Assembly (NCBI GenBank): GCA_900088475.1
Contig: FLMG01000941.1
Coordinates: 310,001 to 374,000, forward strand
Direction of reading: 5' to 3'
Length of the DNA stretch: 64,000 nucleotides
Source of the DNA: Hyphochytrium catenoides
Lineage: Eukaryota; Protista; Hyphochytriomycota
Under the pieces are notes generated by a model, which did not search any database, was not told the origin of the DNA, and was given only the letters and a program-made list of their open reading frames with translations. The position numbers and the translations under genes were made by a program. Positions within the stretch are counted from its first letter, which is position 1; each line of letters opens with the position of its first letter. This document shows, in pieces, positions 1 through 64,000 of this stretch.

Positions 1-857
1 CACCAGAAGTTGAAAGAATGTGAAAGCGTGCTTGTTAGCGATTTCTTCCTTGTCTACTGCCATGAAGAGTTCATGGAGAACGCCAGACAGTTCATATTTG
101 AGATCTACTGCAGGATACACCAGAAGATCGGCATCGGGTAAGTGTGGGCCTGGAGAGATACATACGGACGAGGCATGACTAGCGAGGCCTGAAGAAGTAT
201 GACTGCTTGTTGGGGAACGGTAGTCAACCTACATTTTTTGCTGAGCAATCGAGAGCTTTCATCGGGAACTGGAGGGAAGGCAGACAGCGGGCAACAGTAA
301 GAAAAACTGAGTCTCAATTTGACCTTTGACAGAATGTTAGCTGAGAAGCTGGGTATGGAGGAAGACCACGCTGAGAGATGGATAGTCGACCTCATTCGCG
401 CCGCACGGCTGGATGCCAAGATTGACTCACAATCAGGAGTCGTCATCATGGGTACACAATCAGTTAACATGTAAGTGGGAGCCACAGGACAAGAGAGGTA
501 GACGTACGGTATAGGAATAGGTATTTTTGTTGATTACGAAGCTCCGGGGAATTCAGTGACCTTAGGGACTGCTGACGAGCTCTCAACGTTTATCCTTTCT
601 TCTAAAACTGATGCACCGTACACTGATGTTCCGCTCCCTCGTTGTCCGCTTTCAGCCATCAGCAGGTGATTGAGAAGACGAAGGACCTGGTAGCGAGAAG
701 CCACGTCCTTGCCAACAATCTAGATGAGACCAATGAGTCTGGAGACCGCAAGAAGGGCGGCAGGAGAGACGATAGGGGAGACAGACACCGTGGAGACAGG
801 GACAACAGGGAGAGAGGAGGGCGGAGAGATAACAGGGAGAGGCGTGACAGATACTAA
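1..857 (+). CDS. EIF3E: Eukaryotic translation initiation factor 3 subunit E, 3' part (PCI domain); exons <1-137, 333-470, 656-857
   Basis: Spliced translation [87 protein letters not shown] matches the eIF3e/INT6 C-terminus. GT-AG introns 138-332 and 471-655 keep the frame; AATAAA at 1004-1009. Confidence 0.95.
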
Positions 858-1154
858 GCTCTTATAGGAAGCGCCACCTTAACGTCTCCTACTCTGTCCT
901 ACATGGTAGTCGTTCCAAAAGAGAAGGTGAAGTGACGAAGAGCAGGAGCAGTAAGCTTACATAGGAACAGCGTGCTGTGCCCTGAGGGTTTTCTATTGAA
1001 GCAAATAAACACGAAGACAATGACTGAATATTCATACTTAGAGTGCTTCCGCTTCACGTGCTTCCGCCTTCGATGTCTCCCTCTTGCTTGCGGCTTCGTT
1101 TTCCTGTTCTAGCGACTGATACGGGTCATAAGAGAAGCTGCCGAAGTTGGAAGT

Positions 1155-1287
1155 AGAAATGGACTCCAATCTTGCTGGCTGTCGTCACTGAATGCGCGAA
1201 GATGAATCGTGCGACAGTCACTCCTAGTAGGGTTCATTCATCTTCGCGCATTCAGTGACGACAACCAGCAAGATTGAGTCCATCTCT
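1155..1287. ncRNA. Long fold-back hairpin H1 (pre-miRNA-like)
   Basis: Arms 1159-1207 and 1236-1283 are reverse complements with one bulge and one C.A mismatch; perfect 28-bp run 1180-1207/1236-1263; 28-nt loop. The hairpin is seen in the sequence; RNA function is inferred. Confidence 0.55.
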
Positions 1288-1434
1288 GATACTGTTGAAT
1301 GTCTGTCTGGAAGAGGTACAGCAAGCTGCGAAAGGCGATATAAAGGAGGTAATCATTCACTCAATCAGCGACCTCCCCTCCTCCCTAAGGGTTCAATGCT
1401 CCTGTCACCCCTGAGCTCGCAGCCTACCCCTAAC

Positions 1435-1592
1435 CCCACTTTCTTACTTCAACGCCATCAGGCTATTCTTATTGGCATGGATCGCACGGCGACGGCCTCG
1501 AAATTGTGACTCGTGGAGCATTGCTTGATCCACTTCAATTTGTGATTCATGACAATGAGAATAGCTTGATGGCGTTGAAGTGAGAAAGTGGG
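1435..1592 (+). ncRNA. Long fold-back hairpin H2 (pre-miRNA-like)
   Basis: Ungapped 52-position stem 1435-1486/1541-1592; 5 of its 6 non-Watson-Crick positions are G-U wobbles on the + strand. Confidence 0.65.
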
Positions 1593-1607
1593 CAAGGTTT
1601 GCCCGAT

Positions 1608-1755
1608 GTCTCTTGAGCTCTTCGAATGCGCTGAACCCATACTTAAGCGCATTGGTCACAGAGACGAGAAATACAATCTCAAAGGATGGACGCAAAAGAC
1701 ATGCCTCTGTAACCAATGGACTTATGGGTTCAGCGCATTTGAAGAGCTCAGAGAC
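1608..1755 (+). ncRNA. Long fold-back hairpin H3 (pre-miRNA-like)
   Basis: Outer stem 1608-1641/1723-1755 (one bulge, one G-U) plus inner stem 1650-1663/1705-1718 (one C.A). Confidence 0.6.
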
Positions 1756-2011
1756 CTTGTTCAAGCATACACCTTAGATAGGTTGGCCTTGAATCTCTGC
1801 CGCTGTCATCCGCGAACCGCCACCATCCTGCTGCCTTGCGTGCGTGCGCACAACAGACGTCTGGCCCGCATCCAGCATATGACAGATTCACAACGTCACA
1901 GGGACATGTGGCGCAAGAGCAGAATCCAGTTGCCAGTTGCCTTCAGTTCTTTGTAAGTTTCTGGAAGCCCGGCACATCTCCTTTGTCACCTCTGATATAT
2001 GCCATAAAAAC

Positions 2012-2381
2012 TCCAATAGAGTCACTGGGATGTATCGCTTTCATCATTTGCTCTATCCTTCCGTTAAGGATGACAGCTAGGTCAACGGTTCCGTAGAATG
2101 CTAAGCTGACTCAAGTCACCGATCGAGTAGAAGGAGGGAGAGTCTTTGTCCTCTGTCTTCAGTAGCTCCCCCTCTTATCGCATTCCTCACTCAAGAGTGA
2201 TAGAATGCCAAACAAGGCGCGGCCATTGTTAAACTGCCAAGGAAACGTGGCTGTTGACAAGCCCCAACAGTCTACCTTCTGCCACATCTCAGAGGGCGAG
2301 GAACCTTCGTAGATCGCAAGCTCAACGGAAGGATAGAGCAAGTGATGAAAGAAGTACAAGTTGGTTTTAGAGCTATTTGGA
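2012..2381 (+). ncRNA. Long-loop fold-back hairpin H4 (pre-miRNA-like)
   Basis: Core stem 2031-2068/2321-2358 contains 28 contiguous pairs (2038-2065/2324-2351, one U-G); weaker extensions outward (2012-2019/2373-2381) and inward (about 2080-2092/2300-2316). Confidence 0.55.
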
Positions 2382-3714
2382 AGGACTGGAGGAGTGGCTC
2401 TTCTTGAAGTGAGCTTATGCTTTTGCCTCTTGCATTATGGGAGGTGATCTGCAGTTCATTTCTTCCCATCTTGGATAATGCTAGTGCGGACTCCCTCGAT
2501 ACCTGGATACAGCTCATCCTCTTTGCAGCTGCTCCTATTATTGGCCAGGTTACCCATCCCTGTCACCGTCAACACCAACAGAGGTATCTGTCACTGTGTC
2601 TTCTTTTAGAAAGCGCCAGACTTGACAATTTCAAGGAAGCAGCGCCAGATTATTTCTGCCAGGACCGTCTTCTTCGTGGTCATCACTCTATTGGTCGACC
2701 GACAGAGAGGAGAGGAGTGAATGGTGGCAGAAGGTCGCAACGCAGATCTTACGTCGTTTTAGTGCTGCTGGAAGGGATGGCGGCACGAACGATGGCACGT
2801 AACGCACCATCCTCGGTGTTTGACTGATTTCAGTCAGTTCTCTCCTCGCTCCACGTCACGAGGTCACTGTTGTCCATTATTCATTGATGGATGGAGGAGA
2901 GTCATCGCTCTTCTATTATAGATATAGCATGCGACGTGAGGCTGCTGGCTGCTGGCTGCTGATGTGTGTGAAGATGATGCCAATGCGTAGCAGGTACTGC
3001 ATCCTGACAAATCTATAATGAAGGGTTGTGCCACTACAGGAACTATTTTACCCTGATGCAACTATGCCCACCCACTCCTAATATAATGATCTACGTATAA
3101 GTTGGGTGGGAGTCTAGTGTGCCTCACCACTCCAGCTATGAAAGTTGAAAGATCGCACGATCCGGTGTCCTTCTTCATGGGCGAAATAGGGAAATAGTAG
3201 TACGAAGCAGCTCTTTTGAGAGGAGAAAACAGCCGTCACCATTTTAGACATAACTCCTCGACGGCTGGGAGTTAGAAGGTGCCCTTGAAATATGTTGCCC
3301 CTGAACTAAATGGCTAGCAGGACTCAAGACGGTTTGTCCATGGGGTGTCGTGGGAACAGACGCCACTCTTGACATACGCTGCAAAATAACCTAAGCTGGT
3401 TCTTCTTCTTGAATTTAGCCTCTTGCTGTTGTGTATGAAATCTCTCTTATGAACCGTTTTAGTACGACGAGTACGAAGAGATTATCGCTGTCATTGCCTG
3501 GTAATAACGCATGGCATCCTCAACTTCCTCTCTTTTGATGGGCGACAGCTGAGTCTGGTTGAGCTTGCAGATTGCAGATCACCGTATTCCGGACTATGCC
3601 CTTGGAGTTAGTTCTATCCAGAAGAGCGGTAACACTACTGTCAACAATGTACGTACTGTACTGAGTACAAATAATCTTGAAACTTTATACATTCGAGCCG
3701 ATTTGGAACCCGTC

Positions 3715-5291
3715 CTAACATATAGAGAATAGAAGAACATTGCCAAAGGACACGAAGGACAGAAGCGCCGAGATGAGAGAGAGGGAAGCCGTAGTCGTAG
3801 GACGAGGACTACTTGAAGAAGGCGTAGGCGCAGGATCCTGCGACGGTGGGTTATCTTGCAGAGAGTTGCACACAACCGTAGAGCCCTCAAAGAGAGGAGT
3901 GAGGACAGAGTTCAGATCCTCTGGTGCATTGGAGTCTGTCAGCGCCCTGTTTAAAGCATCCTTCACCGCGTCTTCCACCTGCACGACGGAGACAGGACAT
4001 GGAAACATGAAGACGTTTAGAGAAAGGCAACAACTTGGACAATTTCAGAGATTCTGCTGCTTGAAGCGCTGCTAATCCCAACACCAGCAAGGGATCAGAG
4101 GAAAAGGATCAGAGGGAAAGGAATGGCAAGCGAGATCCTGAGCCCTCTCTCGCTATACATAAAATTCTGTCAATGAAGAATCACGAGGTTTTCGTAACTA
4201 GGACGAAGGCAGCAGGAGAAGAGTGGCTCCTCCTTATCTCCTCGCTCTTGCCATCCAAATTCTCCTTACATTTTTCGTGATATCTTTGATCTTCAGGTCT
4301 ATTCCTGCGATAGTCTTCTTGATCACGAGATCCGGGGTAATTGTTACTTTCTCCACTTTGAGGCTTGTGAGGTGCGGGGAGGAAGGGGAGCAGCCCATCA
4401 CAATGTCAATTGTAAACTTTACCGGCCCCTGGCAGCAATAGTCGGTGCCGTCTGCTACCTAAGATGGACGACGATGATGGGATTAAGAAGGTGATGGGGG
4501 AATGGGAAGGGTGACATCAAAGAGGAGGAGATCTTCTGATCAACACAGAGTCAAGAAGCTGTTGTCTAGAGTCCTAAGACGCGAACGTTATGTCATAAGA
4601 AGTGGCAAAGTCCTGCAGCTGTGGTGTGAGGCCCTCTTACCGCCGCGCAAGCGCCTGTGAAAGGAACACATGCTTCAGCTCTCAAGTTCAGCGGCAATTC
4701 TTGGAAGGTAGCTGTAGCTCTAAGTGTGGATGGGGCAGTCGAAGTGGCCCCATCTGAAGTAGCGGCCGGCGGGATGACTTGACTATCCTCTAGCTTAAAG
4801 GTGTTGAGACCACCCACCCAGTAGGCGTATGCTCGATACGCTGAGTTCTTGTCCTCGTAAAGCAAACCCGTCTGGGAGAAGGTTGTGAAGGCAGCCGCGG
4901 GATTTGGTTAGAGACATCATGACTTCAGGACAACTCCAGCGGTGGACCGTAGACACAGAGAGCCGTAAGAAGTCTTATCGGAAAGGGTCTCAAAGCAGTG
5001 ATATAGCAGAGAAGAAGCCAGGCTCACCTCTTTGCAAGGAGTGGGAGGCGTGTCAGCAGTACAGTCGCCCACACTGGCTGGCAACTTCTGCAGGATTTGG
5101 TTCTCCAAAATGGTTCTGAATTGCGTGGCAACCGTCCCAACGGTGTCAGGGAAAGAAACATTGTTAGAGGCGCCTTCAGTCCTTCCGACTAGCAGGAGGC
5201 TAAAGAGCACTGCCAGACATATTGAGCCAAAGGGGAAAGACGCGGGACAGAAGCTAGTACGCTTCCTAGCAAGGCGCTGCCCAGTAACCAT
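3715..5291 (-). CDS. Secreted, probably GPI/C-terminally anchored protein of unknown function, about 315 aa; exons 5291-5028, 4871-4641, 4458-4270, 3978-3715
   Basis: Four exons join through phase-0 GT-AG introns into one 948-nt ORF. N-terminal hydrophobic signal (ICLAVLFSLLLVGRTEGA), several Cys, S/T/P-rich stalk and hydrophobic C-terminus (SLISALLSFVSFGNVLLFSIC). Confidence 0.8.
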
Positions 5292-6823
5292 TTTTTTTAA
5301 TCTTGTTGCTTCCCCACTACTTGGGTCTCTCCTTCGCGGTGGCACTTCTTCTAAGTGTTAGCACGGCGAGACTCTTCAAAAGTCGAGAGAAGGTTGATAA
5401 CTGGGCGGTGAGTGAGGTAAAGTCAGACTTTGGGGAGCTGCTGATATTTTGTCTTTGGTGGAAAAGTAAGAAGTGATGATGATGGCAAGAGAGGGACGAC
5501 ACTCCAGAAGCTCTAGCAGACGGGCGGTCGGGACGGAGGAAAGGATGACTACTTGAGCGTTTCCATTATTGATTATCCGTTCTATGCGGAAGACCTCTAA
5601 GAAAGTAGACCACAACTGACTATCTTCAAGAATAGCAGAAAGGATGGTCAAAGGCCAGTGGGAATCTAAAGGCGTTTAAAGTGGGCATAAGCTGCTGCAT
5701 TAACGCTCGGAGAGAGCAAGAACCTGCTGCTCTTCTTCCCCTTCTGTTCTTCAACGAAAGAGGAGGAGGTGACAAAGGTAGGCGCACAACAGCTGGATCA
5801 GTTGGGAGGAGGAGGGCGAACAAAGAGAGAAAAGAAGCTGAACTGCACCGCTCTATCATTCTCTTCCCTCTTCGGCTGTCCAGAAGGTTGACGATCCAGA
5901 GCTGCGGAGGAGGAAGAAGAACAAAGCGCAAAGAAGAAGACCGACCAGCGGCGCAAAAAGGGTCACAGAAGAAGGAGGCAGAGCTGGAGGAGCCAATTAT
6001 AGGAGATTCTATAGGGATACGAACACAAGGGCACAAGGAGCGCACAATCGTGCCCAGAAGACCAGGAAATCCAGCTGACAGATTGCAGGGCGAACCGTCC
6101 AAATTCATGGCCCACAACGGAGACAATGGAGGTCCAGGTTTGCTAGGGGGGTTACTGGAGGGACTAGTCTCTGTGCGCACTATTGTGCGAAAAGCTGGGT
6201 GGGAGGATTACATTGAGGGAAGCCTTTTTGTAGTACCATTTTATTCTACTGCACGTCAGGGTGGTACTAATGAGCGCACGCTGCGAACCCCGCCCCCCAT
6301 AGTACTAAATGTATGAGCTTCGACGAGTAAATCCGCACTATCTGACGCACTGTGGAGCGCCCTTATTATGTTATGGAGACATCATCAGAATCTGCAACAG
6401 ACCTGCAGCTCCAGCTTCTTGGCTCGCTTTTGCCATCATGAGATTATGAGAAGATGGAGCTTGTTGGTCATCGTGGTGATGATAGTGCTTCACTTTCATC
6501 TGCTCACCAGCAAAGGAGTTTCCTCTTCCATTGTCAACGCCTCCTCTGAGTGAACCATTCTCTTGGCAGGTGACACTAGTAGGTGGCCGTACTATTGGTC
6601 TAAGGACAATATTATCTCTTATCAGCTAGCTGGGCTGTTTGGAGGCTAAGCTTAGAGAAGACCTCTCTCGCTCACTCTTTTTGTCGCTCACTCTCGTCGT
6701 GCCTTGCTGCTGCCGCGTAACCTGCTGCATATTGAACGCGGCCCCAGTGACGGCATAGCATTTGGAGTCAACAAGCTCTCGAACACGTCACAGGGTCTGA
6801 AGGGCCGAAGCTTGTTGGGTGAT

Positions 6824-7798
6824 ATGAACAAAAAGGATGCCGGCCGTCATCACGATGCCCATGGAGATGGTCAATTGGATTTGCAGTCTCCTTCTTCTGC
6901 GGCGCCCCCAACCCTGTTGTCTCTCTGGCAACTGGAGTCCGTCGTGGTGGATGAAGAAGAGATAACAATGGACGGCTTGGTAGGCTTGCGATTTACCTTT
7001 GAGCGACTCAAGCAGAGCGAAGAGCAATGCATTCGTTCTCTTACTGCACCTATGGCAGGAGCTAAACCCTCCTCCGGAGAGTCAAGATTGTCACGTGTGC
7101 CTCCTCCTCTCCACCCTGACGATCCCGCAACTATGGTTTACCGGATGATTGTGTCCATGGGAGCTGGGTCAAGGCGGAACTTTAAAAAGCTGTGCATGGA
7201 GTACACCAATGAACTGCGTGACCAACAAGCAATATTGGTCGGCATCCCGAGTGGTCACTCATTCCGAGGGGACCAGCGGGACTTTTTATCTGTCCTCCCG
7301 CTCACTGGCTTCACGAGACATCCGATATCGCCCCCATACCTGAGAGTCCCTCATCCAAGCCTTGGACAAACAGATCTCTACTCGTTGATTGTGGAAGAGT
7401 ATACACCTCTCCTTACTCAAGAGTTCATATCCGCTCACCTAAAGGCTGATGTAGTGGCTAGGGTTTGTCCGCTACTTTTGACAGATCTCGGCGGCATGGG
7501 CACCTGGCACAACTTCAAAGCTCAACAGGGCTGGAGTGAGGTACTGATAGAAGTTGATGAGCAGAAAGTCATAATCTGTTATATGAAGCAGGACGGCGCT
7601 CTTAGCTTGGAGCCAGGCGCGATGCTTAATATTCTAGAGAGCCTTCGAGATTCAGACAGTGTTGGAACGTTCTTGGCCAAAGCGGAGGCCGTTCTACCCT
7701 GCTCCAGAGGCCAAGAAGAAGAGCTCTCTGTTTGTTTCTATCACTTCCAACGGCCTGCGCAGAGCAGCACCTTCGACATCACTTATTTCGCGGGATAG
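6824..7798 (+). CDS. Intronless hypothetical protein (open frame from 6704; first ATG 6824)
   Basis: 1.1-kb stop-free frame with globular-looking composition; no family recognised. Confidence 0.6.
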   Translation: MNKKDAGRHHDAHGDGQLDLQSPSSAAPPTLLSLWQLESVVVDEEEITMDGLVGLRFTFERLKQSEEQCIRSLTAPMAGAKPSSGESRLSRVPPPLHPDDPATMVYRMIVSMGAGSRRNFKKLCMEYTNELRDQQAILVGIPSGHSFRGDQRDFLSVLPLTGFTRHPISPPYLRVPHPSLGQTDLYSLIVEEYTPLLTQEFISAHLKADVVARVCPLLLTDLGGMGTWHNFKAQQGWSEVLIEVDEQKVIICYMKQDGALSLEPGAMLNILESLRDSDSVGTFLAKAEAVLPCSRGQEEELSVCFYHFQRPAQSSTFDITYFAG

Positions 7799-8452
7799 AA
7801 CGTTGCTCATAACTGGGCAGTGGTGGCTTTCTTTCTTGAATATCGCGTGATGGTTCCAATAACTTCCACAATTCCCTATACCGAACCAGCTCAGCTCACG
7901 AGTGCACATAGCATGTTACTGGAAGGTGCCCTAACAGAGCTTTTCCTAGTATCTGACGCCTCCTGCTGAGCTGGTTGAGCGAAGAGACGAGGGACACACC
8001 ATCACTCTGTACAATCTAAGAACAACCGTGAAAGTCCATGAAGCTTATCATTCTACGCACTCGGTGGCTGCCTCAAAGCTCTCCTCCGGCTCTTCCTGGT
8101 GATCAACAACTAAATAGAATAATGTAGACAAATGTGAGACAAGAAGAGAAGAAAGAAATCATAAGGTAGCTTTCCTGTTGGTTATCATGGGAAAAGGGGC
8201 TATTGGCAGCAGCAACAAGGGCTTGGGCTCATTGTATGCTTTATATTTCACATTTAACTGGCTAACAGAGTTCAGGGTATGTATGGTACGTCTCTCTGAC
8301 CCTTCGCCTCTACATGGACCAAAATTCTTACCTATCATCGCCAACCTTAGAAATGAGCGGCTAAGTATGGCATCGCTCAGCCGCATTGAATACATCGCGC
8401 CCTTCTCTCATATCGGCGTGCCTGTCCAACTTTCTTCTCCGTAGTGATGCAA

Positions 8453-9535
8453 TCACCAAAGGACCTTGCGCAATAATACTCTGCCCCCAGTTGTCGGCTG
8501 CTGTGCAGATCCGCCACCGCCTTGCTGCTGCTGCAGCCATGCTTCTCTGGCCTGGCATACGTCATCTTGCTGCCTTGTCCTGTTGAGGTCTAGAAGGCGC
8601 AAAGGATAGCCCGCCGCCCTTAGAGTGGCACGGGCTTCATTGTAGGCTTCATCGGGCAGTTGTGCTTGAGTGGAAAGAATGCGGGCATCCAAATAGCACG
8701 GCGCGCCTACGACGATGTACTGGATTTGACTGTTGTTGGTAGGTGGAGAGCTTTGTTGGTTATTTTGCTGGCTTTGCCGCTTGATGTCAAGGATGAGGAA
8801 ATCAGCTCCGCCAGGATACAGCCTCTGTCTCTCTTGATCTGCTGTCTCTTCGTTTTCCCCTCCTTGTTGGCCACTGCCGCTAGAGGAAGCATTGATGGCT
8901 ACAGCTCCTACCTTCTCTGACCAAGGGAAGGTTGCCGTACCATTCATGGTCTGGGTTTCGTTGTTTCCGGTAGTCACGCATACAGCTTGGGCCTGAAGCT
9001 GCTCTTCTTTGTCTTGCTGGCCCGTTCCATCTCCTTCCCCCGGCTGCTGCTGCAATGTAGCAGCCACCGCTCCCTCTACCGAGGCAGGCTGACCCTTGCC
9101 GGTCTTTAGGACGCAGCGGGCGGAGGCATGGACGAAGAGAGTGCAGCCAGGAGTGTTGCGACACTCGTTGCAGCATCCTTCTGGGTTCTCCATAGGGACT
9201 TCCTTGATATCATTACCAGGATAGTCAGTGTTCTGCTCGAAAGCGCTACATTGAGCTTGCTGCTGCTGCTGACCACCACCAGTTCCTCCTCCTTGCTGTG
9301 GGCTGCTGATGACCAAGGTTCCACAGGCGCACTCCTCGCTATATCTCCCTCTGGACGTGGCGGTGTTGGCCTGCTCGTACCAAACACCCTGTAGCTCTTG
9401 AAAATTGAACGCTGGACCTGCCACTACTGGCTGCCAATCGCAGGTATAATTTCTGCCTTGTGAAGAAGGCAACTGAAGCAGCAGAAGAGAGCTACTCAGG
9501 ACAACAATGCTAGAAACGACCCTGGACACCTTCAT
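8453..9535 (-). CDS. Secreted lipocalin (ApoD/Blc-like) with an inserted PAN/Apple domain; intronless, 360 aa
   Basis: Signal peptide; lipocalin SCR1 FNFQELQGVWYEQA; C-terminal DFLILD..YIVVG..ARILSTQAQLPDEAYNEARATLRAAGY..RTRQ; PAN_4-type CSAFEQNTDYPGNDI..CCNECRNTPGCTLF..CVLK at aa 96-161. Confidence 0.8.
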   Translation of the reverse strand: MKVSRVVSSIVVLSSSLLLLQLPSSQGRNYTCDWQPVVAGPAFNFQELQGVWYEQANTATSRGRYSEECACGTLVISSPQQGGGTGGGQQQQQAQCSAFEQNTDYPGNDIKEVPMENPEGCCNECRNTPGCTLFVHASARCVLKTGKGQPASVEGAVAATLQQQPGEGDGTGQQDKEEQLQAQAVCVTTGNNETQTMNGTATFPWSEKVGAVAINASSSGSGQQGGENEETADQERQRLYPGGADFLILDIKRQSQQNNQQSSPPTNNSQIQYIVVGAPCYLDARILSTQAQLPDEAYNEARATLRAAGYPLRLLDLNRTRQQDDVCQAREAWLQQQQGGGGSAQQPTTGGRVLLRKVLW

Positions 9536-9954
9536 CGTGATCTCTGCGTTTGAGTTCGTCGCGGCGCACTTTCTCCCTTCTGGCTAAGTTATACACTAGT
9601 TCTGTCCTTCTTCCGTAAGATGTCCGTGAGCTGCCCAGGTGCGCGCCCTTGTGACGAGAAGGAGGCAAATGAAAGAATGAGAATATGACCTTGGCTAAAG
9701 AACCTCAGACACCTCTATCATCATCAGTGAGTTCATTATTCAGTCAATGTTCATGAGTCCAGACAAGGGGAACAATAGTGGTGGTGCGGGGGAAGGTTGC
9801 TAACAAGGAAGTTCCTTCATGAAGAAGAGCGAACAGCTGCTTATGTGAACTGTTGCCAGTAGCTTTGCAAGGAGAAAGGTCTATGACAGTAATAATGAGG
9901 CTGAAAGAGAGTGGAGCTGGGACGGTTAAAGAGGTATATCCACTACTTCTTCTC

Positions 9955-10500
9955 TAGGTGGATGAAGCGCTTTTTCGTTTCTTCCTGTTGGAAGGTCAGA
10001 AGCAACGAGAGAAAAGAAAAGTAAATTCATAGTGGTTGAGATCATCATAAAGCTCTATCTAAGGGCTACAAAGGCCAGACGGACCTGGAATCTTCATTGG
10101 GAGAACGCGTCTTGCGGGTCTTCCAAGGTAGCAATGGCCGCTTATTCTTTCACTTCTCTTCAATGATTCTCTTCCGCCTCACCACCACTCTCTGAAGAGC
10201 CACCTACCCCAAGCGTTCAGGGTAGTGGCCAGTGGTTGTCTCCGAACACTTGCGGGCAATGTCGGTCGAATCTTCAGGAGGAGACCAAGGAAAGGCCAAG
10301 GGTCTTGGCTACCTAGAGGCAACGCTAGCCTGTTCGTGGTTGGTAGGAGGAGAAGTGATGACTTCCCACCAGAGAAGTCGATAAAGTCTGCAGCAAATCT
10401 AACTTTCACCACTGCGAGCGTTTGCGTGTTCTCCAAAAACTGGACTCCTCCTGACTGGACTCCTTTATCGTCGCGTTGCAGTTCCGCTTGGGCCTCTGAC
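9955..10500 (-). pseudogene. Degenerate CRAL-TRIO/Sec14 domain fragments
   Basis: In order on the minus strand: FIDFSG, IARKCSETTTGHYPERLG (HYPERLG at 10207-10227, followed by TAG), WLFREWW, RPLLPWKTRK, EETKKRFIHL. These match CRAL-TRIO motifs, but the frames are broken and the segment after HYPERLG is missing. Confidence 0.4.
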
Positions 10501-13500
10501 TACTTTCTAGGAACTACGAGGAACTAGAAGCACTCGTAGATGCGCATGCTAGGCTCATTCACCTCTCCTTGTGTGCTAGCAAACAACCGAAGAACTACTA
10601 GGTAGGAGAGCAGCAAGACCCCAAGGTAGAAAGCAGAAGTAAGTAGTAATAAATGGGGGCAGAACCTCTTCACAGCTGCACTGGCAGGCTAAATAAGATT
10701 CTTATCCTGCCGGATCTTGTGGGCAGCAGAAAACGGCACCTTGCAAGCCAGCGTCGCCTGACTGCATGCAAAAACAAGGAATTCCGATGGACATTGTTAG
10801 CAAGACCTGAGAGTAGAAGATAGATACCTAGAGATATATGACTCGTATATATGAAGGAAGGACGTTCTTCCTTTTCCTTTCTCTTCCAACTAGCTCCTCG
10901 CTGTCGGCTTCGCTCCCCAGCGCGGGGACCTGTTCTCCCACCTCGACGTACAATCCGTGCTTGCTGTTGTCCTCAGTCCTGGTCTCCGACGATCTCGATC
11001 GACGATGCGACGGCCATTCCTCTCCTGCTGTCCTCTGTCCTTCTCCTTTAGTCTCGTGACGCTCCCTGTTGTTCCTCGTTCTCTACTATGGTCTGCTGCT
11101 GCTTGGGCTAACGAGCGGTGGTGGCAACAAGGCGCTAGGGAGCGAAGAGGCTGCTGCTTCTTCTCCGTTACCATGCCAGCAGCTCCTCGTAGCAACCAGC
11201 AGGAGGAGGAGGAGGAGGGCTGCCAGTGTGGGTGCTGAACACTGAGCGCCTCATGCTGCGGGCGTGGGAGACAGAGTAAGGAGTAATGTTAGGGCTAAAG
11301 GGAGGAGAGAGGGAAGCTGAGTCACGTGCCGGTTCAAGGCCGGTCCCCGTCTTATTGTTCCTCTATCCCAAGGCCGCCACTGCGAGGAGTGAGAGGGGTC
11401 TTTGAGAGGGACATGCGGCCCTCATATTGTCGCCTTGATCTCGTCAGGGTCCCTGGTACACTAATAGCTATACTAATAGAGCGCCCGATAATGGAAGAAA
11501 TGAAGGGGTAGCATCCGTAACATCCCAAAAATCACCACAAAAGCCCAATCATGTCGTATTTTCGCGGTAGGGTACAGTAGGGTACAGTATTGACTCCACA
11601 AAGAACATTGGACTTGAACTGCTCTTGAGGAGGAAGGCCATTATTATCCCTCTCTGACACTTCATCACCATGAAGAAGCTGCTGTTGCTCGTGCTGCAGG
11701 AGGGAAGACGGCGCGGCTGCCCGAAGATCCAGTGGATGGACGAAGCGTAGCGTAGCTCTTTCAAGAAGGCTCTTCGGCTGCTTTGTCGAGTGGTAGAAAC
11801 TCCCTCATTCTCATCAGGAGCTTATTGGTGCAAAACTGAGTGAAGAAGCAGGACAAGAACAGAAACGAAGGCCATAGCAACCTCTCCTCGGTACCACTAC
11901 TCAAAGACAGGGGAGCTGGTAGGTCCCTTCTGCGAGCCGCCGAATCTTCTCCAGAAGGCGCATTCCAACAGTGAGTCCCTCTTGTAAGAGGGTTGCTAAG
12001 TCTGACTGCTGCCCACTCTTCTCATGCGCAGTCATCACTCAAAGGGAACACGGTAACAAGTACAGGCAGAGGTGACTGAGAGAGTTATTATCAGATCCGT
12101 TTGAGGTCTATTTTGGGAAGCCTTCGTGCACCTTATAACAGCTTCAGAGTTGACCATGGAGCTTGCAGCAGCAGCGGCAACGAGGAGTACAAAATAGGTA
12201 ATGACCGTGTTCATCAACAACAAGGAGGGGCACCGATCGAACCCTAAGCAGGTAGAAGCCTTTTTCTTCATAGTGAGGCACGTTCAGCTTAGCGATTGGC
12301 TCACTTTAGGAGCTTATGTATACCTTGATCCTGGTAAGCTCACCCGATGAAGGAGGAGAGGAGGAGGAGTCCAAACTTCATATTGAGAGAGTGAATCTAT
12401 AAAAAAGCTACTATTATTGCGTGCTAGTAACTCAAGAGTGTGGCTGAAAAGGGAAGTTCATCATTCGTGGAGTAAAGAAGGCGCCTTCCCCTTGCTGATG
12501 TAGTACAATGCGCTGTGGACAGGGTCATCCTAGAAGAAGAAGGCGTTATTATGGCCTTCACGTGGTGATGATTGCCACGACCCATAGTATGAGGTGCCTC
12601 ACCTATAATGGCCGATTTGCCCTCGTTATGGCCGCTCTGTCTAATCAAATGTTCCCCAAAAAAGCGGCCAAAGACCGGAAGTTCGTCCGCTAACAAATGA
12701 CGGACTTCAGACCGGCCATTGTTAGATTGACCATCTCCTAGCCTAGAATTATAGTGTAGTGGTGTATGAGTACTTATTATCCTCCTACGTACTGCCGTGC
12801 TAAACTGCTCCATCCCGTCCGTCCGCCGCCCATTATATCGTGCTCCGACAGTCATCAGTTGTTCAACAATCAAAATCCGCGAGACAGCACGCAGGAACTG
12901 CCACCAACTGTCAGTCATCATCACCACTCCGCAGGACCATCATCATTATCGAGGAAGATGAAGAAGAACGAGGGTGACCGACAACAAGCAAGAAGATAGC
13001 CAACAAAGCCTAAGACCTTGAGGACTATCATGTCCGTTACAATCCAAGCTCAATTAAATAGCCGCTAACACCCTTTCGTAGACTTATTTTTGGTGGAACA
13101 TCTTCAGATCAGGCATATGACAAGGGCTGAGACAATGTTATCAGGAATATACTAGTGTTTGTAGCAATACCTCAAGAATAAGTGTGACCACTGAGCTTAG
13201 AGTTGTGTCTCTTCGACAATTGCGCAATAGAAAGTGACAGGGAAAGCAGTGGGCGAAGCGTGGGGCCAGCCTTTATGGCTGATGACTGATGATGAGCAAC
13301 AAGAGCCGTGGTGAGGACAGTCAGCCTCTGGACGGAAGGTGACCAGGCAAGAGCCAAGAGGGAAAGACAAAGAGAGGGAAATAGAGACCACGGGAGAAGA
13401 GGGCCCGTGTGTCCTTTGAGAGAAAGAGAGAGGGGATAGATTGAGGTGCATCCATAAGAGGTCGTACGAGGAGGAGGAGATGATTGAAGGAAGAGAGAGA

Positions 13501-13758
13501 CAAAGTGAGCGAGAGAAGGACAAGGACAAGCAGGGCGAATGCTAGGAGTCCATAGCCTCCTTTCTTATTACTCTCTTCCCTGCACCTGAAGGTTGGTCAA
13601 CCCGGGCACTCTTCAGGTGGCAGGAGACTTACTGGTATCTACACCAGCTTCTGTGACTGAGAGGAGCAAAGAGCCTGGCAAGCGACGATACGACAGGGGC
13701 GGCCAACGAGCAAGAAGCAAGGGTGGTAAAGGGTAGAAAGGAGCCAGCGTTGAAGGAG

Positions 13759-15812
13759 ATGGAAGCGTTCGCCAAGTTGTATGAGGAGAAATGCGTAGAA
13801 CACGGTGTGAAAGCCAATGACTTCTTTCTGAAGCAGCTAAAAGAAAGCGGGGATCGTAAGGGCTTGCGGTCCTTATACCTGTCTGGACATCTGTAAGTTT
13901 GCGTATCTCTCACTGTCTTGCTTCGAGTGCTTACTGCGCAGAGCTCTGCGGCCTCCTCTGCATTCTCCTTGCTCTGTCCTTCGTCACACTAATCCTTTAC
14001 TTCCTCTGAATGTTCTCCACTGGGTTTTCACTGTGCGCCTTCTTGAACCTCTTCGTGCCATCTTCAGTCTTCTCAACCTTCTTTACCGCGCACTATACCC
14101 ACATGCTCTAGGAAGGAAACATTTGACCATCGGGTGACAAGTAAGGATCTCCAGCCTATAGCAGAGGCTCTAATTGCCATCAGTGCCCCTGAGGCAGGAG
14201 AAAGCGCCAGCATCAGGTTGGAAGAGCTTGATCTCCAGAATAATAACATTGGCGCAGAGACTGAGGAGGCTGAGACTATTTTTACCGCTACATGGGAGAC
14301 CTTCTTGGTAGGAGATGCTCTACTCGTGAGAATCTGCCAATCTCTTTCGACTTCACTGAGTCCAGTTCGGTCTGGCAGCTGTCCGGTCGTCTTCCCGCCT
14401 TGGTCCTGGCTTGTCCACCTAAGGCTGCTGCCTTCTACCTCTATATCCTTTCGCTCTGTCCTTTTCGCCGGTCTCCCGAAACAACCTCTCCTTTGCTTCG
14501 TCATCCCCGCCCTCGCGCCCCTATCTGGCCCTCTCGCTGGTAGCTGATGCCCCCATGGTACATCTTACTCTATGGATCGACACTTTTCTCTAACTCTACT
14601 GTCTCATTCTCTCTTCACATATGTCTCATAAACAGACAAGAGGACTCCCTTCCCTACGATTCCTTCACACGGTAAACCTTAGAGCCAACAATATTTCCTC
14701 CAACCTCTGCGAGATCCTATGCCGTTATCTCTCCGACAACAGCAGTATAGAGAATCTCTGTCTCTCGTCTAACCCTCTGGGAGAAAAAGGAGGACAAGCC
14801 CTGGCGGAACTATTGGCAGTGAATCGGACCCTCACGGCCTTGGATATAGGGAATTGCGGGATAAACTTGAAGGCACTCATCAGTCTCACACAGTCGGTTG
14901 CTGGCAGTACTACCCTGAAATCTCTGACTCTTGATGCTTTGGATACACGGTCAGCGACGGTGAGTAGCACTTCCATTATTCCTTACGAGTGCATCTTCTT
15001 CCTTCCCTGCCTCCTGGTCCAGTGCAGACCTTTTTTCTAAAAGCCACCTTCAACTACTACCAGACCGAGACGGCCAGTCACATTGGCCGGATGATTCAGC
15101 GGAACAAGAGCCTTCGCAGTCTCTCTCTCGCGAAACTGAGTCTTGGGGACGGAGAGGCAAAGATCTTGGCGGAGTTCCTTGTCGAGAACAGATCTCTCAC
15201 ATCGCTTTCGCTATCTAGCAACCAGATCGCAGGACAAGGGGCCAAAGCCCTAATGACATGCGTCTTTCAGCATCTTCCTCCTCTCTCCTCCCTTGACCTA
15301 TCTAACAACAGGATCATGGACGAGGGGGCCCTGGCGGTGGGCAAAGCTCTGGCAGTCAATGGCTCTCTTAAGACGGTTAACCTTAGAAATAATCGCATCT
15401 TCGATAGCGGTAAGAGTATGTCATGGGCTCTTCTTTTCAGTGAGCTTATTTAGCATCTCTCTCCACCATTCCTCTCATAATTTCTCTCGTTCCGCTGAGA
15501 GGTCTTGTTTGCTATGGTGTGGGTCTTCGCTAGCTTGCAAAGAGTTAACAGCGATGTTCTTCTTTGCCTCTCATGGGAAGTTTAACTCTTTTCCTCCCTG
15601 CATGTGGAGTAGGGCTCGTCGCAATAGCTAACGGTCTTAAAGAGAATGCATCCCTTACTCGAGTCTTGGTATGGGACAACAACTTTGACAAAGAAAGTAT
15701 GGAGGCCTTTGACGAGCTCTACAATGGGCGGTGGAAAAGCTTAGGAGTACAATCAGATATTAGGCCCTACCAAGTTGATGGACAGGTCTTCTTGGCCAGA
15801 GAAGACTGTTAA
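13759..15812 (+). CDS. LRRC34: Leucine-rich repeat protein, LRRC34-like (RNI-type LRR, cilia-associated), multi-exon
   Basis: RNI-like repeats (LDLQNNNIG, LSSNPLGEKGG, LDLSNNRIMDEGA) plus LRRC34-typical ETASHIGRMI and C-terminal VWDNNFD..SDIRPYQVDGQVFLA; GT-AG introns. Confidence 0.8.
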
Positions 15813-16365
15813 AGACAAACGGGAACATAGGCTGAGGATAAACTTCAGAGAAAGCCAAATCCTGGTCTCCGTCGCACCTAGCAGAGAAAGTGTATCCAAT
15901 GCTTGGACTAGTACCTCTGCTACTCTTACAGTGAAATGGCCCTACCTCCGTTGAAGCCATTGGAGCCACCAGATGGTGTATAGTTAGGGCTACAATGTAC
16001 CTAGTTGCAGTTAGCTGTATAATCAGCGTCACCTGATGTCGTAAGAAGGTAGCAATGGTATCAACCCGAGCGGTATGCCTTAGTGGAATTCTCATCTACT
16101 CCGTTCGGAGCAATAAGTTAGACCGTTCAGGCACAAAGCCAGATAGCTGCCTCATTTCAGATTTCAGAGCGACCTCATCGCGTCGAGCATACCCCCGCCG
16201 ATATGGCGTTGACGAAGGCTCGCTCTCTAATCCGTAAAGCTTGTTCCCCGGTCGTCTTCTCAGAGTCGGCTGCAGAAGACCGATGAAGAAGATTGTTGAT
16301 ATATTTTGCGACACTTGTGGGGTTAGAGGACAAAAGCGTCTTGCCCTCTATTTGCTTCTGCATCT

Positions 16366-17960
16366 TTATTTCATCTTCTCGGGCATCTTCTGGGTCTTCT
16401 TCCCTACAGTCTCCCCGAAGAAGAAGAGCGGCAGAGCAGCCAGGGCAGCTAGGAGCGAACATAGACAGCTAAATAGAGGAAGAAGAGCCCAGCCATTTGC
16501 CTCTATGAAGAACCCAAAGGGGGCCCCTGCCGCCGCCCCACCGAGCTGCCCCAAAAACTTGACTAGACCTCCGCCGGTCTCGCTGACACGAGGGTCGGCT
16601 AGCTCTCTAGCAAATAAACCGGCCAACATGTGAGGGGGAAATGAAAGGAAGCCAAGGCAGAAGTAGCAGAGCGAGAGAAGAGGAAGACCATCCAGCTGAG
16701 TTATTGCTAAGGAAAGAGGTGCCGCAATAAAAGAGAAAGAGACGATGATAGGTGCCCGTCTTCCTCCGTAGAGGTTGTCCGTGATCCATCCCGCTGCTAA
16801 ACTTCCTACAAAACCACCCATCTCGAGAGCAAAGAGACAGGTGGAGGCTTCAGACAGAGATAAGGCCTTGTTTTCGAATAGGAAAGACGGCGCCCAGTCA
16901 CTCAGGATACAGCGAAGAAGGGTAACGAAGAGGTAAGACAGGCCCAGCACCCACAGTTTCCAGTTTAAAAACACCTCCTTTTGAACGATAGCGCGAAAGT
17001 CTTTATCACCATCGCTGGGAGAAGAAGAAGGAGCAGTGACAGTCGGTCTCCTGTCCTTTTTACTCAGCTTCTTTTCCCCTACATCGTCCACCTCCGCACT
17101 ATCCAGCGTGTGGAAGGCGAAAAGAGCAAGAACGAGACAGATGCCAGCTGGCAGCCACATGGTCGAGTACTCTCCGAGGTAGGCAATCGCAGGCACAAGG
17201 ATGAGAGGGGAGAGAGCTGAGCCCGCGTTCTGTGAGGTGGAGAGCAGCCCATACCATTTTCCTCTCTCTTTCGGACTCTTGAAGTGCTTCATAAAGATCT
17301 TGGTCATGGCAGGCCAACCCACAGATTGAGCCAGACCATTGAGTCCCCAGACAAGGCTCATCACAGAGAGAGACGTAGACGAAAGAAGAAGAAAGTTACA
17401 TAGAGACGAGAGAGCTAGGCCAAGGCAAAAAATGACGTGAGGCTGCGACATATCCACCAGTGGGCCCGCTACAAAGAGTGCATGCGAGTTGGGGCAAGGT
17501 TGTTGAGCAGGGGGCAAAATTAGAGATCAGAGGACCTTAGCGGGACAAAAGAGCAAGGAGAAAGAGGTGAAGCTTCAACAAGGCTGATGGCCAAGATCAT
17601 TGGAGAGCGCCTGCCGGTCGATAATAGAGAGAGAAGAGATGGCTAAAGAGAGGTAGAGAACGAGAGGCATAAGGAAGAAGACCGAGAGGACGAGATATCG
17701 AACGACAAGACAGTAGGAAGCAACTGGGAAGACAATGCACAGTGCTCCTCACCAACGAGCTTGAAAAGCCCCATGCTTGTCTCTAGAGATGTCTGCACCA
17801 CAGCGACCTCTCCTCGGCTCATCTGCAGTCTCTTTGCGACGAGAGGCATCCAGAACCCATAGTTCTTCTTCGCAAGATAGTAGCCAACGTATCCCACATA
17901 CAGAGAGAAGAAGACCACATACCGCTTCGTAGGGGAAGATGAACTATCAGAAGTTGTCAT
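16366..17960 (-). CDS. MFS sugar-phosphate/glycerol-3-phosphate:Pi antiporter (UhpC/GlpT/SLC37 family); exons 17960-17753, 17468-16366
   Basis: YVGYVGYYLAKKNY, WGLNGLAQSVGWP, ERGKWYGLLSTSQNAG, EMGGFVGSLAAGWITD..GRR motifs; about 12 hydrophobic segments; in-frame GT-AG intron 17752-17469. Confidence 0.9.
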
Positions 17961-19320
17961 CCTCGGAAAGACTCTCAGCTTGTGACCTCAGCACTAGGAG
18001 ATAGCGAAGATCTTGTCCTCCTCTCTCTGTCTTTGGCTCTCGCCGTCAATCTATGCTTTGAGGTAAAGCACACTAAATGATTAGAGCTGCTCTAGAGGGA
18101 AGGTGTCTCTCCTACTGCTTGCTATCGCCGTTGGCATCTTTTCTTCTCTGTCTAGGACCTTGTCTGATCGTCAGACTCGGACCACGATCAATCGATCGAG
18201 CCATCTTCGCATCTTCCTGCTTCAGGCTCTGAGAGAAGCCCTATAAAAGCTATAGATACACTTGCATTGGCCGTCGGTTAGCGGTCAGGTGGGCAGCTCT
18301 GGATCATGGTTTGTATCAAGGATCTTAGGGTTAGCAGGCTTGTCCTCCTCGTCCCAAGTGCTCCTGATGGCACTTCCAAGAGCATCGTGGAGTCCTGCTC
18401 TCTCTCTCTCGTAGGCAGTCTAACAACAGGGAGGCTGAAGGACCATCTTCAACTTGCGGAAGATGAGGGAGGACCAATGCAGCTGTAGCGGCCGTTCTTT
18501 ACCGTTCTCTTGCCCGGCCTCGCTTCTTGTTCACGCTCATGGCCACCTTGGCCCTCGTAGCTGTCTTCTATTCTTGTCAATTAGATGGTTCCTCATTAAG
18601 CTCATTCTTAACTGAGCAAGGAGAACTTTGTGATGGGATTGCCGCAGTCAACAGAGCCGGATGACTTTCTGTTGCGATCATATAGACCTAGCAACTCCTT
18701 CAATCGCCAGCCCTCGGGGTAACCTTTACATGGACAATGGGGATGATTAGCAACGTAGTCGTATAGCTAAGTTATGACAGGCTGGACGTGTTGCGCAGCA
18801 GAGTGAAGTCAATAGATCTACTTCAGCACGTTTTCTTTCCCTATACTGGGTTATACAGCCACGCTAGCAGCATGTCCTTGTGGCTCGGTTGCGAGGACTA
18901 TCCGACTACGTCCAAGCCGTGCAGTGGTTCCTGCCAACACTTTCTGTTGCAGATTATGAAGGTGGCAATGGAGGAACACTAGTTATCGCGCTTTATTTAT
19001 CCATCAGCTCGAAGCCAATAGCAAGCAAAGAAAGAGCAGCAGCAGGTCACCCGTCAAGGGTCTGCGGGCAAAAGAGCAGAGGATGGAGGTTGCTTCTCCC
19101 TGCCTACTTGCAGGTCTGGGAAGGAAGAGACGAAGAGTTCAATGTGAAAATGGAAGCAGGAAAAGCGACATGCAATGCATTGTGCGTTTCCACGGCGAGC
19201 CTGTCAGAGAGGGGCCATCCATCTTGAGTAGCAAGGCAAAGCCACTTCCTTCGCCCTTTCATCCAATACTTTTGCTAAATACCGCGCCGTGGAGATCTGC
19301 TGCCGTAGGAGATCTGCTGA

Positions 19321-19382
19321 CGTTTGACTTCTTGCGCAGTGGACGTCGGGTCGTTTGACTTCTTGCGCAGTGGACGTCGAGT
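19321..19382. repeat. 31-bp direct tandem duplication (2 copies, 1 mismatch)
   Basis: cgtttgacttcttgcgcagtggacgtcg(g/a)gt x2, about 50 nt past the stop codon of the WW-PDZ gene. Confidence 0.9.
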
Positions 19383-19430
19383 CGCAAATGTCTTCTTTGT
19401 AGACCAACATTGTCTTCTTCAATAAGATGT

Positions 19431-22400
19431 TTATTGTGGGGCATAACGATGCGGTCTCATTGTCTTGGACGCACTCTTTGGAGTGCCTTGCCCACTAGAA
19501 AATGAAGAACTGGCCGAGGTAAGCGACATGCTTTCCTCTTGCTGCTTAATAAGGTTCAGCTCATCCTGGGCTCGGGCAAGCTCGCTCTTCAATAACAGAC
19601 GGCGCTTCTGAAGCTCGGAGCTTGGTTGCCCTGTCTTGGCGGCCTGAGCTATGGCATTCACAATTTCCCTCTGCGAAAGATGGGCAAGGGAGTAAAGAAG
19701 GAGACCGGAAGGTTCAGTGACTCCACCATAATGATAGGGTTTTACAGGCGAACCACGGGTTAAGGAGAAAGATATCCGCAGAAGAGCTAATACGTTGGAT
19801 CTGGCCAACTCACCACTTCAGCTCTCAGCGCCTCTACCTTGGCCTCAGCACTAACCAGTCCTGGGGACTTTTTACCGCTCAGAAGGGCTGCAGGGTCACA
19901 AGCGTTAGAAGGACATGTGAGACGAGCAGCGTCATACAAAGCCGGTTCTGCCCGGGTCGGAGCTGTCTCATGAAGAGGATACAACTACCCAGCATGAAGA
20001 GCCTCCTTGGTAACAAGGTTCTCACATATAGACGTTCTGAGAAAGAGTGAGATGTTTTTCCGTCGGTACCTGCTGCATTACTCTCGTTCCGCCTCAGAGT
20101 CTGCCTCTGTTTACTGAGCTGCTGAATCTCAATGGCAAGGGCAGCAGACTTTTCTTCCTCGGCAGCCATATCCTGCTCGAACAAACGAACCTAGACGATT
20201 ATAGATGATGCGTTGAGTGCGGTACCTAGAAACAATGCACCGAAAGAGGCAAAGACAGACCAACCTTTTCTGACACTTTGGCCAACTGCTCCTCAACTGG
20301 AATATCGCCTGCTAGACCTTCTAGTTCGATGGCCACTCTCTCCGCAGCTTTCTGCACCGCAGATGAACGACAGAAGGCCGCACAAAGTCAAGCTCGTAAT
20401 GTAGGTAATGCGCAATAGGAAGAGGAAGTGTTTGGGAACAAACCTTATCGTCGATGGACTTCAGCTTGCTCTGCATAGCACTGAGGTTATTGGATATTTG
20501 TTCGCATTGGGCGGCCAAGTCCTTGTTTCCACGATTCAGCAGCTCCACGTCATGCTGCAGCTCTAATACAACGACAAAACGATGTCAAGAAAGCGAGATA
20601 TAAACGATAAGCGCGACGATTAGAAGAAGTAAGCGGATTCCGTTATCCCTGATCAATCCTCAATGTCGTCTTCCCTATGATGTCACGTACGTCTGTTCCT
20701 CTTGTTCATCTCGTGAAAGCGGACAACTTCCGGTGACTCAATTTTCCCTTCCATTTGCAATTGAAGGTTCTTCCTCTTCACAGCAAGCTGTTCCCTTTTC
20801 CATCGCAGCTGGAAGTGTAAAGAGAAATCATTATTCGGCCATACGCAGAAAAGTGGAGAACGTTAGGAGATGGCGCGACCACAAGCCATGGAAAGCGCGA
20901 CACCCTAAGCTCTAAATAAATGTATGGGAGGGATATGAACTAGTAACGGAACGCTCTACATGTCGCGCCCGATAAGATAGTTGAGATCCAAAGAATATCA
21001 GGAGTAGATAGGATGACACTTACCATCTCCGCCTCCATCTTGAGCTGTTGATTCTCCTTGGAAAGAGTCCTATAGTGATGCACCAAGAATCCAACGTTCT
21101 TCTTCACCATCGTCCTGACAAAGAAAAAGAAAACGGAGGAAACCGCATTCGATAAGATTTAGGGCAGAGGAAAGTTAGTGGTCTGGGCTAGAGCAACGGC
21201 TTACTTCTCCTTTCTTAGATCCTCCACAGCCTTCCGGAGTGTCTCCACCCTGATGCCACTGACCACCAGAAGCGCACGGTAGTCCTGAAGCAATCTGCTT
21301 GCCTCACTTTGTGGAGCTGAGCTGGACGCCGGACTGGAAGCAGATGACTCCTGGAGAAATAAGATGGAAGTAAACAAACGGTATGTCAAGCCCCAGGCCC
21401 ATTTGGAGGTTCTATATCCATCCTCCCCGTCCGTTACGAGGCAATCAAGATGCACTTTCCTTTTATGGGTAAACACCTCCCCATGCTAGTCTTTCCAGAA
21501 GAGGTAAGAGCCAGCAGAACTACGTACCATTACACGCGCATCTGTCTTTTTTAAGCCGAATTCTGTTTCTACGTCAATGAACTTAAGCGTGATGGGACGG
21601 CTGGCTCCCTTCATCAAAGCGGCGATCTCGTTGTACGGTCGTCCCCATAGATCTGACTCTCCAATGTAGGTGAGGCGCATACCTGGCTTCAGCCGTCTAA
21701 GGACAATAGTTGGTGTTAGACATCTGATCTCTGCCTTGCTAGGTATAATAAGGCCCAGTTTTTCCATTTCAATATACTCTCTCACTGCTGGCCCTTATGG
21801 CAATATTTCCAGCTTTTCCACCTTGCTTAGTCAACACGTGTTCCTCTCTTCGGATCGTAACCAGTCTGCTCTCACCTCTCAGGTGGGACGCTCCAGTTAT
21901 AGAGTTCTGCTGCACCGGGCTGGCTGCCCTTACCCTGCAAAAGGAGAGAGGAATGATGAGAAAACCAGCCCTAGCCAATGCTAATAGCATTCCAAAGGTG
22001 ATACTATGAGTCATATGGAAACGTGCGAGGCGGCCAATGACGGGCACAGGTACAGGAGAGATCCAAGGAACCATCGGCATAAAGGAGAGATATTATAGGG
22101 GAAAAGATAGAAGTATCCTGTCTATTCTTACCTTCGTGAAGGCTTCTATCTCGGCTTGGAGCTCCGGCAAAATTGTTTCAGCAGCTTTGCTTTGTTTTAG
22201 GCTTAGACCCATGGGACCCGAACCAAACTCGACCTCTAACTGACCCTTCCACTGCGGGCGTCTGCTCGCCCCGCCACCTGACGGCAGATAAGACCGATCA
22301 ACTCTATGATTAGACACGTAGACGAAGGCAGTGACGCCAGAATTATAGATCAAGGAGAGATGCAAGACGCTCTAGGAACAACACGATAGGCAAGGTAAGA

Positions 22401-23302
22401 TTTGACAAAGAGATCTCCCGAGAACGAAGGGCCTCAATAAAGAGAGAAAGAGGGATTGCGGCATCCACAATATTTAGATCTAACTACCTGTGGTCGGTGC
22501 GGTCTGCGAGGACGACGAGGAGGAGGAGGTACGTCTCACGCTGGCCGTCTCTCCTGTCTTTGGTGGCGAGTCAGACGCTCTCTGGCCAGCATTCTCTCCT
22601 ATTAATGACTATGTTAGCCACGAATTCTAGCTAAAGAATATAGAGCAGGCGGAACGCAAAATAAAGCTAGCCATAGACGAGGAGGCACAAAAGTTAATGA
22701 TTCAAAGTTACGGCAGCTAGAATGCAAAGAGTTGGGGAGGATCCAATGAGAGTTAATGCTCGGATTGCCACGTTCTTGGTAACAAGCGAGCGAGCGAAAG
22801 AGAGAATAGCGGATAGAGCGCAGACCTTCTCCTGAAGCTGCAACCTCTGGAAACGTCCACGAGGTCTGTCCTTTGGGTCCAACATAATAAAACTGCCCGG
22901 GATGTTTGCGGCTTTCCTTCACGTTCCACCCTGGAGGAAGAGCTTTGGGTGCATCACTGCAGACGTAGCTTGAAACGAGATGAGTAAGACGGAGCCAACA
23001 GAGAGAAGAGTGAAGAGGCATACTCCAGGAAAGGAGTATTGGAAGAGAAGAGAAGGAACTGAAGGCAGTAAACTGAAGGCCGATTGACTAGCAACATACT
23101 TCCGCGGGTAGAAGAGCGAGACCTGTAGAATGCAGTTGCTAGAAGTGCTGACGAGCAAAAGAAGAACGACTCTTTATAACCTAGGACCAGATTATCTCTT
23201 AGCAATACATAGCAAGGCAAAGAATGGAGTTCTAGAAGGAAAGAAGGAAGCGCAGACGTACCTTGGCCGCCTACTAGTGCTACCGGACTGTTGAGAGGAC
23301 AT
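19431..23302 (-). CDS. WW domain + PDZ domain + long coiled-coil protein, multi-exon
   Basis: WW: LPPGWNVKESRKHPGQFYYVGPKGQTSWTFP; PDZ: LEVEFGSGPMGLSL..AAELYN..LKPGMRLTYIG..PYNEIAALMKGASRPITLKF; heptad-rich C-terminal exons. ATG at 23302 and some small exons are tentative. Confidence 0.8.
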
Positions 23303-23891
23303 TGTAGTCGAGAGCAAGGAAAGAGAAAGCTACAATCGCAGCCAAACGCCAGAGGACAATCACTGTGAGCGCCGAAGAAGACGGGACGAAGCAACGAAGC
23401 CCAGACAGTTGGCGGCTTAGCAAGGGCGAAGCCAAGTCAGCTCAGGACGGAGGGCGAGGGTGGTCATCCAGAACCCAGAACCCACATCGGTGCCGCCTAA
23501 TCGTCTTCAGAAGCAAGAGGCTAACAGAAGCAGGAGGCAAGAGAGAGCAAGAAACGGAGAGAAGAGAGAGCGCAATAGACCAAGCCATCAGCGACCTTGG
23601 CTGACAGCTGAATGACGACGAGGGAGAGAGAAACAAAGTTGCTGATGGGCGCTGGACGTGACTGACGATCTGCTGCTGCTAGGACAGATAAGAAGCTCTC
23701 TCAGAAGGTAAGGATCGCCTAAAAGGCTATTAGACTTATGTTACGGTGAACACAGCCAGGGGAGTTAACTGCCTGTGCAGCTGTTAGGCGGATTATTTGC
23801 AGTGATAAACCCTGATTCGCCCCTTTCAGGGATCAGAAACAGCATCCTTGAGGAAGCCAGTTGACACTGAATCTCTATACTCGCATCCTCC

Positions 23892-23946
23892 CTCTCTCTC
23901 TCTCTCTCTCNNNNNNNNNNNNNNNNNNNNNNNCTCTCTCTCTCTC
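23892..23946. repeat. (CT)n microsatellite containing an assembly gap (N 23911-23933)
   Basis: Direct reading. Other CT runs at about 24773-24799, 55105-55121, 59981-60004, 61186-61212 and 61512-61536. Confidence 0.95.
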
Positions 23947-24374
23947 TTCTTTCTTTTGTGTTCCCCAAGGTTTTTCGCTTCAATTGCTCTTGCTCAGTTT
24001 CTCCCTGTCTCTACCTCAAGCTTGCTTGTGATTCTTGGTAATTCTCACTCACTTTCCTCTTTCTCCCTTCTCTCTCATTGCCACCATTCAGCCTTTGGAA
24101 GCAGAGGGCTACCTCTCTTCAGATTCTTCTGTCTCTTTCTCTTCCCCTCATCATCTCTGAGACCTTAGACTGCAGCTCGCCAATGTGCAGTAGAGTCCTC
24201 CTCATTTGTACGTCAACACTCGTTCATCGCTTCCTCCAGCTGCTGGCGCTCTCCCTCTTACAGCTGTCAGCCCCCCATCCCGCTCGGCTCTAGTCATTCT
24301 CCTGACAAGCAGGACCTCTGCGACCTCGTGCACTTCAAGCGCTGGGCCTCTGTCTTCTACATTGCAAGAGAAAG

Positions 24375-24767
24375 ATGTCAGAACCTCCGCGACTCGGCCA
24401 GATCAGCAGCACCTGGCAGCTCCCTAGGGGGCACCTTGAAAGCGTAGTATACTTCCCAGGGGCGGAGAGGACAATAGAGGATATAAGAGAGGAGGACGAC
24501 GGAGGAGGCGTTGGCAAGGTGCTCCTGCTGCAAGGGGACAGCGCCGATTCATGCTTCCTGACAGGTACTTGTCGCTGTTAATGTTCTACTTTCCTGTGCT
24601 TACGTTCCCTCCCTCGCCTGCTTCTCTCTCGCTGTGTATGCCCTTCTGAGTCCTCGGGAGACACATTCTCTCTCCTGCCCCTACCTCTCCTCCCTATTCA
24701 GTGTCTCAGCGACCGTGGGAGCAGCTGTACTCTGCCGAGAATTTTTTAAATTATCTAACGTTGTCTT

Positions 24768-24807
<40 letters not shown>

Positions 24808-25808
24808 ATTTCATAACTTTTGTGGATTGCCCTTCTCATCGCCTGCTGGTCTCGCCATCTCTGCGTCCAGTGGCTTTCGCGGAGAAGGTCGCGCTGTATT
24901 CTCTCTGTCTCCATAGCTCTGCCCGCACGGTGGAGCTATACGGCTGTTCAAGTGGCGACTCGGACCCTCGATACATCTCTACCTGCCGCGGACAGCTGGA
25001 CGGCTCTCTAGAGGATGAAGGTTGGTCTCTTTGGCCCATCAACTCTTCAATCTTGTTCGGTCTTGCTCTGTCTCGTCCTCTGGCTTATGTTCGCATTCCA
25101 TCATAGCCATCCCCAGCCCTCTTTCCTCATCAAGCTCGCCGCCGCTTTCTCTCCTTTGAATTGCTTCTGTCTCACGCTCAACTTGGCCCATCCGCATCTC
25201 TTTGCTCCCTATTGCTTCACTAAGAAGAACCCGGCAGCCCGTTGTACAAGGCACACTTTGACTTTCTTTCGGGCGAAAAAGGGAGTCTGAGCATTATCCA
25301 GTCGATCCAACTTAAGCTTCTCTCATTGAAACCAAGAGACCGCGTCTCTGTTAAGCGGTTAACAGTAGCAGGCAGGGAGGTCGGTCGTCTTCTCGAAAAA
25401 AAGAAGATAGATGAAGGAGCTGCGCGAGAAGATGTACGGAGCTATCCTTCTCAGACGTCACAGCTTCAATCGATGATGGGACAACTACTTCTTCTTAAAC
25501 AACGGCAAGGCATGATGAGCAATGAAATGCTTCCTTGCGCATTGAGATCCACAACTACACCCTCTACTATAGCTGCCCCTTTCCCGACGACGCTGATAGA
25601 GGATGAACAGCGGCAACCCACAAAAGACCCACTTGAGGAAAGGATTCTCGCATCTGTACAGCAGCAGTTGGAAAACATGGAACGCCGTCTAGAAAAGAAG
25701 CTCTCTCTTCTTTGTCAAGGGCTAAGCGACCGCGTATCCGTTCTTGAGGAAGAGCTGAAGAGCCTCAGGGCAAACTCGCATTCACCTAACGCACCGACTG
25801 CGGGTTGA
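24375..25808 (+). CDS. PAAT/C10orf88 (DUF4506)-like protein; exons 24375-24563, 24871-25020, 25225-25808
   Basis: HSSARTVELYG..YISTCRG..LYKAHF..IQLKLLSLK resembles the PAAT N-terminal domain (SSARNMEVY..YCGTSRG..KIKLLS); C-terminal coiled coil QLENMERRLEKKL; in-frame GT-AG introns. Confidence 0.65.
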
Positions 25809-25893
25809 AAGTTCTCCTTCGCTCTCGTAGTCCCATCTAGCAGCTTCCTCTATGGTTTGCCTATCCATGGATGGATACTAGCTCGGTTACTGA

Positions 25894-28800
25894 CTAACCC
25901 ACGGTGTCGGCAAGAGAATCAGAGGTTGGAAACGGCGCTTCTGGCGGTTCCATTCGCCGAAGAGAGAGTCGCTGGCCCTGCTGCGCGTTAGTAAACCAGT
26001 ATGGTCGGGTGGAGACCCACCATTCCAATGTGGCCATGTTTAGTACCCTGAGAAAGAGAACGGAAGAATTGGAGGTAAACGATGCCTTTAGCGAGTGAAG
26101 AGAGAGGTCAGATAGAGCCACAGGAGGAAGACGAGGAACTAAAAGCTTGTGTCGTCCTGTGGCCAAGATACATATGTACAATTTTACCTGAGCTTGGAGA
26201 GCCTTAGCGAGCCTTTACTCGCGGCGATGGCCTGCTTCGGGAGGTCCAAGCGAACATTAACCTCGGTTAGAGATCCAACATCTGCTTTCTCTACAAGCAG
26301 CAAGAGCTCTACTCGCTTTACGACACCTCGATCAGGGCCGCTTCCCTCTCTGTAGGAGTGAGAGTATGATGTTTGCACCTGGCGTTCTGTTCCATCTCCC
26401 CGACTTCCAAGGAGTTGGATATACAGAGTGGGCTGCCAGGGCGCAGAGCCTGTCACAATGTATTCTACGTAGCGTGAGGGAGAAAAGAAGACGAAGAGAC
26501 GTCAGCAGGATGGTAGAAGACCTCACAGGCGGGAATAAGCTATGTAACGCGCATTTCTCAAATTACAGAGTCAAGGGTGTGAACAAGGTAAACCCAGCTA
26601 ATTGACGAAGGGTAAAGGCAAACCCACAGCTCATGATCTACCAGTGCCGGGGTTCGATGGACAGCGGACGTTCATCTTAAAGTCCAAGGATGCTTTGAAT
26701 TCCTTACTTATAGCTCCTCAAACGCCGCCCTTCCCCCCACCCCCACCCCCACCCCCGCTTACCTGTTGCCAGCATAATCCTAAAGGTTGTAGATTGTTGC
26801 TTTGACGAACCAGAGGATGGTGAAAGGAGTGCCGAGGGAAGCCTGAAAAGTGCTGATAGTTGCTTGTGATGGTTAATATATCCAGCAACGTCCTTCAACA
26901 CCTCCAGAGGAATGACCCGCCATTGCTTCGTCTTCTCGTCCTAGAAGAGATAGAACAATGGAGTAGGGGAATGGGTGTGACGAGTAAGGTGTAAGCAAAG
27001 AAGCAGTACATAGTCAAAAGAACATCACTTCAATAGCAGAAGAGTCACAAAAGGCAAAGAATGGCCTGGATGAGAGAGAGAGGAAGTATGGTCACCTCCT
27101 CTCTACAAAACGGGCTGCACTTGTAGCTTAGAAGCTTTCCGCCACCCACAGTCACTTCTAGCATACCGCCCATTCTGTTTTGAAGTCCGGTGCGATCGGA
27201 GACAAAGTCTCCCAAGCTGTAGACACACAGTTTTCTATCGGAATGCGCTTTCACTCTTTGAGTGGCCACGCTCGTTCGATGTTCCGAGCTAGTGATGGAA
27301 GGATCACCGACGTTTCCTTCAAGAGCATCCTTCTTTGAAAAAATCTCCATACTTTGAAGAGTATGGGAGCCATGGCCCACGATAAGATCAAAGCCACCTC
27401 CTTCCAACAGTGTCTTTGCCACTTGTCGAGTTTCTAGGAGGTAAAGCATCGCCCAGGTCAATTAGGGAGCCAGACAACTGAGAACGGACAGAAAGAATGA
27501 CAAAACTTAGAGCACGGCAGCCATCTGCCCCAAAATAGTTGAGTGTAGTGCGCAACAAGTGATGACTAGAGGAAGGTAGAGAAAGGACCTTGACCTGCCG
27601 ATTGAGCTGTGCACTAGAAAGGCAAGCGATGTTCGCAGCTCTTAAGCCAGATAAACTTCAAGAAGCAAAACTGGAACATACCTTGCACTGGAAGTAGGGC
27701 GTTCTCAAAGCTCCAGTGAGGGTAGCCTATAAGAATGTCAATGCCCTCATTTCGCTTTACGCGTTTCCAATCTTCATTCAGGACATCCCTCTCCCTAAGA
27801 TGTACCCAAGTCAACTAAGTGTCGGAAACTCCGTAGACTTGACAAGGAGCAGTAAAGCTACGGAGGGGCAATTTTTTAACGCGAGCTTGCAAGAGAAGCG
27901 TTAAGTATGGTTGACGCATATGCAGGGAGGAGTTCCTATCATGTTTCCAAGATTCTATCCTCTTACGTTATCACCGAAGGTATGCATTTCTTTGAGCGGT
28001 AGTTGAGCCAACTTGTCCAGGCGACTATTCCAATGGTAGACCCACAGGGAAGAGTAACCTAGAAAGGAGAGAACAGAGTCATAGAGCAGTCCAAGGAGAC
28101 GAAAGGAAAAGTGATGTGCAAAGTTTGACCCCAGTGGGCGGTCGGACTCCCTTGCCTTCTTATATCCCGCAACCTTGTCTCTCCAGCACCCACAACAACT
28201 TGTTATCTCTTCCTCATGTCGCATGTCTAAATCTAATGGTGGTAGTAAGTTGCCCTCACCTTTGCAACGCTGCCCAGGACCCTCTCTTCTAGCTGTCTGA
28301 TGCCAAGCAGTCTAATACCCAGGCTCTCCAAGTTCTTTTTGGTCATCTTTAGACCAAGATCGCCATAGCAATCGCCCACATGATTGTTAGCGAGAGACAG
28401 CAGAGTTCTATCGCCCTTCGCTTTTGCCTCCTGCAGTACTTTCTGGACGTAGTCTAAGGCCATGTCTTTCCTCCGCCCTCGATGACAAGAAAGAAGCGTA
28501 CGCTGCTCCAAATGGCAGACCGGCGCCTCACAGTTCATAACATAGAGATCAGCGCCAGATACGGCACCCTGTGTTGCGATGGATTTGATCGCGATGAGCA
28601 TTGATGGAAATGAGGTAAGTCAAAGCGAGCACGAGAAAAGCTAGGGAAACTGCGGCCGTGGCGCATTCTGCGCGGAAGTCCTTTTCTAGCTGTTTTGCGT
28701 CTGAAGTCCCTCGTCTTACTCTCTTTCCGTGCAACTCTATAGTATCTAACCTATCACGCTTTCTCTCTCTCCTTCTTTCTCTACCCGTTTTTCTCTCTCT

Positions 28801-31800
28801 CGTGCTGTTTCTGTTCTGCCGTTTCGGTGTCTTGAAATTCGCCTCCAACTCTGTTACCACCCACTTCGTTACAGCTGGCACCCTTTAGTCTGAGAAATGG
28901 CATACCTGAAGTGATGAGTGGAGCTCCATAGGTTGCTCCCTGTCTACTGGTCTAATTTCTCCCAAGAAGAGAATGGTACTGCTTGGTTGACGACACCTAT
29001 CAGACGGGGAAGGGGGTGGAATAGATCGCATCCTCGCTCCCGTTACCCTATTGGAGGCTAATGACGGCAACTCCAGATTAACAGGGCTTTTTGTAGAGGT
29101 CTTTGATCGCAAAGGGAGAGAGAAGTCTGAAGTCTGCAGCACCGGAGCCGATTCTCTTTCCATTCCTATGTCAAGCGGTTTATCCGGTAAATTCAGCGCT
29201 CGAAGAGGATCGGTGGAAAGACGGTCACAAAGTGGAATAGGGAACACTTCCTCATCGGCAATGTCGGGGTCAATAAGTTGATGTCCCTTCTCGTCTACTT
29301 CTTTTTTCGAAGAGATCCGCGTGAAGTTGTCTGCGTTGTTGTGCTTTAGGTCATAAGGGGATCTGTCCTCTCTCGTTGTGGAAACAGGCCGCGAGGCGAT
29401 AGGGTGCACATATGAGAGTAATAGAGAGGTTGGAGCCTCTCCTTGTGCAAGTAGATTACGTACACCTGCGGCGTTGATGGGGGAGAACGGGTTAACATCG
29501 GTTGATAAATATAAGAAGAATCCTAGGAGGAGATGCAAGGTCCGAACTCCGGCAAAGGGCGAGCAAGGGGAATTAGTGGGGAAGGTGATAAGAAACATTT
29601 CGAGTCATCTCGACTGCGCGCGAACGAAGCAAAGCTAGAGTGAGAGATACAGAAGGACATTGGGACGTGAGAGTGCCCAAAGAACAAGAGATACACCATG
29701 AGGGCCACGTAGAAGTTACAGTCCAAAACCCCCAATACGGAAAGGGAAAGCATATACGAATAAGGGCACAGGAGAAGAATGGAGGTAGGAGAGAGAGTCC
29801 TCAAACGGGTAGACAACATGAATGCCAAAGGGAAGGCTAAAGATACGCACCCGGTACAACATCAGCCAGTCCTGTGCCGGCCAGCTGGATCTCGTCGTAG
29901 AGTGTTAGCTGCTCGTTCTTAGAAAACACAAAGACAGCGTCTTCCCCTGCGCCAAAGTGCAATCAGGACGGAATCGACGATATGAGAGGTAGTCCATGAA
30001 GGAATGTACGTGATTTTGATCTAAGACGAAAAGCAATGATGGGGAACTCAAGAGCATAGTACGACCTAAAGAACGAATAATGGCTGGGAGGCAGCAACGG
30101 TAGCCAGAGCTTTGAAGCTGGTAACGCAGGACAAGAGTGCAAAGCACAATGACCATAGATAGACACCAAGAATGCAGCCAGCTGGAGTTTAGGCTTGCGA
30201 TAATCTGTCCTTTAGCTGAATATGGAATCATGTGAACCAGAAGTGTGAAGAAGGTCTAATACTCAGGCCACCCGCCATCGATGTATTTTTTCTAAGAGAA
30301 TAGTTTGGTCCATAGATCACTCACAGTTCTTACCTGTTCTAATTCCCCCATAGGTCCGAGGAAGGGCCTTATAGGCTGGACGTGAAAGTTGGAGCGGTAG
30401 AGAAGATGCTGTGCGACTGAAGACGAGCTTGATAACGGTACTCGGTCGGTTCTCCATATTCAGCGGTGCGAGGAAAAGGTCGGACTCGTTCAACAAGCAT
30501 ATCACCGGAGTGGTTAGACGAGAGAAATAGTAGGATGAGCATGAGGTGGCCGATGGCCGCGGAGACGTAGAGAATAGGGACGTGGACGGCGTAGACTGTG
30601 AAGAAGTGCCCACTTCTTTTTGGTAAAAAGCGCAATAAATCTTATAGCCGCTGCGGTTATAGACGTTGATGCCTCCTCCCGCTTCAACTGAAGCTGATGG
30701 ATCTTCCAAGTCCCTTCCATTGTCACCCTTCGAGGGCCCTGCCGGACAAGTGAAAGGACATCACATTTACAAAAAAGGAAAGCCGGCAGTCAACAGAACC
30801 AAGAGGTTGCACCCAAACTTGAAGGAGTGAAGAAGCCTAAACATTGATAAACATTGACTCACCCTTAAGCAGGTTTGCTTGTCTTCCCTCGTCAGGAGCA
30901 GCACTCCCACTCCCTGCCTTCGGCTTAGGTGCGAAGCTGTCCTCACCGTCTTCTGCTTCATCATCCTTCGAAATGCTGGCTAACTCTTTCTTTAGGGCTA
31001 TGCCAAGAAGGCTATCCTTCCCTAAGCTTGGGTTAGCGTCATTGATGGTAGACCGAGGGCCCTTAGTAAGGATTCCGAGCTACGAGCAAAAGAGGAGAAC
31101 GTTAGGCCATCAGCAGTGGACAGAGAATGCGTATGCAGACTAATAATGCAGACCACTGAGGTGGGCATTAGTTTTTCACAGTCTCTACCTTGAGTTCTTC
31201 AATGGCCTGCTTGATGGCTGCTTCCCACTCCTGAGTCTCCTCATCGGTAGACCCTTTAAGAATTAGCATGCGTGGACGAGTGATAATGAACAGTCGCAGC
31301 TTGCTATCAGCCTGCAGGCGCACTGTCTGAATGATTGCTGGAGTGATGGCAGACCCATCTAGAAGCAGAATGGTCAAGCGAGAGTGACATAACTTGCGTG
31401 AGGGTTGGATTGGGGGAAGGGACAAGTAGCTTCAACGCTCTATAAAGCAAGCGAGGGCAGGGAGCTGGGGAAGAAAGCAAGACGAAGAGGTGGACGGCGG
31501 CTGAGAAGGGAGAAAACGTAGAATTTGGCAACGAGAAACTATACCATCGGAGATAACAAATGGGGAGGACAAAGAGAGAGCACGGAGAAAGAAGCGAGGA
31601 CCTGGGCCCTTGCCACCAAGGTAGACGACGCTCTGCTTCTCTTTCTTCTCCACTTCCTTATCGACTCCCATCGGGACTAACTGCTTATAATAGTCGGTCA
31701 TGGACTGATAATAGGACAACTTTCCATTGCCGTGCAGGACAAAGAACCTCCTTTTCCATGTCTTCAATACATTCCCGCAGTGCTTGCTCAACCATCCTTC

Positions 31801-31845
31801 TTTTTTGCTCTTTACGTCGACAGAAGCGGTAATGTACGAGGACAT
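25894..31845 (-). CDS. 1050-aa multidomain protein: PH + unknown beta-rich domain + CapA/PGA_cap metallophosphoesterase + PLAT/LH2; 13 exons
   Basis: Exons 31845-31602, 31358-31189, 31079-30863, 30738-30334, 29946-29851, 29465-28906, 28568-28260, 28058-27967, 27794-27682, 27433-27096, 26940-26763, 26464-26188, 26047-25894; all introns GT-AG, total 3153 nt in frame. PH: KEGWLSKH..WKRRFFVL..LSYY..EWEAAIKQA. CapA: MNCE, SLANNHVGD, PHWSFE, DLIVGHGSHTLQ, YSLGDF. PLAT: LYIQLLGSRG, DRG..DVGSLTEVNV, LSKLRV..YWF. Confidence 0.75.
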
Positions 31846-34663
31846 CTTGCTGGTCTCCTCTTTCTATTCGTGCTTGCGCCAGCGCTATTGGTCCTTATCG
31901 CTTTGATCCTTTCCAGACGTCGTAGCAGGGGCGCTTATAAAGGGAGAACGAGGGGATGCAGACGCACTATATAAGGTCAACTCCTTTTCAACAGTGGATC
32001 TGCTGCCATGACTTGGATGGGCCATGTTAACTCCATGCGATGAGGACTTGAAGGGTTAAAGTGACTGAATCTGAACATGAGGGCAGTTCGGACATACACG
32101 ATGGTTGAGCTTTGTGATCCGAGAGCTGTAAGAACAGAAGAGAGCTGCAAGAACAGAAGAGAGGAGAGGCCACACTACCCAGAAAGACGAACGGAACTAG
32201 GGGTAGAGAGGATGCGACACCGGCAGAGCAGCAACATAAAGCCTCTTATACGAGCCAAGAAGAAATGAAGACCAGTTCCCTAACGACGTGCCACTTTCTC
32301 GCTTCGGCTGGCTGAGGTTTCACCTCAACAACGACATAACAAGAAGGCACATTGCTATAACATGGTCCATCTAACCTGCCACGCTGCCTAACACTAGTCA
32401 GGCTCTCCCCTAGCTCTGCCTAAAGGTGGAAGAATGGATGCTTGACTAAAGACAGAGAACCATGACTGATGCAGCGGATCCTAGGACCAGGCACAGCCCT
32501 GCCGTGGCAGCGCGCGGACCTCCTGGAAGATGATATTGGAGATCTGGTAAGACCCCTACCGCCTTCCCTTCCTACTCTTCCCTTCTCTGGCTCTGACCTG
32601 GCTGGTGATAGATTTTCAACACACTAGGTGGTTACAATCTGTTAATTACAGCTTTTGTACCCATTTTACCTGCTCCGCTTTCCATACCACACACCTGTTT
32701 CCTTGTGGTATTTAACGGACAAGCTTCATATACTCTACATTGGTGCATGATAAGGATGCAACGAATGAGCAAAATAACCTCTGCTGCTGTCCTTATGAGT
32801 AGGTAGTAGTAGGTAAGTAGGCGTGGGTACAGGTGGCCAGCATGATGCGCAGAGGAGAAGAATCTTGCTGCAGAGCTCACGTTGAGGCTCCTCCGCGCTT
32901 TCGGACAATTGTCTATTGTACTCATTCCTCAAGAGATGACGGGGCGACGAGGTGCAAAGCTCTACTATCTGCTGAGTGTTAATAGTACTCGTAGTTCTAC
33001 ACTTGGAAACATCTTCTTGTCGGCTGGTGGGTCTGGACAGAGTAATACCAGCAGCAGCAAGGAGGTCTCTAAAAAAAAAGAAAGAAATCATGTAAATCTT
33101 TTAGAGTGTTGTTGAGAGTTTCCTTATGTTTTAGAGCACTCGAGCCCATCATCATGGGGCTTTACATGGACGACAAACAACACGCTGATTGTTCATTCAT
33201 TATTCCCTCATACACACTAATAGAACTTATCTCTTGCCACAACAGTGCCTACTCCTTAAGTGGAATGTTGAGAAGAGGCGAGCAACAACGTTATAAAAAG
33301 CTTGATGGACGACCCGGCCATGGGGATTCAATAATAATTACCTCTGCAATGAAGAGGACAGCGGAACAGCAGTTCGTATACTGTGCTAGTCTAGTAGTAG
33401 TAGCCTCTGACCACAAGCCGGATCTAACGCTTTCGGGCAAGTCTTCATCGACTGACAAGATAATAAGAGACAACATTCTGAGAGCTGCCAATTTTTTCGT
33501 TGACGCGTGCTACTATCTATAATGTGATACCACAGGGTGGTGCTGCTGCTGACTCCATTGGCGACGAAAACTTTCCAAACGAGGAGGTGCTCAGAGGTTA
33601 CTATCTACTCTTTTCCCCTTATTTTGCCATACTGATGATAAAGCGAGCTGAGGTGTCCGAGACCTTATTATGATGGCAGGATGGGAAGCCCTCGATCATC
33701 AACAAGCTACGTACTATATTTGTTTACTAGGTAGTAGAGAGATCGTTTATGTTATCCTATTATCGTCATTCTTTATGGACAATATAAGTGGGGCAACACC
33801 TGTGTCACCTCCGATCACACTCTTCTGTCGCCATCTCGGGCTGAGCGCTGTTTATTAGTAGGCCGGCTGTTCTTGAACGCCATGGTAACACTCCCTCATC
33901 ATCATGACTTTGTGGCTGGTTGCGCACAGTAAGCGTACCGCCTACAGAATAGTCCTCGCTCTTCCTCATGCGTTGAGCTGATGGAGGGAAATGTATCGAC
34001 ATGACAACCCAAAACCAAGAGACACAACTCAAGCCGTTACTATATCAAGCACCAAAACCGAGGAACTGATAACCAAAGATTTGGTTATCAATGAGCACAT
34101 GATCTGCTCACTGATATTTAGTATGACTTTTTATAATAACTTCTCTTCAAACCCTTGATTGATCTTCAGAAAGTGCGAAGCGCGAAAGGACATCATCGCC
34201 GTGCCGATGCTGCTGGCGAGGGATGAGAGCGCCGCTGGAGCGCCGTCATGTGAGAGCGCATCATCGTCATCCCCAGCTTCTTTCGGGGCGTTGACAACTG
34301 CTAGCGGCTTGTTTGGAACACGATGCCTTGGTCTGGGACACATGCAATGGCAGGCTTTTTTTCACGTGAAGTCCACGAGGGAACTAATGCCAGAATACTT
34401 CCACTCTTTCTTCGCTTTCTTCGGTGATCATAGCATCTTTCGGGAACTTTCAGCCATGCTGGAGCTCGCACTACTCATTATTGTGGAGAGAAAGGCTATT
34501 AGGCAATGGCACGCGACTTGCCCAACTAACGGGCTATTAGCCTCGAAGCACAGTAGAAAGAGGTAGGGTGGGGCAAGCGGCAAATCGAGCAAGAATGCGT
34601 AGCAGTTAGCAGCATGCCAGGGAGCCGAATCCTGGCTAATGTGAGAGCTGAATTCTCTATTTG

Positions 34664-37600
34664 ATGAGAGAGGAAATGAGTGCTCCAACCATGAACCAAG
34701 GGACTCCTCTGCCAAAAACACCGATTCAAGAGACCTCGGTGCCCCCAGGGCTCGAGGAGCTAGAGGCAAATGAGGTTGAGATCATGGAAAAGAACCTTGT
34801 AGAACAGCAGCGACAGCTGGCGGCAGCCAAAGAAAAATTGAAGCGAAAGAAAGAGGCAAGATCAGTCTTCTTTGCCGTCTCAGCTTCCTTGGTGTCTTAC
34901 TGGGAGACGGGCACGAACCTTGTAACTGGCCATTGCCGATACATCCTCTGCTTTCTCTTCTATTCTTAGCAGGTTCTGCACTTAGCATACTGAACGTTTG
35001 ACCATGCAGGAAGAGCAACAAAGAAAGGCACGTGAACTGCGTGCGAAGCTTCAGAAAATCAATGAAGAGCTTGCTAAGGACCAGGAGGTGGCACAATGAG
35101 ATCACACCTATCTTTTCTTCCGGCTCCTTTTCCTTCTCAGATCTCTTCCCTCTTTATACCTATCAGTTAACTACGTTGGCCTCTTAGCTCTGCTGAAAAC
35201 CTATCCTAAGCGTGGGTGACAAACCTTTCATAGAGATAAATGCGCTCTCCTTTTCTCGCGCTGATGTCATGCTCAATTAGTCACCGCATTCACTTGCGAT
35301 CTCTCGCGTTCTTTTGGCGTCGATTTCTCCTCCCTTTTAGGATCGGCGGTCACTCCAAGCTCGCCTTCTCGAAATGGAGAAGAAGGAGGATCAATCTGCG
35401 TTGCAGATGCTACAAACTGAAAGAGAAGAATGGGAGCTGCAGAAAGAACGAAAGATGGAAGAAGCTGCCAGACAAAGAATTGCAATGGAAGAGATTCAGG
35501 AAAAGAAGCGAATGCTGGTGGGGCTAGCTCCTTGTATACTCTGAGTAGCAAGGACAGCATCAGAGTTAGACGTTGGAGCAAACTGAGCAAGCAAAATCTA
35601 GCCAGCGCGACAGTTTAAGAGGATAAGTGGAGAATGGAAGGGGTGAAAGGCTTGTGTCATGCCTTCTCTTACCGCTGTGCCTAACTAGTATACTGCACGG
35701 CGGGGATTGAGAGTGATAAGGGTGGAGAGATCATCTGGAGACCTGGAAACTAGAACTCGGTGACGGTGGAACACTTCAAGTCTAAAGAAGCTCCGTATGT
35801 CCACAGGAGAAGCTAATGGAGCGGAATGTCGTGCATCTTGAGGAAATCGACAAGGAAAGAAGGCGAAGAACTCAGGCAGAGAAAGAGAGACTTCAGCAGC
35901 TCCTTCAGAAAACAGAAAAACTTAGAGAAGAGCTTGAGAGTAATGAGTTTGACCTAGAGAAGGTAACTTGAAGGTTTAAGGTTATATCCTCCTGTGAATA
36001 ACCCGCAACACTCTCACATGCTGGCGTGTGATGCTCACTATTCTTTCCCTTCCTATTCTTTCCCTTCCTCATTTCAAGCGAACTTTTTCCTGGTCGTTCC
36101 CTGCACCTACTAAGTGCAGGCTAAGATTCGTTCCGTTGGTCGCTCTTATCTTCTTTGTCCAGGGTTTTGATCCCTTTCTGTTTCCTAACATCATCATCTT
36201 GGTCTGACCTGCCCAGATTGCTGAGAACAACCAATTTTCGCCGCCAAGGATAGCTGAGGAGCTAGAACCGGAGAGGAGGAGAAAGCACGAGGAAAGGCAC
36301 AGAAGGACGGAAGAGGAACTGAAAACCATCAACGAGGGGAGGAAGCAGTTGCATGATAAGGTAAAGGCATCAGAGGAGGCGTTCATGTCAAGGACATTCG
36401 AAAGGGCTTAACGCAGGGAAGGATAGAGGACGGTATTTGACTCGAGTGTTCATTAATTCTAACGTTCTGTCAGTTCCGATGTATACTGAAGAGATTCTGG
36501 CACGTGTCTTGCTGCTTCTTCACTGTGAACCATTCCTTTGCTAGGAACTACAACTTCTGAAGCGTAAGCACCGCCAGACGAAGCTTCTGAGTAGGGGACT
36601 TGACTATCTGATTGATTATGAGCTTGGACTAGTGCCCGACGTAGCAGAGGGTGACGAGGAAGATGAGGGTCCAGACTCAGGTAAAACGTGAACGGACATC
36701 AAGGGAAAAGGGTGACAAAGAGAGATGCCGTCAGCAAGCTGCATAACAAGGTTGAAAGAATCAAAGAGTGGCCTGCCCGACCTAGAAAGATTGTTCTACG
36801 GAGCAAAGATTAGCTTACAGGCTGAAGAACGAGGTGGCAAGAAAGTTCGCAAGGGGTAGAGCAAAGCGCCTTAGGACAGACACTGAACCACTTGATATAT
36901 ACTGGTGGACCATGACGATGGTTAGATAACCTCGTCCTCGCGCTATCCCCAGATGCTTCGGACGATGCTGCGGAGGTGGAGCCTGAAATGGGCGAGATCT
37001 TGGAGGTTGCCAAGAGAAAGTTGGAAGAGGTTCAACCCAAAATTGGGAAGATTGAAGCGGACATCCGGGCACTCAATAAAGAGACATGTAGGTGAACTCT
37101 CTGACTTTTGTCATAGCATCGTCGTCTGTTCGCACTTAGTAACCGTGTCTTTGGCGGCTGCTTCGTCTCCTCGGCACGTCGTCACAAAAGCCCTCTGGTT
37201 AACTTCTGTACTGTGTCGCCTTGTCAATGCCCTCACCGTTCAAGGTAGTGTCGGTTACATCTCTAATCGGTTTTGACTGACATGCCTCTTTCGTGTGGCT
37301 GGCACCACAGTGCAGTTGCTTGGCTCTGATATAATCTACGACGGAAGATGGGGACAAGAATCTTATCGTCCGGGTCAACTGGTACTTGGCTTCTCCTTCC
37401 ATTCTCTTTGCTTTACTCTCTCCAAGTAACCTTTATTGTTGATCTGGGGAAAGGGGGGGAAGGGAGAGAGGAGGAACCCAATCCCACCAACAAACAACTT
37501 AGGCTAGTGGCTAAGACAAATTTGTACCTCTCTTGGCAATGCTTTCAAGGATACCTATCGTATCTGCCGGTCTCTCTTTCTGGACGTAGTCGACCAGGCC

Positions 37601-40600
37601 CTATCGTGGGTACTTTTGGAGAGCAACCCGGCCATCCTTATTGGAGATCAGCAACGGATCAACGTCATGCTCCAGGTGAGAATTTAGTATCAAGGTCATG
37701 CTAGCGAGAGAAGCGAAAATGATAGAGGGATCAACGGGCAACAGAGGGTCCTGATGCTTTATTTTTATGGGACCGTGGAAGAGAGCCAGAGAGTCAATAT
37801 GTGATTGAGACGACATAGAAAGTAGCCGAGCGCTAGTTACGTCTAGATCTGAGTCTTGGTCCGAAAAGAGCTTAGCGGAGAGAAAAGAAGAGCGGATCTT
37901 TTCGAAGGAGCTAAGAGGGGCTGCTTCAGCCTTGCTGGTAAGGAATGTCTATTTCAGGACTCTCCTGTGAGATTGTGGTTATCTCTGTCCATGTGTACGC
38001 ACTCTTATTCAATGAAAGGAGATGGAAATGAAAGCGACCAGGGGCTATGCTAATAACCTCCGGCCATTCATGACCTCGACGATCTCCTACTCATATCTAT
38101 CTGTTTAACCGCTTCCTTCGCTGGCCATGGTGCGCGTTGTCCAACGTACGTGGCTCTTCAACTTGACTATCACAATAGGAAGAGGCAGTGCAGGAGCTCA
38201 TCTATGACATCTGGAACGAGCTTGAGACCATTACTAACCTCACTTATCAAATAGTCTCAGGAGGCATTAGCCTAGCAGGTATTGCTGACCCTGCTCTAGA
38301 TTTCTTTACCGCTTACGTTCTACCTATTCTCCAACTCTGCATTACCATCTGCATTTACTCTTCCGCCCTGGTTGCTGATGGTTGTGCTAATAAGAATCCT
38401 ACCACGCTGTCGCTTCCCTTCTCGCTCGCTCCTTAGGCTATTTGTAGCTTGTCAAATCCGTCGCTGGTGTTCGTTTACTATCTATCATCTACCTTCCCAC
38501 CACGAATTTGCCCTCATTTTACCCTTAATATGACTCTTAGCAATGGCTAGCGGCTATACAGAAGCTGAGGCCATCACGCAAAACATCCTGATCAAGGCAC
38601 TTAAGGAACTTCGCAGGGAAAGGTGAGGTCGAGCAATGTCTATAGCCTACTCTTCCACCAGCAGCTATGATTTGGAGCGGCCTCTTAAGCTAGAGGAAGT
38701 ACCAGTAATTATGAAGGGAGAGGCCCTTATGGGTTTTGGAAAGCTCTTTGTTGTCCATTTAGAGCTGCCAAGTGACAGAACTATGTTCCTTGCGTGACCG
38801 TAACTTCAGACATGACGAGGATCTCCTGGAGTACAAGTACTATAGGAGAACCCAAAAGCTGGTTCCACCGAGACTAGAGACGAAGGAGGTAAGAGGGGTC
38901 GATGACGTGAAGGTAGTACATCAAGGAGGACGTAGTCAGGGCATCGAAGCCTAGCCTACAGTCAGGAATGGCGAAGAGATTAAAGAGAATTTTGTGAGAG
39001 AGTCACTTGGCTGCTTGGGAGATTGGAATATATGAACCGGTACCGAGGGATACAGTTTTGCTTGCTAACGGGTTATATATTGTCCTCGTCCAACCTTCAA
39101 CGTATGTAGACGACCTCCACGGGAGCAGAGAGCAGTTTCTTTTCACTTGGTAAAAGTGGAAAGACCGAGGACCTCTTGGTTGAGCACAGAGATCTTGGGG
39201 AGGACCACGACGATGCTGTGCATGTGGTCGCCCAGAACTTCCTGGCAGAACAGCAAGAACTTGCAGCACTTCACAGTGCTCTGGTAAGCTGGGTTGAAAC
39301 AGTCACGAGAGAGAGAAAGACAGGGCCCGAAGAGTCTGAAAAAAATGACTTTTCGCATCTTTCTATCTTATGACCTGTCTCATGCATCCGGGTGTTGCTG
39401 TACAGTGGTTCTTAACTGTCATTTGCCCTGGAACTTCATTCTTTAGGTTCAAGCAGAGACGACGTACTGGGGTCGCGCCCTTGTTGACAAAGTGGTCTTG
39501 CCGCTACCAAGGGGTTTCAGCCCGCTCTCACGATTGAGCTTTTCGCCTAATGGTCTGCTTAGTAGTCCCTTTGTGTCCCTTGCTGGCCTCTACATTTCAG
39601 CCCTTTCTGATGCCTGTCGTAAGAGTACTATGCGTAGCCTATTCAGAAAGACTAGGACGCTGGAGGCTAAGATCATCGCTAAGCGGGCGATCCATCCACC
39701 CTTTTGTTCCACGCTTGCCCTCTCCCCTGGATTCTTGCTCCAACTAACGTCCCTACAAGCTATTCTCCGCAAGCTGTAATACCGTTGCTCTCCTAACTAT
39801 CTCCATCATTAGGCCGGTACTTGGCAGGCGGGTCTAATATGGGGCAGTTGGCCGTGTGGGATATTTCTCAGAATCCTCCAGTCCTGCTCAAAGTGTAAGG
39901 GAAGAGAGAGAAAAGGAGCATGAGTGACGCCACGGACATACAGCATACACACTGCCGATCCTTCGACAAACCTTATCTCTGCCGTCTGTTTGCCTCAAGC
40001 CTCATTGCCCGTTCGATGTCTGTCGTGTCCCTGAGTTCCTCGCTTTATGATCCTCCTTACAATCTGTCTGAAAAGGGTAGCGTTTCTCGTTGCACCTTTG
40101 CATCGATGATTAGACACTGTTCTAACTGAGGTTTACCCTTGCCAACAGACATGCAAAGCCTCAGTTCAAGGAGGATAAGGAACCGATTGAGTCACTGGCA
40201 TGGAGTCTAGACAGCGCCACTAATCTTGTGACAATGACCAGGTCAAAGAAGAGTGAGTGCTTCCAATCGTCTATAGCGCTTTTATGTCTTCCTCTCCGCT
40301 CTTGGTCCTTGGTGGACCTAGAACCGGGGTATGATTCTCAATATTGGCTCACTGTTGTGAGCTACTGGGGACTCTCTACTCACTCGCGAGCGGCACATGA
40401 TGGTTTTGCTTACCCTGCATGCTGTTACTAGTTCTGATCTGGTCCCTGGCAACCCCGGCCTCAGCCACAAAACTTCAAGCAGGTCAGGCGGAAGAAGCAA
40501 CTAAGACAAAAGTTTTCTTACTCCTCATTTATCTGTTCGATGATCTGATAAACATCTGTGTGTGGTGTCTCATTCTGTGCTCTCTAGATTTGTCAAAGTT

Positions 40601-43600
40601 CGCGGCAACCGAGCCAGAGCTCATCTTGAGGCTCACGGAGGAGAATTTTACGCGGCAGACGCTCTTCACGGTCCCCGCACCAGCTGCCGAGAAATCCAAG
40701 CAACCGAGGTCTTCTTATCTTTCCTATTGTCACCATTTGTTAAAATCCTCTCTTTAAAGGTTGCTTGCAGATTTCGCTTGATAACTTAAGGGCCTATGTC
40801 ACCCGATTCCGTCCACCTTTTCATACTGTGCTCTAGCTATGCCTATCTCCTACTTATGGCCTATTACGATTCGTCCTTCGTGTTGTCAGCACTACAAATG
40901 AGGCTCCATCAAGTATTCTTCCCACCTTTGCTGGCTTGCATCCTTCGTTTACCATCCTTGGCAGGCAGCAGGCCGTCATGGTCGGAACCAAAGGTCATGT
41001 GTGGTCCTCTATCGTTCTCTTGCTTTTCTTTCCTTTCTGCGGTCAACCGTTTTTTCATCACTGACTATACGCACTTCATCATTATTCCGCTGTACATGGG
41101 ACCGCTTCACTTGACATCCTCTGTGTCTTTGGGCTTCTTCTAGTGCCGTAAGGGACGTTTCGCATTTAGTCCCTTTCTCTGCTCATCATACTCAGTCACT
41201 TAATGGGGTCGCAGGTGGAACGCTATTGAAGTATACGCACGACTCTTCTGCTGCCACCAATGGTCTTCTTATCTACGGCCATGCAGCTGGTGGGAACGAT
41301 ACCTCAGATTCGACGGCAGCTGTGACGGGACTTGGCGCGGGTAACCGTCGACTCCTGTCCTTGCGTTCGTGACAGTCCGCAACTAAGATCTTACCTCGAC
41401 CTCCTGTCCCATTCTGATAGTTCTCTCCGCCATGATCGTCCCCCTCCAGAACTCTCTTGATTTGTATTTATTCAAGGGCTACATGCTTTCGTCTTTCGCT
41501 CAGCGGTTCTGTATGTCTCACCTTTGCTCCTGAATCTTCCCACAATATCCCCTTCAGTTCGTCGTGCTACTTCGAAACGTGAGTACTTTGAGGCGCATCG
41601 CTCTGCCGTGCTATACGTTGGGCCGTTGTATGAAGCCCCGGAGACTCGAGAGAGTCTTAGATGCCCAAAGCATAAACCAATTCTGGTTAGCGTCGACAAG
41701 GTTCGAGCCAGTTGCAACTCCATTTACGTCTCTGTCAATTTCCTTGTCTCTTTTAGTCATACTTGCATAGCCGTCTTTTAATGTGACACTTGATATCAAT
41801 ATCAATCGTGACCAAGCCTCCTTGGCAGATGCTTTGCGGCCCTGATCAAAGCTGCTGATTGACGTTGATAAGCCTACGATCTCTTTGTCGCCGTGCATAA
41901 CATTTTTCCTAGGGGATGCCTTTGTCAGGGTTATACTCGTTGACCGTTCACACTTCTTTCTTGGCTACACATTTCTTACTCTGACATGAAACAGTCGGGC
42001 GTTGTCTGTTATTGGCCGTACGTCACCTCCTCTTACTCTGGCTTTGGCTGGTTCAAGCCTGGATGGAAGGTCCAGCTTGACTTTCTCTTCTCGTACTACC
42101 GCCCGGTAGAGAAGACGGAGGAGCAGGCAAGTGGCTTTGACAGAAAGAGCAAAAGAGAGAAGAATATTGAAGATTGCACTCCACTTAGTGAGGGGACTCT
42201 CTTTCTGGCTAATTGATTGGCCTCTAGTCTCTCTCGCTATCTTGTACTCTATCACTATGAGTGTTACGCCCAGCTCAAGACTTCTGTTCAGAGTGGTGAA
42301 TCACCTCTTACCCTGTATGCTGGAGTCGTTTTCTTGGACCTTATCTAACCTTTTGTATCCCGGTGGCTCTTTATTATGGTTCTGTTCGGCTAAGAAATCC
42401 CGTGTCACTTACTTGACATGTCTCCAGATTTTCCCTCCTCCTGATATGAAGTTCCCCAAAAATCTCGGAAGGGTTGAACAGGATCGCAACTTTGTCTTTG
42501 GCTCGATCCAGGCAGAGGAGCAGCTTCGAGCTGCCCCGATCAACAAACGGCCGTGGAAGACTTATGTCTCCGACGAGGGTATTACGACAAAGACATTTGC
42601 TACGAAGACCATTGATGTGAACAACGGTAAGAAAAGGCGGAAATTGGAAGACTTACTGACGGCAAAAAGGCGAGGGAAAGAGGATAGTAGGAGTATCTTA
42701 TGCAAATGCGAGAGAACCGTACAGAGAGGGATGGCAATGTCTCAGAACCCACAATTGGCTAGGTCTTCATACCCATATCTCATCACCTCCGTTTTATCAT
42801 ATCACTTTGTCAGGCCGAGCATTCTATACTGCGGTTTACGCCATGAACAATCGTCTTCTGATGCTGACCACCATGCTCTATAAAGGTATCATTCCACCAA
42901 TATGCCTAGGAGCCTCGCCAACTTTCGCTATCAGCCTCTCCTCCCCTTTCTGTATACTTCCTTAGATGTGAGACCGTTTGTCTTTATCGCTCTACGCTGT
43001 TCTGAGGCCCATAGATCGTGCGTATCTTTCAACATCAACCGGTCCTCCCTGTTACTGATCGTCCGGGTTTCTAGCAGTTTTTAATGTCTCTTGTCCGGTA
43101 AGGGTACCAAGAGAAAGGTAATCTAGTAGAGGTGAAGCCCACAACATCCCATCGAGAGTTGGTAATGATGGTCCGCTATGAGAGTAGGAACAACAGCCAG
43201 GGAGTTAAGTTCAGGTTTTTCACCTTCCACTTGGATGTAAGAAAACGCAACTTCCTTTGCTAGCGGATTCTCTCGCAGTCCTCATCACACCCTTCCTTCA
43301 TATGTCTCTCCAACTACGTGCGTCGATGGTGATCCCAAGGAACCCTACATCTCTCCACCATCTGTTACCATTTCTAAACCATGACTCGGTCATCTTCCCT
43401 AACACAATTGCTATGTACTTTCCATACTAGACGGGTAGCGTTCTGCCTACGTTGATAGAGATTAAGGAGGATTCGGACATCTTACCACGGTTTGGTCTCA
43501 CTCCAGTACTGAGCGCCGTTGGTTCGGATTACCTGGTGGTTATGACAAGTGAAACGATCACAATGTACTCCTTGCAGCATGGACAACCCGTTGTGCGCAT

Positions 43601-45803
43601 TGCGGCTACCCCTAATATTACCTCCCTCAAGCCCCTGAGACTCGTAAGTACCGGTGAAGAGTCAGGCAGGCTTAGGCGGTTTGTATATGGGGTTAACATA
43701 GATAGTGACGCGGAGAATTCTCGTTGGATTGGCTACAAGTTGTTGGAAATAGCGACCCCGGTAACAAGCGAAGACTTGCTAGGCGACGAATTCAGTGTCG
43801 CAAGAATATCACTGATGGTTGCATGCCTCCGCTCTCGCCCTATGGATGCAGAAAAACCCTCCTGCGAAGGTCAAGCCATACAAGGAGTTCTCAACCCTGG
43901 CCGTTGGCTGCATCCACGACAAGCCTGTGATTGCCTTCACTGAGATAGATGGAGCAAACGTGCGTGCATCGGAGCCCTTGCTCGCTCATAGATTTTCCTG
44001 ATCTCCAAGTCTCAGTCTCCTCGTTGTTCCCAACTTTACCACTTCAAGAGCTTTACTATCTTCTCTGCTCTCGGCAATCAACTGTCCCCATTTATCGGCT
44101 TGCTGTCGAGTCTGAGACTAAAACCTTTCAGGTCGAACTTCACTTTTTAGAAGACTACAGCGAACCGCATATGAGACAGGCTTTCCTCTCCTTGCCTAAC
44201 AGAGAACGTCTCCAAGCTACTCCGGCAGAGCTTACGGTAAAAGTGAAATTCAGGACTAGTGACCTCTTCCAAAAATTTACGTCTGTCCTTTTCTGCGAGT
44301 AGTGCTCCGTCCTCTCTCCAAAGACCCTCTTTCCTTGCCATTTATCTTCCTTCTACTCTGTCTCTAATCATTATCAATTCAAGCTATACGCCGATGTCTG
44401 TCTGGACTCCTTACTGCCCATTTCATGTCTATCTTCTATTCCTATGCAGATCCGGCGGCCCCGTTGGGACATAGACCTCCGAAATCCAACCGGTGTGGCA
44501 CGTAAGATAGTGCTGAGCCTTGTCGACAACGCCCTCGAGAAGGCCCTAGCGGCAGAAGCGGTTAAACCTTCAGCCTCTGCTAAGGCGTCCCCTAAACGGC
44601 CGCGGTCTCCTAGCACGGAGGGTGTCAATACCGCTGAGGAGGAAGGTATGTATAGACTGTTCACGTCGGAAAGGACACCAATAGCGGGGAGGAGCAAAGT
44701 TGGGAAATGTGCCTCAGGCCCTTCTCGAGCATTAAGAGCGAACTTTTTGGCTTTGCAATGCTCTTGTGTTCTCAATACTCATGTCGTCTTGTCTTTTTCA
44801 TGCCCTCCTCAACCGTTTCCATTAATCCCTAATTGTATCTTCTGCTCTGAGTCGTTTGCATGCCGTCCACCGACCATGGCCTTCTGCCTCTGCATAACCT
44901 ACTCAAAAGATGAGTTACTTGCTTCGTATCTTCAACCCATCTTTGCCTTTGGCGCTCCTGTTGGACCTCTGCTTAACTTGCTGCCCATCTAACTTAGCTG
45001 TGCATTTCCTCCTTTCTCTACGTCCGTCCGTCACTCCCTGCATCCCTGTTTTACCTTCCTAGCCCATCCCCTCGTCCCTACACTGCCTGTCGACCTCCTT
45101 CTGAAGCTCAAGGCCCGTACGGCAAGACAGAGTGTTTATGGAACCATCCCATCTTCTGCCAAACAGTTTGTTCGTTCACGGCGCCCTGCCAAACTGTCGT
45201 TCCGGCCCTCCGGTCAGCAAATGGCCCGCCCGTCCGTACTTGTGGATCATAAACTTATTCAGACTGTTCATCATCCAGCTCCGAGTCCTAAGAACTGAAT
45301 ATATTTATTTCCCTGCCACAGCGTGCCATGACAACGGCGCAGCCACAGTGTCCGAGAAGGGCTCTCCTCTCACGCTTTATCTTACCTGCATTAGGTTAGA
45401 GGGTCTGCGTATGTAGTGCCTATGATAGTGGCTCTATGTAGTGCCTATGATAGTGGCTCTCTGTCTTTACTCGCACACATAGGATGCCCCGGAAGATGGC
45501 CCGAGCCTTTGCTCAAAGGAGGTGCTTAGAGCCATTCATGCCCTCAGTAAGCCTCTTTGCAGTGGTGCAGGTACCCACCAGGATAATGAACACTGTCCTT
45601 GTTCTATGACACTCACAGCTGCTTTGGTTTGCAGTCAACTACGCCCCAGTAGCAGCCCTTCTCATCCTGGAGATATCCGCACAGATGCTCTCCCCCACAG
45701 ACACGTATCTCTGTCTATAGCGGGACCGACAGCCTTCTCATTTTGAGAGACTGCCCAGATGCTCCACGAACGGTCACTGGCATGGTACGCTTATAAACTG
45801 TGA
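34664..45803 (+). CDS. Large multi-exon gene: N-terminal coiled coil followed by WD40-like repeats (could be two genes; 3' end uncertain)
   Basis: E/K/R-rich exons at 34664-37090; WD40-like exons LSRLSFSPNG..YLAGGSNMGQLAVWDIS, PIESLAWSLDS, REYFEAHRSAVLYV..LVSVDKSGVVCYWPY..SGFGWFKP; consistent splice sites. Confidence 0.65.
45410..45459. repeat. Perfect 25-bp tandem duplication (likely intronic)
   Basis: tatgtagtgcctatgatagtggctc x2. Confidence 0.9.
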
Positions 45804-46506
45804 TCCAAGAGCCTAGGTTCGATGGTCCCATACCTCATGGGTCTATGACAGCATAGAGCCCAGATCGGAGCTCACAGGAGGCCCCGAGACTGGAGACTGG
45901 AGAGCACATGTGGGGCGCTGGTGAGCTGGCGAGACCCTCAAGCGGATGATGCCTCTGAACTCTATTCAGATTATTACTTTCAGAGCCCCGTAGTCCTTAT
46001 TCCAGGCATGGCAGTCTTCTTTTCGGGAGCAGAAAGCCCTTATGGTAATATTATATTAGTCTCCGAAATTAGGGGAGCGTCCTAACAATAGGGTACATAC
46101 AGCATTATTGTTCCACTACGAATGTATCAGGTGTACAGTACGACTACAACGCACATCGTGAGTGAGGCGAGGAGAAGTGTAACGCCTTTTGTGATGGGCA
46201 CGATTTTATTGTGTTTCTGAGCTCCATGAAGCTTCAATGAAGCTCCACCAGGCGATGACAGAGCTCTAACGATGGGAACTAGGCGGACGGGAGGCGTAAT
46301 ATGAGTACAAATGATTAGCTTGCCGAAGCTGTCTCGACGATGGGCCTTGAGACATGGGCATGTCCGGACTGCAGGGTTGTGGTCTTCATTGTACCCGTGC
46401 AAGCCAACATCTGCTTTAAATACAAGGTTCAATAGACAATCTTTAAAGTGCTACGGGTTATAAAGATGGCGAGCTCTCTATAGGGAGCTGAAGGTTCTCG
46501 GTGAGG

Positions 46507-49500
46507 ATGGAACAAAGATCCCCTGGACAATCCGCTTTGCGTACAGAATGTCTCCCTCCTAACCGGGCCTTGGCTCCTTTGTCGCCCTCGCGTGGGGTCA
46601 AACTGCCTAAGCCCACGTCCCCCAAGAAGTCTCCCTATAGCGCTTCACATCCGGTCAAAGTGCAGCCTGCCTCTCTAGTAGAAGAGGTAAGGGCCCACAA
46701 GAAGCGAGAGAAGCATTGGGTTTGGTCATGGGGAAAAGAGGATAGCTCTTTGCCATCCTATGACGCAGACAGGGATCGCTTTTGCCCATTGACACAGGCC
46801 AAAGTCTTCAACAAGGCCCAAGAACGCAAGGCTTTTGAGCTAGAGAAAGCTGAAGAGGGACAGCAAGGAGTTCAAACTCCTCTCAACCTACCGGAGATAT
46901 CTCAAAGTGGAAAACGAGGCAGTTCTATGGACGGGGGGAACCGGAAGGACCGAGGACAGCCTGGAGCTTCGCGGATAAGCTACCAAGTCTCAGCAGCAGA
47001 TGAGGCTCTTACGTTGGAGATACTCAAAGCTATTGTGCTGAGAGAGGAAGCTATAAAGAAGCTTCAGGCTTTAGCGAAGCACCGAGAAAGGTCCTCACAA
47101 GCGAGAGGACGAGTAGGGGCCGAGGATTCTGCCACGGGGAGGGCTTCCGAAGAGGAACGGAGGGACATCGCAGAGCTTTGCTCTCATGTTCGAGAAGTGG
47201 GGCTAAGTATTGCAGAGCTGATTCTCCAATGGCAACAAAGACAGGAGCAAGGAATGTCGGGCGCACTGGAAAAGACGGTGGATATAGTGCGAAGGGATGC
47301 AGAAACAGCAAAGCAGAGAGACAGACCTGTACCCTTCCTTTGGGAGGGCACGAACTATCTGCAGAAGATGGCCTCTGACCTGGATTTTCTCCTTAAGGTA
47401 GCGAAGCTGCAGCTAGGAAATGCTGAGGGAGAGGGCACTCCAACGACGAGAAATCCTTTCTTGGTGCCCCTTTCCCTTGACTACTTCCAAAGAGAAGCAC
47501 TGCAGAGACTTCGAGAGGGAAAGTTTCTTTCTCCCTTTGCGTATCCTTCTCTTTGTTTTGCTGCTGTCGTCCAAGGGAGGGAGTTGTGGCAGGTGGAAGG
47601 TGTCGACGTGCCACGGATCCGCGCCGGCAGCCTTGCAATCCTCCAAAGCTTTGACTCAACTATTTATTCAAGTTCTTCTGTGCCACTTCAACCGGCTCTA
47701 ATCATCTCACAGCCTGGTATCCACGGGGCACCCGAGCCTCCTTCTTCATCCTCTCCTGGTAGACTTTGCCCTATTGATATGCAGTCAACAGGAGATGTTA
47801 GGTCGGCGATTGGTCCAATGCAGGACAATCCGCCCGAAGAGCTGGAGGTTAGACAACAAGAAAGGACAGCAGGAGTTTATCGCATGGAGATGAAGGAAGA
47901 CCAGAAATCTGCGATTTATACGCCCCGCTTCCTGCCTCGACTTCAAGCAATGACAGAAGATATAGAGAAGTCAAAGAAGAGCGCTGCACTATTGTCAGAA
48001 GGGATAGAGAAGCTGACGGCCAACCTCGCAGACGTAAAGGAAGCTGGTAAGAGGGCGGAAGGCTTGGTGCAGAAAGCTAATATGCTGAAACGAGAAGAAG
48101 ATGAGATCAACAGGAAGCTGAAGAACATGAAGAGAGAACTAGGCTTCAGATTGCAAGAGATACATAGGAAAACACAGGTTAGCGGGAGCTCAAAGAGCGG
48201 AGTAGTTCTTCTTCATTTCTCCTTGACTTTGCCACTGAGTGCGTCTTGACCTAATTCTCTAGGCAACTGAGACGACCGTGGCCGGATAGCTTAGTCCGCT
48301 CGACACTGTATCCCTTTGCCCTAATGCGACTCCTTTTGCTCTTCGGATACCCTCCGTAGCGTCGGCAATAGCCTCGCATAGAGCGAAAGACTCTTCCCTT
48401 TTATTTACTTGCCGTGCTTCTACATCGTCTTCTAGTAAGCCAAAATCGGCTCACTTTCTGCATCTATGACCCTGTTACTTTTCATCCGCAGGCGCGGAAA
48501 CAAGAGGCGGAGGCCAACAGAAGGAAGCTCCAAAGGAAACGCCGGGAGGAGAGAGAAAGACAGCAGCGACGTCGCATCGCTGCAACACGCATCCAAGCTA
48601 CTTACCGTGGGTATAGGACTAGGAGAATAGTGAGAAAGCGGTGGCTCTTGGAAACTGCTATGGCTAGAAAGATACAACGAACTTTCCGCACTTACATTGA
48701 CCGAAGAAACACTTTTAGGCATTCACTCTCTAGGGTCTCTAGATCTGCCCAAGAGGTATCGTCTTTCTAACACATGACTCTCGTTTCTCCCTTCTCCGCT
48801 CGTCCGCAGTCTAGTTCCTTTGACCTGCCCCTTCCTTCCATCTTCCCTGAAGTCTAATCTCCCTACAGTGAGCCCTTCACCAATTGATTGGACGACGTAT
48901 GAAATCCATGCTGATGTTCCCCTACGTTACAAGTTTGTGTCTTGATATGTACGCTATACATCCTTCTGCCACGATTTCTATGGGCGTGGTTATCTGACTT
49001 CATTTTATTAACGCCCAATCTCTCTTCTTTATCACTCCTTCTTCCTCTTTCTGGCCGTACACAGTCGTCATTTAGCATTGCACTTCAGCAAGCACGTGGG
49101 TCTATTCTGCGCAGCAGGAAACATCTCGCTAGAGAGGCAGTCAAGACATCTCTAGTCCAACTCTGGGATCATGATATCCTTCCTACTGCGTCATCCCACC
49201 TCTTCCGTGTGCGTCTAAGCTCTTCGATAGCATCTGAGAAAGTGGAGACGGTGCTTCGCATAGCCGTCCAGCGGACAGTGTCACGTCTTTCTCTCCTACG
49301 TATCTCTAGAAGGGTGGCAAGCGAAGTTATTGGTGGAGGACAACTGAGAGCGAAGGAGAGGCACCAAGTATCTTTATTGAGAGGTGTTATAGCGCAGACA
49401 GTGCGAGATCTTTGTGCAGCCGCATTCGAGAACCAACTCAGAAGAAAAATATTCGCCAACTCCTTAAATGCGGATGACAGCGATACCACTACCGTAAAGG

Positions 49501-50246
49501 AAGAAGGCTGGATGGACGTCGGCTGCGGGGAAAAGTGGGCGGATCATGGAAGAGAACCACGGGAGCACAACGGTGGACCTCTGGATGCCTCAACCGAGCA
49601 AGAAGAAGCGGTAGACCCTAACGATGAAGAGTGCTGGGATTTTGAGAGAAGGCGCCAGGCCCTGTTACTTGTCGCCGATGCCGTCAAGACGGCCCTGAAA
49701 GCTGCGGAGCGCCGGAGTGCAGGTAGAGAGGCAGATAACGTGCTCCTCACCGGACAGATTGAGAAAGTGAGGAAAGCGCTGTGTCTAGCTGTCAGAGTTT
49801 CCGCTAGCCGGAGTGCGGTAGAGAGCATCATTGAGAGTGCCATAGCATCTACTCTGTCTCGAACGTTTCCACTCGAGTCTTCGTCCGGAACTTCTCTTCC
49901 ATCCTCTTGTCTCGAACCCACTGAGTCTTCAAAGATGACACAGATGGTGCGGGATGAGTCTTTAATGGGGATGAAGAAGCTTGAGTTGAGCGCTCATATA
50001 CACAATCTTTCTGTTTACTCTAGCTATTTGGTTGAGGAAGCTATTCAGTCTGCGTTAGAGCTCGCCATCTGTCAGCACCAGTCAGGCAGAACGCAAGACA
50101 GCAAGCAGTCAAAGAGAGACGACCTTCGCCTAGTCCCGCAGCAGACGCCAAGCTCTAAATCTGAAACCCATCCTGTCAGTTTGATAGCAGAAGTCCTTCG
50201 GCTCACTGTGGAGAGAGTAGTGGCGGCGTCGAGAAAGGAGAGGTAA
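46507..50246 (+). CDS. Coiled-coil protein with IQ calmodulin-binding motifs, multi-exon
   Basis: Long exons 46507-48177 and about 49064-50246; IQ motifs AATRIQATYRGYRTRR and MARKIQRTFRTYIDRR in the exon at about 48492-48735; helical block EILKAIVLRE..PFLWEGTNYLQKMASDLDFL..RNPF. Confidence 0.75.
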
Positions 50247-50399
50247 CGAAGCACTACAAAATTGGCCTTCCATGGTCCAAAGTAGCTAAGGGCAGCGACT
50301 GACAGCTGCCGGCACAGCAAGCTAAGAGGAGTATGACTTTAGGATGTGTGGAGATAAACCACTGGAGAGCTGGTACTCATGGAAAGGATCTATCTGTTC

Positions 50400-52872
50400 T
50401 TACTTTGGAAGGGCACCCTTTCTGCGCTTTCTACTTTCACTTTTCTCTAGGGCAGAGGTGTTCACTCTATGATTCATCTCCCCTGCCTCTGCCGCTCCGC
50501 TCTCTCCTACATCCTCACCCTTCCCATGGCTCAAGTCTGGTACATCATTCGCCACGGAAAGAGCTAAAGCTTCTTCAAGCTTTGCTTTTAGAAGAGGAAG
50601 TTCACCAGCAAAGTGCAGGCTTTGAGGGAACAGTGGTCAGCCACGAAAAAGAAAGGAGAGCCAACCGGCCAAAGGCGTACCTATGTGCCCATCCTGCTCT
50701 GACTCCATAATAGGTTTTGAAGAGCTCACTAACCTTTTGATAGACAGCAGGTGTTAATGTCTTGCTGCTAGTCTGCAGAGTAGGAGATCGCGTCCTGGGT
50801 TAGAGTTGCTCTAAGTCAGCGGTCGAGATACAGTAAGACGAAGAGTAGAAAGAGGCATAAACGACCTTAAGCGATGGGTCAAGATCGCGGCAAGCGATCT
50901 GCCACATATGCGTATCTATAGGCACGCAGTCGTCCTGATCCAAAGAGAATAGAGCCACGCAGTCCGCTACTTTCCTACCGACACCTAGCACGGAGCATAA
51001 TAAATGACTAGAGAAAACAAAGACTTTTTCGACTTTCTTTCGCTCTCTCACCGGGGAATTGAAGCAATTCCTCTTGCGCCTCTTGATGCGAACGTTTCCT
51101 CAAGCCCTCAAGGTAAACATCTCCTCCGAGTTCCTGTAAGGCATTAGGCAATATCAATGTCTAGCTTTCGTTCCCTTTGCCTAGCTCCTCCCCGGAGCTT
51201 TCTTCTGTTGTGCGAGTCTTCACCTCACCTGTAGCCTCTGTGCTGTACCTATGACATATTTCGCTCTATAACCCAGCCCAAGAGCCCTTAAATCTTCTTC
51301 TGAGGCTTGGGCCAGTGTCAGCGAGGCAGGAAAAGAGAAGTACTTGTCTCCGTCCCTTGTGGCCAACAAGAGTTCTCCATAATGGGCCCTTAAGCGGTCG
51401 ATCATCAAAGTGATACGCTTGATGTTGTTGTTGGACGAGAGGATGAAGGAGAAGAGACATTCGCGTGGATTTTGCCTGTGTCATAATGATCTGGAATTAG
51501 AGACTGTCCAACTTATCACGGCACAGTGCTGACATAGCAGAGTCCATAGAGGATGTCACAGCCAATGTAGAATGGCTTCCGAGACTCCATGAGACGAGAG
51601 TGAGCAGGGACGATGGCTCACAAGAGAATAGAATGGACCGGTCATAAGGCGTCAAAGGCAAGACTTATAGGTGTTTACCTGAGCACTCTGAGCCCGCATA
51701 GGTGTTTAGCCATTACCCCTATCCGGTCATTTCGAGCTCTCCACGTGTCTGTTGATCCAGGCACCGGATGCATAAGTATAATACGATCAGGAAGCGATGA
51801 TACCGCAAAAGTTGACCACAAAAGAGTGACAACGAGAAGACTTCACCTCCAAATTGCAAGGAAAGGGACACATGGTGAAGACAGCGCTCAGACAAAGAAT
51901 GGTTTGGCCCTGGACCCCTTCACTTACCATAAATAGAGTCCCAGGGAGTCTGGCGTGTCAAGAGACGTCGCAGGAAATCAGACCAAGGACAGGAAGGTGG
52001 AGCATTGAAGAGGAAACGGTCGAAAGGATGCAGGACGTTACATTGAGAGATAAGAGAGTAGGGTAGAGAATGGAGAAGAAGTATAAAGAAGACGCTTCGT
52101 TGGGGACCAATGTTGAAAACTGTTCAGCACGGGGTGAAAGCAAGCACTTGTTGGATTGCGTGAGCAGAGCTGACCTCGGTTCTAAAAAAATCATGAACGC
52201 TCTCATGGATTCTGTTGAGCTCTAGAACACGGAAAAATGGGAGATGTCAAAGCTCTAGCCTTTGAGCATGTAAGAATCTAGCCAAGACTTTTTGAAGCAA
52301 GTAGGCACGCCGAAGGACACAAGAGAATGAGTCAGCAGATGATCATGTCATTGGCCGATCAAGGTAAAGAGGTCAACGAAAGGCGGAGTGTCCTTATGTG
52401 ACCAGCATAAAGACACCCTTAGCAGGGAAGAGACCTCCAGCAGATGGATGGTCCACGCTGCTAGCAATTTACCCTGTTGATTCTTGAATCTTTCTGCGTT
52501 CAAAACTGAGAACTCGATCTTGGCGGAGTCCAGGCCAGTTCGGAGCCCTATAACCGCCTTGTCAATCACTCCGACCCATTGTGCCGTGCTATCGAGTCCT
52601 CCTCGCCTCTTCCAGGAGAAGACCTGCCCATTCTGGAAGGTGACGTCACAATTTAGCGAGAGAGAGGGAGAGAGGAAGGACCATTGCGAATGTGAGAGAG
52701 AGGATAGAGGTCGCTTTATCATGCGTCGCATCCCAATCTCTTCTTCTTCTTCTTTTTCTTCTTTCTTATTGCGCTTTCTGCCCGGGTCTTTGGAGCCCGC
52801 CTCAGACTTCACCTCTCGTTCTGTTGCTTTTCCCGTTTTTGCCGGTCTTCTGGGCCGGAGAGCTCGAGACAT
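50400..52872 (-). CDS. OGG1: 8-oxoguanine DNA glycosylase/AP lyase, multi-exon
   Basis: [52 protein letters not shown], HhH-GPD LLQFPGVGRKVADCVALFSLDQDDCVPIDTHMWQIA, YGVRAGWAHSLHFAGEL; stop TAA at 50400-50402. Confidence 0.95.
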
Positions 52873-53337
52873 TCCCGAAAGGTGTCGGGGCTTTGTTGAG
52901 CTAAACTAGAAAGACGTGAACTCAAGCAGATGGCCAGATGGCAGGAAGGCAGAAGAGGAGGACGCGGTAAGGAGGAGCCTGAATGAAGGCTCTTCAGCTA
53001 CTCATGTGCACCCCTAGTCAAGCTTGAAAGGCACTTGTCGCTGATGCTCTGATAATCTGCTCCTTGCTTCCACCAGCGCGGGAGACTGAAGTCCTGAACT
53101 CTCCTACGTTGCGCGCTCTAACTTTACCAGGGCAACGCTTGTCGACCCCAGATTCTACCGGGCTCTCTGGTGCGTGACCAGTTGGGGAAGGGCTAGAAGT
53201 ATAGCAGGGAGAAGAAGACACCAAGGAAGGAGGAAGCACTAGCAGGCACCAGTAGTGGCAGCACGCCCTAAGAATAAATACCCTTAAACAAGTGATGATG
53301 AAGGACGAGAACAGCACTGTGACGGTGGGGCTTGGCC

Positions 53338-53361
53338 GCTGCTGCTGCTGCTGCTGCTGCT
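53338..53361. repeat. (GCT)8 trinucleotide repeat
   Basis: Direct reading; a shorter run lies at about 54628-54648. Confidence 0.85.
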
Positions 53362-55189
53362 CCAAGACCTACCTCTATTAGCTCCTACCGCTCGGTGATG
53401 ATGCGATGATGGGATGATGGTGGGGGAGAGGGTGAGGGGAATCCGCTAACGGCCCCTGGTCTGAACTTGTTTCTTTGTTTGCACTGCATAATAGAGGGAG
53501 TTTAAGCCTCTTCTTTCTTCTAATCAGCAGCAGCCTTGATGATATTAAGGCAGAGCTCTTATTGTTGGCGGCCGGTGGTACTATCATCTTCTTCTTCGGA
53601 GAGTCTCGATATCTTCTTCTTCTGGGATGAGAACAAGAAGCTTTGGAAGGCCAGGTGGTGATTGATGGAGTGCCCTAGCACTCGTAGGAAAACCTACTAC
53701 TACTACCTACTTGCTTGCCAAAGTAATCACGACGATAGAAGAAGAGCGAGGGGGGCAACAACGACAACGTGGTGCGTGGTGATGAAGCTTTTCTACCCTT
53801 CGCACCCCTAGTAGAAAGCCAACGCAGACGGAAGAATTGGGTTGCACCCCATCAAGTTTATAACTTTCACGTAGTCATTGCCCTCTCTCGTGGCTTGGAC
53901 AACCTAGGTCTTCCTCTTACCGGGTGCTATAGCTAGGAGGAGCGAGCGCCGCAGCACTCCTCCATCATCACCTGACCCTCCACCACGAGCTTATTCTTTC
54001 TTATCCCAGATATCATCGGGACTCACCGACGACGAAGAAGATAGGGCGGCCAACAAACAGCTCTGCATTGTACTTTCAAAAAGAGCAGCATGAACAGCAG
54101 CAATAGATACTAGAAGAGAGGAGGGTCCTCATAGGGGATCATCGCTGCTTGGCTTTCCCGCTGCTTCTTGCCCTTGTCGGCCACTCTATCCTCCTCCCTC
54201 CTTGCTGTATGTTGTTGGCTTCTTTTGTTGTGTATCAATCGTCCTGTCACCGAGGAGAGAAGCATCACCATCGAGCTCATCCACTGTTATAGATGATGGA
54301 GGATTCAACGCCACGGCGGGCTTTGTTGGCTCGCTTTTTTGTAGATAGATTTGTCGACAAAAAGGGTAGTGGCAATTCAAGTCTCCGGCTGGCCGTCTGT
54401 TACTGATAGATGGCACTAGCAACTGTTTGCCGGGCGGGACTTCACGCGCCACCATCATCAACGCGACTACTGCTATTAGTAGCATAGTAAGTTCACTGTT
54501 GCTCTCTTCTAAATAAAGGCATTGTCGACGAATCCTCCTCCTTAGCACTATGTCGACAAATGAAGAAGATGGAAAGACTTCTTTGGGGTCGAGGGGCCAG
54601 CTACTGGGTAACGAGAAGGATGATCACCTGCTGCTGCTGCTGCTGCTGATGGTGCACTGACGAGGATGCGTTGAGTCTTCTTCTTCTTCTCTGATCGGTC
54701 TGCTGCTGCTTCATCATTTCCTATCATGATGAGCCGCTTAGTATTCCTTAGCACCTTGCTGGGATTTTAATCCTGGAGGAGTACTGGTGTCCCTTCTAGA
54801 TCTGTACGGTACAGGATGGATCTAGCTTGTTGGGCATTTTAACGCCATTTATTCACAATCCCAACAAGATTCATCATGCTGGAGCTGAAGAGCCGTTTTC
54901 CCATTGAGGCGAAGCGGCACAGCCTGAATGGCCCCCCTCCTTCCCTTCTCTGTCCTTTCTCCTCCTCTGTCCTTCTTGCAGCACTGCCTCCTCTCCGAAC
55001 TCGCTCTCTCTCTCTCTTGCCTCGCTCTCTAATGTCTCTCTCTTTTCCATTCTCTTCCTAACTGCTCCGTTGTTTGGTCCTCTCAACAACTCGACTCTCT
55101 CTCCCTCTCTCTCTCTCTCTCTGATGAGATCTATCTGGCAGCGGCCCACTTACTCGTCCCCTCCTCATCCTTCAACTTTACTACGCCAG

Positions 55190-58100
55190 GGTAGTTGAAT
55201 CTGTTGTCTCTCTATATTCTCACTCCATCATCCTGGGCAATCATTCACTCATCTGAAGGACGCGTCACCCTACATTGGTATGGTGTTGTCCTGAAGATAT
55301 CTAGCTTTAGTTACCTCTTCTACCATCCATCAGGATGAACTGGGCTCATAGACAGCTAATAATGCTCATTCTGTCTTGATATTCCGAGGAGCAGTAAGTT
55401 CTGTCTGAGGAGTGAGGAGCAGGCTAAGAAGGTCAAACCACGGGAGCGCTAACTACATCCAGATCCATTGACGTACGATGGAGGGCAAAGCAATGCACAA
55501 AATGCAGCTGAAGACCTCCTTGGCGGTCGATCCTAGCATATTGACTGCAGTTGAGGAGGGAAAGTATGCACTCGCATGCGGGAACATTATCAAGTTTTGC
55601 ATGGTTGAAAGCGAGTATGGAGTCGCTGAGGAGAGCTTTGCTGCGCCGCATACTATTACGCAAGGTCCGTTTAACCTATGAGTCCAGAGGCACTAGCACC
55701 ACATCCACCTTTCTTTTCTTTCCCTATTATCACTCCGGCAAGAGCATCTCATCCACCTCGTCCTTGTTCTCTCCTATCGATCGTCCTTCTATCTTTTAGC
55801 AACACTGATCCTCCATGCTTGCTTAGCCATTGACTGCCCTAGTCAAGTTGAATCCGCACTTCTTCTGTGTCGGGTTTCCTTCCTGCCTTCTTGGTGTACT
55901 TTGGTCGCACTTACCTCACAAGCTCTTTGTCCCTTGTTCTCTGCCTTGTCATGTTCGCTTTTCCTGACCACAAGCGATTACATTCATTAAATCCTTCAAG
56001 CTCTTCCTGCTCCGAGTCCCTTCTCTCGGGTGGATTAGTATTTGCCTCTACTGGTCTAAGTCAGCTCCCTCTTTACTGCCTGCAGGCGTCTCAGCCATGA
56101 GTTGTGCAACTTATTCCACGCAGATGATAGCTATCTCCCCTCGTGGTGGAGATGGAGAGATTGCATTGTTTGACTCTCAAGGGGTAAGTTCGGCAAGGCA
56201 GTCTTTGATGTCCCGGCGCTGCCCTACATAGGTTCACTTCCCAAATGATGCAATGTTGTCTCTTTCTTTGACATAAGAACCTCAATATCTGGTACTCACC
56301 TTCCGGGTTCTCTCACGCTTTCCTATATCCTCCTACCCTGGGTTTACCAAGGCTCTGATGCACAAGCTTCCAGCTGTCAGTGGCAGCAGCACATCGGACT
56401 ACTCCAGTCTTGCTTTCTCGGAGTGTGGGCGATTACTCCTTGCCATATCAAGACAGCAGGCCAATAAGGTAACTCTGAGAACGACGCAATCGGAAAAGCG
56501 CATCACAATTATTGGCACTAGATGAGAACTGATCACTGCTAAGGCTTAGTGCCAAAGCGTGAAGGGGCTTTCTAACATGTGGACTAGGAAGTAAAAGATT
56601 GTCCGCTTGATATCAAGACTGTTGGAATAGTTAAAGGGAGAGGAATAGCACGAGAAGATGGAAGAGGAGTAGGAGACAACAAGCTGATACGACTTCTTCG
56701 TAGCTAACTCTGCTTCCTTTGTCCCTGACTGCGTTTTCTTACTCCGTTCTATCCGCCTTCTATCCGCCACCTCGTTCTCTGCCTTCGCTACCGACCTACC
56801 CTTTCTTCAAACAGCTCTATCTGTGGGACACTGTCAGTCTTAAGCCTGTGCAGGGCTCTTCCTGCCTGACGTTCTCCAGAGACATCAATGCTGCCTCATT
56901 CTCTCCTTTCGATGTACACGTTATGGTGGCTTTCAGCAGTCATTCATCCTATCACATTTCTGTGCATTCAGGCTGTGATGGTAAGAATAGCCGCGACAGG
57001 AGTTCATATCTTCCTATCTCACACTCTCTGTCTCCTCTTCCCATTGGTTTTTGTGGCTCCCTACTACTTTCCTATACAGAACTCTTCTGTGGTCTTCTTC
57101 TATGGACCTCTCATCGGTTAACCCTCTTGCGCGCTGCGCGACTTACACGCAGTGGCTGACTCTCCTCTGTCTTCTTAGGCTCATATTTTGCGGAGATAAC
57201 GGACCTTTCGGAGCTGGATCATAAATCCAGACAGAACGTCGGCGGTGAGCATTCTACGATTGTCATTGACGGTACTTTTGACCCACCCGAAGAGACAAAA
57301 CAGCCTCTGAAGGCAGAGAAAGCCATCGAAAGAATGAGAGATAGAGAGGGCTCTGAGCCTCTTCCATCGTCTCCTTTTGCTGACATCATGGCGCACTGTT
57401 GGTGTGACCCCTCGCGGCTGGTGCTCGGTAAGAATATTATTGTCTTTGTCTCCTCTTGGATATCGATAGCAGCATGATGATTGTATCATCTCTCCTCTCT
57501 CGTTCTCCGCCCCAGTGTTCTTAATCTAACAGTAGTTCTGATGACGTTTACTCTGTACCTGTGGCTTACTCTAAAATTGACGACTGCGATGCTTCTTGTG
57601 TCTCATTAAGGTCGGAGGGACGGGACTTTGATGCGTGTGGACACTACCTCTCGGACCATAGAGAGGGAGATCAAGTTGATAGATCTTCATGGAAAACCCA
57701 TCACGGCTCTGTCACTCTTCCTCACACCTGATTTCTTTATGGGTCTCTTCTCTGATGGCTGCGTGAGGTGGCTCTCGGCTGACCTTGGCGTAGAATTTCA
57801 GCTATCTCTTCCTCTCTCAACTAGCTTGTCTACAGCCACTATCCGGTCCTCCTCTCCCGTCTCTCCTTCTGCAGCTTCACCCATTCCGCTTCGACCTCCT
57901 CTGTCTTCCCGGGGAGCGCTTTACCCTTCAAGAACCAAGATGGTAGTGCTCACAGAAGAAGGAACTGTGGTGGACGTCCTATGTTCCCCTCAGGGAAAGC
58001 TTGATCCAGCCAACATCGAAGAGGAAGACATACAGGTTTAATAGCTGGGACCCCCTGCGGGAATAAGCTGTTTCGTTACTATTCTTCTTGACCGTACCGC

Positions 58101-61100
58101 GCTTACTATCGATCGAACTTTCACTCATGCCTAAGCAGAGATCCTCCCTCGCCTCCTGCTTGCCCCAAGTAGACCTCATGGTGCTGTTATTGTTGACGGC
58201 CTTTGCTTCGTTCTCTGCAGGCCCCGCCTATCCTCGTGCCGAGCATCACAGTATTACAAAGGCACGACGTGTCCGCCTTAACTTCGCTGACTGCAATCCC
58301 AGTCTCTTCGACACCGCTCATTGTCACTCCTGCCTTGGCTCCTTCGTGTCTGAAGCTCCACCCTCCAGAAGAACTTGCTAGCCTTCAAGTTATGAGGGTT
58401 GGGACAGAGCCGCCTGAACACGAAGGACGGGGTCAGGCGTTGGCGGTGGCCTCAAGGTCCATATGTTATCACCCTTACTCTTACTTCCACCCCTGGCTTT
58501 GTCTTGCTTGATCCTTGGTCTATTATACTACGTCTCAGCGGCTACTGCTCTCTTTCGTCATCGCAAGACGTGTATCTGTTCACTAAGTCAGACGACCCTT
58601 ATCGTACGCTGGTTCTCTCCTTTGGCTTTCCGCCTCCTTCTCTGTGTGTCTGACAACAATATTGCATTGCGCCTTGATAGGCATGAAGGCATTCCTTTGG
58701 TGGCGTCCTCAAATTTGAGAGGAGATGTCTCCATTTGCTTCATCACTGCCAGCGATGATGAAGAAGGGGCGAACAGGGACGCAGTTGGAAAGGCAAAGGA
58801 GGAACAGGGCCAAGCCTACTATAACCTCTCTGTCCTAAAGCACTTTTCGAGACTAACTCCGAGGCCCATACCTCTTCTACGTTTTCATCCTACATCCCTG
58901 TACGTGAGAGAAGTGACAAAGCTCTGTCTTTTGCTAATGCCGTCGGCGTTTTAGAGGCTCTCAGCTCCAGTTCGATATCGTCTTCACGGCTGCAATCTCT
59001 GTCATTGTCACCTTACGACCCTTCAGGCCACCATACCTACTGCACAAATTCTCTTTCCTTCTCGGTCTCTTTCGTCGTTTGTCCATCATTTCTGTATCCT
59101 TTTCTCTCTCGTCTTACTCTCTCTCGCTTGTCAAAGTACTTACAGCTCCTCGGCCTGACCTCTTCTCTTCTTTCGAACACGGACTAGCCTGCTAGCCGCT
59201 TGTGACATCGAAGGCAATATTGCGGTTATTGATGTCAACCCTGCGACAGAAATGAGGGTACGAAGGCTGATGTGTCCTTGTTGAGCGTCTTCTTTTCTAC
59301 AGTTGATATACGTTCCTGCTTTCTTCACCTTCTCTAGGTCATTGCCTTTGGAAGACTTGACAGAGAAGAAGAGGACTTGGTTGTCGCTCTAGAGTGGACC
59401 AAGCACAACCTGGTCCTCTGTACGGTCTCCCTCTCTTCTACCAGGCAGGGGCAAGGAGAGAGTGGGGACAGAGGCGAAGACTATGGTGAAAAGAAAGGAC
59501 CCATCTCTCGTATCTACTGCATGCCCATTGACTGCTCAACTGGCACCCTTGAGAACCAAGAGCATCCACAGGCTCTTCCCTTCTCTGGTCGCGCGCCGGC
59601 ATTAGAGCTCGAGGGAAGCGTTGTCACTTCCGCTGTGTCTATCTCTTCCTGGGACCTCCTCTTGTCGCTCGCCCACTCCCCTAATATTCTTAGAGTCCGC
59701 TTAGATCCTGCCAAGAACTCAGGCTCCTTAGCCTCCACCCTATCTTCCTCCCACCCGCTTGGGGTCTCTCAGATGGCCGCAGCTGCTCTCTTTGAGGAAG
59801 AGGATGAGACTGAGGAAGGAAGTGGAGCGGAGGGTAAAGGAGACAGTAGTACAACTAATGGAGACCGAAGAGTGACAGCTGGCCCAGTCATTGTGCTAGC
59901 GACAGGAGGTGTTGATGGCTCCGTTGGCTTGTGGGAAGCTTCTGGACGGAATGAGCTCAAGGAGGTCTCTTTTCTACCCTTCTCTCTCTCTCTCTCTCTC
60001 TCTCTTTTTCTCTTCTATTCTTTCGCTGCTGCTCTCTCTTTCTCCCCCTTCGTCATCCTCCGTTCTCTTCGAATTGCCTTCCTCTAAAGGTCCCTGTTCC
60101 CAGCAGTGGGGAATTAGATTTCTTAATATTTTGACCGCAGGGCATCTCCATCGGCCCGTCTCCTGTACCTGTTGGCCATTGCCTTCATTCTTCCTTCAGC
60201 TTACTATTTCTCTCCCTCGTCTTTGGCGCCTCAATTCCCTCATGCCTTATTCTCTCTCCCCTCTCTCTCTCACGCTACTTGTTACCCTCTCTTGCATGTA
60301 CTAGGTGGCTCGTGTCCATCACCAATATGGACCGATCCTCTCCCTTCACTTCCTATCAAAGGGCTCTCGTCCCATTCTCTCTTCCTCCTCTTTGAAGGCG
60401 GGTACTCTCACCTACTCTCTACCCACCCTAAGAGAGAGAGGAGAGACGGAAGAAAGGGAGAAAGAGCTAAGAGAAGTCATTGCCAGCTTTGCAAAGAAGG
60501 CTAAATCCGCGGCTTCTTCCCCGTCATCTGCGCTCTCTCCTCCTCACGCCGCGGGGTTGCTGGCATCTCCGAACTCTTCCCTCTCACCAGTGGCATCAGC
60601 AGCCAAATCTCAATCTCCCTCTTCCGCTTCTCAACCGGCTCTTGCCTTCGGGCACATCTCTGGCCTTCAGACGGATACGTTACTTGCGCCGTCATCCCAC
60701 TTGGAAGAGCTGGCGCTGCAGGAGAAGAGGAGGACGGAGGATCCTTCCGTGGAAGAGGAAAAGAAGACGAAGAGAGAGAAGGTGGCGGTTCTTAGTAAGC
60801 GTCTGCAGGAGTTAAAGAACAGTCCTGTGGGGCTCTCTCCTGAAGAAACCACTATCTGCTCTGACCTTTGTCAGAAGAGACAGGCTGAGATAGAAATGGA
60901 AAAGAGAAGAGTTCGAGAAAAGAAGTACCATGAAATTGCGGAGAAGGAGGTGGTCAGCAGCAGAATGAAGGAGCAGGTACACTGCCGACGGGTTCTGCTC
61001 CACTCTTTCTCTCATTCTTCTTCTGGGTTTGTCTCCTCTCTTTCTTTTTCTCGGCTTTCTAAGAAAATGTCCGGTCTCTCAGCAGACACAAGCCTTACCG

Positions 61101-61185
61101 CCTGTGCAAGTGCTTCTCCTTAGTTTTTCTCTCTCCTCTCCCCTCTCTCTCCCTTCTTCTCTTTCTCCCGTCTCCCTTCTTCTTA

Positions 61186-61219
<34 letters not shown>

Positions 61220-61511
61220 CTCTTCTTTTCCTGTACGTCATCCACTGTCTTCGTCAGTTCTATGACACGATGGAGGATAAGGAGGATGTGCTGATGGGCA
61301 TCAATCGTGATGTGCTGATCAAAAACTTTATCCTTCCGAAGAAAACTCCAAAGGAGAAACGAGCTTTGGAGATAGTGAGAACTTTGACAACGGTAGGTCC
61401 ATGTTATTCGGGCCCTTGCCTTAGGTTGCGCGCCACATTCACCTTTTCCACTTTTTGCCTTCCTGTTTGCTTGCTCTCTCTCCTCTCCCTCTCTCCTTCT
61501 CCTCTCTCTTC

Positions 61512-61542
<31 letters not shown>

Positions 61543-64000
61543 CTCCCTCTCTCTCTATCCCTCCCTCTCCCCTTTTTGTCTCTTTCTTTCCATCTGTTTC
61601 TCTTTCTTAATTTCTTTCTCCTTTACTTTCTCATATTCCGACGTTCACTCGCTTTCTGATCTCTCTAATCCTTTCGTTTCCCCTTCCTGAATATTATCGT
61701 TTCTCTTGCTCGTCTGCTCTGCTCTCTTGACTTCCGATGCTCGAAGTTGGATGCCGCCAACCATCTGAGAAGCTTCAAGCCAATGTCCGAGACAGAGCTT
61801 GACGTCGGATGGATGCATGCAAAGTTTGGATCAACTCCATCAACTCTTCTCCCACTCACAGTCACATCGTCTTCGTCTTCAACTTCAAACCTCAAGGCGC
61901 CATCAGGGACCACGGGAGGAGATAAAGAAGGCGCATTATCAACGAAGAAGAAGCCAGAGGCTGAGGCGCCCAGCGCAAAGTTTAATGACGCCAATCCGTC
62001 AATCCGCCCACCAGCCATAGGAGAGAAGATTCCAGCAGGAGGAGGAGTGGTGGAAGGAGCTGGAGCGGCAGCGGGCGAGGATGACCATGTCAAGCAGGAG
62101 AAGAAGCTCCAGCATATCTTGTCCGGAAAGGCAGAGGTAGCGGACCTCATATTGTCCCCTCTTGCTCTCTGTACCTCCAGGCAGAGGAAAGAGCAAGTCC
62201 TGCTTCTTCAAGAGAATATTCGAGCTCTCAAGTCATCATTCAACGCCAAGTTCAAGGACCTGCTTGATGTCAGAAAGCAGAAGTTGGAAGAAATATCCGA
62301 GAAGAATCTCCGTCTGCGAGAGATCTGCAATGATCTGGGAACCTGTTCAGATCTAGGGATCTCAGAGATGGTGACTGACGGGGGAGGGTCCAGGCGAGAG
62401 AAAGGGACAGAGGAAGAGAGGGAGAGAAACAAGAGAGTAACGGCGGGTAGCCGACTCTTTGTCTTCGGTCCAGGAGAGTTAACCTCAGAGCCTTATGAAT
62501 CTGAGGAGAAGAGAAAGAGAAGAGAGATTGAGAGGAGTAAGCATGCGTCTAATGCCCGGGCTGGGGCCACTGAGGGAGACAAGGATCCACTTCACCGGTG
62601 AGTCTTTCCCTCTTCTCTGCTGCCCGGTGCAAGCCGAATGCCAACTCTCCCCTGCAGACTCCCAACAGCTCCCTATCCAGTAGCTGAGGGGCTTCTTAGT
62701 GCGTTCTTCATCAGCTCCGCCTTCCCAATTATAGCACCTTAATTGCTTTTGATCTTCTCGTGGTAGTGAGTGTCCCCTGCCTGCGTCTTACTTTATCTGT
62801 CTCGGCAGGTGTTAGGCCTGACATTGCTCATAAGTCGTCGGTTTGTCTGTCTGATCTCTGTCCCACGTGGACCGTTTTGCCTTCTTCTTTCTCTCCTCTT
62901 CTTCATAGTGCCTTGATCACCATGATGGATGGCACCCTTGAAGCAAAGAAGGGCCTTGCCTCTCTTCAAGAGGTCGTAGAGACGCCACAGTGGATGAAAG
63001 AGAAGACGATCGACCAGATGACGGACGACGAAAGGAGAGAGTTCGAAGCGCACAATGTCAAGCTGAAGGCTATCGAGGAGGAGAGAGAGCAGTTGAAAAA
63101 GGTCATGAAGCTGCTCTTTTCCCTCATGGGGCACCGCGTTTCTTGGCATATTCTACACCTTTCCTGTTCGCGCGATTCCTCTACTTGTGCTCCAATGCTC
63201 CGATACGCACTCAGCTAACCAAGTCTCTCGATCATCCCAACCTGTCATCGTGCTCCCGTCTAGACTCTAGAGGCCGAGGCGAAGAAGCTGAAGCAAGAGA
63301 TGCAGGACACAGTCCGCTCGGTGGATAACGCTATCGAACTGTTGAAGGAAGAGAGGTTCAACGTCCAGTACCACGTCCAGCTCCAGGTGAGAGAAGAACG
63401 ATCAACAACTGAACAAATATTTCCGCTTATTCATCTCATTAATGGCGGTCTACCAGGAGTTCTACTGCGCCCGACTAGCTCGAAGTCTGGCAGAGAGAGA
63501 GATAAAGGCAGAGAGCACAGAAAAGCGCAAGGAGAAGAAGAAAGAGCTCCTGGAGAAGCTAAACTTCATAGCAAAGACAAAGACATGGATGCTGGAGACT
63601 TATGAGAGCGCTAACAAGGACCTCCAGGTCAGCTCGAGGGGCTCTTAGGCGTTCCCCATGTAGCCTTATCCCCTGTCTTTTTCTCTTCCTTTGTCTCTTT
63701 GCAGAAGCTCATGTTCTCTCCACTCCTCTCTCTGCGAGACTCCTTGTGCATCTTGGTCTCCGCCGTTGGCTGGCTCTGACCTTTCCTACTGACTCGGCTT
63801 GTCTGACAGAAACTGGTTGAGGAGGATAGAGCTCTAGAGAGGTCCTTCCGGCGAGACCTTCAAGCGGCGAGCAGAGAGCTCCTGGACCAGAGTGCCGTCG
63901 CTATCTTGCACACTCTCTATAAAAGAAGAGAGAGTGAAGATGAGCAAGGAGAGGAAGTCCAGCAGCAGAAGTGGGTACAATCGCCTTGGCACTCATCATC
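55190..64000 (+). CDS. CFAP43: Cilia- and flagella-associated protein 43 (WDR96), WD40 + coiled coil; start uncertain (possibly ATG 54876), truncated at the window end
   Basis: N-terminal ACGNIIKF and YSSLAFSECGRLLLAIS; ATGGVDGSVGLWE; C-terminal FNAKFKDLLDVRKQKLEEISEKNLRLREI and ALITMMDGTLE..PQWMKE..MTDDERREF..LEAEAKKLKQE are characteristic of CFAP43. Confidence 0.85.

Follow-up and report, generated by a model that had tools for sequence, protein, structure and literature searches.

The eIF3e locus and its downstream region

The stretch of DNA analysed here, a 64-kb window from the soil pseudofungus Hyphochytrium catenoides, opens on the plus strand within the gene for eIF3e. A phmmer search linked positions 1-138 to eIF3e proteins, and the last exons of the gene matched the Pfam domains PCI (319-474, E = 1.2e-10) and EIF3E_C (642-857, E = 2.1e-08). 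The introns measure 185-195 nt, beside a reported species mean of 208 bp; the organism is diploid with an SNP frequency of ~0.0275, and its 107-Mb Ray assembly, which draws on one HiSeq and two GAIIx lanes, is uncollapsed for ploidy (PMC5795050). Downstream of the stop codon, an AATAAA hexamer is a possible eIF3e poly(A) signal (Table 1).

No coding sequence could be recognised in the ~5.8 kb past eIF3e (860-6700), where the ORFs of 86-211 aa lack Pfam matches, and no tRNA was found in 1-8000. Together with the domain matches on the last eIF3e exons, this agrees with the first-pass annotation, which had placed its hairpins in non-coding DNA downstream of eIF3e. A non-coding stretch of ~5.8 kb is unusually long against the reported ~18,500 genes in 65.7 Mb. 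It is followed on the plus strand by an ORF of 364 aa (6704-7798) with no Pfam domain and no homologue among 5.8 billion proteins, which may be either an orphan gene or a piece of a longer spliced gene. Farther along the window, a minus-strand ORF of 383 aa (16366-17517) encodes a transporter domain of the Major Facilitator Superfamily (Pfam MFS_1, E = 1.6e-33).

Four long hairpins lie within 1.2 kb

An inverted-repeat search and RNA folding both recovered four fold-backs with long stems, H1-H4, at the coordinates and with the general description given in the first-pass annotation, including the 15 nt that separate H2 from H3. On the plus strand H1 forms a ~52-bp stem, interrupted by two A-C mismatches and a single bulge and closed by a 28-nt loop. 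The stem of H2 is 52 bp long with a 54-nt loop, while H3, whose fold gains slightly in stability on the minus strand, consists of an outer stem of ~33 bp and additional inner stems. H4, previously described as a core spanning 2031-2358, is a real fold-back, but true pairing is confined to the basal ~35 bp of the arms (2031-2065 with 2324-2358). These enclose an interior of ~260 nt with small hairpins of its own, and the arm mismatches in the distal part are mostly transversions. The H2-H3 spacer (1589-1605) lies inside its own 7-bp GC-rich hairpin (TGGGCAA-GGT-TTGCCCG), which was flagged by a terminator-like scan.

Table 1 Features at the eIF3e end of the window, with predicted RNA folds of the hairpins
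Feature	Position	Strand	Description	Predicted fold (interval; kcal/mol, z where given)
eIF3e, 3' part	1-857	+	exons 1-137, 333-470 and 656-857; stop codon 855-857; splice sites (GT/AG) read from the letters	
AATAAA	1004-1009	+	sole copy in 858-2500 on both strands (regex scan); ~150 nt 5' of H1	
H1	1155-1288	both strands fold	arms 1167-1207/1236-1276, 41 nt, 98% complementary (inverted-repeat search)	1155-1288; -88.4, z -16.1 (+); -96.3 (-)
H2	1435-1592	both strands fold	arms 1435-1486/1541-1592, 52 nt, 88% complementary (inverted-repeat search)	1430-1597; -98.1, z -15.2 (+); -76.9, z -9.4 (-)
H3	1608-1755	both strands fold	arms 1614-1641/1723-1750, 28 nt, 96% complementary (inverted-repeat search)	1608-1755; -81.8, z -12.6 (+); -86.1 (-)
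H4	2031-2358	both strands fold	arms 2031-2079/2310-2358, 49 nt, 80% complementary, 230 nt between	2020-2370; -131.5, z -6.6 (+); -129.4 (-)

Folding against shuffled sequences, a check that the earlier annotation had proposed, placed all four hairpins far below the shuffles on the plus strand (z from -6.6 to -16.1); in no case did a single shuffle match the fold energy. All four stems persisted when 1100-2400 was folded as one piece. When RNAfold was run over both strands of the 64 kb in a sliding frame of 160 nt, H1-H3 reached -84 to -88.6; the mean was -38.7 (sd 9.0), and the next best value was -71. The only other inverted repeats of at least 24 nt in the 64 kb were low-complexity purine/pyrimidine tracts. 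The density of fold-backs is thus four in 1.2 kb versus none in the remaining 62.8 kb, and the earlier remark that nothing comparable occurs elsewhere in the window held in both the inverted-repeat and the folding scan.

H1, H2 and H3 are 134, 158 and 148 nt long, respectively (134-168 nt as folded), with stems of ~50-55 bp and MFEI values of 1.19-1.34. In size and pairing they resemble precursors of the plant and oomycete type, as the first-pass annotation had suggested for the plant type. The hairpins offer the extensively paired stem, with room for a miRNA/miRNA* duplex, that is expected of a microRNA gene precursor. They likewise have the form of hairpin-RNA or inverted-repeat siRNA loci, each being a long inverted repeat at a single locus whose nearly perfect arms can pair into double-stranded RNA within one molecule.

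The hairpins are single-copy and mutually unrelated

The arms of H1-H4 are pairwise unrelated, their best local alignments being no better than those of shuffles. An 8-mer, GAATGCGC, is present in both H1 and H3; it was rejected as a shared motif, since 31 of 300 shuffles scored equally. Neither a second copy nor a complementary site of any hairpin arm was found within the 64 kb. Searches of the flanks for target-site duplications, with offsets of +/-4 nt, returned only chance matches of 3-5 nt. Both observations that the first-pass annotation had held against a MITE family, arms that differ from one hairpin to the next and the lack of target-site duplications, were thereby reproduced.

To estimate copy number, we summed the depth of Logan contigs with at least 80% likeness from two of the organism's DNA runs. 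Summed depth was 246 for H1, 298 for H2, 271 for H3 and 237-307 for H4 (at SNP sites), compared with 237-257 in the flanks. The small excess at the hairpins is due to contigs of the second haplotype, which have a depth of 80-90 beside 217. The hairpins are therefore single-copy and belong to no repeat family. In a rhizosphere metagenome of 2024, one 178-nt contig spans 1594-1771 with four differences (97.8% identity, same species). As it comprises H3 together with 14-16 nt of the same flanks, a wild conspecific carries H3 at this very locus. Three very small 2016 runs under the same species label contained nothing at this locus. Scans with arm patterns found no H3 in JGI metagenome contigs and no H1, H2 or H3 in viral contigs.

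Two hallmarks of MITEs and fold-back transposons, dispersed copies and flanking target-site duplications, were thus looked for and not found. Taken together, single-copy depth, unrelated arms, the lack of copies in the window and the lack of target-site duplications largely refute a MITE reading, which the earlier annotation had also argued against.

A dispersed repeat does occur farther downstream, at 3174-3366 (core ~3206-3365). It is present in ~20 copies, with a depth of 4750-5715 (3174-3340) against a baseline of ~240-257, and many loose contig ends fall at 3206/3263 and 3365/3367. The repeat, which may be a SINE- or MITE-like element, was also found in a rhizosphere metagenome contig, with 15 differences; searches against Rfam and for tRNAs gave no match.

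Haplotype differences and wobble pairs

Differences between the haplotypes were taken from the variants listed in the contig comparison, a small and partial sample. In H1, the other haplotype differs at 1215 and 1233 in the loop and at 1250 (A>T) in the stem; the latter breaks an A-U pair, with no compensating change among the variants listed. The 5' arm of H2 carries at least three variants: 1445 T>C, which turns a G-U into a G-C pair, 1473 T>A and 1484 G>C. The last two would break pairs unless compensated, and their partner sites are not among the variants listed. In H3, the variants lie in the inner part (1652, 1670 and a CAA insertion after 1713), and the outer stem has none among those listed. 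Two variants, at 2048 and 2078, fall in the 5' arm of H4. The flank at 858-1154 differs by ~2% between haplotypes and, among the variants listed in this small sample, the stems are not visibly spared relative to it.

The second haplotype also has a 36-nt deletion that starts at 1289, exactly at the 3' foot of H1 (1289-1326). Its counterpart of the H3-H4 gap (1776-2003) is heavily rearranged: it carries several short insertions, and 73 different letters take the place of a 59-nt segment. Indels seem to be concentrated beside the palindromes.

Wobble pairs gave an inconsistent strand signal. On the plus strand, five of the six non-Watson-Crick positions in the 52 bp of H2 are G-U and one is G-A, with no A-C, and the two strands differ by 21 kcal/mol. 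H1 has two A-C and no G-U on the plus strand, and H3 has three A-C versus one or two G-U; from this A-C excess, both pair better on the minus strand, and the 1652 variant in H3 would be a wobble on the minus strand only. The totals amount to 9:7 (p = 0.80), with heterogeneity among hairpins at p = 0.067 and H2 alone at p = 0.0625. A strand call from G-U asymmetry was rejected because the hairpins disagree and the difference is not significant. The wobble counts, weak as evidence, identify no transcribed strand and lend no support to a single transcript under RNA-level selection. RIP-like mutation as the source of the T-G pairs in H2 was likewise unsupported, as only two of the five lie in a CpA-to-TpA context.

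Searches for homologues and known families

All matches in Rfam 15 were sub-threshold: mir-31_2 at 38.8 bits (gathering score 97), MIR172 at 25 (70) and mir-7398 at 26.4 (44). We set these aside as generic hairpin matches far below the gathering scores; in Rfam 15, the hairpins belong to no described miRNA family. Four Logan contigs retrieved through eIF3e exon 1 (phmmer) had at most 75% exon identity, another gene downstream and no inverted repeats. Sixteen JGI metagenome contigs (L005-L020) retrieved through eIF3e exon 2 had at most 70% identity and no hairpins downstream. Searches with the spurious ORFs that cross the hairpins recovered neither a second haplotype nor a relative, and exact-match queries with proteins from ORFs in the window had no recorded counterpart.

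The small-RNA biology of stramenopiles has been worked out mainly in Phytophthora, brown algae and diatoms; for hyphochytrids, our literature search turned up no small-RNA paper. Phytophthora inverted repeats generally give rise to 21-nt small RNAs with a precision that ranges from miRNA-like to heterogeneous (Fahlgren et al. 2013, PMC3804510). In oomycetes, the sister group of hyphochytrids, one miRNA family is known, MIR8788, with foldbacks of 136-140 nt in Phytophthora (PMC3804510); oomycetes have two Dicer-like proteins (PMC4791657).

Discussion

Three explanations compete with a small-RNA source locus. The hairpins share with MITEs and fold-back transposons their terminal inverted repeats, their overall length (130-330 nt) and their location in intergenic, non-coding DNA. 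They could thus be relics of four different such elements inserted side by side: a size of 134-330 nt is MITE-like, H4 with its 35-bp arms and 260-nt interior is the most MITE-like of the four, and 1 kb farther downstream there is a true dispersed repeat. Unlike such elements, however, they have no family. Their contig depth in the two DNA runs (likeness of at least 80%) is that of a single copy, no further copy lies within 64 kb, target-site duplications are lacking and the arms are mutually unrelated. H1, whose arms are 98% complementary, would have to be a young element, yet one without sibling copies. The metagenome contig, moreover, shows H3 in the same flanks, and scans of the viral and JGI metagenome collections did not find the arm patterns. 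Transposon relics are for these reasons improbable. Still less probable, in our view, are cis-acting RNA structures of eIF3e, whether fail-safe terminators cut by RNase III/Dicer or 3'-UTR stability elements, which would yield no small RNAs acting in trans. The hairpins do lie directly 3' of a highly expressed housekeeping gene and follow the possible AATAAA signal at 1004, and RNase III-dependent termination at stem-loops, established in yeasts, provides a precedent. Four long and distinct hairpins nevertheless far exceed the need of such a role, none occurs downstream of eIF3e in the other loci retrieved, and in H1 and H3 it is the strand opposite eIF3e that gives the slightly better pairing.

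The main rival is that of neutral DNA palindromes. Local inverted duplication or replication template switching would have given rise to them in a stretch that is poor in genes and tolerates insertions, and they would now decay neutrally, untranscribed or functionless. Template switching yields perfect reverse-complement copies, and hence perfect hairpins, in a single mutational step, and such hairpins can seed new miRNA genes (PMC10710096, PMC8794818). The graded arm divergence, ~2% in H1, ~4% in H3 (outer stem), ~12% in H2 and ~20% in H4, resembles birth and decay, and the value for H1 is similar in magnitude to the 2.75% heterozygosity reported for H. catenoides (PMC5795050). SNPs hit the stems about as often as the flanks, with no compensation on the opposite arm among the variants listed; the strand signal is inconsistent; and the surrounding 5.8 kb hold a 20-fold repeat and no recognisable gene. 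This origin would, however, require four independent events confined to 1.2 kb, with the remaining 62.8 kb spared, and hence a hot spot. The stems here, at 41-52 nt, are long, and to our knowledge template switching is usually credited with shorter ones; they also come as four adjoining hairpins, three of which are alike in size and stem length. Finally, a transcribed duplex would be diced, so that functionlessness calls for silence right behind a housekeeping gene. We regard neutral palindromes as rather unlikely, although they carry real weight.

By analogy with the sister oomycetes, the cluster could well be a young hairpin-RNA or miRNA-like locus, a reading that we hold tentatively and at slightly less than an even chance. 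The extreme structures, their dense clustering and a shared geometry despite unrelated sequences favour a small-RNA source locus. Against it count the lack of stem sparing among the variants listed, the inconsistent wobble pairs, the sub-threshold Rfam matches and the hairpin-free eIF3e loci of distant organisms. As a small-RNA source, the locus would have been built from four independently formed, single-copy inverted duplications in non-coding DNA 0.3-1.5 kb past eIF3e, and each unit is predicted to fold into a nearly perfect RNA duplex of 35-55 bp on either strand. Read-through from eIF3e would supply the transcript, or the region would give rise to a non-coding RNA of its own; with the AATAAA 150 nt 5' of H1, read-through or a separate promoter would be needed. 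A Dicer-type RNase III would then cut the duplexes into small RNAs of 21-25 nt. Any transcript through the stems would be a Dicer substrate, and transcription is the uncertain step. Sharp miRNA/miRNA* pairs would be less likely products than imprecise, miRNA-like RNAs or a heterogeneous set of hairpin siRNAs, and stems of 50 bp with near-perfect pairing are more in keeping with hairpin-siRNA or young miRNA-like loci than with canonical miRNAs. A canonical polycistronic miRNA cluster, as a sub-case of the small-RNA reading, seems unlikely. We consider very improbable one polycistronic pri-transcript in a lineage-specific hyphochytrid miRNA system with Drosha-like/DGCR8-like processing, which would imply an independent or anciently shared Microprocessor-type pathway outside animals.

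Long near-perfect stems formed by inverted duplication are also typical of young plant MIRNA genes and hpRNA endo-siRNA loci, which are single-copy and lineage-specific and for which imprecise dicing is expected. Here, the arms have no similarity to any gene, as a would-be target, within the 64 kb. The closest comparison is with MIR8788 and pin-IR2758 of Phytophthora, both hosts being stramenopile pseudofungi of sister lineages (PMC3804510). The likeness of the MIR8788 foldbacks (136-140 nt) to H1-H3 (134-158 nt) is one of size only, and other Phytophthora inverted repeats are longer. Those inverted repeats produce ~21-nt RNAs, precise to heterogeneous, without an RNA-dependent RNA polymerase, whereas the hairpins described here are known from DNA alone. 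Unlike the MIR8788 entries, which are single foldbacks, some of them kilobases apart or on other scaffolds (PMC3804510), the present hairpins are four unrelated units in a cluster, and none matches an Rfam miRNA family above threshold. Because hairpin-derived 21-nt small RNAs, along with one miRNA family, are already known from the sister oomycetes (PMC3804510), the "undescribed lineage-specific miRNA system" of the first-pass annotation was an overstatement.

Four clean single-copy hairpins beside a housekeeping gene of a culturable organism make this a ready test locus. If no small RNAs are made, it would exemplify a palindrome-generating mutational hot spot. If they are made, it would be a further hairpin-derived locus of a kind known in oomycetes, plants and brown algae, and new for this lineage, and the arm divergence from 2% to 20% would represent a natural series in the birth and decay of miRNA-like genes.
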